Assembly (NCBI GenBank): GCA_963710375.1
Contig: CAVPZX010000004.1
Coordinates: 160,001-224,000, forward strand
DNA length: 64,000 bases
Direction of reading: 5' to 3'
Origin: Nitrospirota bacterium
GTDB lineage: Bacteria > Nitrospirota > Thermodesulfovibrionia > Thermodesulfovibrionales > Dissulfurispiraceae
The notes beneath the pieces were generated by a model. The model was given only the letters and a program-made list of their open reading frames with translations, ran no database searches and had not been told where the DNA came from. Position numbers and translations under genes: made by a program. This document shows, piece by piece, positions 1 to 64,000 of this stretch (position 1 is its first letter; the number at the start of each line of letters is the position of its first letter).

Positions 1-36
1 TAATATTGTGATAAAACGCAAGGAGCACTCCAAAAT

Positions 37-125
37 GTGAATAGTGAATGGTGAAAGGCGAATAGTGAGCGGCTCAAGACACATCACAAAAAAAATCTTC
101 ACCTTTCACCATTCACTATTCACCA
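37..125. repeat. Inverted heptamer tandem repeat, (GTGAANN)n ... (TTCACNN)n
   Basis: gtgaata gtgaatg gtgaaag gcgaata at 37-70; ttcacct ttcacca ttcacta ttcacca at 98-125. Confidence 0.85.
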
Positions 126-238
126 ATTTTTCGCTCTATTGTCCAAAGAATCGACAATATTGTATAATTCTGAATAATTTGTGGGGCATATCCATATGTC
201 CTGGCTTTAAATAATATAATAAGGGAGGTGAACTAAAC

Positions 239-523
239 ATGAGGATGAAATCGATTATCACTTTATTAGTAGCGATGGTATTTACACTCGGTATGGTCAG
301 CTTGACCTTTGCAGCCGATGCAAAGGAAGCAAAAGGCACTGTTACCAAGGTGGCGGGCATGATGCTTACTATCAAAGATGCAGCCGGTAAAGAAGTAACT
401 ATCAAGGCCAGCAACGCCAAGGACGTAAAGGTCGGCGAAATGGTTACTGTTAAGGACGGCAAGGCTACCAAAGAGGCAGCACCTGCAGCTCCTGCAAAGA
501 AGAAAAGCACAGGCGGTTATTAA
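239..523 (+). CDS. Small secreted Lys/Ala-rich protein (probable OB-fold-like domain)
   Basis: SD GGAGGT upstream, signal peptide ending TFAA, KGTVTKV/VKVGEMVTV pattern, followed by terminator. Confidence 0.75.
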   Translation: MRMKSIITLLVAMVFTLGMVSLTFAADAKEAKGTVTKVAGMMLTIKDAAGKEVTIKASNAKDVKVGEMVTVKDGKATKEAAPAAPAKKKSTGGY

Positions 524-552
524 TACTAACAAATGTTATCAGTGTGCCTCAG

Positions 553-585
553 AGGGGTGGGAGTTAAAAGCTCACGCCCCTTTTT
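553..585 (+). terminator. Rho-independent terminator
   Basis: ggggtgggag-loop-ctcacgcccc followed by a T run. Confidence 0.75.
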
Positions 586-613
586 ATTACCGCGGTTATA
601 AGATAAGAGAGAT

Positions 614-1375
614 ATGCCTTCCTGGAAAGATAATGTATCTTTTGTGCTTGTCGAGCCGCGTGAGTCTGCCAATATAGGGGCCTCTGCGCGGGCGTTAAAA
701 AACATGGGTTTCAATACCCTTTGCCTTGTAAAAGCGCCTGAGCTTAATGACGAGGCGCTGCGGCTCGCCCGTAACGCCCTGGATGTCCTGGAAGCGGCAA
801 AGCGTTACGCCAGTCTTGCGGATGCGATTGACGACCAATCGTTTGTTGTTGCTGTTGCGCGGAGGACAGGTAAGAGACGCGGGATGGTACTCCCGCTCGA
901 TCAGGGCGCGCAGAAAGTGTATGATATCGCCTCATATTGCAAAGTGGCGCTTCTCTTCGGCAGGGAGGACAGGGGGCTGTATAATGAAGAGGTCAACGAA
1001 TGCGGCCTGCTATTGACTATTCCTGCTGACAGGGAGCAGCCTTCTTTAAACCTCTCCCACGCTGTAATGGTTGTGGCCTATGAGCTTTCGAGAGCGCAAT
1101 ACAGAGAAGATGCTGTTCAGGATGCACCTTCGAAGTCGAAGCGCCCGCCTAGGCGGGGCAGCCAGGTGAGCCATGGAGAACTTGCCGCGCTTTATGAACG
1201 AATGTCAAATATCATAACGCTGCTCGGCTATATCCCCCGCGGTGACAGGAACCTTCAGAAGGAGATTATAGATAACTTAAAGCACTTCATCGGTAGGGCG
1301 GGACTCACTTACTGGGAGCTTAAAATGCTCCACGGCTTCTGCTCGCAGATAGAAATAAAGTTGGGGAGAGAGTAG
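614..1375 (+). CDS. trmJ: SpoU-family tRNA/rRNA 2'-O-methyltransferase (TrmJ/LasT)
   Basis: VLVEP..NIGASARALKNMG, ALLFGREDRGL, PSLNLSHAV motifs. Confidence 0.9.
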   Translation: MPSWKDNVSFVLVEPRESANIGASARALKNMGFNTLCLVKAPELNDEALRLARNALDVLEAAKRYASLADAIDDQSFVVAVARRTGKRRGMVLPLDQGAQKVYDIASYCKVALLFGREDRGLYNEEVNECGLLLTIPADREQPSLNLSHAVMVVAYELSRAQYREDAVQDAPSKSKRPPRRGSQVSHGELAALYERMSNIITLLGYIPRGDRNLQKEIIDNLKHFIGRAGLTYWELKMLHGFCSQIEIKLGRE

Positions 1376-1400
1376 GGTGATTTCTATCATACAAAAAAAC

Positions 1401-1895
1401 TCATTTGACCTTTTTATAAATCTCCTGAACTGCAGGGTTGTTTAACAGCCGGTTAATTATGGGGTTTGAAGCAAGCCTGCTAATATCGCCGGTTCTTATC
1501 GCTTCCTGGATTTCAGGGTCCAGCAACGCCTGTTTAAATTCAGGACTGTCCTGTAGAGACATAATCAGTTTCAGCAACTCCGGATCGTTGAGCATCTGCT
1601 GCTGGAGACTACTGACCTGAGGATTGAACCTCTTTTTATACGGGGAACTATCACCATGTTCAGCTTCAGATTGTGGTTGAAGAGACTTCGAAGTTATAGC
1701 ACGTATCCGGGCACCGTTTATGTTCAGCATGCCGAGACTCGCTGTTTTAATTTTATAGATACCGTTGCTGAATGAGATAATCTCGCCTGATACAACGCTC
1801 CCATCAGTCAATTCAATATTATTTATATCGGCTGCTGAAACTTGAGAGCACATAAAAACCAGCAGAACCGTCAGACAAAATAATGCATGCCTCAT
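1401..1895 (-). CDS. Secreted hypothetical protein
   Basis: Signal peptide, IELTDGSVVSGEI motif, helical C-terminus; SD GGAGG upstream of MRHALF. Confidence 0.7.
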   Translation of the reverse strand: MRHALFCLTVLLVFMCSQVSAADINNIELTDGSVVSGEIISFSNGIYKIKTASLGMLNINGARIRAITSKSLQPQSEAEHGDSSPYKKRFNPQVSSLQQQMLNDPELLKLIMSLQDSPEFKQALLDPEIQEAIRTGDISRLASNPIINRLLNNPAVQEIYKKVK

Positions 1896-1966
1896 ATACC
1901 CTCCGCACATATCACGAGATATGATACGAATTTACAAAACTTTCTTTAATTATACAGTGTTTACAA

Positions 1967-3001
1967 TCAGACCGCTGTTGGCGGACGCCGATCTCGGTTC
2001 TGCCTTTCGACCATCCATCCTGGATACTCTGGGGGCAATGCACTTGCTTCGTCGAGTTGGGCAATATGCTCCGGTGTCAAACGCACATCGCTCGAGGTGA
2101 GATTGTCAGCGAGTTGTTCGCGTGACTTTGCCCCGATGATAACACTGGTAATGCAAGGGCGTGTCAGGAGCCAGGCGAGAGCAACCCTCGCAACTGAGAT
2201 GTCCATATCCTTGGAGACAGCACGCAGCACCTTGAGTACCGCACCAACACGCACCTTATCAACTGGTGGAAAGTCGAACAAGGTGCGCCGAGCACCTTCC
2301 GGGCCGGGCTTATCGATGTCAAACTTACCCGACAGTAGACCGCCGGCCAACGGACTCCATGGAAGAATGGCCAGACCCTGATCTTGGGCCAAAGGTACCA
2401 CCTCGCGCTCGATGTCGCGGCTTGCTATCGAGTAGTACATCTGGGCGCTGACAAAGCGTGTCAGACCATGTGCGTCGGCGTGTCCGAGCGCCTTCATCGC
2501 CAGCCAGGCCGGCAGATTGCAGAAACCGACATAACGCACCTTACCAATGCGAACAAGATCGTCAAGAGCGCGCACGGTTTCCTCTATAGGAGTATCGAGG
2601 TCGTAACCATGTATCTGGTATAGGTCGATGAAGTCCAGTTTCAGACGGCGCAGGCTCGCGTCAACCGCTGAGAAAATGTGAGCGCGTGATAAGCCCACCT
2701 GATTAGGGCCGGGACCCATGCGTAAGTGGACCTTGGTGGCAACGATAACCTGATCTCGTGGGCGGCCAAGTGAAGCAAGCGCCATACCGACAAACTTCTC
2801 CGACTCCCCTTCTGAATAGGCGTCAGCTGTGTCGATTAAGTTTACGCCGGCGTCAAGCGCCGTTCCAATGAGCGCTTCGGACTCAGACGCGGACAGCTTG
2901 CCAATAGCGCCCCAGAATCCTCCCTTCCCGGAGAATGTCATGGTCCCGAGACACAATTCGGAAACGTATAGACCTGTCTTGCCAAAAATACGATAACGCA
3001 T
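1967..3001 (-). CDS. Aldo/keto reductase
   Basis: LCLGTMTF, IDTADAYSEGESE, IDLYQIH, PWSPLAGGLLSGK. Confidence 0.95.
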   Translation of the reverse strand: MRYRIFGKTGLYVSELCLGTMTFSGKGGFWGAIGKLSASESEALIGTALDAGVNLIDTADAYSEGESEKFVGMALASLGRPRDQVIVATKVHLRMGPGPNQVGLSRAHIFSAVDASLRRLKLDFIDLYQIHGYDLDTPIEETVRALDDLVRIGKVRYVGFCNLPAWLAMKALGHADAHGLTRFVSAQMYYSIASRDIEREVVPLAQDQGLAILPWSPLAGGLLSGKFDIDKPGPEGARRTLFDFPPVDKVRVGAVLKVLRAVSKDMDISVARVALAWLLTRPCITSVIIGAKSREQLADNLTSSDVRLTPEHIAQLDEASALPPEYPGWMVERQNRDRRPPTAV

Positions 3002-3044
3002 AATATTTCTCCTCTTCGCTAAATTTGCGCATTCAATGCGATAA

Positions 3045-3521
3045 TCACTCCCTGCCTTCCGGTTTCGGCCTCCATTTCGTTTTGGCTATCCATCCCTCTG
3101 ATGACGTCTCGATACGGTCGAAGCGCGCCACATATGGTTTGATATCCAACAGCGCGGTATTGTCCAATATATCGATGCCTTCGACTATGAGGACATTCCC
3201 GTTTCTCTGTTTCAGCCTCACAATAGAGAGCCCTATACCATTGGGTCTGCATGGGTGTCTGGATGCGAATACTCCATGTGGTTCGTCATCCAGAAACGTC
3301 GGCCTCACAAGTTCAACCTTCCCCGCCCTGTCAAAGTGATAAAGCAGGTATATGTGCGAAAAGCCCTCGATGTCTTTCAATCCACCGGCGAACTCTGTAA
3401 ATACCTCTATGCTTCCCGTTGTGTCGGCCGCATAAACGGGCTGGATCGGGCATCCGTCCTTTGAGGTAAATGGACTGTGGATGATACCGATTGGCTTAAA
3501 TGTAATCGTGTTTGTTGTCAA
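3045..3521 (-). CDS. tsaA: tRNA (N6-threonylcarbamoyladenosine(37)-N6)-methyltransferase TrmO family
   Basis: PIGIIHSPF, GVFASRHPCRPNGIGLS, LLDIKPY. Confidence 0.9.
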   Translation of the reverse strand: MTTNTITFKPIGIIHSPFTSKDGCPIQPVYAADTTGSIEVFTEFAGGLKDIEGFSHIYLLYHFDRAGKVELVRPTFLDDEPHGVFASRHPCRPNGIGLSIVRLKQRNGNVLIVEGIDILDNTALLDIKPYVARFDRIETSSEGWIAKTKWRPKPEGRE

Positions 3522-3686
3522 GAATCATTTGTCCTTTATCTTATATTTTTTCACAATTAGCAATTTTCTTCAATCATCTTTGTAAATAATTTTTTCGTTT
3601 TTGTATTATCAGGCCGGTTATAATAAGCGGACGGACCGTTGGCTATAGTTAAGTTGGGTTATTTTTTATCATAAAGGTGGCCGCTG

Positions 3687-4847
3687 TTGAAAACAAACGA
3701 TGCGAAACACGATAAAACAGCAATCCTCACGCTCTGTTTCGGAACTGTGGCGATCTGCTCCGATATTTACGTTGCCCAGCCTATTTTGCCGCTTTTAAGC
3801 ACGACTTTTGGTGTAAGCCATACAGTTGCGAGTCTGGCAGTATCTTTAAACATCCTTGCACTCTCCCTTGCATTGCTCGTTTACGGGCCTATTTCAGATT
3901 ATGCCGGTCGCAAACCTGTCATGGTTACCACCGGTTTTTTGCTGGTAATTCCGACTCTTTCTATCGCATTTACCGATAACTTTACAATTTTTCTGGTCCT
4001 GCGCACAGTTCAGGGGCTTTTCGTGGCAGGTATAGCGGCCATTGCAATGGCATATATAAATGAAGAGTTTCCTTCGGCAATTATGGGCAGAATGATGGGA
4101 TTTTATGTAAGTTCGATGGTCTCAGCCGGTTTTTTGGGGAGGGTGCTGAGCGGGGTGCTGGCAGGGACCTTCAATTGGAGAATAACCTTTATAGTGTTCG
4201 GTATATTGAATTTGGTGGGCTCATGCATCATGTATTATTTTCTGCCGGACTCAAGGCACTTCATACGCAGCGCTGGTCTTTTGAATGCGTATAGGGCAAT
4301 GTTAAAACACTTCAATAACAGGAGATTGGCCGGGGCTTTTGTAATAGCATTTACTTTATTCTTTACGTTTACAGGAGCCTTCACTTACATCACGTTTTAT
4401 CTCAGCGCTCCGCCCTTCAATCTCTCAACAGTCGCGCTTGGACTAATTTTCACGGTATACATAACAGGCGTGCTTTCACCTGTTGCAGGCTCCCTCTCAG
4501 GGAGGTTTGGCCGGAGGGCGGTTATGGGGTCCGGGCTTATGATCGCTGCGCTCGGGATTTCCCTTACCATGGTACATTCCCTGGCGGTGATTATTTCCGG
4601 CCTGTTCCTTCTCTGTGCGGGGCTGTTTTCCACACAACCTGCTGCCGGGTCATTCGTCGGAGACAATGCAAAGTCGAGCAAGGGTTCGGCCACATCTCTT
4701 TATCTGTTTTCATACTACATTGGAGGGAGTGCAGGGGCCTTTTTGCCCGGTTTTTTATGGAACGCCCACGGCTGGCCGGGTGTTCTGTCCGCCTGCTTCA
4801 TTTCTATTGCCATAGCATTTCTCTCGCTTGCGACACTCTGCCGCTGA
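3687..4847 (+). CDS. MFS transporter (YnfM-like)
   Basis: About 12 TM segments, GPISDYAGRK motif A, YVAQPILP, SLYLFSYYIGGS. Confidence 0.9.
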   Translation: MKTNDAKHDKTAILTLCFGTVAICSDIYVAQPILPLLSTTFGVSHTVASLAVSLNILALSLALLVYGPISDYAGRKPVMVTTGFLLVIPTLSIAFTDNFTIFLVLRTVQGLFVAGIAAIAMAYINEEFPSAIMGRMMGFYVSSMVSAGFLGRVLSGVLAGTFNWRITFIVFGILNLVGSCIMYYFLPDSRHFIRSAGLLNAYRAMLKHFNNRRLAGAFVIAFTLFFTFTGAFTYITFYLSAPPFNLSTVALGLIFTVYITGVLSPVAGSLSGRFGRRAVMGSGLMIAALGISLTMVHSLAVIISGLFLLCAGLFSTQPAAGSFVGDNAKSSKGSATSLYLFSYYIGGSAGAFLPGFLWNAHGWPGVLSACFISIAIAFLSLATLCR

Positions 4848-4861
4848 GATGTTTGTTTAAT

Positions 4862-6697
4862 CTAAATCTCCATCTGCCCAGTGTTGTCAGATGCGGCAGG
4901 AATATAGATATGGACAACTGTCCCTTTGCCAGGTTCAGATTCCATAACAATATGTCCTTTGTGACCTTGTATAATAGAATAACAAAGAGCTAGTCCCAGT
5001 CCAACTCCACTCTGGTAGCCCATTTGTTTTGTTGTAAAATACGGCTCAAAAACTTTTGGGAGATTTTCTTTGGCTATTCCAGTGCCGTGGTCTTTAACTG
5101 CTATTTCGATATACTTACCTTCTTGCAGGGGGAGCTTGTCAAGGCTGCCGAGAACAGCATTATTTGCAACGATCTCTATAACCCCGCCATTTGGCATCGC
5201 TTCACCGGCATTTTCAATCAATTCATGCATTACCTGAGAGATCTGCCTCTCATCTATTTCAGCAGGCCACAGATTATCCGGAACAGACATATTTATCTTG
5301 AATGAATCCTTTGATAATGATGTGCATATATCCTGTAACAGGTGCACAAGTGATGATCTCTTCCTCACTAATTTAACTCCTGAAGCAAATTCCTCTAATT
5401 GGCGGGTCAGTTCCTTTACTTTCACACAGGCGGTTTCAGCAGTTGCAAGGTATTCATACGCTTGGCTGGAAGGAGGGATAAGTTCCCTGGAAAGAGATAT
5501 GTACCCCATGACAGACGTCAACAGGTTGTTAAAGTCATGCGTTATGCCTTTTGCAAGGATTGAGACTGATTCAAGTTTTCTGTGTTTTAAAAGTTCTTCC
5601 TCATTTTTTTTACGATCCGTTAAATCTTTTGCCACACAGACGATCCCATGCATTTTGCCTTTGACGGACATGGTGGAACCGGAAATGAGCACAGGAATCT
5701 TTGAGCCGTCTTTGGTGAGGTAATTTGTTTCAAGATTACTGACGAGCCCTTTGGAGCTTATCTCGCCAATAATAGCATCGCCGGCTACGGTGCCGCCATC
5801 CAGGATCATTGCAATAGGGTTGCCAATAAGTTCTTTTTCCTGGTAGCCCAGCAGTGCAACTGCAGCATCATTCGCCATAATAATCTTCTTGTGTGGCGAT
5901 AATACGATAAGTGCATCGATTATGCTCTTGATTATCGTATCCACATAGTCTCTGGAGACCGTCACTGTCTCCAAACTGTCGAGCATTTGGTTAAATCTGT
6001 CAGCCAGCAATTTAAGCTCGCCCGTCGTCTTTACCTCTACACGATTGGATAAATCGCCACTGGCAAGTGCGCGAGTAGCCCTGGTAAGTTCCACTATGGG
6101 GTCTAATATCATCTTTCGTGAAACAACAAACAACATGACTGTCAGGACAAGCGCTACGCTCATGTTCAGCACAATAATAAACAGAATAGTATGGGTGATC
6201 TGCTCTTTGACCCTGTATTCCGACATTCCAATAGTAATTTTACCAACACGCTCAAGTCCGATTTCGATTGGAGCGGAGACTTCCGTAATAGGATCCAGCT
6301 TTTTAAGATCACCGATAATGTCCTGGATGCTGCTCTCCTTTGGTAAATGCGAGAGAAATTCGTTGAACCTTGCTGACCGGTAATTTATGCTGGCAAATTG
6401 AGAGGTTAGAAGATTCCCTTGTTCATCGCTGATCACAGCATAGGCAATGTCTGCCCTGTGCAGATCGTTCACATAGGCATCGAGTTGCTGATAATCCTTC
6501 AGGACCACACTGTCACCGCTCTGCCGCGCTACTAATGAAGCAAGACTTCGCCCTTGAGCCAGCAAGGAGCCCATAAGAATTCTCTGTTCATTGATTGCAA
6601 CAACGACACTCAGTCCAAGCGTACCGATGACGAGTATAAGACATGTAATACTCAGGAATCGAAAGCTGATGCTGTTTTGGAATTTTTTTTTGAACAT
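4862..6697 (-). CDS. Sensor histidine kinase (TM-HAMP-PAS-HisKA-HATPase)
   Basis: THDFNNLL H-box, PYFTTK, GLGLALCYSII. Confidence 0.92.
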   Translation of the reverse strand: MFKKKFQNSISFRFLSITCLILVIGTLGLSVVVAINEQRILMGSLLAQGRSLASLVARQSGDSVVLKDYQQLDAYVNDLHRADIAYAVISDEQGNLLTSQFASINYRSARFNEFLSHLPKESSIQDIIGDLKKLDPITEVSAPIEIGLERVGKITIGMSEYRVKEQITHTILFIIVLNMSVALVLTVMLFVVSRKMILDPIVELTRATRALASGDLSNRVEVKTTGELKLLADRFNQMLDSLETVTVSRDYVDTIIKSIIDALIVLSPHKKIIMANDAAVALLGYQEKELIGNPIAMILDGGTVAGDAIIGEISSKGLVSNLETNYLTKDGSKIPVLISGSTMSVKGKMHGIVCVAKDLTDRKKNEEELLKHRKLESVSILAKGITHDFNNLLTSVMGYISLSRELIPPSSQAYEYLATAETACVKVKELTRQLEEFASGVKLVRKRSSLVHLLQDICTSLSKDSFKINMSVPDNLWPAEIDERQISQVMHELIENAGEAMPNGGVIEIVANNAVLGSLDKLPLQEGKYIEIAVKDHGTGIAKENLPKVFEPYFTTKQMGYQSGVGLGLALCYSIIQGHKGHIVMESEPGKGTVVHIYIPAASDNTGQMEI

Positions 6698-6733
6698 TTC
6701 TATAACACATTACCACAGCATGTCGCAGCTGAT

Positions 6734-7721
6734 CTATTCAATTTTCTTGCTTACACTCTCCATAACTTTTTTAGGGACATTGAACCGTCCGGCGCTCAAT
6801 GTCTTTAAATTGAGCACCACGCCGAATTCTCTCACGGGTTCTATTGGAATAGATGAGGGCCTTTCACCCCTTAAAATCTTTATCGCCTTTTCTCCAGCTA
6901 GATGGCCGTCGGCATAATAATTCGCATACGTGCCGAGAAGAACTCCCTTGTCCACCATGTCCTGGAGATGGGATATCGTGACCACGCCTGCCTTGGCAGC
7001 CATATCTGTGATCGTTGAAATTTCCCGGTCTACAAGGTTGCTGCCGGTTATATAAATCGCATCCGATGTGTGGATAACGGCAGGCAAAATTTCAGCAATA
7101 TCCTCCTGCTTCGTTAATGGGACAGGCACGATTCGGAATGAATATTTCGGCTGTACTTTTAGAATATCTTTAAGTATCGACACTGAATTCTTCTCGCCGG
7201 GATTATAAAGCACAGCCAGTCTCTGAATGGTCTGGAACTCTGCCAGGAGATCAATGAGCTTTGATACTTGCAGTTTCGTGGAAGTACCTGTTGTATTATT
7301 GCCTGAGCTCCTCCAGCCTTTAGATATTCCTGCATCTACAGGATCATATACTACAGCAAACACTATGGGTGTTGTTTTAATCTCTCTGACAGTAGCTATT
7401 GTTGCAGAAGTGCCGAGTGTAAAGATTAAATCCATTTTTGAGGCTGCAAATTTCTGTACCAACTCAGACTGCCTTAGCCTTATTGGCGCCTGCGTTTTCA
7501 ATAATGAATTTTGTTTTAGGTTCCTTAAAACCGGATTCCTTGAGCGCATCAATAAAGCCCCTTGCAGCATCCTGATAGCGGGTCTCTTCACTAAAAGAAA
7601 GGACTCCTATTCTCTTTTCAGCCATAGCTTCCGAAGAAAGGAGAGATATGCTTGTGATTAAAACAAAACATAATAAGATTGTTTTAACCACCCAAAATGT
7701 TTTATCGTCTTCGCTGTTCAT
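6734..7721 (-). CDS. ABC-type substrate-binding (sensor-associated) protein, split by a +1 frameshift at ~7468
   Basis: ORF 7464-7721 carries the signal peptide and N-terminus; ORF 6734-7591 carries VYDPVDAG, GNNTTG. Removing base 7468 gives KAKAAELVQK. Confidence 0.85.
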
Positions 7722-7977
7722 CCGGTTGCAATTAGTAAAACCAAAAAAGTTAAGTAAAAACAGACGGATTTATTTCCACTAATAATAGAATAACACTATT
7801 TGCCCGTATTTTTGAAATTCTTCTGCTAACTTCTAGTACTCTCCAGCATCATTACGAGGGGGAAAGGCAGTTGTCTACAATAGAGAAAACTGCTATTATT
7901 AGTTCAGTAGGCCGAACCGCTTCGTGCAGTCCTCATTCATTGGTTTTTCTTCATTAAAGAAGAGGAGGTAAGTAAAA

Positions 7978-8406
7978 ATGCCTATACGCAAAGCAGAAGC
8001 AATATGGGAAGGCAATCTCAGCAAAGGAAAGGGTCGCATAAAATTAGGTAGCGGAGGGTATGAGGGACCTTATTCGTTCGCTTCCCGTTTCGAGGACGGC
8101 ACAGGTACAAATCCAGAGGAACTGATCGGAGCGGCCCATGCAGGCTGTTTTTCTATGGCTCTATCATTCATGCTTGACAAGACAGGCCACACAGCTGAAC
8201 ATATCCACACCGTAGCGAAGGTTTCTGTTCAGAAAGTGGGCGACGGATTCAAGATCACTACTATAGAGTTGGACACAGAGGCCAAAGTCCCGGGCATGGA
8301 TGAAAAATCTTTCTTGGAGCAGGCCGAGGCAGCTAAAACAGGATGCCCGGTTTCTCAGGCCTTGAGCGGGACCGAGATCAAATTGAAAGCGAGGCTGATA
8401 AGTTAG
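7978..8406 (+). CDS. osmC: OsmC-family peroxiredoxin
   Basis: SRFEDGTGTNPEELIGAAHAGCFSMAL, CPVSQAL. Confidence 0.95.
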   Translation: MPIRKAEAIWEGNLSKGKGRIKLGSGGYEGPYSFASRFEDGTGTNPEELIGAAHAGCFSMALSFMLDKTGHTAEHIHTVAKVSVQKVGDGFKITTIELDTEAKVPGMDEKSFLEQAEAAKTGCPVSQALSGTEIKLKARLIS

Positions 8407-8474
8407 CCAGGACGGCTGGTGCATGCACAGCAAGCCCTTGCTTTGGTGTAATTCTTTATGGAATGGAGGCAACC

Positions 8475-8663
8475 ATGGCAATATGGAAATGCAACAAATG
8501 CGGCAATACTATAGATACGAATGTTCCTCCTGATACATGCCCGGCGTGTAAAGAGAATTGTGAATTTGTGAACGTCACGTGCTATATACCTGAGTGTGGG
8601 GGACCGGCATCCGGCAATATCAATCCTGAAGTATTTAAAAAAAGCTCTGATTCCGATGTATGA
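8475..8663 (+). CDS. Small rubredoxin-like protein
   Basis: SD GGAGG; WKCNKCG...PPDTCPACKENCEF...CYIPECGG. Confidence 0.85.
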   Translation: MAIWKCNKCGNTIDTNVPPDTCPACKENCEFVNVTCYIPECGGPASGNINPEVFKKSSDSDV

Positions 8664-8717
8664 GTCTCCATATGCTGAATGCTGAGGTCTGTAATCATTA
8701 GATGATCGGGAGTAATA

Positions 8718-9197
8718 ATGGATATTGCAATTGAAAAAGCACCGGGTGGCTTTCGGATAGACGGGCTTGAACTCAAGGGCGGTAAGTGCGGCTGCACCTC
8801 TGTGCTTCCCTGTTGCTTCAGCTGGTCTAAATTAAAGAGACGCGACGGCACGTTCTCGTTTGTCGCAAAAGCCGACACCCCGGAAACCAAAGAGAACTTC
8901 ACATGGGGATACACAGTGAGAAAAGGTGAATATGTCGTCGAAGTAATTTTCGATGATGCTCGTGACAAGACCATCTTTTCCGGATTCTATCCGCCCCGGC
9001 CCGAAGAATGGGTCGATCGGGGCTGGGAAATTATTGCGAGGGTCGGAGAGCGTGAAGACGGCCCTCTGTGGCGTTGCGCCGCCTGCAAGTGGCTCTATAA
9101 GGAAGACAAAGAAGACGTGAAGTTCGAGAACCTTCCGTCTGACTGGAAATGCCCGGTCTGTAAAGCAGGAAAAGACGTTTTCGAAAAAATCGGCTGA
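8718..9197 (+). CDS. Rubredoxin domain fused to a Cys-rich N-terminal domain
   Basis: KCGCTSVLPCC at the N-terminus; WRCAACKWLY...LPSDWKCPVC rubredoxin. Confidence 0.85.
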   Translation: MDIAIEKAPGGFRIDGLELKGGKCGCTSVLPCCFSWSKLKRRDGTFSFVAKADTPETKENFTWGYTVRKGEYVVEVIFDDARDKTIFSGFYPPRPEEWVDRGWEIIARVGEREDGPLWRCAACKWLYKEDKEDVKFENLPSDWKCPVCKAGKDVFEKIG

Positions 9198-9312
9198 TAT
9201 TAATATCGCCAAACATTAGCAGGTCAGTGCGATTTCAGCTGCTTTGTCCGCAACGGAATATTGGGGACGAACAGTGAGCATCAATACTAATAAACAGAAC
9301 AGGGAGGTAACT

Positions 9313-9729
9313 ATGGCAAGCAAGAAACTGCTCGATAAGCTTAACGACGCTATTGCGCGGGAAATCCAGGTCAGTGTCCAGTATATGTGGCAGCACGCTA
9401 TGATCAAAGGGATCAACTCCGAATCTGTTGGCGGGGTATTCAAAAAGACGGCCATCACTGAGATGAAGCATGCTGAGAGCATCGCAGAGCGGCTCGACTA
9501 TCTCGGGGGAGTGCCGACAACGAAACCCACTCCGATCGAAATCGGCAAATCTGCCGAGGAGATGCTCCGCATCAATAAAAAGGCCGAAGAAGATGCCATA
9601 GTGCTTTACAAAGAGATTGTCGCCCTTGCGGAAAAAGAAGGCGATATAGTCACGAAGAAGCTTTTCGAAAGCATCCTCTCGGATGAGGAAGAACACCATA
9701 ACATTTTTCAGACCCTGCTCGGCATATAG
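9313..9729 (+). CDS. Ferritin-like / bacterioferritin-family protein
   Basis: SD GGAGGT; ARE..QY, EMKHAE, EEDAIVLY, DEEEHH diiron motifs. Confidence 0.9.
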   Translation: MASKKLLDKLNDAIAREIQVSVQYMWQHAMIKGINSESVGGVFKKTAITEMKHAESIAERLDYLGGVPTTKPTPIEIGKSAEEMLRINKKAEEDAIVLYKEIVALAEKEGDIVTKKLFESILSDEEEHHNIFQTLLGI

Positions 9730-9746
9730 GCCGCTGTTGCGAGAAA

Positions 9747-9781
9747 AGATCCGGGCCGGCGTTAGGCAGCCGGCCGGATCT
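9747..9781. terminator. GC-rich hairpin downstream of the ferritin-like gene
   Basis: agatccgg-gccggc...gccggc-cggatct inverted repeat; no U-tract. Confidence 0.45.
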
Positions 9782-9811
9782 GCTTCATCCGCCTTCCTGA
9801 ACACTGCGTGC

Positions 9812-9855
9812 TTGACAAATATTCCTTTGGCAATTAAAATAGTTGCATATACAAC
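9812..9855 (+). promoter_or_regulatory. sigma70 promoter with adjacent putative MarR operator
   Basis: TTGACA (9812) -17 nt- TAAAAT (9835), then near-palindrome GTTGCATATACAAC (9842-9855). Confidence 0.8.
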
Positions 9856-9867
9856 ATCATTGCAGAC

Positions 9868-10320
9868 ATGGACGAAAAACAGACATTAAAACTGATCGAA
9901 ACCATAGGCCGGGAATGCCTGGCAGTGCGTGTACGCAAGATCAGTCGCGTGATCACCGGCATATATGACAGGGCCATGAGGCCCCACGGGATCAAAGTCA
10001 ACCAGGCTGGCATCCTGATAATGATCTCTCTCACCAAGAACCCTAGGTCTGGCGATATATGCCGAACGTTCCAGATGGAGAAATCAACGGTCAGCCGCAA
10101 TCTCGAACGTATGAGGAATCAGGGCTGGATAGAAGTCGGCAAAGGAGACGAAGGGCTTTCCCAAGTTCTCACGGTTACGCCGAAAGGGAAAAAACTTCTG
10201 GCCGAGATTTACGGTAAATGGGAGAAGGCGCAAAAAGAGGTAGCCGAATTTCTGGGCGAAGATGGAGTGAAGGCGGTTCACATGCTGACGGGCCGCATGT
10301 CCGGACCAATGGGGAGGTAG
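9868..10320 (+). CDS. MarR-family transcriptional regulator
   Basis: CLAVRVRKISRVITGIYD, MEKSTVSRNL, LTVTPKG. Confidence 0.92.
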   Translation: MDEKQTLKLIETIGRECLAVRVRKISRVITGIYDRAMRPHGIKVNQAGILIMISLTKNPRSGDICRTFQMEKSTVSRNLERMRNQGWIEVGKGDEGLSQVLTVTPKGKKLLAEIYGKWEKAQKEVAEFLGEDGVKAVHMLTGRMSGPMGR

Positions 10321-10343
10321 AAATAGGGCATTTTTTTTGGACT

Positions 10344-10361
10344 AATAGTTGCATATACAAC
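10344..10361. promoter_or_regulatory. Second copy of the putative MarR operator
   Basis: AATAGTTGCATATACAAC, identical to 9838-9855. Confidence 0.8.
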
Positions 10362-10375
10362 CAAAGGAGGCGGTG

Positions 10376-11716
10376 ATGCAAAATCTGAATGAGCACCCGG
10401 CAGTAAAGCGTTATTATGAAAAGAAGGGGGGAAATAAAGGTGACAGTGTCGTGTCCAGGCTCGGCCATAAAGATATCCGACGGATGTGTCTCGAATTCGG
10501 CGCTGACGACGCAGGTTTTGTAGAGAGAGGCAGACCGGAGCTAGACGACCAGAGATCCGATATCATGAAGATGTTTCCGTGGACGAAAACATTGGTAAGT
10601 CTTGTCGGACGAATCAACCGAGAAAACCTGAGAAGCCCGGCCCGCTCCATCGCAAGTCTTGAACTGCACAAGGTCGGCGAAAGACTCGAAAGCGCATCTC
10701 ATAAACTGACAGCTTATCTTGAGCGGATGGGAGTTAGGGCCGTAGCCCCGGCTGCGGGGTTCCCGATGGAACTGGACCGATGGCCCGGAAAGATTTTTGT
10801 TGTTTCGCACAAGCCGGTCGCGGTGGCGGCAGGACTCGGGCAGATGGGGCTGCATCGCAACGTCATACATCCGGTCTTCGGCAGTTTTATTGTTCTAAAC
10901 ACTCTGCTGATCGAAGCAGACATGGACGAATACAACACCCCGCTGGATTATAACCCATGTCTTGGATGCAAACTCTGCTCAGCTGCGTGTCCAACCGGCG
11001 CAATCGGGCCGGACGGCTATTATAACCCCGTAAACTGCATGACACACACTTACCGCGAGATGATCGGCGGCTTTACGGACTGGGTCGAAAATATTGCAAA
11101 CAGTAAAAACTCGTTTGATTATAGAAGCAGGGTGAGCGATGCCGAGACCGTATCCATGTGGCAGAGTCTGTCGCACGGGCCGTGTTACAAATCGGTCTAT
11201 TGTATGGCGGTATGCCCTGCCGGAGAGGATGTAATGCCTGATTTCCTCACCGACAGAAAAAAATATATAGAATCCGTGGTGAGACCGTTGCAGGAAAAGG
11301 AAGAGACGGTCTATGTCCTTAAAGGCTCCGATGCCGAAAGCCACGTACTCCGAGCATTCCCCCGTAAGAAAATAAAGCGCGTCGGAAACGGCATCAGGCC
11401 GCCTTCGATCAAGGCCTTCCTACGCTCTATGCCAATAGCCTTTCAACGACATAAATCAGAAGGGATAGACGGTACATATCATTTTACTTTTACAGGCGAA
11501 GAGCATGAATCGGCAACCGTCACTATAAAGGACAAAACCCTCACAGTCAAACAAGGGCACGAAGGTGAGGCTGATATACACATACAGGCAGACAGCAGGG
11601 CCTGGTTGAGAGTGCTGCATAAAGACGGTGCGATGCTGAAAGAAATTGTTTTCAGAAACATTCGGGTCAAGGGGCCGATAAGGCTGTTAAAGGCGTTCGG
11701 AAACTGTTTCGCATAG
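10376..11716 (+). CDS. QueG/reductive-dehalogenase-like 4Fe-4S protein with C-terminal SCP2 domain
   Basis: SHKPVAVAAGLG, CLGCKLCSAACP, YCMAVCP; C-terminal YHFTFTG...IRVKGP (SCP2-like). Confidence 0.8.
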   Translation: MQNLNEHPAVKRYYEKKGGNKGDSVVSRLGHKDIRRMCLEFGADDAGFVERGRPELDDQRSDIMKMFPWTKTLVSLVGRINRENLRSPARSIASLELHKVGERLESASHKLTAYLERMGVRAVAPAAGFPMELDRWPGKIFVVSHKPVAVAAGLGQMGLHRNVIHPVFGSFIVLNTLLIEADMDEYNTPLDYNPCLGCKLCSAACPTGAIGPDGYYNPVNCMTHTYREMIGGFTDWVENIANSKNSFDYRSRVSDAETVSMWQSLSHGPCYKSVYCMAVCPAGEDVMPDFLTDRKKYIESVVRPLQEKEETVYVLKGSDAESHVLRAFPRKKIKRVGNGIRPPSIKAFLRSMPIAFQRHKSEGIDGTYHFTFTGEEHESATVTIKDKTLTVKQGHEGEADIHIQADSRAWLRVLHKDGAMLKEIVFRNIRVKGPIRLLKAFGNCFA

Positions 11717-11925
11717 AGAAATGAGGCAGGGGATGCCCAATTTCGTCATTTTCTTTCTGAGTGTGGAAGGATTGATGTGTAAAATATGGTACAGTTTAAG
11801 CAATAGTGTTTGCAAGGGAATGACACTGAAGGCAAGACTGGCTTAGTATATTGTGATATTATTTGAATAAGCCTTTCCGTAGCCGTGCTACGCGTGAGCG
11901 GATATACGATCTGTCGGAGGATATT

Positions 11926-12945
11926 ATGAAGAGAATGCGTGTCGTGCAGGTTTCTCATCCGAATGGACCACTTGAACTCGTTGAGCGTGAAATCCCGGAG
12001 ACCGGACCGGGATCGGTAAGAATCAAGGTTCAGGCATGCGGCATATGCCACAGCGACTCTTTAACAAAAGACGGGATCTTCCCCGGCATTAAGTACCCGC
12101 GAGTCCCTGGACACGAAGTCGCCGGAATCATTGATGAGGTCGGATCAGGAGTTGCCGGATGGACACCTGGACAGCGGGTCGGAGTCGGCTGGCATGGAGG
12201 ACATTGCGGCCACTGTGATTCCTGCCGTCGAGGTGATTTTGTTACCTGCCAAACCGCCCTCGAGGTGCCTGGCATCACATACGACGGTGGCTATGCCGAT
12301 TATATGATTGCTCCCGCCGAAGCTCTTGCGCTGATTCCCGAAGACATTTCGGCTGTGGAGGCGGGTCCGCTGATGTGTGCAGGGGTCACTACTTTCAACT
12401 CACTACGGAACAGCGGTGCGCAGCCCGGCGATATCGTTGCCATACTTGGCATAGGCGGGCTCGGCCATCTGGGGGTTCAGTTTGCAGCGAAGATGGGGTT
12501 CAAGACTGTTGCAATTGCAAGAGGTGCGGACAAAGGCCCGCTGGCCAGAGAGCTTGGCGCATGGCATTACATCGACAGCCAGGTAGAGGATCCTGCGGCT
12601 GAGCTGATAAAGCTGGGTGGCGCCAGAGTCATTCTTGCAACTGCGACGAGCGGCAAAGCTATGAGAGCGGTCCTCGGTGGTCTGGGAGTGAATGGGAAAA
12701 TGATCATCGTAGGCGTTGGTGAGCCTTTTGAGGTTTCTCCGCTTCTGCTCATCATAGGACGCAAGTCGATCGTAGGCTGGCCTTCCGGCAGGTCGATCGA
12801 TTCGCAGGATACACTGCGCTTCAGTGCGCTGACAGGCGTACGGTCTATGAATGAAGTATTTCCGCTGGAACGCGCCGCTGAGGCCTACGAGCGAATGATT
12901 AGCGGCAAGGCGCGGTTTCGGGTCGTTCTAACAACCGGGCAATAG
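11926..12945 (+). CDS. Zn-dependent alcohol dehydrogenase
   Basis: CGICHSD, PGHEVAG, CGHCDSCRRG..C, GIGGLGH. Confidence 0.95.
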   Translation: MKRMRVVQVSHPNGPLELVEREIPETGPGSVRIKVQACGICHSDSLTKDGIFPGIKYPRVPGHEVAGIIDEVGSGVAGWTPGQRVGVGWHGGHCGHCDSCRRGDFVTCQTALEVPGITYDGGYADYMIAPAEALALIPEDISAVEAGPLMCAGVTTFNSLRNSGAQPGDIVAILGIGGLGHLGVQFAAKMGFKTVAIARGADKGPLARELGAWHYIDSQVEDPAAELIKLGGARVILATATSGKAMRAVLGGLGVNGKMIIVGVGEPFEVSPLLLIIGRKSIVGWPSGRSIDSQDTLRFSALTGVRSMNEVFPLERAAEAYERMISGKARFRVVLTTGQ

Positions 12946-12956
12946 AGGAGAAAATT

Positions 12957-13688
12957 GTGAAGGTTTCCCTTTTTATCCCTTGCACCGTGGACATTATGTT
13001 GCCGGAGATCGGCGTAGCGACATTCAAGCTGCTTTCACGTCTGGGTGTACAGCCCATATATCATCCCGAACAAACCTGCTGCGGGCAACCCCTGTTCAAT
13101 GCCGGATATCGCGACCAGGCAAAGCGCGTAGCCAAACACTTTATAGAGGTTTTCGGCAATGACGAATGCATAGTGAGTCCTGCAGGCTCTTGTGTCTGCA
13201 CGGTTAAATATCATTATCCCGAACTCCTCGAAGACGAGCCCTCCTGGCGTGATCGTGCGTACAGCCTGGCAGGAAGGGTTTATGAGTTGAGCCAGTATAT
13301 CGTGGATAAGCTGGGTGTAACTGATGTCGGCGCTTCTTTCGAGGGCAAGGTGACCTACCACGAGTCGTGTCACATACTCAGGGGGCTGGGTGTATCCGGC
13401 CAACCACGGAAGCTCATTGCCGGCGTAAAAGGTGCTCAGTATGTAGAGTTGAACAATTCGACAACATGCTGCGGTTTTGGAGGAGAGTTCGCTTTGCGCT
13501 ACCCGGAGATATCCGGGGCGATGGTCAGGGACAAGGCCCTGAATTTCATAAACACAGGTGCCGAAATCCTTCTCCTCTGTGAGCCCGGTTGTCTGCTAAA
13601 CATCAACGGATACCTGCATCGCAATCATCCCGGCAAGCGGGCCATGCATCTCGCCACCTTCCTTGCCGGGAATGGTAAGGAGGCCTGA
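12957..13688 (+). CDS. lutA: Lactate utilization protein A (CCG-domain FeS subunit)
   Basis: QTCCGQP, SPAGSC, YHESCH, CCGFGG. Confidence 0.9.
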   Translation: MKVSLFIPCTVDIMLPEIGVATFKLLSRLGVQPIYHPEQTCCGQPLFNAGYRDQAKRVAKHFIEVFGNDECIVSPAGSCVCTVKYHYPELLEDEPSWRDRAYSLAGRVYELSQYIVDKLGVTDVGASFEGKVTYHESCHILRGLGVSGQPRKLIAGVKGAQYVELNNSTTCCGFGGEFALRYPEISGAMVRDKALNFINTGAEILLLCEPGCLLNINGYLHRNHPGKRAMHLATFLAGNGKEA

Positions 13689-13689
13689 T

Positions 13690-15162
13690 ATGCATTCTCG
13701 TGTTGATCAATTCATGGAAACGGCCCGCAAGGAGATAAAAAACGAGCGGAGTCAGCTCTTCCTCAACCTGGTCTCTTCTGGGTTTCCTATTATGCGCCGG
13801 TTCGCCTTATCCAGTTTCCCTGATCCGGCGGCTGCGGAATCATATTCGCGATCGATCCGGGCCGACGTTCTGGCACGAATGCCGGAACTGCTGGAAGAAT
13901 TCGAAAAAAAGGCGATCTCCAGAGGTGTGAAGGTCCTCTGGGCCAGAGACGCCGCAGAGGCGAATAGAATTATTCTTGACATCGCCAGGCAGAAAGGTGT
14001 CCAGTATGTCACCAAGGGAAAATCCATGATCACTGAAGAGATAGGACTTAACGAGCACCTTATTAAGAACGGGGTCAATGTTTATGAAACAGACTTGGGA
14101 GAGGTGATCACCCAGCAGCTTTCCCTGCCCCCTTTCCATCTGGTGGGGCCTGCCATAAACGTCCCGCCTGAAAAGATATCGGATATCTTTCTTAAGAACG
14201 GCATATTGAAGGAACCCTCTACTGACCCGGTAACGCTGGGCAAGGCTGCCCGGACGTTCTTGAGAGAAAAGTTCAGGACCCAAGAGATGGGCATCGTGGG
14301 AGTCAACATGGCAATAGCCGATACAGGAAGCTTCATCAATGTGGAGAACGAAGGGAATATCCGCATGAACAAGTCATCTCCAAAGACACTTGTGGCGGTA
14401 ATGAGCCTGGAGAAGGTAGTGCCCACCCTGGCTGATGCAATACACATGACAAGGATGCTGATCAGGAATTGCACCGGCCAGAAGATGACGAGCTATGTAT
14501 CTTTTGACACCGGGCCGAAGAAGGCCGATGAGCTTGACGGTCCGGAGGAGATCTACATGGTGATTGTGGACAACGGCCGCTCTGAGATATATAAGGACAA
14601 CAAGGCGAGAGATATACTCAAATGCATCCGCTGCGGAGCATGCATGAACACCTGTCCCGTATATGCCAAGATAGGGGGATATCCATATGGATTCGCGTAT
14701 ACAGGTCCTATGGGCCAGGCAATCAATCCTTTGCTTTTGGGCATAGAGAACACCACCGATCTGTACCGCGCCTGTACGCTCTGTGGTTCGTGCAGGCAGA
14801 CCTGTCCGGCAGGTGTTGACCATCCTTACCTCTTTCTCGAGTATAGATCGCGTGAGATCCGGAATAAGAATGAAAAAGGGAACAGGACGCTTGGTTCGTG
14901 GCTTGAGAAGGCTATAGCTACGGTATCGTCACTTGGTATGAGCCGGGGTTGGATGTGGAATATTGGGGTGAAATGCGTTAGACCGGCATTGAATTTTTTA
15001 TCCAGGGATGGTTATATAAGGGACGTTCCATTCGGGGTTAAGGGTTGGTTCAGTTGCCGGGATCTAAATACCTTGCCTGACAAAACCTTCCATGAAAAGA
15101 TGAAAGTTTTATTGAAGGAGTCTGTTCCTTTGGCGGATACCGTTAAGAAGGAGGTTGTATGA
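13690..15162 (+). CDS. lutB: Lactate utilization protein B (LUD + 4Fe-4S)
   Basis: KGKSMITEEI, ENEGN, CIRCGACMNTCPVY, CTLCGSCRQTCP. Confidence 0.92.
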   Translation: MHSRVDQFMETARKEIKNERSQLFLNLVSSGFPIMRRFALSSFPDPAAAESYSRSIRADVLARMPELLEEFEKKAISRGVKVLWARDAAEANRIILDIARQKGVQYVTKGKSMITEEIGLNEHLIKNGVNVYETDLGEVITQQLSLPPFHLVGPAINVPPEKISDIFLKNGILKEPSTDPVTLGKAARTFLREKFRTQEMGIVGVNMAIADTGSFINVENEGNIRMNKSSPKTLVAVMSLEKVVPTLADAIHMTRMLIRNCTGQKMTSYVSFDTGPKKADELDGPEEIYMVIVDNGRSEIYKDNKARDILKCIRCGACMNTCPVYAKIGGYPYGFAYTGPMGQAINPLLLGIENTTDLYRACTLCGSCRQTCPAGVDHPYLFLEYRSREIRNKNEKGNRTLGSWLEKAIATVSSLGMSRGWMWNIGVKCVRPALNFLSRDGYIRDVPFGVKGWFSCRDLNTLPDKTFHEKMKVLLKESVPLADTVKKEVV

Positions 15163-15836
15163 GCATGCAGGCCCGCGAAGAGATTTTAGGCCGGTTGAAA
15201 TCCGCAAAGAAGAAAGCCCCTGCAGCAAGGCCAGAAAAACCCGTCCTTGCAGAAATGAATCTTGACAAAGAGCAATTGTTGCAGCGTTTCACCTCGGAAC
15301 TGAACGCGCAGAGCGGCGCGGTATATCAGGCGAAAGATAAAGAGGACGCCGTACGCATATTGTCCGGTATCGCATCAGCGGAAGGGCTTAAGTCTGTCCT
15401 GGCGACCTCGGGAGATATTTATGGTGTAGATATTCGGGCGTTCGGCGCCCAGAACAACGTTTCGGTCGGCACTGTCCAGGATTTTTCGGACCGGAAGACT
15501 TTCCGTGAATCGGCGTTTTCCGTGGATGCAGGCATTACCTCTGCTGATTTCGCCGTGGCCGAGACAGGTACCCTCGGTGTGGTCTTTAACAAAGATCAGC
15601 CCAGGCTTGTTTCAATAGCCCCTCCTGTCCATATCGCCATTGTACCCGCCGATAAGCTCTATCCCGTCTATGAGGATGTCATCGACCAGGTATTCAAAGA
15701 CGTGGATAAAATCCCCAGTCAGTTCTGCTTTATCACAGGACCGAGTTCGACAGCCGACATTCAGGGAGTGCATTTTAAAGGTATGCACGGTCCAGTGAAG
15801 ATCTTTGTAATATTTATCATGGGGGCCATAAGATGA
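15159..15836 (+). CDS. lutC: Lactate utilization protein C (LUD domain)
   Basis: AVAETGT, PPVHIA, FITGPSSTADI, GMHGP. Confidence 0.9.
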   Translation: MSMQAREEILGRLKSAKKKAPAARPEKPVLAEMNLDKEQLLQRFTSELNAQSGAVYQAKDKEDAVRILSGIASAEGLKSVLATSGDIYGVDIRAFGAQNNVSVGTVQDFSDRKTFRESAFSVDAGITSADFAVAETGTLGVVFNKDQPRLVSIAPPVHIAIVPADKLYPVYEDVIDQVFKDVDKIPSQFCFITGPSSTADIQGVHFKGMHGPVKIFVIFIMGAIR

Positions 15837-17071
15837 AGACAATATCAGTGCCATCCAGGCTATGGTATGAGAATACCGAACGGGAGCTTAACTTTCCGGA
15901 TAGATGGGATGTGACCGACCTCTGCGCTTCAGGCCTCAGCAAACCAGGGCTTTCACCTGAGCAGATTAAGGATAAGCTGGAACATCCCATTGACGGCCCG
16001 GGACTTGAAGAGCTCGCTAAAGGGAAGGGGCAGGCTGTTATTGTTTTTGATGATATGACGAGACCCACGCCTGTCAAGGATGTGGCGCCTTTTGTTTTAG
16101 ATATCCTCCATAAGGGAGGCATGAAGCGGGACCAGATCAGGTTTCTCTGGGCGCTGGGAGCACATGGCGCTTATGACATGATAAATGCCAGGAAAAAACT
16201 GGGGGATGAAATCGTCGAAAATTATGCGGTTTACAACCATGACCCTTTTCAAAACACTGTACTGGCAGGCAGGACGCCCACCGGGGTGGAAGTCTGGTTC
16301 AACCGGGAGTTCATGGCTTGTGATCTGAAGATAGGCATCGGTTGTATTACACCACATGTCCATGTGGGGTTCGGGGGCGGGGCAAAACTCATCATGCCGG
16401 GCATTGCAGGTATTGAGACCATAAATCAATTCCACAACCAGTATTTCAGGGACCCGGTCCGGACAGGTCTCGGTAACTTTGAAAAAAATATCATGCGGGC
16501 AGAGTGTGATGCCGCCGGTGATCTGGCAGGACTAAATTTCAAAGTCAACTGCCTCATAAACCGTAAAGGACAGATAACAAACCTCTATGCCGGTACTTTC
16601 CGTGGCACCCACTCGGCCGGGGCCCGGGAGGGCAGGGAACATTATGGCATTCCCTTTTCAACCGGCTATGATATCGTTGTTTCCAATTCCTATGCAAAAG
16701 CCAACGAATCGGCCATAGCCATGCTTCTTGCGCTCCAGACTCTTAAGCCCGGCGCTCAAGGGATCGTTGTGCTCATATCGGATGCCCCTGAGGGTCAGGT
16801 TCCCCACTATGTGATGAGGACATGGGGATCAGATTACGGCGGTCGGCACTACAGCTTCCGTTCACCTGGATTTGTAAAGTTCGTCATGAAGAAGCTCATT
16901 GTGCTTAATCCGCATCCCGACAGAACAAGCCTCGACCTGATTTGCCACCCGGACGATGCGGTTACCGTCAAAACATGGGCAGAGGTGCTCGCGATGCTCG
17001 AAAATGACTATCCGGGAGATGCCAGAGTCGGTGTCATCCAGGACGGTACCATGCAGCATATATTAAAGTGA
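15833..17071 (+). CDS. larA: LarA-family (nickel-pincer) lactate racemase-like protein
   Basis: IVFDDMTRPTP, ALGAHG, PHVHVGFGGGAKLIMPG; coupled to lutABC. Confidence 0.8.
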   Translation: MKTISVPSRLWYENTERELNFPDRWDVTDLCASGLSKPGLSPEQIKDKLEHPIDGPGLEELAKGKGQAVIVFDDMTRPTPVKDVAPFVLDILHKGGMKRDQIRFLWALGAHGAYDMINARKKLGDEIVENYAVYNHDPFQNTVLAGRTPTGVEVWFNREFMACDLKIGIGCITPHVHVGFGGGAKLIMPGIAGIETINQFHNQYFRDPVRTGLGNFEKNIMRAECDAAGDLAGLNFKVNCLINRKGQITNLYAGTFRGTHSAGAREGREHYGIPFSTGYDIVVSNSYAKANESAIAMLLALQTLKPGAQGIVVLISDAPEGQVPHYVMRTWGSDYGGRHYSFRSPGFVKFVMKKLIVLNPHPDRTSLDLICHPDDAVTVKTWAEVLAMLENDYPGDARVGVIQDGTMQHILK

Positions 17072-17115
17072 TTTTCGTCTATACGAAACCTGAAAGAGAA
17101 AAAGGAGATTAGACT

Positions 17116-18720
17116 ATGAATGGTGCACAAGCCCTGTTCAAGACATTCATCGACGCAGGTTTGGAAGTCTGTTTCGCCAATCCAGGCACATCCGAGATGC
17201 AGCTTGTCTACGAAATGGGGCTAACCAAAGAGGTGCGCCCTGTTCTCTGCCTGCAGGAGAACACGGTCACCGGCGCAGCCGATGGATATGAGCGCATGGC
17301 CGGCAAACCTGCTTTCACGCTGCTGCATGTGGGCAGCGGCTTTGCCAACGGCATCGCGAATCTCCACAACGCAGGCCGGGCCAACACCATGATGGTCAAT
17401 GTCGTGGGTGCGAACGCAACTTACCATCAGCCTAATTTTCCCGAACATGAGCTCATCAACGGCAGGATCATCGACCTGGCACGCATCGTTTCTCACTGGG
17501 CACAAGAAGCCCGAACGGCCAGCGATGTGGCAGCGCTGGGCGCGCTGGCAGCGCGCTACGCCAGGATCGGCGCCGGGAAGATTTGCACGCTGGTCGTACC
17601 CACGAATTGCCACTGGGAGCCGGCCGGCGCCCTGCCTGCGTCTGCCGAACCGATTGTGACACCGAAGGTCTCGCCTCAGACCATCCGGGAAATTGCTGCG
17701 CTGCTGACTAACGGCAAGAAGATGGCAATAGTTCTGGGCAGCCATGCGCTGTATGGCGATGGACTGGAGTTGGCAGGGCAGATTGCAGCTAAAACAGGGG
17801 CAGACTTACTGGGAGAGACCTTCCCGTCCCGCCACGCCAGGGGGGAGGGCAGCGTCCCAGTTCGGAGGATTCCGTATCTCGTCGAGTTCGCTCTCAACTT
17901 CCTCGCATCGTATGAACAGCTAATCCTTGTGGGCGCATCTTTCCCGGTTGTGACTTTCGCTTATAAGGACATGCCGGTCCTAAAAGTCCAAAAAGGCTGC
18001 GAAGTGTCTACGCTGGCAACTGTTGATGTCGACATCGTGTCTGCGCTCAGTGATCTGGCGAATGAGGTCGGTGCAACGTCCAAACCGGCTGCGCGCCAGT
18101 CTCGATCTCAAAGCTCCCCGCCTGCCGGGGTTCTGACCGCTGAAGCCATTGGACAGAGCATCTGCATGTTGCTGCCGGAGAATGCGATTCTCGTGAATGA
18201 AGCTGTCACGATGGGACCGCCGATCTTTGAGCAGACACATGGCGCACGTTCACACGATTATCTGGAGGCGGTGTGTGGCGGCGCCATCGGCGGTGGACTC
18301 CCAGTGGCGTTGGGAGCTGCAATTGCATGCCCGAACCGCAAGACTGTCGTCCTAGAGGGCGACGGATGTGCGATGTATACGAACCAGGCGCTCTGGTCGA
18401 TGGCGAGGGAGCAGGCCGATGTCACCGTTGTTCTTCTCAAGAATAACGCCTACGCAATCCTGAACATAGAATTGGCACGGGTTCGTGAAGGCGACGCCAA
18501 CAAAAAAATGCTGTCGATGATGGAGCTAAACAATCCGGTGATCGACTGGGTCCGTATAGCGGAGGGACAGGGCGTTCCAGCCAGCCGCGCAACGACAGCG
18601 GAGGAGTTCCATAAGCAGTTCGAAGCGGCGCTGGGCAGCAAGGGACCCCATCTGATCGAGGCTCAGGTTGTACAAGACATTCAACCAGCCATCGATTTCC
18701 TCCGCCTGAAATCCAAGTGA
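17116..18720 (+). CDS. ThDP-dependent enzyme (acetolactate synthase large subunit-like)
   Basis: CFANPGTSEM, TGAADGYERM, EGDGCAMY...NNAY ThDP motif. Confidence 0.9.
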   Translation: MNGAQALFKTFIDAGLEVCFANPGTSEMQLVYEMGLTKEVRPVLCLQENTVTGAADGYERMAGKPAFTLLHVGSGFANGIANLHNAGRANTMMVNVVGANATYHQPNFPEHELINGRIIDLARIVSHWAQEARTASDVAALGALAARYARIGAGKICTLVVPTNCHWEPAGALPASAEPIVTPKVSPQTIREIAALLTNGKKMAIVLGSHALYGDGLELAGQIAAKTGADLLGETFPSRHARGEGSVPVRRIPYLVEFALNFLASYEQLILVGASFPVVTFAYKDMPVLKVQKGCEVSTLATVDVDIVSALSDLANEVGATSKPAARQSRSQSSPPAGVLTAEAIGQSICMLLPENAILVNEAVTMGPPIFEQTHGARSHDYLEAVCGGAIGGGLPVALGAAIACPNRKTVVLEGDGCAMYTNQALWSMAREQADVTVVLLKNNAYAILNIELARVREGDANKKMLSMMELNNPVIDWVRIAEGQGVPASRATTAEEFHKQFEAALGSKGPHLIEAQVVQDIQPAIDFLRLKSK

Positions 18721-18899
18721 CAACCGTACAAGTTTCATGCGGAAATGCGCGAAACGGAGATGATTCGAGCGGCATTTGTTGCACCGACTAACAAACGCTT
18801 TTCAAATTATTGCAAAAGTAAAGATTTTCGAGCGAAGTCAGCGGGCGACGCAGGACAGGACCCGCCAGGGCAATAACGGGCCAATCGGGACATGACAGC

Positions 18900-19586
18900 C
18901 TACCGCTTCCGGATCAGCGAGATGCTGGCCACCAAGAACCACAAAGTCGGTGGGAAATTAGCGATGATAGTGGGGCCCCATCCACCGGGATTGTAGAATC
19001 CCCTGTAGTTTACCGCGCCGGCGAACATTGCAGGAACACACGCGGCGCAGAGCGCAGCGCCAATATACGCCACCCATCCGGTCCATCTGGGCAGAACACC
19101 GGTGGCGAAGGTTGCGTAACCCGCAGCGGCGAGAAACATTCCCGTTATAACAAAGGCAGTCGAACCGTTATAAATCAGGAGCGTACCTTCGATCAGAGAT
19201 CTAACCGCGGAAGGATTAGCATTGCCGCTGAGCGCGTCGAGAACCGCACCGCCCTCAAGCCCATCGGCAACCAGGGTAACCGCAATCCAGATCAGAGCGG
19301 CCCCGAAGAGCAGCGTGCCAACCCATTCGTGGTCTGCCCGCGCTTGTCGAATCAGGTGGCGGAAGCCAGCCGCAAAGACCAACGACGTGACGTACACACC
19401 TTGGTCGAGCAGTATCCGCGTGAATGCGATGTTTTTTATCATGAATAAATGTTGCCCGAACGCAGCGCCGTCATAAGGGGATGGTGGAGAACTCCCCATC
19501 ATGTAAAGCGGGAACTGACTCAGCCACAGAACGACACATGCCAGACCAAAAGCGCCCGTGAAGTGAGACACTTTGAGATCGTTAAT
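18900..19586 (-). CDS. Integral membrane protein of unknown function; apparent ATT start
   Basis: About 6 TM segments; AAGGAGG 5 nt upstream of in-frame ATT at 19586 (GTG alternative at 19571). Confidence 0.7.
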   Translation of the reverse strand: MNDLKVSHFTGAFGLACVVLWLSQFPLYMMGSSPPSPYDGAAFGQHLFMIKNIAFTRILLDQGVYVTSLVFAAGFRHLIRQARADHEWVGTLLFGAALIWIAVTLVADGLEGGAVLDALSGNANPSAVRSLIEGTLLIYNGSTAFVITGMFLAAAGYATFATGVLPRWTGWVAYIGAALCAACVPAMFAGAVNYRGFYNPGGWGPTIIANFPPTLWFLVASISLIRKR

Positions 19587-19927
19587 GGGAACCTCCTTGC
19601 ATTGATGCTTTGATGCGCTGTGAGGGCTGAGATCCGACTAACAAGCTATTATGCGGTATCTTCATATTTTATCATTTGCGGCTTATTTTATCACAATAAC
19701 CATGGTTATCTAACTGCATAAGTACCCTGCGGGATGTTATACAGAAAACTGTCCAATTCCATTTCAACTCCACATCATTAGATGATGCCCAATGATGTTT
19801 GTTGCAGGAAGGAACAGAAAATATTTTCAGATGCATCAACGATGCGGGATACAAGCGGGAACTAACACCCGATCTAACATTGATTGATAGGCATGATTTA
19901 GAATCGTTCGCATCGACCGTAGAGATC

Positions 19928-19960
19928 TTGACTTTTATAACCATACACGTTATAGTGTTA
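19928..19960 (+). promoter_or_regulatory. higBA promoter with overlapping palindrome
   Basis: TTGACT -17 nt- TATAGT; ACAC-gttata-GTGT inverted repeat over the -10. Confidence 0.6.
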
Positions 19961-19971
19961 TATAGGAACTG

Positions 19972-20253
19972 ATGATAAAGTCCTTCAACGATAAAGATAC
20001 TGAGCAGCTTTATTTGACAGGGAAAAGCAGAAAGTTCCCTATAGCGGTTTGTAAGGCGGGTATTCACAAACTTGATTACCTAAATGCCGCAACAAAGCTA
20101 CAGGATTTGAAAGCGACGCCTGGAAACAGGCTCGAAATGTTAAGGGGCAGATATGAAGGCAAGTACAGCATCAGGGTCAACGACCAGTACAGGATTATAT
20201 TTAAATGGCATAATTCTTATGCTTACGAAGTGAGAATAACTGATTACCATTAA
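19972..20253 (+). CDS. higB: HigB/RelE-family toxin
   Basis: MIKSFNDK, DLKATPGNRLE, YSIRVNDQYRIIF, ITDYH. Confidence 0.93.
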   Translation: MIKSFNDKDTEQLYLTGKSRKFPIAVCKAGIHKLDYLNAATKLQDLKATPGNRLEMLRGRYEGKYSIRVNDQYRIIFKWHNSYAYEVRITDYH

Positions 20254-20265
20254 TGGAGGTTAGCC

Positions 20266-20581
20266 ATGTTTGATTTAAAAAGAGAGCCCACGCACCCTGG
20301 AGATGTGCTGAAATATGACTTTCTGGATGAGTCTGAATATATCGCAGACCCAGCTTGCCAATGACTTAAATACTACTTTCAGGACTATAAATGAAATCAT
20401 AAACCATAAAAGAGGTATCAGTCCTGAAATGGCCGTGCGGCTTGCCAAGTATTTCGGTACATCAGAAGAGTTGTGGCTAAATTTACAAAACCAGTACGAC
20501 TTGTATAAGGTCAAAATGAAGAAGAAAAAAACTTTAGATAGCATCAGGGCATACACAGACTTGCATACTGCGGCGGTTTAG
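20266..20581 (+). CDS. higA: HigA-family antitoxin, +1 frameshift at 20332
   Basis: SD GGAGGT; REPTHPGDVLKYDFLDE then (shifted) LNISQTQLA...RGISPEMAVRL...WLNLQ. Confidence 0.9.
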
Positions 20582-20643
20582 CTCAGCGTTACTGTAATGC
20601 TTGTTTACTACTTTGAGGAATAAACAGCCGACTGCCGGGGGGT

Positions 20644-21828
20644 TTAAAAACCGAGCCCCTTGAGCAGGGTGTCCACCCCTGCCTGGGAGATGACCTCTTT
20701 GATTTTTGTTTCTTTATCACCTTTTTCGGCTTTTAATCCGACGTTCCCTATTATTTTCACCATTTCTTTTTCCGTCTCCTCCATAAAACCAATGACCTGC
20801 TTCAAGGTGCGTCCGGTTATGTCCTGGAACTCCTGGATTATCAGCAGTTCGGTGAGGTCTTTCTCAAATTCCTCCCCGAATCTCTCCATATAGTCTAGTG
20901 CATCCTCGTTGTCGGCGAATCCCTGTATATCCATCTTGAAGCCCTTGATCCGTGCGAGATATTTTTCGACGATCTCCAAAGTCCTGTTTGCCGCATCTTC
21001 GGTCCCCTTGATGACCAGTTGCAGATTGTCGAGAGCGGTTGGCATCTCGGAAACAGTCATGCTTTTCATGCGCGGCGCATTGATGCCCCTGAAGCCCTGG
21101 ATGGTGTCATGCAGTTTCCTGGTGAGCTTGCCAAGCTCCTTGTATAAACCCTCCTGTCCTTTGCTGATGATATTTTCCACGCACGCGTTGGTCTTATTAA
21201 AATCCTGGCTGACGAGGGCATCCATAAAACATACGACGTCATCAAGAACTGTCACGCGGGGGTCATTTTTTTCGATGCCCTTATTCTTGAAGAATTCCTT
21301 TGTGTCCATAATCTCCCGCACAAACATGTCGCCGCCGATACCCTCTATCTTCTTGACCACCTCGACTTTGTCAGCTCCTGCTTCCTTGTATTCGATTATC
21401 TCATCCTCGAAAAGATGCATGTCCTGCTGGGGGATCATTCTCCTGGGGTCGAGCATGATAATGAGTCGGTCGTTTATTTTTGCAGCTCCGTCCACAGCTT
21501 CGCGGGTGTCGGCCATAAAGGTTTCAGCAGGTTCTATACTGCTGTTTTCGATGCTGATAACACCTGTAATGCCATCCACGAGTATGCCGAAGGCTACTTT
21601 GCCGCTCGCAAGGACTATAACCTTCTGCGGCCCCTCGCTCTCGGGAAAGCCAAGCAAACTTCTGAGTTTGACGATGGTTATTATCTTGCCCCGCATGTTG
21701 CTGATCCCTTCAACGTAGGGTGGGGACTGGGGCATTTTGGTTATTTGCGGGAGATTGATTATCTCCTGGACCTTGTTAATAGGTACGGTAAATTCATTGC
21801 CGTTTACAAGAAAGCCGACATATTGCAT
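20644..21828 (-). CDS. CheW-CheZ fusion protein
   Basis: N-terminal CheW (VQEIINLPQITKMP, VEGISNMRG); C-terminal CheZ-like (TRKLHD, TEDAANRT, QEFQDITG, QAGVDTLLKGLGF). Confidence 0.85.
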   Translation of the reverse strand: MQYVGFLVNGNEFTVPINKVQEIINLPQITKMPQSPPYVEGISNMRGKIITIVKLRSLLGFPESEGPQKVIVLASGKVAFGILVDGITGVISIENSSIEPAETFMADTREAVDGAAKINDRLIIMLDPRRMIPQQDMHLFEDEIIEYKEAGADKVEVVKKIEGIGGDMFVREIMDTKEFFKNKGIEKNDPRVTVLDDVVCFMDALVSQDFNKTNACVENIISKGQEGLYKELGKLTRKLHDTIQGFRGINAPRMKSMTVSEMPTALDNLQLVIKGTEDAANRTLEIVEKYLARIKGFKMDIQGFADNEDALDYMERFGEEFEKDLTELLIIQEFQDITGRTLKQVIGFMEETEKEMVKIIGNVGLKAEKGDKETKIKEVISQAGVDTLLKGLGF

Positions 21829-21922
21829 TGTTTTCTCCTCTCAGGAATGATGATAACAAATTACTTATTGCCTTGCAAGGAAGAATTTTCACAACCGCCT
21901 TTTCGGTAACAGCTGTTTAACC

Positions 21923-22090
21923 CATAAATTTATACTAGGAGCAGGCTGGTCATGGTGCTGAGCGGACTATGACAGCCTAAGTGACACCAGGGATGGTGAC
22001 ACAGGCTGTCATAGCCTCGGAGCAAGGCCGGATGCCTTGCGAGAATGAGACGAAGCACTGTGGCCTGACTGCTCCTAGTATAAATTTATG
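21923..22090 (+). other. Structured non-coding element with 22-bp perfect terminal inverted repeats (MITE-like or ncRNA)
   Basis: cataaatttatactaggagcag (21923-21944) / ctgctcctagtataaatttatg (22069-22090); two internal hairpins. Confidence 0.8.
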
Positions 22091-22138
22091 AATAATGTGG
22101 ATTAGACGCCTCCCCGAATTCTGCTATAATTAGCTATC

Positions 22139-22957
22139 ATGTCCTTCGTAATATCCTTAAATCCTGCAAGAGTGAACACGGGAGAAGATTTATGGTTTAT
22201 TTTTCGCGGGGATGAATTGTTGGTCAGGACGACTGAAACCGGTGCTGAGGTGCCCGATTTTCAGGATATAACCGGGCTTGATCAGAATTTCATCAGTTCG
22301 CACTACCTTGGAACACTAAACGGACTCAATTGTTATACTACTGAGGTTGACGGGAATGTCGTTGGTCCGGATGGAATGTCGTTTCAGGCCTTGCACCCGC
22401 TGCTTGGCCTTCTGGATGAGGAATTTTTTTCGGCTGCAGGCAGGGCTTTTCAAATCATCCATTGGGAACGGACGCATCAGTTTTGCGGCAGATGCGGAGG
22501 CCGCACCAGACTGAAAACCGGAGAAAGGGCCAGGGAGTGCCCGGATTGCGGTCTTGTAATGTATCATGAGATATCCCCGGCTATAATCGTGGCTGTAGCC
22601 AAGGGGGCTGAGATACTCCTGGCACAGTCCCATCGTTTCCGGAATGCGTTTTACAGTGTATTGGCCGGTTTTGTAGAACCTGGTGAAACCTTCGAGGAGA
22701 CAGTCAGGAGGGAGGTCCGTGAAGAGGTCGGGATCGAGCTCAAAAATATACGCTATTTCGGAAGCCAGCCCTGGCCGTTTCCCAATTCGTTAATGGTCGG
22801 GTTTATGGCTGACTATGAAAGCGGGGAAATCAGGATCGATGAATCCGAGATTGTCGATGCCGGGTGGTTTGCCACAAATAATCTGCCGGGCCTGCCACGC
22901 ACCGGGACAATTGCACGCAGGCTGATAGATTTCTTTGCAGAGGGTGTAAGGAAATGA
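22139..22957 (+). CDS. nudC: NADH pyrophosphatase / NAD-cap decapping Nudix hydrolase
   Basis: FCGRCG..CPDCG zinc ribbon, Nudix GFVEPGETFEETVRREVREEVG, SQPWPFPNSLM. Confidence 0.95.
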   Translation: MSFVISLNPARVNTGEDLWFIFRGDELLVRTTETGAEVPDFQDITGLDQNFISSHYLGTLNGLNCYTTEVDGNVVGPDGMSFQALHPLLGLLDEEFFSAAGRAFQIIHWERTHQFCGRCGGRTRLKTGERARECPDCGLVMYHEISPAIIVAVAKGAEILLAQSHRFRNAFYSVLAGFVEPGETFEETVRREVREEVGIELKNIRYFGSQPWPFPNSLMVGFMADYESGEIRIDESEIVDAGWFATNNLPGLPRTGTIARRLIDFFAEGVRK

Positions 22958-23029
22958 TGCATGGTCTTCGTTGAGAGGGGATTGAATAAAGGATATTAAT
23001 GAACTCACCCAGGATGAAAGGAGAGTGTT

Positions 23030-24041
23030 ATGAAAGTTTTTGAGGTCAGAGACAATTTTGGCATCGATAACCTGGTACTTGCCGAGAGGCCTCAGCCCAT
23101 GCCAGGTCATGGACAGATACTCGTGAAGGTACGGGCAGTATCTCTCAATTACCGCGATCTTATGGTTGTAAAGGGCATTTACAATCCTAAGCTCCCCTTA
23201 CCCCTTATACCTTTCTCGGATGGTGCGGGGGATGTCGTCGCCGCAGGTGATGGCGTCTCACGGGTAAGGGTGGGTGACCGTGTTGCAGGTATCTTCATGC
23301 AGACCTGGCTGGGAGGTGAAGTGACCGAGTCCAAAGCGAGGTCTGCCTTAGGCGGAGGAATCGACGGTATGCTGGCTGAGTACGTGGTTCTTCACGAAGA
23401 CGGTGTCGTACACATCCCCGCGCACCTCTCCTATGAAGAGGCTGCCACTCTGCCCTGCGCGGCCGTAACAGCCTGGCACGCTGTCATTGAGAAGGGACTG
23501 AAATTAGGAGGAAGCGTGCTGGTGCTCGGTACGGGCGGGGTCTCTCTCTTCGCGCTCCAGTTTGCGAGGCTTGCCGGGGCAAAGGTGATCATAACGTCCA
23601 GCAGTGACGAAAAACTGACAAGAGCGCAGCAACTTGGGGCCGAGGAATGCATTAACTATAAGAAGGTGCCCGAATGGGACCAGCGGGTAAGGGAGACTCA
23701 CGGGAGGAACGGGTGTGGATCTTGTAGTTGAGGTAGGAGGGGCAGGTACCCTGCCGCAATCCCTCAAAGCTGTCCGCACAGGAGGCCGAATCAGTTTGAT
23801 AGGGGTCTTGACCGGAAACACCGGAAAGATAAACCCTCTGCCGATTGTGATGAAAAATATTCGGGTAGAGGGCATATTCGTCGGCTCACGCGAGATGTTC
23901 GAGTCGATGAACCGCGCCATAAACCTGCACCAGCTGCATCCCGTGGTGGATCGTATCTTCTCCTTTGAGGAGATAGGGCAGGCGCTCCGGCACATGGAGA
24001 GCGGCGCACACTTCGGCAAGATCTGCATCAGAATAGCCTGA
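23030..24041 (+). CDS. NAD(P)-dependent medium-chain dehydrogenase, +1 frameshift at 23696
   Basis: [30 protein letters not shown]; removing base 23696 gives [18 protein letters not shown]...HFGKICI. Confidence 0.9.
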
Positions 24042-24046
24042 GGCGG

Positions 24047-24130
24047 AAAGGCAAACCCGTTTTTGCTATATGTCATGGCCCTCAAATTTTGATTAGCGCA
24101 GGTTTGTTAAAAGGAAGGCATGCGACATGA
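24047..24130 (+). pseudogene. Fragment of a PfpI/DJ-1 (type 1 glutamine amidotransferase-like) gene
   Basis: Translates KGKPVFAICHGPQILISAGLLKGRHAT*; no start or N-terminus. Confidence 0.8.
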
Positions 24131-24337
24131 AATCCGCTGTTGAAATGATTCGGGAGAACATGTAAGATACAACCTGAGATTGTTACTTGCAAATTAGAGG
24201 ATGGAATCCGGTTTTCTACGAAGATATACGAAAAGGGGATTTTTCAGAGACAAAGTGAAGGGATACAAACTTCCAGTGAAGCGCGTGGTTCGAACTGATA
24301 TGACCGACTACTCTCAGACCGGTACAACACTCTATCT

Positions 24338-25066
24338 ATGAGCAACAGCAACACGCGACAAAGCGATGACCGGTCTGGCAAGCTTGTAGAGGAGCCGCGC
24401 AACTTCTTCATGACCTTGCGCGATGTTGCCTTCTGGATTCGCAGCGCGCGCGCCGACGCGGCACTGGCACGGCTTCGAACCACAGTTACTGCCGGAGAGG
24501 CATTTGACCGTCTCTACCGCTTGACCGACGATCCATACGGTACGGCGTTGCCGCAATACCGTTATCAGCGTCGCAAATACCGCGCACTGCTTTCAATTCT
24601 GCCAAAGCGAATGTACGGGGATGTTCTCGACATAGGTTGCGGCCTCGGCGTATTCAGCCGCGTACTCGCTCCGCATGCGGAGCGGGTTCTTGGAATCGAT
24701 GTTTCTCTCCACGCGGTATCGCAGGCCCGGTCGCACTCAGCCGGATTCGCTAACCTGCACTTCGAGCAGGGCGATATTCAAAGCTTCGACAGCCCGCGTC
24801 GGTTCGACCTCGTTGTCTTAGCGGATGTCATGTACTACCTGCCAACCTCTACAGATGTCTCCGTTCAGACGATCGCGGCAAAACTCACCGCGCTTCTCGA
24901 GCCTGGCGGTCTTCTGTTGCTCGTCAATCACTTCTTCTTCACGGTCGATCGGCCGTCGCGCATGACTCGCCGCATTCATAACGCGTTTCGTGATTCACGT
25001 GATCTTGCCGTCGTGTCGGAGCACCGCCGAGCCTTCTATCTGGCAACGGTACTCGAACGGCGATAA
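24338..25066 (+). CDS. Class I SAM-dependent methyltransferase (NodS-like)
   Basis: FDRLY..DDPY, VLDIGCGLG, FDLVVLADVMYY, LEPGGLL. Confidence 0.85.
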   Translation: MSNSNTRQSDDRSGKLVEEPRNFFMTLRDVAFWIRSARADAALARLRTTVTAGEAFDRLYRLTDDPYGTALPQYRYQRRKYRALLSILPKRMYGDVLDIGCGLGVFSRVLAPHAERVLGIDVSLHAVSQARSHSAGFANLHFEQGDIQSFDSPRRFDLVVLADVMYYLPTSTDVSVQTIAAKLTALLEPGGLLLLVNHFFFTVDRPSRMTRRIHNAFRDSRDLAVVSEHRRAFYLATVLERR

Positions 25067-25302
25067 GGTCGGCTGCGCCCGACTCGCACATGCAGCGGTC
25101 AGGTGGCCGTTAGGTGCAGGCTTGAAATGAATCCTGATCATTTCAACTCGTAGTACCCCTCATCATATTCAGGATACCCTACAGTGAGCGTTCCTGTGAA
25201 ACTTTTTTGTTCTTGCACATTCTCTATCAAATAGAATGTCTCAGTAATGGCGCATTCCGGCCCACAGGTATTATATAATGAATCTTGGGAGAGTGATGTG
25301 CA

Positions 25303-26541
25303 ATGGTTAAGATTTACAGCATTGAGGATGACAGTGAGCGGTATATTTCCATAACACTCGAATCCCTCGTGCCAGGTTCACAGATACCTTTCGAGATATT
25401 CACCCACGACGGCACTTTCTACAAATCCCTCCTCGATAAAAACTCTATTTACAGCTACTTCGCACAAAAAATGATAGAGGCCCAGGCAGTATGCAGTTTC
25501 TACATACGGCATGGAAACGCCCTTAGTTTTGAAGATTACATGCGTAATGCGGACAAACTTAAAAAGATGCTGCGCGATCCCTGTTTTTTTGAATCCCGTT
25601 ACAGGGATTTCAGGGATAAGATGTTCATTGTGGATAAGCATGTGCTTAATGCCGGAATACCTTTCACCATACCCCTGGCCGGTTTGAAGTTCCCTCTCTT
25701 TGGGGAGATACCTTTCGTCGTCGACTGCACTGCTGCTTACAGACACCTGCTTGAACTGAACTCGGACATTGCCATTCGCAAGCAGGACGTCGATGCCTAT
25801 TACAACTACCTTGATGCCGTGCTGGATACGGAAGACCTTCAGGATCCCATCATAAAGCTCAGGGCACGGCGTGAGAAGGTCAAGGTTTGGTGCTATAGGG
25901 TGCTCACCGAAGCGCGTAACAACGCCCTTACGCAGGATACTCTGCTGAAGCTTTACAAACATATCAGTATCGTCATGACGCTGATAGCCAATGATTTCAG
26001 CTACGCCGGGAAATTCCTCTTTTTCGATGTTTCGGACAGATTCCTGTATATCCACTCCACGAATGTCTGTCTGATGTCCCTCATGCACGGACATGTGCTA
26101 AACATGGAAGAGACAGCGCTGCTTAACCTCGGGATAAGTGCGATGTTGCATGATTTGGGTCTCGTTTCTATCGACGACGATGTGTGCGAAGATTCCCCGA
26201 ACGAAATAGAAAGGGAACTGTTTAAATCTCATGTGCTCCGGGGCAAGGAATTGCTCGACCAGTGCAAAGATGTGCCTAAAGCAGCGAAAACTGTTGCGCT
26301 GACACACCATGAGCGGGATGACGGGAGCGGGTATCCGGACATGCTCACCGGCAGCATGATACACCCCTTTGCAAAAATCGTAGCTCTGGCAGATACCTTT
26401 GAAAGGCTCAGGGTGGCAGGGTTTAAACATACTTCCCTGAAGCGCACAAAAGTGCTGGAGCATATGGTGCTTCATGGTCATGCCTTTAATCCCGATTACT
26501 TTAAGACCTTTCTGCAGTTTGTTGCAGAACTTGCCCTGTAG
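25303..26541 (+). CDS. HD-GYP domain protein (c-di-GMP phosphodiesterase family)
   Basis: YIHSTNV, LHDLG, HHERDDGSGYP, ALADTFE. Confidence 0.88.
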   Translation: MVKIYSIEDDSERYISITLESLVPGSQIPFEIFTHDGTFYKSLLDKNSIYSYFAQKMIEAQAVCSFYIRHGNALSFEDYMRNADKLKKMLRDPCFFESRYRDFRDKMFIVDKHVLNAGIPFTIPLAGLKFPLFGEIPFVVDCTAAYRHLLELNSDIAIRKQDVDAYYNYLDAVLDTEDLQDPIIKLRARREKVKVWCYRVLTEARNNALTQDTLLKLYKHISIVMTLIANDFSYAGKFLFFDVSDRFLYIHSTNVCLMSLMHGHVLNMEETALLNLGISAMLHDLGLVSIDDDVCEDSPNEIERELFKSHVLRGKELLDQCKDVPKAAKTVALTHHERDDGSGYPDMLTGSMIHPFAKIVALADTFERLRVAGFKHTSLKRTKVLEHMVLHGHAFNPDYFKTFLQFVAELAL

Positions 26542-26642
26542 GGTAGTAGAAATTACATTATTTACTTATCCAGAGCCATTTTATCTCTTTGCTTCAATCC
26601 ATGATCTGTTTAAATTCAAAGACTTTCATCCAGATGCCTTTG

Positions 26643-26658
26643 TGGCATATAAAATGCT
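26643..26658 (+). promoter_or_regulatory. Putative sigma54 (-24/-12) promoter
   Basis: TGGCATATAAAATGCT, GG-N10-GC spacing, upstream of the P-II-like gene. Confidence 0.55.
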
Positions 26659-26739
26659 TGATTTTAACAGGAGGAATAGAAATAGCAAAACTGCTGAGCT
26701 ATTCACCGCCACATTTTATAGACACGGAAGGAGAAAAAA

Positions 26740-27075
26740 ATGAAGCTGATAGAAGCCGTCATAAAACCGGGAACTATGGATGAGGTAAAAACTGCAGTTC
26801 GGCAGCTGGGTGTTGAGGAGATTGGCGTTGAGGAGATAATTGTCAATCAACCCGCGGGTCAAGCCGGTAAAAAAAGGGAACCCATGTGCTGCCGTGGTGC
26901 TGAACATGGGGCAGACTTTATGGCGAAAATTAAAATTCAGATTATCGTTGCTGACAACCTAGTAGGCAAAGTTGCCGAAACCATTGTCAGGATTGCCGCT
27001 ACCGAGCGGAAAAGGGATTGCAGTATATCTATCCTACATATAAATGAAACGCAGACATATTATGCAAAGGCATGA
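26740..27075 (+). CDS. Divergent P-II family protein
   Basis: MKLIEAVIKP, RGAE..ADFMAKIKIQIIV; T-loop and C-terminus diverged. Confidence 0.8.
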   Translation: MKLIEAVIKPGTMDEVKTAVRQLGVEEIGVEEIIVNQPAGQAGKKREPMCCRGAEHGADFMAKIKIQIIVADNLVGKVAETIVRIAATERKRDCSISILHINETQTYYAKA

Positions 27076-27107
27076 GTACTATCAGCTCTTCTAAATTATT
27101 TGTAACT

Positions 27108-29774
27108 TTATTGTGAAACCGGTCCCTGAATGACCCGTGCGAAGCCATTGGGGCGTATCCAGCGTGCAAAGGCTGCGCGTACCTCTTTTGCAGTGATCTT
27201 TAGGTACTGCCGGGCTGCAAGCAGAGGTTCATCCAGAGGCAGCCCCTCCATCGAGCGGGCAATGAGCCCTGAGGCAATGTTTCCTACGCTTGATTCGGAA
27301 AGCGGGATTTGCCGGATGAGAAGTGTTTTCGCTCTCTGTAATTCCTCAAGCGTAACAGGTTTTGTCTGCATTAGCCGAAGATTGTGTTTCACTATAGCGC
27401 GCGCCTTTTCTACGTTCGGTGGGTCACAGGCATAAAAGACACCGAAGAGTGAGCGGGTCTTTCTGGCATCGATGAAGGATTCCACTGAGTACACCAGCCC
27501 TGCCTGCTCGCGCAGATCGTGGTATAGACGCGTGGCGTAAAAGGCGCCTGACAGAACATGGTTGCCCACCTCCAGCTTATAGTAGTCGGGATGTGAGCGG
27601 GTAATGCCCATGGTCTCGGCGAGTATCACCTCATCCTGCACACGGCTTGTATCCGGCACCACGGCTGAGGACGGTCTGTTGCGGGGTACGGGAGGATCTT
27701 CTGTGGCCGGCTTGGGTCCTTCGCTCTTCCATCCACCGAAATATTTTTCGATTACCGACTTAGCCTTTTCAGGGGTGATCTTGCCTATGACAACTATAGT
27801 GGTCAGGTCGGGTCTGTAGTTTTTATTGTAATAGTTCTTCACGTCTTCGAGCGTCAGGCTGCCGACTGTCTCAGGGGTTGCCTGCCGTAAAAAAGGATCT
27901 CCTGCCGGATAAAGTTCCTTTCGGAGAGTGTGTTTTCTAATGTAGTCAGGGCTCTGCAGTTTTCCAGCCAGAGCGCCCTTAGTCTCCTCCTGCACTACTT
28001 TAAAGGCTTTATCAGGAAGTGCGGGATGCAGAAGGTTGTCTGCTACCAACTGCACGCCTCTATCGAAATGATCACTGGTTACCTGCAGGGAAAAGCTTGA
28101 CCCCACCGAGGCGTCCGCTCCGATGTCGTCCAAAGCCTTTCTCAGTTCCAGCCGGTCCAGGGTAGAGGTACCGTACGTAAAGAGGCTGTCCAGAACGGTA
28201 GTGACGCCATCCTTTCCAGCCGGTTCCTGCACGCCGGGATTGTTTTTGATCTTGCCGTAGATGCTTACTGTCTCGCTTGTTTCAACCGGCTGGACAATGA
28301 GACGCAAGTTGTTTGGCAATCGTATGTCTTCAGGCTTAACATTGGAGACAGGGATCACGGGAGTCTCCTCTACCTTCTTCGCCCATTCCGGCAGGCGTAC
28401 AGGCTTTGTGTGTTTGGGAATGAACGATTCCTCGCCGCCGAACCCCTTGGAGGACACAGGCTTGCCAGAGGGTTGAGGCGTAAGCAAAGCCTCGATGGCC
28501 GTGTCATTTACAAGATAGGTCCGCGCCACACGGTTCACGTCCTCAACCGTCACCTTTTTTATTGCCTTAATATCGTCTTCCGGCGAGGTCCGTCCTTCAG
28601 CTGCCAGCGCCTGTGACCATTCCACAGCCAGCCCGGCTATTGAGTTCTTCTGGAATTCGGCCTCTGCCTCCTCCTTGTATTTTGCCGCCTCCACCAGTTC
28701 GGAGGGCACGCCATTTTTAACATATCCAGCTATAATTTCTTTTGCTTTCCTGATCAGTGCAGGCCCGTCGCTGCCGGGAGGAAAAACTATCACGGCATAG
28801 GCTGAAGCCGCTTTTGGCAAGGTGTTCAGGCTGAAATCTGTTTCGAGGGCCTTGCCTTGAGGGACTAGTGCATAAAGGTCCCCCCTCTGGCTGGCCAACA
28901 CGTCAGCCAGTATCTGACTCGCAGCAAAGTCGGGGCTATCGAAACCAGGCAGTCGATAGGCCACCATCGCAAGACCGTAAGGGAGATCGGTATCCATGGT
29001 GATGGTATCAGGTTTCATAGGCTGAAGGCTGATTTCGGGACGACGAGGCAAAGGCCGGGAGGGTATAGCCTCAAAAAACATCTTGACCTCGTCGAGGGCC
29101 TTTTCCGGCTCCACGTCACCGCTGATGACCAGGATAGCGTTATTCGGCACGTACCATGCTGTGTGAAAATCCCGCAGCATCGCGTCGGTAGTTTTGTCGA
29201 AGGAAGGACGTGTGCCGAGTGGATCATGGGAATACGGCGTGCCGGCGAACATCCGCTGCAGAAGCTTTGTGTAGAAGATATACGTGGGATTAGACAGGTC
29301 CTGCGCTACTTCCTGCTCAATGGCCCCGCGCTCCTGGTCCCAGAGTTTCTCGTCTGCGAGAAGGTTTTGCATGCGGATTGCCTCCATATGGAGGGCTATA
29401 GAAAGGTTGTCGGAAGGGACAGTGAAGGCATATTGCGTAATAGTCTGCTGGGTGTCGGCGCTGAAATCGCCTCCCATGGCCGCAGTAATGCTCGCGAGTT
29501 GACCAGCCGAAAGTCCGGAGCTGCCGCGAAACATCATATGCTCAGTGGCATGGGCCATGCCGGGAAAGCCCTCCGGTGTCTCATCGGCTCCCACAAGGTA
29601 GTTTATTTCAGTAGTAACCACAGGAGCGAGAGTGTTTCGCACAATTACCACCCTAAGGCCGTTCTTCAGTGTGGCGCGAAGCACACCGGAATCCTGGTTG
29701 GAATGAGCAGGCGCTGCAGCGAGAATAAGAAGTGAGAATAGTATCAGTGCTACACGCAGTGTAATGTTCCTCAT
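27108..29774 (-). CDS. Secreted M16 (pitrilysin-family) zinc peptidase
   Basis: Signal peptide, HATEHMMFRG (HxxEH), duplicated M16 domains. Confidence 0.93.
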   Translation of the reverse strand: MRNITLRVALILFSLLILAAAPAHSNQDSGVLRATLKNGLRVVIVRNTLAPVVTTEINYLVGADETPEGFPGMAHATEHMMFRGSSGLSAGQLASITAAMGGDFSADTQQTITQYAFTVPSDNLSIALHMEAIRMQNLLADEKLWDQERGAIEQEVAQDLSNPTYIFYTKLLQRMFAGTPYSHDPLGTRPSFDKTTDAMLRDFHTAWYVPNNAILVISGDVEPEKALDEVKMFFEAIPSRPLPRRPEISLQPMKPDTITMDTDLPYGLAMVAYRLPGFDSPDFAASQILADVLASQRGDLYALVPQGKALETDFSLNTLPKAASAYAVIVFPPGSDGPALIRKAKEIIAGYVKNGVPSELVEAAKYKEEAEAEFQKNSIAGLAVEWSQALAAEGRTSPEDDIKAIKKVTVEDVNRVARTYLVNDTAIEALLTPQPSGKPVSSKGFGGEESFIPKHTKPVRLPEWAKKVEETPVIPVSNVKPEDIRLPNNLRLIVQPVETSETVSIYGKIKNNPGVQEPAGKDGVTTVLDSLFTYGTSTLDRLELRKALDDIGADASVGSSFSLQVTSDHFDRGVQLVADNLLHPALPDKAFKVVQEETKGALAGKLQSPDYIRKHTLRKELYPAGDPFLRQATPETVGSLTLEDVKNYYNKNYRPDLTTIVVIGKITPEKAKSVIEKYFGGWKSEGPKPATEDPPVPRNRPSSAVVPDTSRVQDEVILAETMGITRSHPDYYKLEVGNHVLSGAFYATRLYHDLREQAGLVYSVESFIDARKTRSLFGVFYACDPPNVEKARAIVKHNLRLMQTKPVTLEELQRAKTLLIRQIPLSESSVGNIASGLIARSMEGLPLDEPLLAARQYLKITAKEVRAAFARWIRPNGFARVIQGPVSQ

Positions 29775-29831
29775 TAATTGATTATAAGTGCATCCGCCAT
29801 GCAATGCAATATGTCAGTAGTCTTAATATTC

Positions 29832-30497
29832 CTAATATCTGTATATTTGATTGCGTGGCGGTCGCCAAGCCTGCATCATATTGATCACAAAATCTACGCT
29901 TGCCTTATCTTGCTTCGACAGATCAATGTGTTTCCCGATTGACTCAGGTGGCCCCATCAAGAGTGGATGCCACACAAGCACCTCATATTGTCCCGCTGGG
30001 AGATTTGCGATTTCAGCTGAGCCATCTTCACCTGTCTTCGCAAAATAAGGGGTTTCAACCACATAAATATAGGCAATCATCAAATCATGAATGGAGCATC
30101 CAAGTACAACAGGACCAGGCTTGTCAAAGACGACAGGCGGAGCGGGTGTCCCCTTATAAAGAGGCAGTTCAAATTTTTTGGCAGGAGAGATAGAGTAGAC
30201 ATTATGACTGATATTGTCCTTATTTGGAAAATGAACAGGGGTCCCTGTCTGGACCGGCAGCACGTAAGGAACAAATTCTGTACCTATCTCGTCCATTATA
30301 ACATTCTGCAGCCTTTCGGAAGAAGCCGGCGTAAAGTTCAACGGGTTGGCATATACTACCGCATCTTTTACCGGCTTGCCGGAGGAGTCCTTAACGCTGC
30401 TGTTTAACGTTGCCGAAAAGGCATTTAATGGAAGCATGAAACACCCCAGGATAATACCTAACTGAATCGTTTTTTGCAGCGCGGGAACCTTTGTCAT
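29832..30497 (-). CDS. Periplasmic cupredoxin-domain protein (methylamine-utilization-like)
   Basis: FPNKDNISHNVYS and CSIHDLM type-1 Cu ligand pattern, signal peptide. Confidence 0.8.
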   Translation of the reverse strand: MTKVPALQKTIQLGIILGCFMLPLNAFSATLNSSVKDSSGKPVKDAVVYANPLNFTPASSERLQNVIMDEIGTEFVPYVLPVQTGTPVHFPNKDNISHNVYSISPAKKFELPLYKGTPAPPVVFDKPGPVVLGCSIHDLMIAYIYVVETPYFAKTGEDGSAEIANLPAGQYEVLVWHPLLMGPPESIGKHIDLSKQDKASVDFVINMMQAWRPPRNQIYRY

Positions 30498-30616
30498 CAC
30501 TCCCTCCATAGAATTAAGATTTCACCTTTCATATCATATCACTTTTTGTAACCATGTCAAATCATAAGTCTATAAAGTCTGGTATAATTTAGGAATATCG
30601 CTGACCTGGAGGTGTT

Positions 30617-30973
30617 ATGAACTTTGTCTTAAATCTGCTCATCAACGCCTTTGCCCTCTGGGCAACTGCCAAAGTCATTTCAGGCATTAACTATAGCGGG
30701 CCCTGGTACGGGCTGCTGCTCGTTGCGCTGGTTTTCGGCGTGTTAAATGCTTTTGTGCGGCCGGTCCTGAAATTTCTTTCGTTACCGTTTGTTATTTTGA
30801 CGCTGGGACTGTTTATTTTTGTGCTTAATGCTTTTATGCTATGGCTTACAAGCGCAGCATCAAGGGCCCTCGATCTTGGATTTGTCGTTGCCGGTTTCTG
30901 GCCTGCTTTATGGGGTGCTCTGGTTATCAGCCTTATCAATATGATAATGTCTTGTGTTTTAAGACCGGAGTAG
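30617..30973 (+). CDS. 4-TM phage-holin-like membrane protein (YvlD/DUF360)
   Basis: LNAFVRPVLKFLSLP..LTLGLF..VLNA; GFWPALWGAL. Confidence 0.88.
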   Translation: MNFVLNLLINAFALWATAKVISGINYSGPWYGLLLVALVFGVLNAFVRPVLKFLSLPFVILTLGLFIFVLNAFMLWLTSAASRALDLGFVVAGFWPALWGALVISLINMIMSCVLRPE

Positions 30974-30978
30974 ATTCG

Positions 30979-33363
30979 TTGCTTAAGAGCGGACCAGATG
31001 ATTTGTTCTCCCTCAGTCTTCTTGAATTCAACAAACTGCTCGGTATAATCGCCGATTTTGCCCACAGCGATGCGTCACGTAAAGTTCTGCTCGCCATGTA
31101 TCCTCTGTCCGACAGGGGCAGTATTGAAAAGAGGCTCGGTCAAACCAGCGAGATTATGAGAATATATGACGGAGGCGGCACACTCTCGATACTCCAGTTT
31201 TCCGATATCGAACCGTTGCTTGCAAGGGTCGCCCCTGAAGGCGCGGTACTGGAAGCACTTGAACTCGCCGAATTCATGCCTGTCCTGGACAACATAAGCG
31301 CTATTGAATCGCAGATAAGGCAGCATGAGGGCCTATTACAACTGAATGAACTGGCGGATTCGCTGAACGGTTTTCCTGATATCCTTCGCGTTCTGGAGCG
31401 GTCGATTGACAGTGAGGGCAATATACTTGACAGCGCCTCACGGGAACTGGCCGAACTGAGGGGGCAGATACGCAGGCTTGAAAGCAGGATACGAAAAAAA
31501 CTTGAGGAACTGGTAAGGGACGTGGATGTAAGCGTCTTTCTGCAGGATGATTTTATTACCAACAGGTCAGGCAGGTGGGTAATTCCTGTAAGGATGGATT
31601 CCAAGGGACAGGTGCAGGGTGTCGTGCATGACGTCTCCAAATCAGGGGAGACTGCCTTTATCGAACCGTTGTCGATAATCAATCTTTCCAACGAGCTTGA
31701 AAACCTTGTTGCCGCGCAAAAATCCGAAGAGATACGCATTCTGAGGAGTATAAGCGCCAGGATCCGGGCGGCTGCCGGTTACATAGGTGTAGAGTATCGC
31801 ATTGTCGTTTACATTGATGCTGTGCATTGCATCGCAAGATTTGCCGATATGTTCCGCATGCAGATACCCCAGATCAACGAGTCGGGCGGTCTCTGCCTGG
31901 TGAATGCGCGTCATCCACTTCTGATGATGGCCCTTCAACGCGCCGGTGTCCGTCAAGAGGTTGTTCCTCTCAATGTCACTCTTGGGGGCGACTGCACTGT
32001 AATGGTAATCACTGGTTCCAATGCAGGGGGGAAGACCATTGCCATTAAAACAATAGGTCTGCTTCAGATCATGGCGCTGACCGGCATGCCTGTACCTGCT
32101 GATTCGGCCTCGAGTTTCCCTCTGTTTGATAAGCTGCTGATCGATATCGGGGACGAACAATCGATCGAAAACAATCTCTCCACTTTTTCAGCGCACATGT
32201 CGAATATTTCCAGAATACTGAAAGCGGCTGATGCAAGGGCGTTGGTACTTATTGATGAACTCGGCACCGGGACCGACCCTGACGAGGGGGGCGCCCTCGC
32301 ATGCGCTGTCTTAAAAGAACTGAAGGAAAGCAAAGCCCTTGTTTTTGCAACAACGCACCTTACGGAGATAAAAGGATTTGTATACAGGACCGAAGGCATG
32401 GTGAACGCCTCCATGGAATTCGATCAGGAAGCCCTGACTCCCTTGTACCGGTTAAGGATAGGTGAACCTGGGCAGTCGCACGCGCTCGAAATAGCCCGGC
32501 GATACGGTTTGCCCGACAGTATCGTAGACTCGGCAAAGGCCATGCTCGGCGGGATGAAAGTCGAATTTGACGATCTTATATCCGACCTGAGTGAAAAGAG
32601 GGACCATTACGAAAAGGCGCTGGATGATATCACTAAGGAGCGGCTGGTAATAGAGGAAAGGAACAGAGCCCTAGGAATAGCATTATCCGAGGCTGAATCC
32701 AGGCAGAAGCAATTGCTTGCAGATGCGTATCGCGAGGCGGCTGAGATTGTTGCCAAGGCAAAAAGAGAGATGCATGCCCTGCTCCAGGAGGCCAGGAAGA
32801 TGGACAGGGAGAAAAGCCGCGAGGCGATAAAGCAGGCTGAACTGGCTCAGGAAAGCCTTGTCGGGAAAATAACGGAGTATGAAGGCCCTGCAAACTACAG
32901 CGCTCCTTCGATAGACGAAATTATGGAAGGTGACGTGGTATATGTGAAATCACTGGCTGCCGACGCCCCTGTTGTGGAGATCAATCTGAAGCATAACCGC
33001 ATCAAGGTAAAAGCCGGGGGCAAAGAGGTAGAGGTGCCCGCATCTGAAATAGCACACCGCCGGGGCAAGCCGGCAACAGCGCGGCAGGAGCCCGTAACCA
33101 TCCTCAAGCCCGACGATGAGGCTGTTTCACGAATCAATCTTGTGGGCAAGAGGGTTGACGAAGCGCTCTCTCAGCTCGAACCATTTCTAAATCACGCTTC
33201 CCTTGCCGGATTCAGCGAGGTCACTGTTGTCCACGGCATCGGAGCGGGAATACTTCTAAAGGCAGTAAGGGAGCATGTTGAGCACCACCCGCTTGTGAAG
33301 AGTTTCAGAAGAGGAGAGCCCCGGGAAGGCGGCAACGGCGTGACCATATTGACGATGACGTAA
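30979..33363 (+). CDS. mutS2: MutS2 family ATPase/endonuclease with Smr domain
   Basis: VHDVSKSGETAFIEP, TGSNAGGKT, DIGDEQS, DELGTGTDP, HGIGAG; TTG start after GGAG. Confidence 0.95.
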   Translation: MLKSGPDDLFSLSLLEFNKLLGIIADFAHSDASRKVLLAMYPLSDRGSIEKRLGQTSEIMRIYDGGGTLSILQFSDIEPLLARVAPEGAVLEALELAEFMPVLDNISAIESQIRQHEGLLQLNELADSLNGFPDILRVLERSIDSEGNILDSASRELAELRGQIRRLESRIRKKLEELVRDVDVSVFLQDDFITNRSGRWVIPVRMDSKGQVQGVVHDVSKSGETAFIEPLSIINLSNELENLVAAQKSEEIRILRSISARIRAAAGYIGVEYRIVVYIDAVHCIARFADMFRMQIPQINESGGLCLVNARHPLLMMALQRAGVRQEVVPLNVTLGGDCTVMVITGSNAGGKTIAIKTIGLLQIMALTGMPVPADSASSFPLFDKLLIDIGDEQSIENNLSTFSAHMSNISRILKAADARALVLIDELGTGTDPDEGGALACAVLKELKESKALVFATTHLTEIKGFVYRTEGMVNASMEFDQEALTPLYRLRIGEPGQSHALEIARRYGLPDSIVDSAKAMLGGMKVEFDDLISDLSEKRDHYEKALDDITKERLVIEERNRALGIALSEAESRQKQLLADAYREAAEIVAKAKREMHALLQEARKMDREKSREAIKQAELAQESLVGKITEYEGPANYSAPSIDEIMEGDVVYVKSLAADAPVVEINLKHNRIKVKAGGKEVEVPASEIAHRRGKPATARQEPVTILKPDDEAVSRINLVGKRVDEALSQLEPFLNHASLAGFSEVTVVHGIGAGILLKAVREHVEHHPLVKSFRRGEPREGGNGVTILTMT

Positions 33364-33372
33364 AGTAAGATG

Positions 33373-33426
33373 AAGGTTAACGCAGGCACTTTTTTTATCT
33401 TAACCTTAACCTTTACCTCTGCCTGC
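33373..33426. repeat. Degenerate inverted hexamer repeat (AGGTTA/TAACCT)
   Basis: aaggttaa ... ttaacc ttaacc tttacc tctgcc. Confidence 0.6.
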
Positions 33427-33462
33427 TTTTAGTAGTAACATAGGTTACTTTTCCAGGAGGGG

Positions 33463-34848
33463 ATGCGGATAAAGCTTATGGCAAGGTGTGAGTACATTAT
33501 GGAGCGCATCGAGAGCAAGAAGAACGATTTCCTCTCCTATGATTTCTCCCAGACAGAAAGCAATGCGTTGGCGGCATTTTTTGATCTGGCACAGGAGTTT
33601 GACGGTATCGAGGATTTTTATTGCCTATGCACTGCCATCCCAAAGGCGTTCTTTGGCCTGGAAGCCAGATTTTATGTTATAGATCCCAAAGTGAATGGTT
33701 TGGCGCTTGTCGCCAAAACCGAAGAGGACGGATCTCCGCTGCGTACAGAGCCCCCTTCTTTTTTGCAGCCGGGCGAACGTCCCTATCATACCGACAGCTC
33801 AAGCCTGGTACTGACGATCCGGGGGAAAGAATTCTTAATTGACCATCTGCCTTTTAAAACTAAGGACAACGTACTCGGACTTCTAGAAATTTATCCCGAT
33901 GCTGGTGTTGACTCCCACCGCGAACTTTTTTTCGAAAAATTTGCCAACAGGATTGGTTTTAATATTCATAACCGTTTTCTTGTCGATAGAAACGTTGAGC
34001 ACCTCAAATTCATCAAGTCTCTCGTTGCAGATATTGAGCACAATATAATCATTCCTAATATGGTATATAAACTTTTTCTGAGACGGCTGAAGGGCAAGAT
34101 CACAAAGAATGTGGAAATAGAGCATCTCCTTTACAGTCTGTCAATTGATGACCCCTGCGACAAGTCCCAAATGGACCTTGCCCTTACAGAGCTTATGGAC
34201 GTTAACCATGGGTTGAATGAGGAGTTTGATAATATTGAAAAGCATTACCGGAATATGAGCCTGTTTCTCGAAACCCTGCTGCGCAGGAGCCATTTTGATC
34301 AGGGTCGCCTTACCTTGCGCACTACACCCTGCAATATAAAGCAGGATGTAGTACAGCCGCAGCTTGAGCGGTTCCTCGATCACTTCAGGGAAATGGGTAT
34401 TGCCATCGATGATAAATTCGGCGGTCTTCCAAGTGAAGAGACCATAAGCGTTGTGGATATCGGGCTTGTCGCCCAGGTGTACGCCAACCTTTTTTCGAAT
34501 GCCCTCAAATATACTGAGGAGGTTGTTACCTCTACCGGCGAAACGAAAAAATACATAGCATACGGACGCGAGATTATCAGGGACTATTTCGGGCCAGGCA
34601 AAGACGGGGTAAAATATAATGTTTTCAGCACGGGGCCGCACATCGACCCGGATGAACGGGAAAAGATATTTGAAGAGGGATACCGGGGATCCAATGCAGT
34701 CAAGAGGCCAGGGACCGGACATGGCCTGGCATTTGTAAAAAATGCCGTTGAGATACACGGAGGCGTGGTCGGATATGAGGCAACCCAATACGGCAATAAC
34801 TTTTATTTTGTCTTCCCCAGAGACAACGATAACGTAACAAGCCTATGA
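33463..34848 (+). CDS. Soluble histidine kinase-like ATPase
   Basis: NLFSNALKY, IFEEGYRG, GTGHGLAFVK..HGG; atypical H-box (DIEHN); start uncertain. Confidence 0.8.
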   Translation: MRIKLMARCEYIMERIESKKNDFLSYDFSQTESNALAAFFDLAQEFDGIEDFYCLCTAIPKAFFGLEARFYVIDPKVNGLALVAKTEEDGSPLRTEPPSFLQPGERPYHTDSSSLVLTIRGKEFLIDHLPFKTKDNVLGLLEIYPDAGVDSHRELFFEKFANRIGFNIHNRFLVDRNVEHLKFIKSLVADIEHNIIIPNMVYKLFLRRLKGKITKNVEIEHLLYSLSIDDPCDKSQMDLALTELMDVNHGLNEEFDNIEKHYRNMSLFLETLLRRSHFDQGRLTLRTTPCNIKQDVVQPQLERFLDHFREMGIAIDDKFGGLPSEETISVVDIGLVAQVYANLFSNALKYTEEVVTSTGETKKYIAYGREIIRDYFGPGKDGVKYNVFSTGPHIDPDEREKIFEEGYRGSNAVKRPGTGHGLAFVKNAVEIHGGVVGYEATQYGNNFYFVFPRDNDNVTSL

Positions 34849-34881
34849 AGCAGCGATTGATGGGTAAAGATTGGTGGTCAA

Positions 34882-35355
34882 TTGAAAACTCATGACCGGC
34901 CTTTTGTGGAAATTTATGCGGACGGCGCTTGCAGCGGCAATCCTGGCGTAGGCGGATACGGCGCTATCCTGCGTTCGGGGCAAAAAGAAAAGGAACTGTC
35001 AGGATGCGAACAGATGACAACCAATAATAGGATGGAACTGTTCGGTGTCATTACTGCGCTTGAGCTGCTTAAGAAACCGTGCAGGATAAGGGTGATAACC
35101 GATTCGACTTATGTGGCTAAAGGAATGACCGAATGGGTAAGCGGATGGATCAGGAACAAGTGGAAAACCTCTCAGAAAAAGGATGTGCTCAACAGAGATC
35201 TCTGGGAGAGGCTGCTTAAGGCGGCCGGTCCGCATGAAATAGAATGGACATGGGTCAGGGGACACAACGGGCATTATGAGAATGAGAAATGCGACCGGCT
35301 GGCAAGGAGTGCTATAGAAGCTTGCAGGGAGCGTATAGTCCGTGAAAAAGCCTGA
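34882..35355 (+). CDS. rnhA: Ribonuclease HI
   Basis: [32 protein letters not shown]. Confidence 0.97.
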
Positions 35356-36562
35356 ACTGCTTGCCCCTGCTGGTGATTTCGAGAAACTGAAGACTGCGGT
35401 ACACTATGGGGCTGACGCGGTTTATCTCGGCGATTCGAGATTCAGCCTGAGGGGGAAAGCCGGAAACTTTGCAGGCGAGGAGTTGCGTGCCGCAGTTCAC
35501 TATGCTAGGGCGCATAATGTACGCGCGTATGTAACGGTCAATATTTTTCCTCACAACAGGGACCTGCCTGCCCTAGAAGAGCATATAGAGCAACTTGGCG
35601 AAATAGCACCTGATGCCGTTATCGTATCCGACCCTGGACTTTTTGTACTCGTCAAAAAAAAAGCACCCAATTTACCGCTTCATATCAGCACCCAGGCGAA
35701 CATCACCAATGTTGCTGCCGCGCGGTTCTGGGAGGACAGCGGTGCAAGGCGGCTTGTACTTTCCAGGGAATTGTCGCTGGATGAGATAGGAGAAATCCGT
35801 AAGAAGACTTCTATCGAGCTCGAAATTTTCGTCCACGGCTCAATCTGCATATCCTATTCAGGACGGTGTTATATCAGCAGCTTTCTCGCTTCCCGTGGGG
35901 CCAATACCGGGGAATGCACTAATTCTTGCAGATGGAACTATGCACTGGTGGAGGAAAAGCGCCACGGGGAGTATTTCCCTGTTTTCGAGGACAGCCGTGG
36001 CACGTATCTGATGAGTTCCAAAGACCTGTGTATGCTGCCGCACCTGCCTCTTCTCATGGGCGCGGGCATTGACAGCTTTAAGATAGAAGGGAGGATGAAG
36101 GGGATCAATTATGTTGCGGGGGTTGTGAAGGTCTACAGGGAGGCGATAGATTCGATTAAAGCCGGCGAAGCCTATTGCGTAAAAAAAAGGTGGGCTGACG
36201 AGCTTGCAATGTTCAGCAGCAGGGGGTATACCACCGGAATGTTCTTTGGAAAACAGCCGGACTCCGATTATAATTTTGACGGTGAAAGCTACCGTATGAG
36301 CCATGAACTGGTAGGCGTTGTGTTGGAAGTGAACGATGGGCATGCCAGGATTGCGCTCAGGAACAGGCTTGATAAAGGCGATGTCGTTGAATACCTCACT
36401 CCAGGCCTTGAAGGAACCCCTTTTCCTGTTGATTCGATGCTCGATGAGGAGGGCGCTGCAATAACCTCTGCAAGGAATGAAGATATAATTTCAATCAATG
36501 CTCCAAATGGGATCAGGGGAAATGACCTCATTCGCAGGAAGAAGGTTATTCTGCATACTTAA
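35342..36562 (+). CDS. U32 peptidase family (TrhP-like tRNA hydroxylation protein)
   Basis: [43 protein letters not shown]. Confidence 0.93.
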
Positions 36563-36651
36563 TAATGCTTTCCGGCTTGCGGATGATTATCTGAGGTTTC
36601 GCTGCTGAGGTATCATGATTTGACATGTCTAATCTCCTTTTATTGACTGCA

Positions 36652-37790
36652 TTAAAAATGCCTGTCGGCCTCTTCTCCGGACAGCCTTTTGACCCCCGGC
36701 TCCCAGGCGCTTGTCTGCCAGTTATCTAAGTGGCCCGGCTCGGCGATCCAGGGTGGAACGCCGAGGGAGAGATATCTGGACATGGAATGGATGTAAGGTT
36801 CATACATCTTGCGCAGCTCAATAAGCTGTTTGTCAACGTCGTCTCCCTTCCTGAGGTCTATCCCCACATTCGAGAGTTCAGCGCGAAGACGCACAAGTTC
36901 GGCAGGCGGCAGGCGGTCAACTTTCAGTTTGTGCGGCGGACGGTTGAGTACGAAGGAGAGGTCTACTATCGCGTGCCTCGCGATCGCAAAGGTGAGTTCC
37001 GCCTGTCTTTTGCAGACTGCCTTCCATCCCCGTGATGACAAGAGCGCAGGTGTCCAGAATCGCCGATAGCGCGGCGACCCACGACTGGTTATCGTGCTGT
37101 GATCTGAAATAGACAAGTACGGGATAGGAAAGATGGCTTTCCATTATCTCAGAAGCCCACAGCTCCCACTCGCCGAGGCTGGCGTAGAAGCGCTTCGTTC
37201 ACGTTATGCCGGCATTGCCTGAGAAGCATACCAGCGGCTGTAGGAGGCGAGCCTGCGCGTGCATCGAGGATTGAAATGTTCACCTCACGCCTTGAGAAAG
37301 ATTGGTTAAGAGCCGGGAGGTATCCTATCACAAGGGCCAGCAGACCCAGGCCGATGCCGGATTCGATTACTGTGAGCGCACGCGCGCAGACCGAAACAGG
37401 CCTGACATCTCCGAGCCCGAGTGTGAAAAAGGTGGTCCCGCTCAAATAAAGATCTGTGGCAAAACCTGCCGTCCCTTCAGGGGTGTTGACCGGCGATCCC
37501 ATGCCCCAGTTCAGTAAGGCAAACCCAAAGACAGCCCCTGCAGCCCAGATGCTCAAAAGTACGATAAGCGAAAGAGGGCCATAATAACTCAGATATGTCT
37601 CCTGCCGTTTCCCCTTCACAATATGCCTGATAAGAAAGGACCAGAGCATCCACGTGTAACGATAGAAAAGTCTTGTGAGCCGGTACTTCCGCGTTACTCT
37701 GCGCGGAAGTACTATGGTCTCGAAAGCATCCCAGAGCACGAGAAAGATGATTGCTACACCCAGGATTGCGAAGAGAAAGATCACCCGCAC
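36652..37790 (-). CDS. Two-TM potassium-channel-family protein, two +1 frameshifts (37016 and 37177/8)
   Basis: YLSGTTFFTLGLGD pore motif; three consecutive frames join as ...QLGEWELWASEIMESHLSYP...GMEGSCKRQAELTF. Confidence 0.85.
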
Positions 37791-37875
37791 CTCCGCTGAT
37801 ATTTAGTACCCAAGATATAGAAATCATAGCACTAAAAAAATGGGAAATCTATTATGTGGCAGGCAAAGTTTGTTC

Positions 37876-38109
37876 TCAGTTGTCTTTTTGCAATCTGGGC
37901 TTTGCGCCCAGTTTATACAGGACATTTGCCATCAGGCAGAATCCGGTAAATGCAAACACGATGAGGTTGATGCCTACCAGTGCTGTCAGTATCAGCCAAT
38001 ATGGGCTGTGGACCCATGCCAGTACAGCGCTCGACAGGGAGAATATGCCTGCTATGAGCCAGATAATCCGTTCGAGATACCACGTATCGGTTTTTGCAAT
38101 ATACATCAC
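37876..38109 (-). CDS. DUF2892 (YgaP-like) small membrane protein
   Basis: [23 protein letters not shown]; overlaps the RND stop codon. Confidence 0.88.
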
Positions 38110-41100
38110 GTCCTCCTTTTTTTATACATATAATAAAGTACAGGTACCATTGTCCTCGACAGAAATGTCGAGGCAACCTCACCGGCCATAAGCGATATTG
38201 CCATGCCTTGAAATATGGGATCAAACAGAATCACCGACGACCCCACTACTACCGCAGCAGCGGTAAGAAGCATTGGCCTGAACCGTATGACGCCGGCCTG
38301 AACTACGGCTTCTTTGAGTGGCACCCCCTCTGAGAGTTTAAGCTCGATAAAGTCAACCAGTATTATGGAATTTCTGACGACTATTCCGGCCCCTGCAATG
38401 AACCCTATCATGGAGGTTGCTGTAAAGAACGCCCCCATCAGTGCATGGCCCGGCAAGATTCCTACAAGTGAAAGCGGGATCGGGGCCATGATGACAAGCG
38501 GCACCATGAAAGACTTGAACCAGCCTACGACCATTATATAGATCAAAACCAACACCGCCGCGAAGGCGATGCCCAAATCCCTGAAGACCTCATAGGTAAT
38601 GTGCCATTCGCCGTCCCATTTCATGGAATAGGTATTTTCGAGCCAGGGCTGGACAGTGGAATATTGCTTCAGCTCATATCCACCGGGCAATTTAATTTTG
38701 CTCACAGCCTGCTTCATTTTTAATATGGCGTAGACAGGGCTTTCTTCACTTCCGGCAACATCGCCGGTCACATATACAACCCGTTTCAGATTCTTGTGGT
38801 AAATGGTTTTGTCCTCTATCCCGTTCTTTATTTTCACCAGTTCGGAAAGCGGTACCATGGTACCAGAAGGCGAGGGCACTCCAATCTCTCCAAGTTTGTC
38901 AACTCCTGCCCTTTCGGCAAGCGGCGCCCTCATAAAAAGCTGAACAGGCTCCTTATCTTTTTCAATGTGTACCAGCCCCGCAGTCATACCCCCCAGTACC
39001 GCCTTGAGCGTCTGTGATACCGCTTCGGTACTGATGCCGTTGTATGAAGCCTTTTCCTTGTCGACATCAAAGGATATCTTCTGCTGGTCATCCTCAACGG
39101 ACCAATCGGTATCAACTACACCACCCGTTCTGTTGAATATTTCCTTTATCTTCCTTGCAACTGCTATCTGCCCATCGAAATCAGGCCCATAAATTTCAGC
39201 GACGAGAGTGCTCTGCACAGGAGGGCCGGGCGGTATTTCAACTACCTTGATCCTCGCGTTATAACGGTCCGCGATTTTTTTTATTCCCGGCCTTATCCTT
39301 TTTGCTATATCGTGGCTATGTGCCGTTCTTTCATCCCGTGGAACAAAATTGACCTGTATATCGGCTTCGTTCCTTCCCGAACGCAGGTAGTAGTGGCGCA
39401 CCAGACCGTTGAAATTAAACGGCGCCGCAGTGCCGATATAAGACTGATAATTGGTGACCTCCGGTACTGTTTTCAGGTATTCGCCGATCTGCCGTGCCAA
39501 CTCAGCAGTGTCCTCAAGTGCAGCGCTCTCTGGCATGTCGATAATGACCTGAAGTTCGTTCTTGTTGTCAAAAGGCAGCATTTTAACGGTCACAAGCTTC
39601 AGCGGGACAAGTGCGATGGCGCTGCCGAGCATCAGAAGAACGAGGATTATTCCTATAGTTCGCTTCCTGCTGTTTTCGAGCAGCCCCCTTAGATTTTTTT
39701 CATAAACGCGGTTCAGCACAGCAAAGAAGCGGCTTTCCGCTTTTTCTTTCTGCTCCTCACCGCCCCTTTTCGTACCTTTAAGCACGATATAGCTCAACCA
39801 GGGGCTGATAATGAAAGCAATAAGCAGGGAAAGAAGCATGGCGGCTGATGCGCCAACAGGAATAGGCCGCATATAAGGACCCATCAGACCTGACACGAAT
39901 GCCATTGGCAGGAGCGCGGCTATGACCGCAAAGGTGGCCAATATGGTGGGATTCCCCACCTCGTCAACTGCGAGCACCGCAGTTTCCCGGTCAACAGATT
40001 TTGCCCTGAAATGGCGGTGTATGTTCTCGACAACAACAATGGCATCGTCAACCAGAATGCCTATAGAAAAAATGAGGGCGAAGAGTGTGACCCTGTTGAG
40101 TGTATAGCCATGCATATAATTGACCAGGATGGTAAGGGCCAGGGTAACCGGCACTGCAACGCCAACTACTAACGATTCTCTCCATCCCAGGGCGAGCGCG
40201 ATAAGGATTGTTACAGAGATGGCTGCGATGAGCATGTGCTCAAGAAGCTCGTCGGATTTTTCTTTGGCGGTGACTCCATAGTTCCGGGTAGTAGTGATCT
40301 CTACATCCGAGGGGATCACCGTTCCCTTTATTGCAGCTATTTTCCTTAGGGCCCTTTCTGCGATGTGTGTTGCATTGGTCCCTTTTTTCTTTGCTATCGT
40401 AATAGTAACAGCCTCGTATTGCCCTGCGGGGCTGCCCTGATCACCATTCAATGCTTCTTTTTCTTCACGAGCAGCAGCCGGGCCAAAGCCCATAAAAACA
40501 TACTTTGCAGGCTCTTCCGGGCCATCGCTTATACTTGCCACGTCTCTTAAGTACACCGGCCTGATGTTTGAAACTCCTACCACCACATTTCCGACATCCT
40601 GGGCGTTCTTAAGAAATGAGCCTGTTTCAACCAGGAAATCATTATTGCCCGAGGGGAATTCACCTGAGGGCAGCACAAAGTTGGCTTTTTGCAGCGTGCC
40701 GGCAATCTGCAGCGGTGAGAGAGAGTACGCTCTAAGGCGTATTGGATCCATGACTATTTTTAGCTGCCGTTTCTGACCGCCTATAATGGTAGTTTCAGCA
40801 ACGTCGGAATCCTTTTTCAGCTCCCCCGCAACCTCCTGTGCAACCCGCCTCAGCTCATATCCGTTATACCTCCGGCTCCAGAGGGTGAATGTAAGTATGG
40901 GAACTTCGTCAATTGATTTAGGCTTGACCAGAGGTTGAGATACGCCGGGAGGAATTTTGTCGTAATTGGACATTAATTTGTTATAGAGTTTTACAATGCT
41001 GCTCTCCATGTCCTGCCCGACATAAAACCTGACAATCGCCATGCTCATGCCGGGTCTTGAGATGCTATAGATGTATTCGACACCCTTTATTTCCCATAGG

Positions 41101-41327
41101 AACTTCTCCATAGGCCTGGTGACAAGCTCTTCGACTTCTTTTGCAGAGGCGCCGGGGTAGGAGACCATCACATCGATCATCGGGACAACTATCTGCGGCT
41201 CTTCCTCACGCGGCGTTACGACCACTGCAAATACGCCCAGGACCAGCGAGGCAATGACAATCAGGGGAGTCAGCCTGGAGTTGATAAAGGCCCTTGCGAT
41301 GCGGCCTGCCAATCCTAAGTGCTTCAC
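38106..41327 (-). CDS. RND efflux transporter permease
   Basis: [41 protein letters not shown]. Confidence 0.96.
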
Positions 41328-42517
41328 TGTAGCTTCATCCCGGAAACTATGCCGCCATCGACAGCGCTCGATATACTATCAATGATGACCCGGTCATTTG
41401 GATTTATTCCAGAAAGAATTTCGACATTATTGCCGTAATGACTGCCCGGCCTCACGAGACGGAATGAAATGATGCCGCCCTGATCAACCGCGTATACGCC
41501 TGTAAGCTCTCCTTTTTGGACTATTGCCTTGTCCGGTAAGACAATGGCAATCTTCTTACCGGTGGGTATCTTTACGCGGGCGTAAAGTCCTGTCCGTAAT
41601 AAAGGACCTGTGAGAGCAATCTTCGCGATGAACGTTCTTGACAGGGGATCGATTGAGGGGACAATTTCGGTGATCCTTCCTCTCAACTGCTGGTTGGTGG
41701 CGTCAACGGCAATATCGACAGGTGTTCCGGTAGTGACTTTACCGGTGAGATGCTCGTCAAGATTGGCTTCAAGGACAAATGAGGACACATCTTCCACTGT
41801 AAGGAGGGGAACTCCAGGCACAGCCATGCTGCCGCGCTCTGTTTTCTTTTCGGTTATAACGCCTGAGACCGGGGATAATATGGTCGTGAAATCACGATTG
41901 ACCCGCGCCTCGTTGAACAATGCCTTGGACCTCTCGTAATCCAATTCGGCGATTTTTTTCTGTGTCTCTATCTGATCTATCTCCTGTTGTGACAGCGCCT
42001 TCTCGTCATAAAGCTTCCTGTATCTCCCGTATGTTATATCAGCCAGGGATCTGTTTTGCTCTGCAGACTCAACGGCTTTCTCAGCAGCGACAACTCTTTG
42101 CACTGCATCTCTGTCATCGACTGTCAGGAGCACCTGTCCCGCGTGGACCCGGTCGCCTTCTTTCACCCTGAGCGAGGTGACGGCGCCCAGCGTTCTTGAG
42201 GCAATCTGGCTAATGGTTTTCGCCCTGATGGTGCCTGATGTTTCAAAATATTCCTCTACCTCGGATGGGTGCACCTCTGTGACAGTTACCCCATCTACTG
42301 TTTGCCTGCTTACAGCTGCGGGCCCGACCTTTTCCTTGCAGCCGGACAACAAAATGCAAAGAGCAAAGAGCATAGCGGAGATAAAGGCGAGTCCGATGCG
42401 GTTGCCTGAACTTGAGAAGTTGAGAACTTGTGAAGGTGTGAACTTATGAAGGTTTAGTTGCTCAACTTCGCAACTTCCCATCTTCTCACGTTCAATCTTT
42501 CCTTTGTGGTTAGTCAT
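41324..42517 (-). CDS. RND periplasmic adaptor (MFP) lipoprotein
   Basis: LSGC lipobox, [30 protein letters not shown]; start may be 42538. Confidence 0.93.
42407..42488. repeat. Inverted octamer tandem repeat inside the MFP N-terminus
   Basis: aacttgag aagttgag aacttgtg aaggtgtg aacttatg ... ctcaactt cgcaactt cccatctt. Confidence 0.75.
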
Positions 42518-42530
42518 ACTTCCCTCCATT

Positions 42531-43884
42531 TTATTCAATATTCAGGTCTTTCAGAATGGTCCCGCTTTCATAGCAGAGATCGGCTACGGCAACACGGTAT
42601 TGGTTCTCCTGGACAACGAGATTAGTGCGTGCGCGATTCAGAGCCACCTGCGCATCCATGAGGTTGACAAGAGGTGAAAGGGAATTTTCGTAACGAATCT
42701 TCACCAGCCGACGTCCTTCTTCAGCGGTCTTTAACTCTGACTGAGATAGCTCCAGGTTCTTCTTTGCCTCGTCAATGCCAAGGTATGACTCATACACCTT
42801 AAACGACACCATATCGATGAGCCCTTTCAGGCGCTCCTCTGTCTCAGCGGTCCTGTATCGGGCCTGTGCCAGTTCGTGCTCACGCTTAGTGCCGTCGAAG
42901 ATTTCCCACCTGAGGAACGCCGTAACTGTCCAGCTGCTGCCTTCGGACCCGAGAGGGTAGCGTTGGTCATTCAATTGATAAGAACCGCCCACGCCCACAG
43001 TAGGCCAAAAGGCCGCCTCTGAAAGTGCAATGCCGTTTTTCGCGTTCTCATGCATCGCTTCCATAGATTTGATATCTTTCCTTGAGAGCGCTGCATTTTT
43101 GTAGTATTCCATATCCCTGACAGGGATTTCCGGATACACTCCAGCAACATCGACATTATCCTGCACGCCCAGCAGGAGAGAAATATATCTCTTGTCGATG
43201 GCGAGTTTTTTCCGCATGCTGATCAGCTGGCTGCTCAGCTGCAGTGACTGCAGTTGACGCCCTGAGCGTATCGGAGAAAAGGCCAAGGCCGTCCTTAAAA
43301 CGCAATTCTGCTATGCGGAAGTGCTCTCTGGCATCTTCAAGAGTTTTTTCAGCCATTGTGACCTGCTGCCCGGCCATCACCAAGCTGAGATATGCCTGCG
43401 TAACTTTAAAGGCGACCTCCTCTCTTTTCCTCATGTATTCCTCGTTTTTTGCAGTATGCTCCAACCTTGCAATTTTGATCCCGACGTACGCCTTTTTTGA
43501 AAAGAGCGGCTGTTCGAAAGAAAGCGACGTCTGGAAATCGTTGATCGCACTTGGGTTGTTTAATGAATTAATGGCGAAATCAGATTGAGAAAACCGTTCC
43601 TGATTGAGTTTTGCCATAAAAGCATAGGTTGGATTGGTAGTGTCCATAAAGCGCTCTTCAAAATTAAGCTTGGGTAAAAGAAAACTCCGTGCAATACCGA
43701 TGTCTTCGTTGGAGACGGCAAGAGTGTTTTTAAATGCCCGTATCTCGTAGTTGTTTTCAAGGGCGCTTCTGACAGCATCGGTAAGAGAAAGCATGGCTTC
43801 CGCATCGCCGGCCGTAGCTGAAGCCGCATTGAGCAGCAGGAAGACTGTCAGAAGTATACAGAAGTTATAAATTACACTTTTAAT
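42531..43884 (-). CDS. TolC-family outer membrane factor; apparent ATT start; +1 frameshift near 43229
   Basis: AAGGAGG then ATT-started signal peptide in frame with LSLTDAVRSALENN; C-terminal half in ORF 42531-43286. Confidence 0.88.
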
Positions 43885-43896
43885 TGTCTGGCCTCC

Positions 43897-44313
43897 TTAC
43901 CGAGCCGGGCCTGATGATTTCCGCTTTTTATAGCGCATGAAGGCCTTCAGTGTCTCCATATCGCACCTGCCCGTCTGCTTCTGAAATTCAGTGCAGTCCC
44001 GAAGCGAGCGGAGATCTTTTATCAAAGTTGTATCATCTTTAAGAAGCTCGCACAATACGGCAAGGAGTTGCCGGTGTTTTCCCGGCAGCACTCTTCTCAT
44101 GCTGTAGAACATGAGCTTCCCTTCTCTCCTGTCTTTGAGAAAGCCGGCTTTCAGCAGCAGTGAAAGATTTCGTGATACAAGGGGCTGAGACATGTTAAGA
44201 ACGCCCATTATCTGGCATACGCAAAGTTCCTTTTTAGTAAGCAGCATCAGTATTCTCAGACGCGATTCGTCTGAAAGGAGTTTGACAATTTCCAGCACTT
44301 CATGCATAAACAT
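43897..44313 (-). CDS. ArsR/SmtB-family regulator
   Basis: KLLSDESRLRIL, ELCVCQI, SQPLVSRNL, RREGKLMFY. Confidence 0.93.
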   Translation of the reverse strand: MFMHEVLEIVKLLSDESRLRILMLLTKKELCVCQIMGVLNMSQPLVSRNLSLLLKAGFLKDRREGKLMFYSMRRVLPGKHRQLLAVLCELLKDDTTLIKDLRSLRDCTEFQKQTGRCDMETLKAFMRYKKRKSSGPAR

Positions 44314-44389
44314 ATTTATATATGATTATATGAAAACTTGTCAAGCAAAAAAAAATAAAGCACTGGCGATAGGCGATGGGCAAGCGGCA

Positions 44390-44419
44390 TTGACAGGACC
44401 GGAATAATCGTTTTACACT
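44390..44419 (+). promoter_or_regulatory. sigma70 promoter, probably giving a leaderless mRNA for the 44425 ORF
   Basis: TTGACA (44390) -18 nt- TACACT (44414); GTG 5 nt downstream. Confidence 0.6.
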
Positions 44420-44424
44420 CTATT

Positions 44425-44724
44425 GTGAAAATGGTAGGAACCTTCATTCTGACCGTCTTTATCGTGACAGCATTTTCAATGCTGAAACCCTCCTTTCCTG
44501 CATCCCACAGCAGTAAATATGCTTCTTTCTTCACACTTGACTTCTGCAACAAGGTCTCTTCGCCTGTACTTTCTGCCCTTGATGTTTCTACTATATGTGA
44601 AAAAAAATGTGAACTATTGGAACCGGTATTTACCGGTCCGCATGCTGTTGCCAAGCCGACATTTTATTTATACCAGTGTGTCAGTCTGATGGATCATCCT
44701 CCCGATGCTGAGTTCTTCCTGTAA
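44425..44724 (+). CDS. Putative metal-responsive leader protein (CruR/DUF2946-like architecture)
   Basis: N-terminal hydrophobic helix, Cys residues (LDFC, ICEKKC), C-terminal DHPP, upstream of a Met/His-rich barrel gene. Confidence 0.6.
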   Translation: MKMVGTFILTVFIVTAFSMLKPSFPASHSSKYASFFTLDFCNKVSSPVLSALDVSTICEKKCELLEPVFTGPHAVAKPTFYLYQCVSLMDHPPDAEFFL

Positions 44725-44742
44725 TGCCTTAAACACTTGATT

Positions 44743-44831
44743 CACAGAGTAGAGAATGAGAGCACTGAGACACATCAGCATTACTGATGTGCTGCAAACT
44801 CATTTGTCTAAACTCTGCGTTCATCGTGGTT
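44743..44831. other. Long imperfect hairpin between the leader ORF and the barrel gene
   Basis: cagagt..aatgag..cacatcag-catta-ctgatgtg..ctcatt..actctg; shares gcactgagacaca with the 50228 repeat. Confidence 0.6.
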
Positions 44832-44932
44832 TAAACATTTTTACAGGAGCTACTTGTTTATATCAACGAAAGCCTCTCTGGTTTGCTATGGGTGAGCTTT
44901 GACAATGCGGTCTTTAAAAGGAGAATGTTCTT

Positions 44933-46408
44933 ATGAAGAATAATATTATGAAAAGATTCACAATGTTTCTGGTAATAGGTCTGCTGTTTACCTGCGCTTA
45001 CGCCGGCGCAGCATACGCAGGGGAGAATCCCAAGACTTGTCCGATATGCGCGATGGACTTGTCTGATGTCGCCAATAGCCGTATGACTGTCGTCTTTAGT
45101 GATGGGACCACTGTTGCGGTCTGCAGTCTGCACTGCGCAGTTTGGGAGATGAAACAAAACAAAGACAAGCAAGTTGAATCGATCATGGTCGCAGATTACG
45201 CAACAAAAAAGATGATAGATGCAAGAACTGCAACATGGGTTATCGGCGGTGATGAGATTGGTCTCATGAACGATGTGCCAAAATGGGCCTTTGCCAGTGG
45301 AGAGGATGCTCAGAATTTTGTGAAGGAACACGGCGGCAAAGTGGCTACCTACAACGAAGCGATGAAGGCTGCCGCCGATGAAGTGGCCTTGGAGGGAGGG
45401 CATATTATTCACCATCACCCCGGAGGCTCAATGGTGTTTAATCCGGCCTTTGGCGACGAGCTATACCATACTCACCCCGCCGGCATGTGGATGTTCACTT
45501 ACAAGACCATGTATATGAACATGGGCGGGCTGCGCGCCGGCACTAACAACGTCGATACACACAGTGTCGGTTATAGTAACAGTTCTATGAGCAGCGGTAT
45601 GGGTAGCGGTATGGGCAGCAGCAAGGCTTATAACTATATGATGATACCCACCTATATGGACATGTACATGCACATGTTTATGGCGATGTACGGGGTCACT
45701 GATAGCCTGACCCTGATGGGTATGGCTAACTATGAATATAATAATATGCAGATGGTGATGAATATGGGGCCGGGCATGCCTTACGTGTCCCAATCCCCTA
45801 TGCATACGGAAGGAGTCAGTGACACAGAGCTGCGCGGGCTGTACAAGATCAACAAATACCTGACCGGCAGTCTTGGTCTCAGCATTCCCACCGGCAGTAT
45901 CAAACAGACTGATGTGATGATGGGCAAAGAAGAACGGGCACCCTATGACATGCAACTTGGTTCCGGCACATGGGACCTCAAGCCTGTGCTGACATACAGC
46001 GCCCTCAGCGATAACTACAAATGGAACTGGGGTGCGCAGGCCATGTATACATATCATACAGGCACAAACAGTCAAGGCTATAGCCTCGGGGACGTCTTCA
46101 AGGTGACCAGTTGGCTGCAGCGCGTCTTCGGCCCTTCCACAACATGGTTGCGCCTTGCCTATAGCGATACGGGAAGGATCAGCGGCCAGGACTCCCAGAT
46201 CCAATTAAGCCAAATGTGGGCTCCGGCGCCTGATGGCGATCCCCGCAATTACGGGGGTCAGCGACTTGACGGTCTGATAGGAGTGAATATCGTGGCAGGC
46301 AGACTTACTTTTGGTGTCGAAGGCGGCATCCCACTCTATCAAAACCTGAACGGCCTACAATTGAAAACCCAATTTGTTATCAATACCGGTATTCAGGTAA
46401 TGTTTTAA
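44933..46408 (+). CDS. NosL-like metal-binding domain fused to a Met/His-rich outer-membrane beta-barrel
   Basis: Signal peptide, CPICAM/CSLHCA NosL-like domain, HIIHHHP linker, GLSIPTGS/YDMQLGSGTWD barrel motifs, terminal Phe. Confidence 0.8.
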   Translation: MKNNIMKRFTMFLVIGLLFTCAYAGAAYAGENPKTCPICAMDLSDVANSRMTVVFSDGTTVAVCSLHCAVWEMKQNKDKQVESIMVADYATKKMIDARTATWVIGGDEIGLMNDVPKWAFASGEDAQNFVKEHGGKVATYNEAMKAAADEVALEGGHIIHHHPGGSMVFNPAFGDELYHTHPAGMWMFTYKTMYMNMGGLRAGTNNVDTHSVGYSNSSMSSGMGSGMGSSKAYNYMMIPTYMDMYMHMFMAMYGVTDSLTLMGMANYEYNNMQMVMNMGPGMPYVSQSPMHTEGVSDTELRGLYKINKYLTGSLGLSIPTGSIKQTDVMMGKEERAPYDMQLGSGTWDLKPVLTYSALSDNYKWNWGAQAMYTYHTGTNSQGYSLGDVFKVTSWLQRVFGPSTTWLRLAYSDTGRISGQDSQIQLSQMWAPAPDGDPRNYGGQRLDGLIGVNIVAGRLTFGVEGGIPLYQNLNGLQLKTQFVINTGIQVMF

Positions 46409-46501
46409 GTTTACATCTGTTGCAGGATGTGATCGATTACAGTGACCGGCCACGAGGTTGCATGGTGAGAGAGACCTCGTGGCTTTCACTGTTCAGATCC
46501 C

Positions 46502-47503
46502 TTAATACCCTTCGAGCTTGAAGGGCGTGAAAACCATCTTGAACGTCACCATTGCGGTAAAGATCAGGAAGCACACAAGCGCAAATATAATAAGCCTTTT
46601 CTGTATAACCGGGATTATTTCCATCAGGCTGGCCACCTTCCTGAACGGCATCAGCACGCCCGTGCCCATGCCCGCAACGGTCCCCACGAAAAGACACAAA
46701 TACAGCGGATAACCGACGTAGTAGTATTCCTTGTGAAGTATATTGAACGGGCAGTGAAGGGACGGAAGCGCATAGTAATAGAGCGAGAAGAAGGATATTA
46801 TGGAGATTATGGCCATAACAAACGATATGCCGCAGAGGGAGGAAAATACGTAGCCTCCCCTGTCCTTGAGGTAAAAATATAATCCTGATGCAAGGGTCAA
46901 CGCCATTATCGTATAAAACGCGATCTTTCCGGGAATGCTGGGCACCGAGGCCAAATCCGAGGCAACGCCGGTTGAATTGCTGGTGAAGAGGGTGCTGCAG
47001 CACGAGGTAATGACGTCGGGCTTCAGCCCCAGGAAATATTTTGTCTGCAAAAAGGTCTCGGCAACTACTAACGGCGCTATAAAAATAAGCAACTTGTACT
47101 TGCTTTTGATAAGCGGATAGTCGTAGGCCCTGTTATCGGTATGGTTAAGTACGAGCCAGAGCCCGGCGGCTATGAAATTGAATACCTTTAGTATCAGCGT
47201 GGGATAGCCGTAGGAATTAACAGTCAGCGTACCCGAAGCGCACATGGCCCCGACAAAGAGGGGGTGGAGGAGGTCCGCAGTATAAACGTAAAGGAAGAGT
47301 GAAATGAGCTGGAAGCCGAAAACATAGGTGAGGATGGTGGAGATAAGGTAGGTCCTCCTTTCGAGGTCCAGTTGCAGTTCGCTGCCGCTCTTTATGTCCC
47401 ACTTCCTCAATATCAGTATGGCATAATAGGACGAGTAAAGAAGAAGCACGCTCATAAGGACTGAAGATAGAAAGAGGGCGATGATCGAGGGATGCAAGAT
47501 CAT
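46502..47503 (-). CDS. Polytopic membrane protein with Cys/His motifs
   Basis: Multiple TMs; HPLFVGAMC, ITSCC, LHCPF. Confidence 0.8.
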   Translation of the reverse strand: MILHPSIIALFLSSVLMSVLLLYSSYYAILILRKWDIKSGSELQLDLERRTYLISTILTYVFGFQLISLFLYVYTADLLHPLFVGAMCASGTLTVNSYGYPTLILKVFNFIAAGLWLVLNHTDNRAYDYPLIKSKYKLLIFIAPLVVAETFLQTKYFLGLKPDVITSCCSTLFTSNSTGVASDLASVPSIPGKIAFYTIMALTLASGLYFYLKDRGGYVFSSLCGISFVMAIISIISFFSLYYYALPSLHCPFNILHKEYYYVGYPLYLCLFVGTVAGMGTGVLMPFRKVASLMEIIPVIQKRLIIFALVCFLIFTAMVTFKMVFTPFKLEGY

Positions 47504-48228
47504 GGCTGTTGATGCCCCCTGCTTAGCCTTCCGTCCCTCATCTCCACTATCCGGTCTATGATGGTGGAATCGAAGACAATGGGGTCATGACTGGCAATGA
47601 TAACCGTTTTACCATCCCCCTTCAAACTTTCCAAGATCCCCATGAACTCACCGGATAGTTTGGTGTCCAGGTGAGCGGTAGGCTCATCGGCAATTATTAC
47701 TGCCGGGTCGTTTATAAGTGCCCTGGCTATGCCCACACGCTGCGCCTCCCCGCCGGATAGCCATTCCACCTTTGAAAACAGCTTGCCGGAGAGGTTTAAA
47801 TCGCTTAAAATCCTTGAGGCACGTTCCCTGAGCAGCTTAAAGTCCTCTCCAATCGGATAGGCCGGCAGCATGACATTTTCGAGGACTGTTATGCCCTTGA
47901 TGAGGTTAAACTGCTGGAATATGAAGCCGAAGGCCCGCCTCCTTATCCCGGTGAGGAACCTCTCAGGCAGGCTGGTAACTTCCGCAGCCGCACCTTCGAC
48001 GGCAAGAGTCACGCGCCGCGTCAGTGAACCCGTCAGTTGTATCCTTCCTGAAGTGGGCCTCGCCATACAACCTATAATGCTCAGCAAAGTGGTCTTGCCC
48101 GACCCGCTCGGCCCCTTGAGCACCGTTATCTTGTGAGAATCAATAGACAGTGTTATCCCGTTAACCGCAGTAAACTCGTTAGGCCTGCCGCTGTTAAAGA
48201 CCTTCCTTATGTCTGAAAGCTCTATCAC
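47500..48228 (-). CDS. ABC transporter ATP-binding protein (LolD/MacB-like)
   Basis: [28 protein letters not shown]. Confidence 0.95.
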   Translation of the reverse strand: MIELSDIRKVFNSGRPNEFTAVNGITLSIDSHKITVLKGPSGSGKTTLLSIIGCMARPTSGRIQLTGSLTRRVTLAVEGAAAEVTSLPERFLTGIRRRAFGFIFQQFNLIKGITVLENVMLPAYPIGEDFKLLRERASRILSDLNLSGKLFSKVEWLSGGEAQRVGIARALINDPAVIIADEPTAHLDTKLSGEFMGILESLKGDGKTVIIASHDPIVFDSTIIDRIVEMRDGRLSRGHQQP

Positions 48229-49352
48229 CTCATTACCGAATCCGGATCAACGGATGCGGCCCTCCATGACGGAACAATGGTCGCAACAGTGTAGGGCAGG
48301 ACCGACAGGAAAAAAAGGGTTATCACCTGTGTCTCGTCTATAAATGGGGTAAGCCTGAAGTTGGGGTAAAGAACGGACCATCCTTTAAGCACCGGCTCGA
48401 AAAGTGTTGAAGAGGTGAAGAACACATGGAAATAAGCCAGTATTATTCCGGCAAGGAAAGATGAAAGGGAAATGACCGTCCCCTCCCAGAATTTCATCAG
48501 TATCACATCGGATGTCTCCCAGCCGATGGCCTTCAGAATGCCTATCTCCCTCTTCTCCTCAGCGCTTAGGCCTGACGCCTTGTCCCATGCAAATATGATA
48601 AACGCCAGTCCCGCGCCCGCCATTATCACAAGCAGCAGGCCGCTTCGCCAGTTGAAGATAGAATTGTAGGTCCTCAGTATATCATCCCTGATTATAGGTC
48701 TTGTGTCAGGGTAAAGGTCCTTTATCTTTTGGGCAATGGTGGCAAACTCCCTGGAATTACGTACATGAAGAGTAATGTCGGTGAAGTACCCCTTCGAGAT
48801 TTCAAACACCCTTCTGAAGTCCTCTTCGGAAATCAGTATCAGGTCGGAGGATACTAACTCGGATTCAGACGACAGCGCACCCTTTATCCTCAGGACAACC
48901 GAGTCCCCATTGTAGCTTTTCAGCGAAAGGATGTCACCTTCGGATGCCCTCATGCTCCTGAGAATACCTTTGCCGACCTCGATTTGGCCCTTATCAGCGC
49001 CGCCTTCCGGCACTAATAGGGTAAAATTGGCCCGGGCTGCGGGTTCGAAGTAATACCCCCAAAGCCTTCCACTCGCAGATTGCACTCCTCTTATTTTTTT
49101 TATACCTTCAATATATCCCGCAGGCACCAACTCTTGCCTGCCGGCTACCAACCGTTGAACAGTAATGTCAGGAGAGTCCCGCAGTATTAAGGATGCCTCC
49201 TTCTTTATTGCTTCGGCAAAAAACATGACGGACGCCATCACGAAGACAACCAGCGTATATACAATCATCAGGGCTATGTTCTTGGTTTTTCTCCTCAGTA
49301 GTGAGGAGAGTGTGAAGTCGATGATGTTCCGCTGCCTTTCGAGCCATCTCAT
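48225..49352 (-). CDS. ABC transporter permease (FtsX/LolE-like)
   Basis: KREIGILKAIGW, PSWRAASVDP. Confidence 0.92.
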   Translation of the reverse strand: MRWLERQRNIIDFTLSSLLRRKTKNIALMIVYTLVVFVMASVMFFAEAIKKEASLILRDSPDITVQRLVAGRQELVPAGYIEGIKKIRGVQSASGRLWGYYFEPAARANFTLLVPEGGADKGQIEVGKGILRSMRASEGDILSLKSYNGDSVVLRIKGALSSESELVSSDLILISEEDFRRVFEISKGYFTDITLHVRNSREFATIAQKIKDLYPDTRPIIRDDILRTYNSIFNWRSGLLLVIMAGAGLAFIIFAWDKASGLSAEEKREIGILKAIGWETSDVILMKFWEGTVISLSSFLAGIILAYFHVFFTSSTLFEPVLKGWSVLYPNFRLTPFIDETQVITLFFLSVLPYTVATIVPSWRAASVDPDSVMR

Positions 49353-49371
49353 ATTCTATGCCCCTCCCACT

Positions 49372-49686
49372 TCATAAACGGTCTCCCTTCATTCTCAACT
49401 GGGCCGGCGGTTCCACAATGGAGCCCGATGGAAAGTGTTCAAGGGACATCGGGTGGTCCTCAAAAGGTGTATTAAAATCGGTTTGTGAAAGGTGCCTCGT
49501 ATACCTTGCCTCGGTAAAGAGACAAAGGTCCGTAAGCTGCAGCTTTTTCACCATTTCCGCTTTTAAGCCAAGCCCGGGAGCGGCAGCCTTTACGGCAAGA
49601 AGCGCATGGATGGACAATAAGAATGCCAACGCAAGGTTCACCGCAAGATAGATGAAGTATATACTAGATTTTCTCATTCGCTCCAT
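49372..49686 (-). CDS. Small membrane-anchored hypothetical protein
   Basis: One TM; DLCLFTEARYTRH..PFEDHP..EHFPSGS; operonic position. Confidence 0.7.
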   Translation of the reverse strand: MERMRKSSIYFIYLAVNLALAFLLSIHALLAVKAAAPGLGLKAEMVKKLQLTDLCLFTEARYTRHLSQTDFNTPFEDHPMSLEHFPSGSIVEPPAQLRMKGDRL

Positions 49687-49730
49687 GCCATGAAATAAAC
49701 TAATGTTCCAACTGACTGCCACATTAAGGG

Positions 49731-50204
49731 CTATTTAATCGCTTTCATGACCTCTTCAGTTACATCCCCGAATCTCAATATCTTTCCCTTGTGATCATAC
49801 TGGAATGCCGAAGCGTCTTCCTCTGAACGGAACGGTATCAGCTCCCTGCCCATCGGACCGGTGACATTGCTGCCAACGACGTAATATGCCTTGCGGCCGT
49901 CAATAATTTTAAGGTCGTAGTATTCATGCACATATATGGAATCAATGTCATTGATGCTTTTTGAAGGATTGTACTCCTTCATATTCAGGTAATACCTGAA
50001 CATGTCCTTGCAGCCATCGAAGACCGCATATGTGCCGTCCTTGAAAATTATCTCAGCGATGATATCAGGGTACCTTGCTACGAACATGCCGCAAACCGGG
50101 CATTTGTCATTTTTTGCAGGCGTAACCGGCTTTCTTTCAGCAGCAGCCGGAGAAGAAACCAAAACAACAAGACATATGATTGCAAGCATGCGCCTGAAAA
50201 ACAT
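49731..50204 (-). CDS. NosL-family copper chaperone-like protein (copy 1)
   Basis: KCPVCGMFV, FDGCKDM, YVVGSNVTGPMG.ELIPF. Confidence 0.88.
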   Translation of the reverse strand: MFFRRMLAIICLVVLVSSPAAAERKPVTPAKNDKCPVCGMFVARYPDIIAEIIFKDGTYAVFDGCKDMFRYYLNMKEYNPSKSINDIDSIYVHEYYDLKIIDGRKAYYVVGSNVTGPMGRELIPFRSEEDASAFQYDHKGKILRFGDVTEEVMKAIK

Positions 50205-50227
50205 GACATCTCTCCCTAACAAAAATT

Positions 50228-50330
50228 AACCACGGAGGCACTGAGACACAGAGTTATACATGAGCAAAAAGAAAAAACCCTTTTTTTTATCGGCTGTTAT
50301 CTTTCTCTGTGCCTCTGTGTCTCTGTGGTT
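50228..50330. repeat. Inverted octamer repeat, (CACAGAGR)n ... (CTCTGTGY)n
   Basis: aaccacggaggcactgagacacagag ... ctctgtgcctctgtgtctctgtggtt. Confidence 0.85.
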
Positions 50331-50395
50331 TCGCAGCTTTATCTTCTTTTTTCATTTTTCCAGCTGTTCCAGCACGATCTACTCAAAATGAAGGT

Positions 50396-50869
50396 CTATT
50401 CAAGTGTCTTCAAGACCGCTTCAGTTACATCCCTGAATCTCAATATCTTTCCCTTGTGGTCTTTTTTGAACGCAGAAGCGTCTGCCTCTTTAAGGAACGG
50501 TATCAGTTCCTTGCCCATCGGACCGTAGACATCGCTGCCCATGACATAATAAGCCTGGCGGCCGTCAATATAGGTAAGGCTGTAGTATTCATGCACATAT
50601 ATGGAATCAATATCCTTGATGTTTTTTGAAGGATTGTACTTCTTCATATTCAGGTAGTACCTGAACATGTCCTTGGGGCCATCGAAGGCCGCATATGTGC
50701 CGTCCTTGAAAATTATCTCCGAGAGCATCTCAGGGTAACCCGCTATGAACATGCCGCATACCGGGCATCTGTCATCTTCCGTAGGCGTAACCGGCTTCCT
50801 TTCGGCGGCTGCGGGAGACGCAGCTAAAACGACAAGACATATTATTGGAACCAGGCGTCTGAAAAACAT
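50396..50869 (-). CDS. NosL-family copper chaperone-like protein (copy 2, tandem paralog)
   Basis: RCPVCGMFI, FDGPKDM, GSDVYGPMGKELIPF; highly similar to copy 1. Confidence 0.88.
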   Translation of the reverse strand: MFFRRLVPIICLVVLAASPAAAERKPVTPTEDDRCPVCGMFIAGYPEMLSEIIFKDGTYAAFDGPKDMFRYYLNMKKYNPSKNIKDIDSIYVHEYYSLTYIDGRQAYYVMGSDVYGPMGKELIPFLKEADASAFKKDHKGKILRFRDVTEAVLKTLE

Positions 50870-50884
50870 AATGTCCCTCCTTTT

Positions 50885-51004
50885 AAAGAACGTGAACCGT
50901 GAAACGTGAATCGTGAATCGTAACAACCGTGAATCGTGAAAACAGGAAAATTTTTCTTAAAAATCTTTTACTTTTCGTTTCACGATTCACGATTCACGTT
51001 CTTT
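50885..51004. repeat. Inverted heptamer repeat, (CGTGAAN)n ... (TTCACGN)n
   Basis: cgtgaac cgtgaaa cgtgaat cgtgaat ... ttcacga ttcacga ttcacgt. Confidence 0.88.
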
Positions 51005-51548
51005 TCAGTTGTTCCCGCACGAACTCCTCAAATACCGTCTGGCCGGCTTCACCCAGTATCTTCTGCCTTATGATACCGTCCCCGTCAATTATAAAAGTTA
51101 TAGGCAACCCGGTAACGCCAAAGCGCTTTGTGACCACTGCGCCAGGGTCGAGGAGCACTGGATATGTGATTGTAATACCGTTTACGAACTTCACCACAGG
51201 GGCTTTTTCCTGTCCTATATTGATGGCAAGAATGACCAGCCCCTTGTCCTTGTATTTATCGTATACCTTTTCTATTACTGGCATCTCCTCGGCGCAGGAC
51301 TTGCACCAGTCGGCCCAAAAACGTATGGCGACTACTTTGCCCTTCAGGTCTTCGGGGAATCTCCATGTCTTTCCGTTAATATCCGATAGTGAAAAGGCCG
51401 GGGCAGTCTGGCCGGTACTCAGGATGACCTTTTGGTCGGAACAACCGCAAAACAAACCTACGAGCAGGACAAAAAAAACGGCAAGAAACAAAGTTTGCAA
51501 ATATCCCCTGAAACTTCCCCGAACCATCTCGCCTGTTTTTTTGAACAT
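50994..51548 (-). CDS. TlpA/ResA-family thiol-disulfide oxidoreductase (lipoprotein)
   Basis: APAFSLSD, FWADWCKSCAEEMP, LPITFIID. Confidence 0.93.
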   Translation of the reverse strand: MFKKTGEMVRGSFRGYLQTLFLAVFFVLLVGLFCGCSDQKVILSTGQTAPAFSLSDINGKTWRFPEDLKGKVVAIRFWADWCKSCAEEMPVIEKVYDKYKDKGLVILAINIGQEKAPVVKFVNGITITYPVLLDPGAVVTKRFGVTGLPITFIIDGDGIIRQKILGEAGQTVFEEFVREQLKRT

Positions 51549-51637
51549 ACTATCCCCTGCCGCTGTCGTTCATATTTTCCGTCCAGAAGGCCATAAAAAA
51601 CCCTTTATTATTATGACATAAACAATTGGCATTTATT

Positions 51638-51825
51638 CAAATTTTTGGTAGTGGGCCAGTTTGTTTTTGCTCTGTATCACCTGGGTTATCAATAGTGGGC
51701 GAGTAACGCCGAGCCCACATATATAGAAGTGGCAACCACAGGTAATTCTCTTTACAGGCCAGTGATTGAATTGAACGGCTAATTGATACAGAGCAAAAAC
51801 AAACTGGCCCACTACCAAAAATTTG
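51638..51825. other. Non-coding element with 42-bp perfect terminal inverted repeats (MITE-like or structured RNA)
   Basis: 51638-51679 is the exact reverse complement of 51784-51825; 104-nt interior with hairpins. Confidence 0.85.
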
Positions 51826-51878
51826 GGGATGGGTCAGTACCTGTTCACTTTGCCTATCCACTATGTTATGCTTTTTGC

Positions 51879-52265
51879 ATGCCGGTATTTGTTATCCATG
51901 AACACCACGCTAGGCATCTGCATTACGATTTCAGGCTTGAGATGGATGGCGTGCTCAAATCATGGGCGGTGCCCAAAGGGCCTTCAATGAATCCTGCCGA
52001 CAAGCGGCTCGCCATCATGGTCGAGGACCACCCGCTCCATTATGGCTCTTTTGAAGGTACAATACCGGAAGGACTTTACGGGGCCGGAACCGTTGCCATT
52101 TGGGACCATGGAACGTATACCTTGGTTAACGGAGATTTAGCTCAGGGCAAAATAGAACTGCAGCTGGAAGGGGAAAAACTCAGGGGCGTTTTTGTCCTGA
52201 CAAGGATGAAAGGGAAGGACAAGGAGTGGCTGCTGATAAAGAAAAGGGACGCATACGCCCTGTAA
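51879..52265 (+). CDS. Stand-alone LigD 3'-phosphoesterase domain protein
   Basis: [37 protein letters not shown] 6 nt after TGnTATGCT (possibly leaderless). Confidence 0.9.
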
Positions 52266-52286
52266 TGAGGAAAGAGTCCCGGTACT

Positions 52287-52976
52287 TTATACCGGATTAA
52301 ATCTGTAGCCCGTACCCCATAGTGTCTCGATGTATTCAGGGTTCGACGGATCTTTTTCGATTTTTTTGCGTATCTTTTGGATATGTACAGCCACAGTTGC
52401 TGTATCGCCGTAATAGTCATCGCCCCATATAGTATTAAATATATGTTCCTTGCTGAAAACGATATTCGGATTCGAAGCCAGGAACACCAGAAGCTCGTAT
52501 TCCTTTGCTGTCAACTGAACTTCCTGTCCACTCACAAGGACCTTGTGCGATGCCGTATTGATTTCCAGGCCCTTGTGCTGAATAACTTCGGATTTGGCCG
52601 TATGACCTTTCAGCCGATTGTATCTCGTTATATGGGCTTTTATCCTGGCAGCAAGTTCGGCAGGGCTGAAGGGTTTTGTCAGATAATCATCAGCGCCGAA
52701 GTCCAGACCCCTGATCTTATCGATATCCTCGTTCTTGGCCGATACCACAATTATGGGGATTTCCATGCTTCTCCTGATCTCCTTGATAATTGCGAATCCA
52801 TCCTTATGCGGCAGCATTAAATCAACGACAACAACATCATACATGCCCGAGACAGCCTTCTTCAGGCCTTGCAGTCCATCCTGAACAATTTCCGCCTTAT
52901 AGCCGTTTAATTGCAGATAATCGCGCTCCAGTTCGGCAATATCCAGGTCGTCTTCAATAATCAGGACGCGCTTCAT
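52287..52976 (-). CDS. OmpR-family response regulator
   Basis: IIEDD, VDLMLP, GADDYLTKPF, ETLWGTGYRF. Confidence 0.96.
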   Translation of the reverse strand: MKRVLIIEDDLDIAELERDYLQLNGYKAEIVQDGLQGLKKAVSGMYDVVVVDLMLPHKDGFAIIKEIRRSMEIPIIVVSAKNEDIDKIRGLDFGADDYLTKPFSPAELAARIKAHITRYNRLKGHTAKSEVIQHKGLEINTASHKVLVSGQEVQLTAKEYELLVFLASNPNIVFSKEHIFNTIWGDDYYGDTATVAVHIQKIRKKIEKDPSNPEYIETLWGTGYRFNPV

Positions 52977-54151
52977 CAGCAATTCTCCCCTTCACCGTGG
53001 TGTAAAATAGGGAGCATGATAGTAAAACGGGTATCTCCGATCACGCTCGAAACGGCAATTTTTCCTCCATGGGCTTCTATTAATTCCTTGGCGATCGCAA
53101 GTCCCAATCCAGTACTCTGGAATTCCTTAGGTCGTTCAGTATCGATGCGGTAAAATCGGTCGAAGATAAATGGAAGCTTATCTTCTGGAATCCCTGGTCC
53201 ATTGTCTTTGACGCTTATGCAAATAAAACTGTCCTGCTCGTAAAGTTCAACTTGTATGGACAGATCATTCTCAGGCCCATGCTGGATGGCGTTACTGAGG
53301 ATATTGTTGAAAGCTTGATGGAATCTCTTCCCGTCAAGATTCACCCGATAGTCATGTTCCAACCGGACAATATAGTGAAAGCTGATCTTTCTTTCTTCAA
53401 GATCAAACCTGTATTCTTCCATCAGATCATTCATGAACGCCAGGATCTGCACGTCTTCATAACGCAGCTCCAATTTTTGCATGTCTAACTTCGAAAACAG
53501 GAAAAGGTCGTCAATGAGTTTATTAACATAAACCGTATTATGATGAATTGTTCTGAGGTATTTGTTTCTGTTTTCTGCCTGTGTGACGGTCCCTTCCAAA
53601 AGTGCCTCTATATATCCTTGAATGGCGGTTATCGGCGTTTTCAAGTCGTGGGAAATATTGGCGATGAGTGAGTTTCGATTCTCTTCGTACTCGGCTTGCA
53701 TCTTTTCGTTTTCGTATAATTTTTTAGCCATTTCGTTGAAGGAAGCGATCAGAAAGCCGAGATCGTTCGGCTTATCATACTCCACTGTTATGTTATAGTT
53801 TCCCTTGGCAACTTCATCCAGTCCTTGTTTCAATTTCTCTATAGGCTTGAATATTCTTTTTTCCACGCGCAAAAAAAAGAGAAACTGGAGTATTTCTTTG
53901 ATGACGATTACTGCCGCTAAAAAAATTCCGATCCCCTTGATACCTATCCATCTGAACAGCAGATAGAGGATAACGAGGTTAACCAGTATGACAGCGGGGC
54001 GAATATAGCGGAAATACCTGTAGTGTTGCAAGAACTTATCATGGTGATGATGATGAATAAGGCGGAGTTTTGCATGAAGATGCTGATGGCCCTGTTCATC
54101 CGGGAGGATATCGGTATGCTGCCCGCCCTTACGTCTGAACATAAATATCAC
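52976..54151 (-). CDS. HAMP sensor histidine kinase with His-rich N-terminus (intramembrane-sensing type)
   Basis: SHDLKTP, NAIQH, GLGLAIAK; two TMs with a very short loop. Confidence 0.92.
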   Translation of the reverse strand: MIFMFRRKGGQHTDILPDEQGHQHLHAKLRLIHHHHHDKFLQHYRYFRYIRPAVILVNLVILYLLFRWIGIKGIGIFLAAVIVIKEILQFLFFLRVEKRIFKPIEKLKQGLDEVAKGNYNITVEYDKPNDLGFLIASFNEMAKKLYENEKMQAEYEENRNSLIANISHDLKTPITAIQGYIEALLEGTVTQAENRNKYLRTIHHNTVYVNKLIDDLFLFSKLDMQKLELRYEDVQILAFMNDLMEEYRFDLEERKISFHYIVRLEHDYRVNLDGKRFHQAFNNILSNAIQHGPENDLSIQVELYEQDSFICISVKDNGPGIPEDKLPFIFDRFYRIDTERPKEFQSTGLGLAIAKELIEAHGGKIAVSSVIGDTRFTIMLPILHHGEGENC

Positions 54152-54270
54152 CTGTCACAAGTTCCCCTTTGGCTGCTTTCTGCCTCATTATTATATTGCA
54201 TAGGGATGCAAGGCGCAAAATATCATATTGATCGCGTCCTGCATCCCTGCAAACAAATATAGCCTGCTCC

Positions 54271-54882
54271 TTACCAGCTGAAGGACAATTCGGCCCTTGC
54301 CTTCAGATCATGCTGTTCATTTTGACTGTCTACTTGGGACCCTCCGAAAGTGATCAGGATTCTCTCAACTTCGGATCTTTTATTTACGAACATCTTAAGC
54401 AATAAAGCGAGTTTATCTACTGTGCAGAACTCTTTTAGGAAGCCGTGCCCACAATGCTCTCCAGAGCCTGCCCCGCTTATTTTATCACGGATCAGCTCTT
54501 TCGCATCTTCGGGGAGATCGTCGGCATTCAACGACATAATTACAGCCTTGCCTTCCTGTTCTTCAACTTGAAGTGCGTTCAAGATGGCAAGGGCCAATGC
54601 AAGTTTGGAAAACATCCCTTTCAGGCCACCGCAATGACCTTTGTGCATGTGGTTTAGGAATTCATGGCGCCTGCTTTCGCCGCAGCAAGGCAGGGTGGAA
54701 TAATCCATTTCCGTACTGATTTTTGCTTTGGTCTGCCGGGTCAGCAGATTTTTTTCGAATTCATTCCGAATGGTGAAAATATTTACCCTGTCTTTTTGCG
54801 CTTCTGCTGTAAGAACACCTTGTAAAGCGTCTTTGTTCCTCATCGCCATCACCACATCATACAACAGTTTGATCTTGTTCAT
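54271..54882 (-). CDS. Hypothetical Cys/His-rich cytoplasmic protein
   Basis: SD AGGAGG; PCCGESRRHEFLNHMHKGHCGG, EHCGHG. Confidence 0.75.
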   Translation of the reverse strand: MNKIKLLYDVVMAMRNKDALQGVLTAEAQKDRVNIFTIRNEFEKNLLTRQTKAKISTEMDYSTLPCCGESRRHEFLNHMHKGHCGGLKGMFSKLALALAILNALQVEEQEGKAVIMSLNADDLPEDAKELIRDKISGAGSGEHCGHGFLKEFCTVDKLALLLKMFVNKRSEVERILITFGGSQVDSQNEQHDLKARAELSFSW

Positions 54883-54916
54883 AAAAAGCCTCCTTGGTAG
54901 TTTTGATGAGATTATT

Positions 54917-54989
54917 TTAAAGGAAGAGTTTAAAGCGGCTTTAAAGCATTTCTAAAATTTATATTAAAGTTATTAAAATTATTTTAAAG
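54917..54989. promoter_or_regulatory. Array of TTAAAG-like direct repeats with ~11-bp period (putative OmpR-type boxes)
   Basis: ttaaag at 54917, 54930, 54941, 54964, 54984; variants at 54952, 54973. Confidence 0.55.
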
Positions 54990-55076
54990 CGATGGGTCTT
55001 TATATCGATCAACGGCAAGAGCGCTTCTTTCTGCGGGTTGCTTTTTGTAACGATGTTTTGGTAGATTTCAGGGGCG

Positions 55077-55637
55077 ATGACCGACAAAGATGCGCTTATA
55101 GATATAATCAGGGAGCGTTCCTTTCAATACAACAGCGAGCCTTCATTCAAACTTTCCTCCGGAGGCGTAAGCCATTTTTATTTCAATATGAAAAAAACAA
55201 CGCAGTCCCCTGACGGCATGTACCTTGTCGGCAAGCTGGTATTTGAAAAAATCAAACAACTGGGACTGGCCCCTGATGCCATAGGCGGACTGACTATGGG
55301 AGCCGACCCCATAGCCTATGCAGTTGCCATGCACTCATATTATATGAAAGAACCGATACAGGCATTCGTTATCCGCAAAGAGCCTAAGGAGCATGGCTTA
55401 AAGCTGCCCATTGAAGGCAATATTATGGCGGGAGACCATGTTGTTATAATCGATGATGTAGTAACCACAGGGGGTTCTACAATAAAGGCAATAAACGTAG
55501 CCAAAGAATACGGCCTTATTATTGATGCTGTGATTGTGCTTGTCGACAGGCGTGAACAGAACGGCATACAAAATATTGAGGCCATGGGATATCCTGTATA
55601 CGACATCCTTACCGTCAACGACTTCATGCCAGGATAG
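55077..55637 (+). CDS. pyrE: Orotate phosphoribosyltransferase
   Basis: FKLSSGG, GGLTMGADPI, IRKEPKEHG, IIDDVVTTGGS. Confidence 0.95.
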   Translation: MTDKDALIDIIRERSFQYNSEPSFKLSSGGVSHFYFNMKKTTQSPDGMYLVGKLVFEKIKQLGLAPDAIGGLTMGADPIAYAVAMHSYYMKEPIQAFVIRKEPKEHGLKLPIEGNIMAGDHVVIIDDVVTTGGSTIKAINVAKEYGLIIDAVIVLVDRREQNGIQNIEAMGYPVYDILTVNDFMPG

Positions 55638-55754
55638 AAAACAGCTTTGCTCGACTGCAGATTGTATGCGGTGACATGGCAACCGTTAGTGTTGACTCCT
55701 GTAAAAATGCATGATAATAATAGGTATTATATATTCTAAACTTATAATTTGAAG

Positions 55755-55783
55755 TTGACATAAAAGATGCCGTACTTTATTAT
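55755..55783 (+). promoter_or_regulatory. sigma70 promoter for the propeller/ABC operon
   Basis: TTGACA -17 nt- TATTAT. Confidence 0.6.
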
Positions 55784-55926
55784 GAAGCTATAAGGTAATA
55801 TAATAAGGAGGAGGTGAGATTCTTTCAATATTCAAGGCTGTGCTCTATTCTTGACATACAGCATGGTAATTTGGGACAGTCAGCACATATGAAAAAAAGT
55901 AAAAGATGCTTGAAAATGGGGGAAAT

Positions 55927-57054
55927 ATGAGGCAAAAACTTACGGTTATAGTATTAGGGTTACTTGTCATAGCAGGGTTTATGTTTTTTGGGAGCGCTCC
56001 GAAGAACAGTATTGCTGCTATTGATATGTCCGGCGAATCGTGTTATACAATTCCTGGTGATTTCATAGACGCCAAGGTGGTCAAGCCGGAGAGTGTCACT
56101 TTTAATGGCATTGCATATATCGCAGGGCATGGCGGGCATATTGCGATTATCGATATGCGGACGATGAAGTCCCCGACTGACATAGAAAAAGACAGAATCG
56201 TACTTACCGAGGCCGGTTCCGAGATGGAAGGAAAGATAGCCGGTATGAGCTTTGAAGAGGTCAAGAAGGCCGGCGGTACACACGGTCAGGCGCTTGTTAC
56301 TGATAAGGGAAAAAAGATAATGATTGCCGGCACATTGGACGGCAATGTTTATAAGATTGACATGGCCACAGGGAAAAAAGAGGGCCCCTTCAAAGTCGGA
56401 GAGAAGTTCTGCGGCACTATCCTAGGTCCTGACGGCAATATCTATTTTGAGGACATGGCTGACGGCAATGTGTATGTGTGGAACGCTAAAAAGCTGAAGA
56501 CAGTAGATAAAATGCCGGTAGGCAAAGCTGTTTGCGGCATTCAGTGGACCAAAAACCATAATAAGGCTTACATAACCGATATGCCTACGGGTGTAGTATA
56601 TGTTTATAACTGGAAGACGAAAAAGGAAATTAAGCAGATTTCTAGTCCTGAGATGACCTTTATTCACCAGACACGCATGACTCCTGACGGGAAATACCTG
56701 TGGGTCAGCGCCCCCAACGAGTACGATCCAGGCCTCAAGCCTGGGACGCATAAGAGCCAGATTATCGTTATCGATACAAAGAAAGATAAGATAATTAAGA
56801 GGATCGTACTGCCTGATAATATAAGGCCCCACGACTTTGCATTTACCAAGGACGGCAAATATGCATTGCTTGCGTCCCGGACATATGGCGACGATAGCAA
56901 ACTTGTTGTAATGGATTTGAGGAATGCCGATATCGTTCGGGAGGTTTCGGCTTGTGCCAGCTGCCATAAGGCAGCAGGTGTAGAGGTCAAGATTGATAAG
57001 GGCTCACCTCTGCTTTGCGGATTGGAAGTAGATTGGCATCCAGGCAAAAAATAG
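55927..57054 (+). CDS. Secreted YncE-like beta-propeller protein with a CxxCH heme-c motif
   Basis: Signal peptide; blades with GPDGN, TPDGKYLWV, TKDGKYAL; CASCH near the C-terminus. Confidence 0.8.
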   Translation: MRQKLTVIVLGLLVIAGFMFFGSAPKNSIAAIDMSGESCYTIPGDFIDAKVVKPESVTFNGIAYIAGHGGHIAIIDMRTMKSPTDIEKDRIVLTEAGSEMEGKIAGMSFEEVKKAGGTHGQALVTDKGKKIMIAGTLDGNVYKIDMATGKKEGPFKVGEKFCGTILGPDGNIYFEDMADGNVYVWNAKKLKTVDKMPVGKAVCGIQWTKNHNKAYITDMPTGVVYVYNWKTKKEIKQISSPEMTFIHQTRMTPDGKYLWVSAPNEYDPGLKPGTHKSQIIVIDTKKDKIIKRIVLPDNIRPHDFAFTKDGKYALLASRTYGDDSKLVVMDLRNADIVREVSACASCHKAAGVEVKIDKGSPLLCGLEVDWHPGKK

Positions 57055-57083
57055 CCTGATCAACATTTATTGACATTTATTGT

Positions 57084-57119
57084 AAAAAAGGGGCAGACTT
57101 ATTTATGCCCCTTTTTTTT
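57084..57119. terminator. Bidirectional Rho-independent terminator
   Basis: aaaaaaggggca-loop-tgcccctttttttt. Confidence 0.8.
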
Positions 57120-57143
57120 ACTATTGAAGGCTAAAGCTCCCTA

Positions 57144-58352
57144 ATGAAGACAAGACTTAACATAGTTTCAATTGCGGTCAAAAACCTGAGCAGAAAAATC
57201 GTCAGGACAGTATTGCTGCTCCTGGCGGTTACGGTGGTCACCGGGACCATTTTTTTTGCAACTCTCTTCATATCCAGTATGCAGAACGCGCTGAAAATCG
57301 GCACATACCGGCTCGGCGCGGACATCCTTGTCGTGCCTGCAAAGAATGCCGCAGAAGCCCGTTCGGCCTTGCTCTCAGGGGAACCGGCCAGTTTTTACAT
57401 GGACAATTCCGTGCTCGAGAAAGTGAGACGTATTGAAGGCGTGAAGGAGGCGACGCCCCAGCTTTTTATCAAGCCGTCCTCCTTTGCGTGCTGTTTCAAT
57501 GTTGATGTCTTTCTAATGGCATTTGATCCGCTTACGGATTTTACCGTCACACCGTGGCTCGAAAAAAATATTAAAAAACCTCTGAGCGGCAACGAGGTGA
57601 TAACGGGCAGGAACATACCTGTAGTAACAGGTGATACGCTCCCCTTTTACGGCACGCCATTTACAGTTGTAGGGACACTTGAACCCACCGGCATGAAACT
57701 TTTTGACCAGGCCGTTTTTATGACCCTGGACGCTGCTTATGAGATGGCTGCAAATTCAAAGGCGAAAGCGATGCAGCCGATCACTATAGGCAGGAACGAG
57801 ATATCGGCGGTGCTGACAAGGGTTAAGAGTGATTATGCTCCCGACAGGGTAGCCCTCAGGATAGAGAACGACATCGACGGTGTCAAGGCGATTGTTTCGG
57901 ATGAAGTGTTGAACACGGTCAGAAAACAGTTGAACGGCCTTTTGAACGGCATTCTTCTTATAAGCGCTGTCGTATGGGTACTGGCCCTTTTGATGATGGG
58001 GTTTGCATTTTATATGATAGTGAATGAGCGGCAGCGTGAAGTGGGTTTGTTGAGAGCGATGGGAGCAAGGAAAATGCACATTTTCAGGCTTATAATAACG
58101 GAAGCCGTTATTATATCCACAGCAGGCGGCGTATGCGGGTTGATTGGCGGCTCGGCTATCCTGCTGACATTCAAGGGTCTGATTTTGCACAGCCTTAAAT
58201 TGCCGTATCTTCTGCCCCCACCGGGATTGCTCGCTGAACTGGTGGCTGGTACGCTGCTGTTTTCCATGCTGACGGGACTCCTTTCTTCCCTGTTGCCGGC
58301 TATTTCCGCGAGCAGGATGGAACCATATGAAGCGATTCGCAAAGGAGAGTGA
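57144..58352 (+). CDS. ABC transporter permease (MacB/FtsX-like) with periplasmic CC motif
   Basis: RLGADILVVP, FACCF, ERQREVGLLRAMGA, MEPYEAIR. Confidence 0.92.
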   Translation: MKTRLNIVSIAVKNLSRKIVRTVLLLLAVTVVTGTIFFATLFISSMQNALKIGTYRLGADILVVPAKNAAEARSALLSGEPASFYMDNSVLEKVRRIEGVKEATPQLFIKPSSFACCFNVDVFLMAFDPLTDFTVTPWLEKNIKKPLSGNEVITGRNIPVVTGDTLPFYGTPFTVVGTLEPTGMKLFDQAVFMTLDAAYEMAANSKAKAMQPITIGRNEISAVLTRVKSDYAPDRVALRIENDIDGVKAIVSDEVLNTVRKQLNGLLNGILLISAVVWVLALLMMGFAFYMIVNERQREVGLLRAMGARKMHIFRLIITEAVIISTAGGVCGLIGGSAILLTFKGLILHSLKLPYLLPPPGLLAELVAGTLLFSMLTGLLSSLLPAISASRMEPYEAIRKGE

Positions 58353-58353
58353 G

Positions 58354-59028
58354 ATGAGAAAAGGTATAGGTAGAGGTAAAGGTTTAGGCTTAGGTAAACA
58401 TAGGTTTTTTTTATTTTTTTTCTTAACCTTAACCTATACCTTTGCCTTGTTTTGCCTCTTTTCATGCAAGGGAAAAGAAACAACACAGGCAGGAAAGCAG
58501 GGTCCGGTATATAACCCCTATTCGACCGAATCGGTATATCTTGAAACAAGGCAAAGGGTGGAAGCTCATCCGGAAGATGCTGAGGCCTGGTTTCATCTCG
58601 CTAATTTATATGAAAGCAACGGGCAATATGCCGAAGCGATTGACGCTTATAAGAAGGTTGCGAAGCTGAGGCCTAAACAGGGATTCGTGTATGTCAAAAT
58701 AGGGACCTCTTATGACCAGATCGGGAAGCCCCGGGAAGCGGTGGAGGCATTTAAAAAGGCGGTGCATTTTATGCCGGGCTACGCGGTGGCATACAATAAC
58801 CTGGGGATAGCTTACGGAAAACTTGGCAGGAACCGCGAGGAAATAGCTGCGCTGAAGAAGGCTTTGCAGCTTCGTCCGCGATATGTCACCGCACGGTACA
58901 ATCTGGGAATTGCGTATCTGAGAGTTAAAGACAGGAAGGCGGCGCTGCAGCAATATGAGTTTTTAAAGGATGTCGAAACTGGGGCAGCAGAGGCGCTGAA
59001 AAAAGAGATCGACAGCAGTGGAAACTGA
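58354..59028 (+). CDS. TPR-repeat lipoprotein
   Basis: FSC lipobox; AWFHLA, AYNNLGIAY, ARYNLGIAY TPR motifs. Confidence 0.88.
   Translation: MRKGIGRGKGLGLGKHRFFLFFFLTLTYTFALFCLFSCKGKETTQAGKQGPVYNPYSTESVYLETRQRVEAHPEDAEAWFHLANLYESNGQYAEAIDAYKKVAKLRPKQGFVYVKIGTSYDQIGKPREAVEAFKKAVHFMPGYAVAYNNLGIAYGKLGRNREEIAALKKALQLRPRYVTARYNLGIAYLRVKDRKAALQQYEFLKDVETGAAEALKKEIDSSGN
58362..58447. repeat. Inverted hexamer repeat within the TPR signal peptide
   Basis: aggtat aggtag aggtaa aggttt aggctt aggtaa ... taacct taacct atacct ttgcct. Confidence 0.8.
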
Positions 59029-59031
59029 ATA

Positions 59032-59697
59032 ATGATAGAAATTAAGGACATTACCAAGACTTATACAATTGACGGGAAAAAAATCAAGGCGGTCGATAAT
59101 GCAAGCTTTTCGGTGAGCGCAGGTGAAATCTTATCTGTCATCGGTCATTCGGGAAGCGGGAAGACAACCCTCCTGAGTTTGATCGGAGGGCTGACAAAAC
59201 CGGATTCAGGCTCTGTCTTTATCAATGGAAGCGATATATGGTCAATGAATGATGACGATCTTTCGGGTTTCAGAAATAAAACTATCAGTTTTATTTTCCA
59301 GTTTTCGAGTCTTATCCCGACCCTTACGGCATTTGAAAATATCATTCTCCCGGTCACTTTCGGCATGCACGGCGGAGACACCGGCAGCTACGCAGAGCAG
59401 CTCTGTGAAGCTGTAGGCCTTAGTGATAAAATGCGCTCTTACCCTTCACAGCTTTCAGGTGGCCAGCAGAGGAGAGTTGCCATTGCGAGGGCCTTTATAA
59501 CCAAGCCTGCTATTGTCCTTGCCGATGAGCCTACCGGAGATCTTGATGAAGAGACCGAAGCTGAAATGATCAGTTTATTTAAAAAGTTCAACGAAGAAAA
59601 CGGCACTGTTTTTATTATCGTTACTCATAATACAGACCTTGCAAAACAGACCGGACGTCAGTTGAAAATGAGCAACGGTGTTATTATGCCTGTTTAG
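59032..59697 (+). CDS. ABC transporter ATP-binding protein
   Basis: [28 protein letters not shown]. Confidence 0.95.
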
Positions 59698-60470
59698 GAG
59701 TATCTGAGGGCATAAAGGATGTCTGCGAGTGCTGCGAACTCCTCTATCGTTAAGGTTTCCGCCCTTCTGCGCGGGTCTATCCCCGCGTCAATCAGTTGAT
59801 CCCTGATATCCGGCGATAGCTTCTTCAGAGCGTTTGAAAGTGTTTTTCTGCGCTGTGAAAAGGCGGTCCTTACAACAGTGAAAAATAATTTTTCGTCCTT
59901 TACCGCGACTTTCGGCTTATTGCGCATTGTGAGGTGGACTACGGCGGAGTCAACTTTAGGAACAGGTTTGAATGCTACACGCGGAATAATGAATCCCATT
60001 TCCGGTGCTGCCGCATATTGGACCGATATTGACAGGACGCCGTAGTCCTTTGTATTCGGCCCCGCGACAATCCTTTCCGCAACTTCTTTCTGGATTGTCA
60101 AAGTCATTGACTGCAGCCGCTTTCCCGCTTCCATAAGCCTGAAGATGAGCGGAGTGGTGATATAATATGGAATGTTGGCCACTACCTTGAATGTTTCCAG
60201 AGTTTCATAAGCATAGGTGAGGGCATCGCCCTGGATGAGCACTACATTGCCGGAGCCAGCAAACCTATCCTGCAGTTTGGTGAACAGATCGTTATCAAGC
60301 TCTATGGCGATCACCTTTTTGGCAATTCCCGACAGGATTGCCGTAAGACTGCCGTGGCCGGGCCCTATCTCTACTACCGTATCGTGCGTAGTAACATTGG
60401 AGATTCCAACGAGTCTGCGAAGAATCGAGGGGTCGAAGAGAAAGTTCTGGCCTAGATGCTTTTTCGCCAT
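59694..60470 (-). CDS. rsmA: 16S rRNA m6(2)A1518/1519 dimethyltransferase
   Basis: KKHLGQNFL, EIGPGHG, VANIPYYITTP, QKEVAERI. Confidence 0.96.
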   Translation of the reverse strand: MAKKHLGQNFLFDPSILRRLVGISNVTTHDTVVEIGPGHGSLTAILSGIAKKVIAIELDNDLFTKLQDRFAGSGNVVLIQGDALTYAYETLETFKVVANIPYYITTPLIFRLMEAGKRLQSMTLTIQKEVAERIVAGPNTKDYGVLSISVQYAAAPEMGFIIPRVAFKPVPKVDSAVVHLTMRNKPKVAVKDEKLFFTVVRTAFSQRRKTLSNALKKLSPDIRDQLIDAGIDPRRRAETLTIEEFAALADILYALRYS

Positions 60471-60483
60471 TGAAAACACATGA

Positions 60484-61614
60484 TCAGAACCTGAAAAAGT
60501 GTCTGAACGTCTTGATATAGTCTATAAGGATTCTGTTTCTGTCCTGTTTCTTATTAAGCCATAACTCTATCGCAAGTGCCTGCACCTCGGAGCTTTTATG
60601 GAGTTGAACCCATTTTTCTATATTTTCGTTATTCCTGAAGAGATACTTTTTGATTGTGCGCATAAGCAGAAATCTCCTGCGAAACCTGCTTTCCCAGAGT
60701 TTTTTGTATGCGTCAGGGCTGCTTTCTATGAGCGCTCGCGCTGCCAATTCGCCGGATTTCATTGCATAGTATATCCCCTCATAGATCACGGGCATTACCA
60801 TGCCCGCCGCATCTCCGGTAAAGAGGACATTACCCCTGTTAAACAGTGTGCCTGTCCATTCCGGCATTTTAAACGCGCGGGTCTTGCCGAGAAGTTCTTG
60901 CCCGTTTAATTCAGCGAGAGGGGTGTTGAACCTTCTTCTGGCAAAGGTATCGAGAAAGGCGGTAAGGTTTCGGGGCGTGGAACTGCCGGTGCCGATCGAA
61001 GCATATCCCCTTGAAGGGAAAACCCAGGAGTAGAAGCTCGAAGCATGTTCCGTCCCGAACCAGAATTCGCACACATCGTAATCAGCGGGTTTTATAAGGG
61101 CGCTGATGGTACTGATGGCGCGCGGTCTCGGCACCTGCAACGACGCAGCGACTTTGGACGTTATGCCGTCTGCGGCAATGACATAGTCTGATTTAATACG
61201 CATTTCCTCGCGTGTCGGCTTCCCGGTGATGACCGAAGTGACGGTACTTCCCGTCTCCTCGAACCTGTTGAACATGCCCTCTATTACTGAAGCGCCCTGC
61301 GCGACAGCCAATTCTCTTAAATGTGTATCGAACGCCCCTCTTTCCGTGATGAAAAGAGATCCCCCCGAAAGCTCAACATCGATCTTTTCGCTGCAAGGAG
61401 AAACAATGCGGACCTTTTTAACTTTCTTTATAACGGTGTTTTCAGGTATGTCCAGCTCATCGAATGCGGAAGAGGGAATGCCGCCGCCGCACGGTTTTAC
61501 ATATGAGAGGTCACGTTCGACAAGTGTTGTCTCGATCTTGTTTCTTGCCAGTATTCTTGCAGCAGTAGCTCCGGCAGGCCCACCGCCGATGATAAGGACA
61601 TTAGTGCGTAACAT
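60484..61614 (-). CDS. Geranylgeranyl-reductase-family flavoprotein
   Basis: IIGGGPAG, KPCGGGIP, YSWVFP, GDAAG..EGIYYAMKSG. Confidence 0.9.
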   Translation of the reverse strand: MLRTNVLIIGGGPAGATAARILARNKIETTLVERDLSYVKPCGGGIPSSAFDELDIPENTVIKKVKKVRIVSPCSEKIDVELSGGSLFITERGAFDTHLRELAVAQGASVIEGMFNRFEETGSTVTSVITGKPTREEMRIKSDYVIAADGITSKVAASLQVPRPRAISTISALIKPADYDVCEFWFGTEHASSFYSWVFPSRGYASIGTGSSTPRNLTAFLDTFARRRFNTPLAELNGQELLGKTRAFKMPEWTGTLFNRGNVLFTGDAAGMVMPVIYEGIYYAMKSGELAARALIESSPDAYKKLWESRFRRRFLLMRTIKKYLFRNNENIEKWVQLHKSSEVQALAIELWLNKKQDRNRILIDYIKTFRHFFRF

Positions 61615-61627
61615 GACAAATTAGAAT

Positions 61628-61715
61628 CAGGTCAAGGTTGAGGTTAAGGTTAAGAGAGAGTCTTCTTTGGCTGTTTTTCAATTTTAACCTTAACCTCAAC
61701 CTTAACCTTAACCTG
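61628..61715. repeat. Inverted hexamer repeat, (AGGTTA)n ... (TAACCT)n
   Basis: aggtca aggttg aggtta aggtta ... taacct taacct caacct taacct taacct. Confidence 0.88.
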
Positions 61716-61722
61716 TCCTTTT

Positions 61723-62160
61723 TTACCCCCTAACAGTCAGAACAGGGCATGGGGCATAGCGAACTACCTTCTCTGCAGTGCTCCCGAATAAAAAACGGTC
61801 CAGCCCTTTTCTGCCGTGCGTTCCTATGACGATAATGTCGATATTTTTTTCCTTGGCAAATTTCAGTATCTCATCATAGGGAATTCCGCGTAAGACTGTA
61901 TATTCCACATCCTTTAAATCCTTCAGCTCTTCACAGCCGAATTTTTCAAGCTCCTTTTGAGCGCTTTTCCCGAGGTCTTTGTACATTTCATCAAAAGAAA
62001 CGTGAGGTACGTAGAGTCCTGATGCTGTTGCGACATCATAGATTACATGGATCATATACAGCTTGGCATTGCAACTCTTTGCCATATCCAATGCATAAGG
62101 CAGGGCATACAGCGCTCCTTCGGAAAAGTCAGTAGGGAAAAGAATCCGTTTTGTCAACAT
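61723..62160 (-). CDS. Universal stress protein
   Basis: ILFPTDFS, IVIGTHGRKG, FGSTAEKVVR.APCPVLTV. Confidence 0.95.
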   Translation of the reverse strand: MLTKRILFPTDFSEGALYALPYALDMAKSCNAKLYMIHVIYDVATASGLYVPHVSFDEMYKDLGKSAQKELEKFGCEELKDLKDVEYTVLRGIPYDEILKFAKEKNIDIIVIGTHGRKGLDRFLFGSTAEKVVRYAPCPVLTVRG

Positions 62161-62180
62161 GATGATAAGCCTCCTTTTCT

Positions 62181-62268
62181 TAATTAAGAATTACGAATTA
62201 AGAATTAAGAATTGTGGAAAACATTTTGCTCATTTATTCCTAATTCCTAATTCCTAATTCCTAATTCT
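62181..62268. repeat. Inverted heptamer repeat, (GAATTAN)n ... (TAATTCC)n
   Basis: gaattac gaattaa gaattaa ... taattcc x3; overlaps the coaX stop. Confidence 0.85.
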
Positions 62269-63037
62269 TTAGGTATATCAAACGCAGTCCCTCAAACGTC
62301 AAATGGGGGCGATGAATAAAAGCCCTGTTTATAAAAGATGAAACTAATGGTGCGTTCCCTCCAGTCAGGACTAATTGTAACTTAATTTTAAGCTCTTTCT
62401 CCATCATTATTATGAGTTTTTCCACCGCACCGGCTGTTCCGTATACAATGCCGGATATAATGGATGACGCTGTATCTGTCCCGAGGGCCTTTTCCAGTGC
62501 ATCGGTGGAGACGAGAGGCAATTTTGCCGTTCCTGAGTTCAACGCTTTCAGCATCAGATAGATGCCGGGGGAAATGGCGCCTCCGAGAAGCGCGGACTTT
62601 TTCCCTACAACCGTGATAGTGGTTGCTGAGCCGAAATCCAAAACCGCTGTCGGCCGCCCCTTATTACAGTTAATCCCTGCAACGGCATTTGCGATCCTGT
62701 CGGCCCCGAGCTTGAACGGTTCTTTTACGCTAAAGGTAAGACCGCTGTTTGTTCCTGCGCTGACATATAGCGGACGTTTTCTGCAGAAAGAGGCGAGTGG
62801 CTTGTTTATTGCAGCGTTTCGGGCCGGGACCACTGAAGCAACAATCGCGGAAATGGACCTGGGTATGTTCTCAGTATGCGTCTCTTTTATCATTTGAGAG
62901 ATAATCTTTTTATAGAAGCCTGATGTTCGGGCAGGATGAGTCGGAACTTTTCTGACGATCAGAGATGTGCTATGTAACGGATCAGGGAATAAACCGAAAC
63001 CGATATTGGAATTTCCGATATTAACAGCAATCAACAT
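62261..63037 (-). CDS. coaX: Type III pantothenate kinase
   Basis: LGADRIAN, LDFGSATT, GGAISPG, TAKLP, LTGGNA. Confidence 0.92.
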   Translation of the reverse strand: MLIAVNIGNSNIGFGLFPDPLHSTSLIVRKVPTHPARTSGFYKKIISQMIKETHTENIPRSISAIVASVVPARNAAINKPLASFCRKRPLYVSAGTNSGLTFSVKEPFKLGADRIANAVAGINCNKGRPTAVLDFGSATTITVVGKKSALLGGAISPGIYLMLKALNSGTAKLPLVSTDALEKALGTDTASSIISGIVYGTAGAVEKLIIMMEKELKIKLQLVLTGGNAPLVSSFINRAFIHRPHLTFEGLRLIYLKN

Positions 63038-63843
63038 CCTTGCCTCAGTATGGTAACATCTCCCGCATTTATTTTCACAACGGAACTGTCCTGGAGTCTA
63101 AGTATAAGCAGCCCTTCATTGTCAATGCCCTCTGCCAGGCCGGTGAGTTTCATTTCTCCTGTAGTGGCAGTAACAGTGCGGCCTATAGTGGAGGATAGGC
63201 TTTTCCATTTGTCAATGACAGGACCCTTTCCTGACTGCAGAAGAGTAGTGTACCAGTAGTCCAGAGATTTTATTATTTCGAGCGCGTACAGAGTCCTTGA
63301 TTGAGGATGTCCGGTTTGAAGCATGACCGACGTTGCAGTTTCCCGGATATTGTCCGGCATGTCGGAACTGTCGAGGTTTAGGTTGATCCCGATGCCGATC
63401 ACGGCATAATCAATGCTATCGGCGTCCGCCTTCATTTCGGTAAGGATGCCTCCTATTTTTTTGTCCGCCACCATTAAATCATTAGGCCATTTAATAGATA
63501 CTGGGACAGAAGAGAGACTTTGTATTGCTGACGTGCATGCAACAGCGGACATAAGAGTGAGTATTGATGCATCCTTCGGTGGTATGCCGGGCCGCACTAT
63601 GATACTGAGATACAAATTTTTCCCGGCCGGAGATACCCATGTTCTCCCTCGCCTTCCTCTTCCTTCTGTCTGGCTGTCGGCTATGATGACAGTACCTTCC
63701 CGCTGCCCTTTTGCGGCGAGTCCGACTGCCTCTGTGTTGGTCGAACCGGTTAGCGGGAAAAAAACTATTTCACTGCCGATTGTTACATTCTGATTTGAAA
63801 GGCCGTCTCTGATTTCCTTGACAGAGAGTTCAGCGCTCCGCAT
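63031..63843 (-). CDS. birA: Biotin--acetyl-CoA-carboxylase ligase (no HTH)
   Basis: STN, QTEGRGRRGRTWVSP, KWPND, KKIGGILTE. Confidence 0.95.
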   Translation of the reverse strand: MRSAELSVKEIRDGLSNQNVTIGSEIVFFPLTGSTNTEAVGLAAKGQREGTVIIADSQTEGRGRRGRTWVSPAGKNLYLSIIVRPGIPPKDASILTLMSAVACTSAIQSLSSVPVSIKWPNDLMVADKKIGGILTEMKADADSIDYAVIGIGINLNLDSSDMPDNIRETATSVMLQTGHPQSRTLYALEIIKSLDYWYTTLLQSGKGPVIDKWKSLSSTIGRTVTATTGEMKLTGLAEGIDNEGLLILRLQDSSVVKINAGDVTILRQGC

Positions 63844-64000
63844 TTTGTTTCTTTTCGGGCCACGCGCAATCTGTGTATAAAACGCAAATAGAGCAGCTCG
63901 GATTCTTAGCCGTACAGGTTTCCCTTCCGTGCAGGATAAGGGCGAGACTGAAGCGTGTCCACTTATCCTGCGGTATTTCCTGCATAAGCTCCAGTTCCAT
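63830..64000 (-). CDS. nth: Endonuclease III, 3' end (truncated by window edge)
   Basis: Translates ...LILHGRETCTAKNPSCSICVLYTDC..., the Cx6Cx2Cx5C FeS motif. Confidence 0.88.
   Translation of the reverse strand: MELELMQEIPQDKWTRFSLALILHGRETCTAKNPSCSICVLYTDCAWPEKKQNAER

Follow-up and report, generated by a model that had tools for sequence, protein, structure and literature searches.

Between the divergent cheW-cheZ and nudC genes of a Nitrospirota genome, the window analysed here (the whole stretch of 64,000 nucleotides) contains a segment predicted to fold into a long stem enclosing two hairpins, which raises the question of what this segment is and why its fold has been kept. The initial annotation delimited it to 21923–22090 and proposed an undescribed non-coding RNA or a non-autonomous mobile element, under selection for a single-stranded fold and with a topology loosely recalling retron msr-msd. 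Hereafter, G000 designates the source Nitrospirota genome, the other G labels designate genomes, and L labels designate loci.

Structure of the element in the window

The position between the two divergent gene groups is as first described, and so are a perfect 22-bp inverted repeat (21923–21944 / 22069–22090), a second stem of 12 pairs including three G-U (21948–21959 / 22054–22065), and two inner hairpins (21967–22014 and 22022–22040). No frame of at least 80 aa spans the element, in agreement with the reported lack of an ORF. Predicted folding energies are -99.3 kcal/mol for the + strand (z -13.1) and -90.2 kcal/mol for the - strand (z -13.5), and none of 200 shuffles equalled them on either strand; with DNA parameters, the values are -58.7 and -50.3 kcal/mol for the + and - strands. 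While the fold was correctly recognised, the ends were not, since the element spans 21921–22101 (181 bp): compared with other copies, the right terminal repeat continues to 22101, and the left one is shortened by 9 bases. Likewise, the absence of a target-site duplication holds only for the ends initially proposed. At the true ends lie TTAA (21917–21920) and TTAG (22102–22105), both of them 4-mers of the YTAR target type, although not identical. The features of this copy are as follows.

21917–21920, no strand: left target-type 4-mer TTAA (YTAR), from the sequence; the flanks of 119 terminal-repeat matches compose Y-T-A-R
21921–21944, + strand: left terminal arm, an IS1380-type repeat that lacks 9 bases following CCC and continues into the outer closing stem (copy comparison)
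21948–21959, + strand: inner closing stem P1, 5' strand (fold and covariation)
21960–21965, + strand: junction strand 1, conserved, GAGCGG (alignment and distant copies)
21967–22014, + strand: hairpin P2, variable in sequence and length within the family; loop AGGGAT at 21989–21994 in this copy (fold and alignment)
22015–22022, + strand: junction strand 2, conserved, CCTCGGAG (alignment and distant copies)
22022–22040, + strand: hairpin P3, with a variable stem; loop CGGAT in this copy (fold and alignment)
22040–22054, + strand: junction strand 3, conserved; family form CGAGAATGAGCGAA, with one base more here (alignment)
22054–22065, + strand: inner closing stem P1, 3' strand (fold)
22069–22101, - strand: right terminal arm, its outer 20 bases being the IS1380-type terminal repeat (18/20 identical to the right end of L074)
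22102–22105, no strand: right target 4-mer TTAG, present in G008 upstream of nudC without the element (sequence)
22103–22130, + strand: sigma-70-like promoter match for nudC, TAGACG-16-TATAAT, in host sequence outside the element (consensus match only; similar in G008)

The first box of the promoter-like match overlaps the target 4-mer TTAG. In six relatives, nudC is preceded by other DNA, and in G008 the TTAG and promoter-like sequence lie upstream of nudC with the element absent; the window copy thus sits at a gene-order break. On the other side, a segment of 32 bases (21849–21880) located upstream of cheW is conserved in three of four relatives and includes a promoter-like match on the - strand, and a HigB/HigA toxin-antitoxin pair (19972–20581) is located downstream of cheW-cheZ.

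A dispersed repeat family

The element is one of 27 copies in G000, all in intergenic positions by crude gene calls. This copy number lends no support to an RNA gene confined to a single locus, and together with IS1380-type ends and empty sites it supports the proposal of a non-autonomous mobile element; the initial annotation had suggested looking for genomic copies and for empty sites in relatives, and both exist. Both ends are present in 14 of the 27 copies, the unit measuring 189 bp from one 4-mer to the other, and some 231 bp when a 40-base insert is present. This insert, a hairpin placed right after P3, is carried by five G000 copies (C1:68554-68735, C2:585612-585792, C2:664985-665164, C4:136711-136891 and C5:330672-330852), and its tail also occurs beside the Y1 element of G000, with seven matches genome-wide. 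No match to Rfam was obtained at cut-off, the best being a microRNA model that, with 21 bits, fell well short of its threshold; in the 13 stretches scanned, the only sequence to pass a gathering cut-off was a neighbouring tRNA.

Copies are visible in seven of nine same-genus genomes, and a model of the core was positive for 42 of 121 genomes belonging to the class and gave 56 matches in G374. A second phylum likewise has the exact junction pattern, in 10 genomes out of 301, with counts of 41, 13, 12 and 8 in four of these; the single matches L406, L408 and L409, which lack the closing stem, are probably due to chance. In metagenomes, the junction-only pattern retrieved 121 loci (an estimated total of about 2100), of which 89 form a closing stem with an energy below -15 kcal/mol; an IS1380-type end is kept at 32, a similar pattern arising by chance in 6/580 windows. 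The plasmid collection gave no match, and the viral contigs none to two patterns. At L324, a full core adjoins a gene whose product has the editing domain of an archaea-type threonyl-tRNA synthetase, so that the host range of the family may be wider. Several G374 copies (L166, L168, L171 and others) are arranged as inverted doublets within about 250 bases.

IS1380-type ends and insertion

A search with the terminal repeat was positive in 17 of 301 genomes of the phylum. Among 20 matches examined, one (L069) flanks an internally deleted IS1380 element, whose transposase remnant matches NF033539 with an E value of 4e-47, below the whole-protein cut-off. When the L069 protein was used as query, an IS1380 transposase was found in only one of nine other same-genus genomes. 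In the same-genus genome G008, L072/L074 is a 1653-bp IS1380 element with TTAG on both sides and a frameshifted transposase, the pieces of which match PF13701 (E 2e-70 and 2e-75); L076 and L078 contain open transposase frames of 462 aa. The right end of the window copy shares 18/20 bases with that of L074, and another copy 22/23. Past these ends, whose shared part extends at most to about 50 bases (left end of L074), no significant likeness links the repeat to six IS1380 elements. A match to a known IS family, which the initial annotation regarded as contrary to its proposal, is found for the terminal repeats but, in the comparison with these six elements, does not extend to the interior.

The repeat displays the MITE marks that were tested: it is short and devoid of a transposase frame, shares its terminal repeats with an IS, is associated with a target duplication and empty sites, and exists as many dispersed copies. 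It is not itself a member of IS1380, as it encodes no DDE_Tnp_1_4 transposase. No IS1380 transposase was found in G000 or in four core-rich related genomes; four genomes from other groups, whose IS1380 elements bear this terminal repeat, were negative with the core model.

Insertion is confirmed by empty sites in relatives that hold a single 4-mer. CTAA occurs once in a G000 empty site and twice around the copy in L033, this being the one clean pair among the 12 filled/empty candidates listed. At two of the four G000 sites tested against five relatives, a single 4-mer is present in the relatives, and the C9 copy of G000 is flanked by TTAG on both sides where relatives hold a single TTAG or CTAG. 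Identical 4-mers surround only one of the eight G000 copies with TA on both sides. The 58 IS1380-related loci allowed 34 end pairs to be called, 18 of them with identical, mostly YTAR, 4-mers; after removal of four pairs (L092, L110, L114 and L120) called on a weak, chance resemblance at the far end, the proportion is 18/30, leaving unequal 4-base flanks in 12/30 IS1380 elements with the terminal repeat. A 2-bp TA duplication, which the MITE flanks alone would permit, was rejected in view of the 18/30 IS end pairs with identical 4-mers. The unequal flanks may have arisen in three ways: repair from one arm to the other that extends to the innermost base of the flank, recombination among copies, or carry-over of the four flanking bases of the donor. 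By analogy with piggyBac, the last of these could operate through the donor overhangs.

Within its first 110 bases, the IS1380 element of L074 contains an inverted repeat that would cover the ribosome-binding region of the transposase. Over 51 bases, most of them terminal repeat, the 5' arm of this inverted repeat shows a weak alignment (74.5%) to the arm of the MITE, which hints at an origin of the MITE from the left end of the IS. In another class of the phylum, L052, L055 and L057 carry the same IS1380-type ends around a different structured interior (209–254 bp), which gave no match to model R1. A CRISPR-like array (L069:1365-1580) starts about 30 bases past the deleted IS1380 element.

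A conserved three-way junction in several shells

Alignment of 36 copies yields a three-way junction in which 28 of 40 pairs show double changes and 96.7% of cells are paired. None of 500 shuffles was as good (11 pairs in shuffles), and slid controls reached 15 pairs at most. The junction strands GAGCGG, CCTCGGAG and CGAGAATGAGCG are fixed, whereas all three stems vary; even in distant copies, with wholly changed hairpins, the three strands are kept. Conservation is thus highest in the junction, with some 28 letters that are unpaired or only weakly paired, and the stems and loops around it turn over. The GNRA loop put forward as evidence of selection is indeed present in the window copy as GGGA, but it is copy-specific, being found in only 1 of 27 genome copies, and was discarded as an argument. 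Five of the 36 diverse copies have a GGGA loop, the others AGGA, TGGA or CGGA, and the consensus fold forms a six-base loop at this position. Selection on a single-stranded fold, as first proposed, is nevertheless favoured, on the grounds of covariation and strand-biased wobble pairs.

The core is not restricted to the IS1380-type shell. It was found inside a second end type (L021-L024, L030, L031 and G000 C3:208302), inside a third (about 7 of 10 G010 copies and L302, by eye), and inside another repeat (L185 and L192), hence in at least three other repeat shells, and some cores have no recognisable shell. Among 42 cores from G196, G114, G010 and G199, none had the IS1380-type terminal repeat at up to four mismatches, with worn remnants visible by eye in some. 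Since the core also resides inside other shells, IS1380 cannot be its only carrier.

Strand, orientation and maintenance of the fold

Counted in stems that were chosen by Watson-Crick pairs only, G-T wobbles exceed A-C on the strand given as +, with ratios of 96:18 in 98 metagenome stems, 41:6 in 47 G374 stems and 3:1 in 9 second-phylum stems. G-T wobble is tolerated in single-stranded DNA too, so this bias would fit either RNA or DNA as the acting form. Within same-direction gene runs, the junction strand is mostly antisense (10:5, 12:7, 20:6 and 24:8; pooled 66:26), these counts resting on crude gene calls in three of the four sets and on related genomes that are not independent. A replication-strand bias is suggested in G000 (18:5 by whole GC skew, 11:3 by third-position skew); in G374 it is 22:13 (p 0.18), and there the transcription bias is clearer.

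Arm differences, scored in 22 copies (462 cells), are mirrored in 16 cases and one-sided in 10. At orthologous sites, interiors are flipped in five pairs and in the same direction in eight. The orthologous-pair comparison (nine pairs, L016/L028 being left out as anchored off the core) revealed one clear interior swap, with an identity of 0.78 between orthologues against 0.93 and 0.97 to paralogues. Identity among paralogues in four genomes declines outwards, from 0.72-0.81 in the interior to 0.54-0.70 in P1 and 0.45-0.55 in the terminal zone, for a baseline of 0.45. Template switching has been reported to create and maintain hairpins, giving compensatory changes without selection (PMC8794818), so that stem covariation alone is weak proof of function. 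It does not account for a junction that stays fixed, for wobble pairs that favour one strand or for the biased orientation.

Proposed origin and alternative explanations

Taken together, these data make it probable that the repeat is a 189-bp MITE moved in trans by an IS1380-type DDE transposase, with a junction core kept by selection on a single-strand fold of one strand. Judged from the ends, movement by an IS1380 transposase is likely; it is also likely that the conservation of the junction letters in two phyla reflects selection on the single-stranded fold. Since none is encoded in the assembly, the transposase would be supplied from outside or would have been lost. Template switching between the arms during replication may mend the stems and flip the interior, and gene conversion among copies may exchange interiors. 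Neither process can fix unpaired letters across two phyla, for which reason the junction probably serves the element's own spread as a centre of recognition or reaction. Its active form would lie on the + strand, as RNA by a slight preference over single-stranded DNA. Exposure of this strand in a transcript would probably be costly to the host, and we propose this cost as the reason for the mostly antisense placement in same-direction gene runs.

An overlapping explanation, to which we give a minor but real share of probability, makes the core itself the mobile or functional unit, either a structured RNA (for instance one that cleaves itself or binds protein) or a REPIN-like DNA fold that enters MITE shells of several families; it differs from the preceding one in that the core is the primary mobile unit and the IS1380 ends are one vehicle only. 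The occurrence of the same junction within IS1380-type ends, two further end types, another repeat and no shell at all would fit, as would the exact pattern in 10 of the 301 second-phylum genomes. Small ribozymes have variable stems around fixed letters, which the three stems and some 28 letters resemble. However, the junction does not have the CUGA start of the hammerhead, the core has no Rfam match and is absent from viral contigs, and no enzyme recurs in 135 flanking frames. The two IS200 transposases next to G374 copies had inserted themselves into the terminal repeat, and the remaining 41 of the 43 transposase loci scanned had no core match. Shell-less copies often retain worn remnants of the IS1380 repeat, and same-family genomes contain single copies with intact ends (L060-L062), which also counts against this explanation. 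At the opposite extreme, the repeat might be a neutral MITE relic, its fold maintained by template switching and gene conversion alone without structural selection. Mirrored arm changes, flips and swaps are all observed, and paralogue identity falls from the centre to the outside as conversion would predict; yet conservation is highest in the unpaired junction letters and not in the stems and loops, which turn over. Together with the one-sided wobble pairs and the biased orientation, this leads us to regard such a relic as improbable.

Two readings that assign the fold to a known system fare worse still. A domesticated host regulator, namely, a CsrA/RsmA sponge or cis-element acting via GGA loops, was suggested by the presence of GGA in both loops of all 36 sequences of alignment A1, by the fit of loop 1 to the high-affinity ANGGAX hexaloop described in PMC4005645, and by the location of G000 csrA next to fliW-like and flagellar genes. 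When the search pattern did not require GGA, an A(N)GGA P2 loop was present in only 7 of 121 loci (P2 being readable in 97) and a GGA P3 loop in 28 of 121; ten G374 copies examined have no GGA loops, and loop 2 is mostly without the A. Moreover, the GGA strand is mostly antisense to its neighbours, which have no common function. As the loops are not conserved across the family, CsrA binding was rejected as a family-wide function, and a regulator of this kind is very doubtful. The retron-like msr-msd RNA evoked in the initial annotation, or an integron attC site, is the least credible of all and can be considered largely refuted, even though a long closing stem does enclose two inner hairpins and ends reading TAAC...GTTA resemble attC core sites. 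RVT_1 is absent from G000 and three copy-rich relatives (G196, G114 and G199), the 135 flanking frames include no reverse transcriptase, and there is no Rfam retron match. The copies are scattered in both orientations among housekeeping genes rather than in cassette arrays, and their ends are accounted for by IS1380 repeats and YTAR.

Comparison with known systems

The IS1380 family (NF033539, PF13701) has ends that begin with CCC and a short target duplication, which matches the repeat; the differences are the lack of a transposase, the length of 189 bp and an interior unrelated to the IS. The target is a 4-bp YTAR here, whereas that of IS1247 is given as 5 bp (PMC3281130). The eukaryotic counterpart of IS1380 is piggyBac (PMC5718144), and the passages concerned describe CCC ends and a TTAA-like 4-bp target, as in the present family (PMC7351741, PMC10813416, PMC5718144), with 4-base overhangs left on the transposon ends (PMC7351741) and carried to the new site (PMC7351741, PMC10813416, PMC5718144). 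Apart from being eukaryotic, piggyBac is described there as strict for TTAA, unlike the present family, and overhang carry-over in IS1380 would hold by analogy only.

Among bacterial MITEs, Correia/NEMIS, ERIC, RUP and QMITE are described as similarly shorter than 500 bp and intergenic, with terminal repeats, a target duplication, a stable fold, tens of copies and movement in trans (PMC10969869, PMC3184786). The present family is distinguished from them by its IS1380-type ends, IS1380 being unmentioned in the review passages on MITEs, and by a fixed three-way junction across phyla and unrelated shells. The family most resembles bcr1, found in the Bacillus cereus group, a mobile element of about 155 bp with two cruciform-like stem-loops in which compensatory changes are kept (PMC3184786). 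By the description given there, bcr1 is set apart by 5-bp direct repeats, by being transcribed and by its occurrence in one group only. No description of the family was found in Rfam or in the openly accessible articles searched.

The REP/REPIN and TIRtron systems of Y1 transposases (PMC3733652) also consist of dispersed folded intergenic repeats, a likeness that extends to the inverted doublets seen in G374. In the present family, by contrast, no GTAG or CGTC foot was noted. Nor do copies flank a Y1/RAYT gene as REPs do, the core being near only 2 of 43 loci, both of them IS200 insertions into the terminal repeat; the IS200 elements at these G374 copies (L213 and L230) were dismissed as partners on this ground. 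The sole Y1 transposase of G000 was likewise rejected, as it has its own 26-bp repeats of the GGGGTCAG type and lies 1.45 kb from the nearest copy with an unrelated gene between.

MITE interiors are commonly regarded as passive filler. For an IS1380-type MITE with a selected structured core, an activity of this core as RNA or DNA represents a candidate function, and some 28 letters fixed across two phyla and unrelated shells, with a strand and orientation bias, suggest that a fold of very small size, which is easy to synthesise, has an activity. As a tentative extension, which we hold possible without thinking it probable, the junction may represent a new type of small functional fold, whether an RNA that cleaves itself or binds protein, or a reaction site in single-stranded DNA. 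It would travel across phyla within the MITE shells of several IS families, pass from one shell to another through exchange of interiors, and be eliminated from the sense strand of operons owing to its action on transcripts. Were the core inert, the family would be an ordinary but uncatalogued MITE. The unequal flanks of 12/30 IS1380 elements, as carry-over would give, provide a sequence-level handle on IS1380 movement.

Other repeats in the same genomes

The Y1 element of G000 (L011, C2:219420-220440) encodes a Y1_Tnp protein of 314 aa with a weak DnaA C-terminal match and is bounded by 26-bp inverted repeats, which start with GGGGTCAG like the TIRtrons of PMC3733652. A second MITE-like family is present in G000 (C2:666603-666786 and others), with 66 matches to its end motif. 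It occupies the same intergenic site where G003 and G002 carry the core repeat, and other insertion sites are likewise reused by different repeats.
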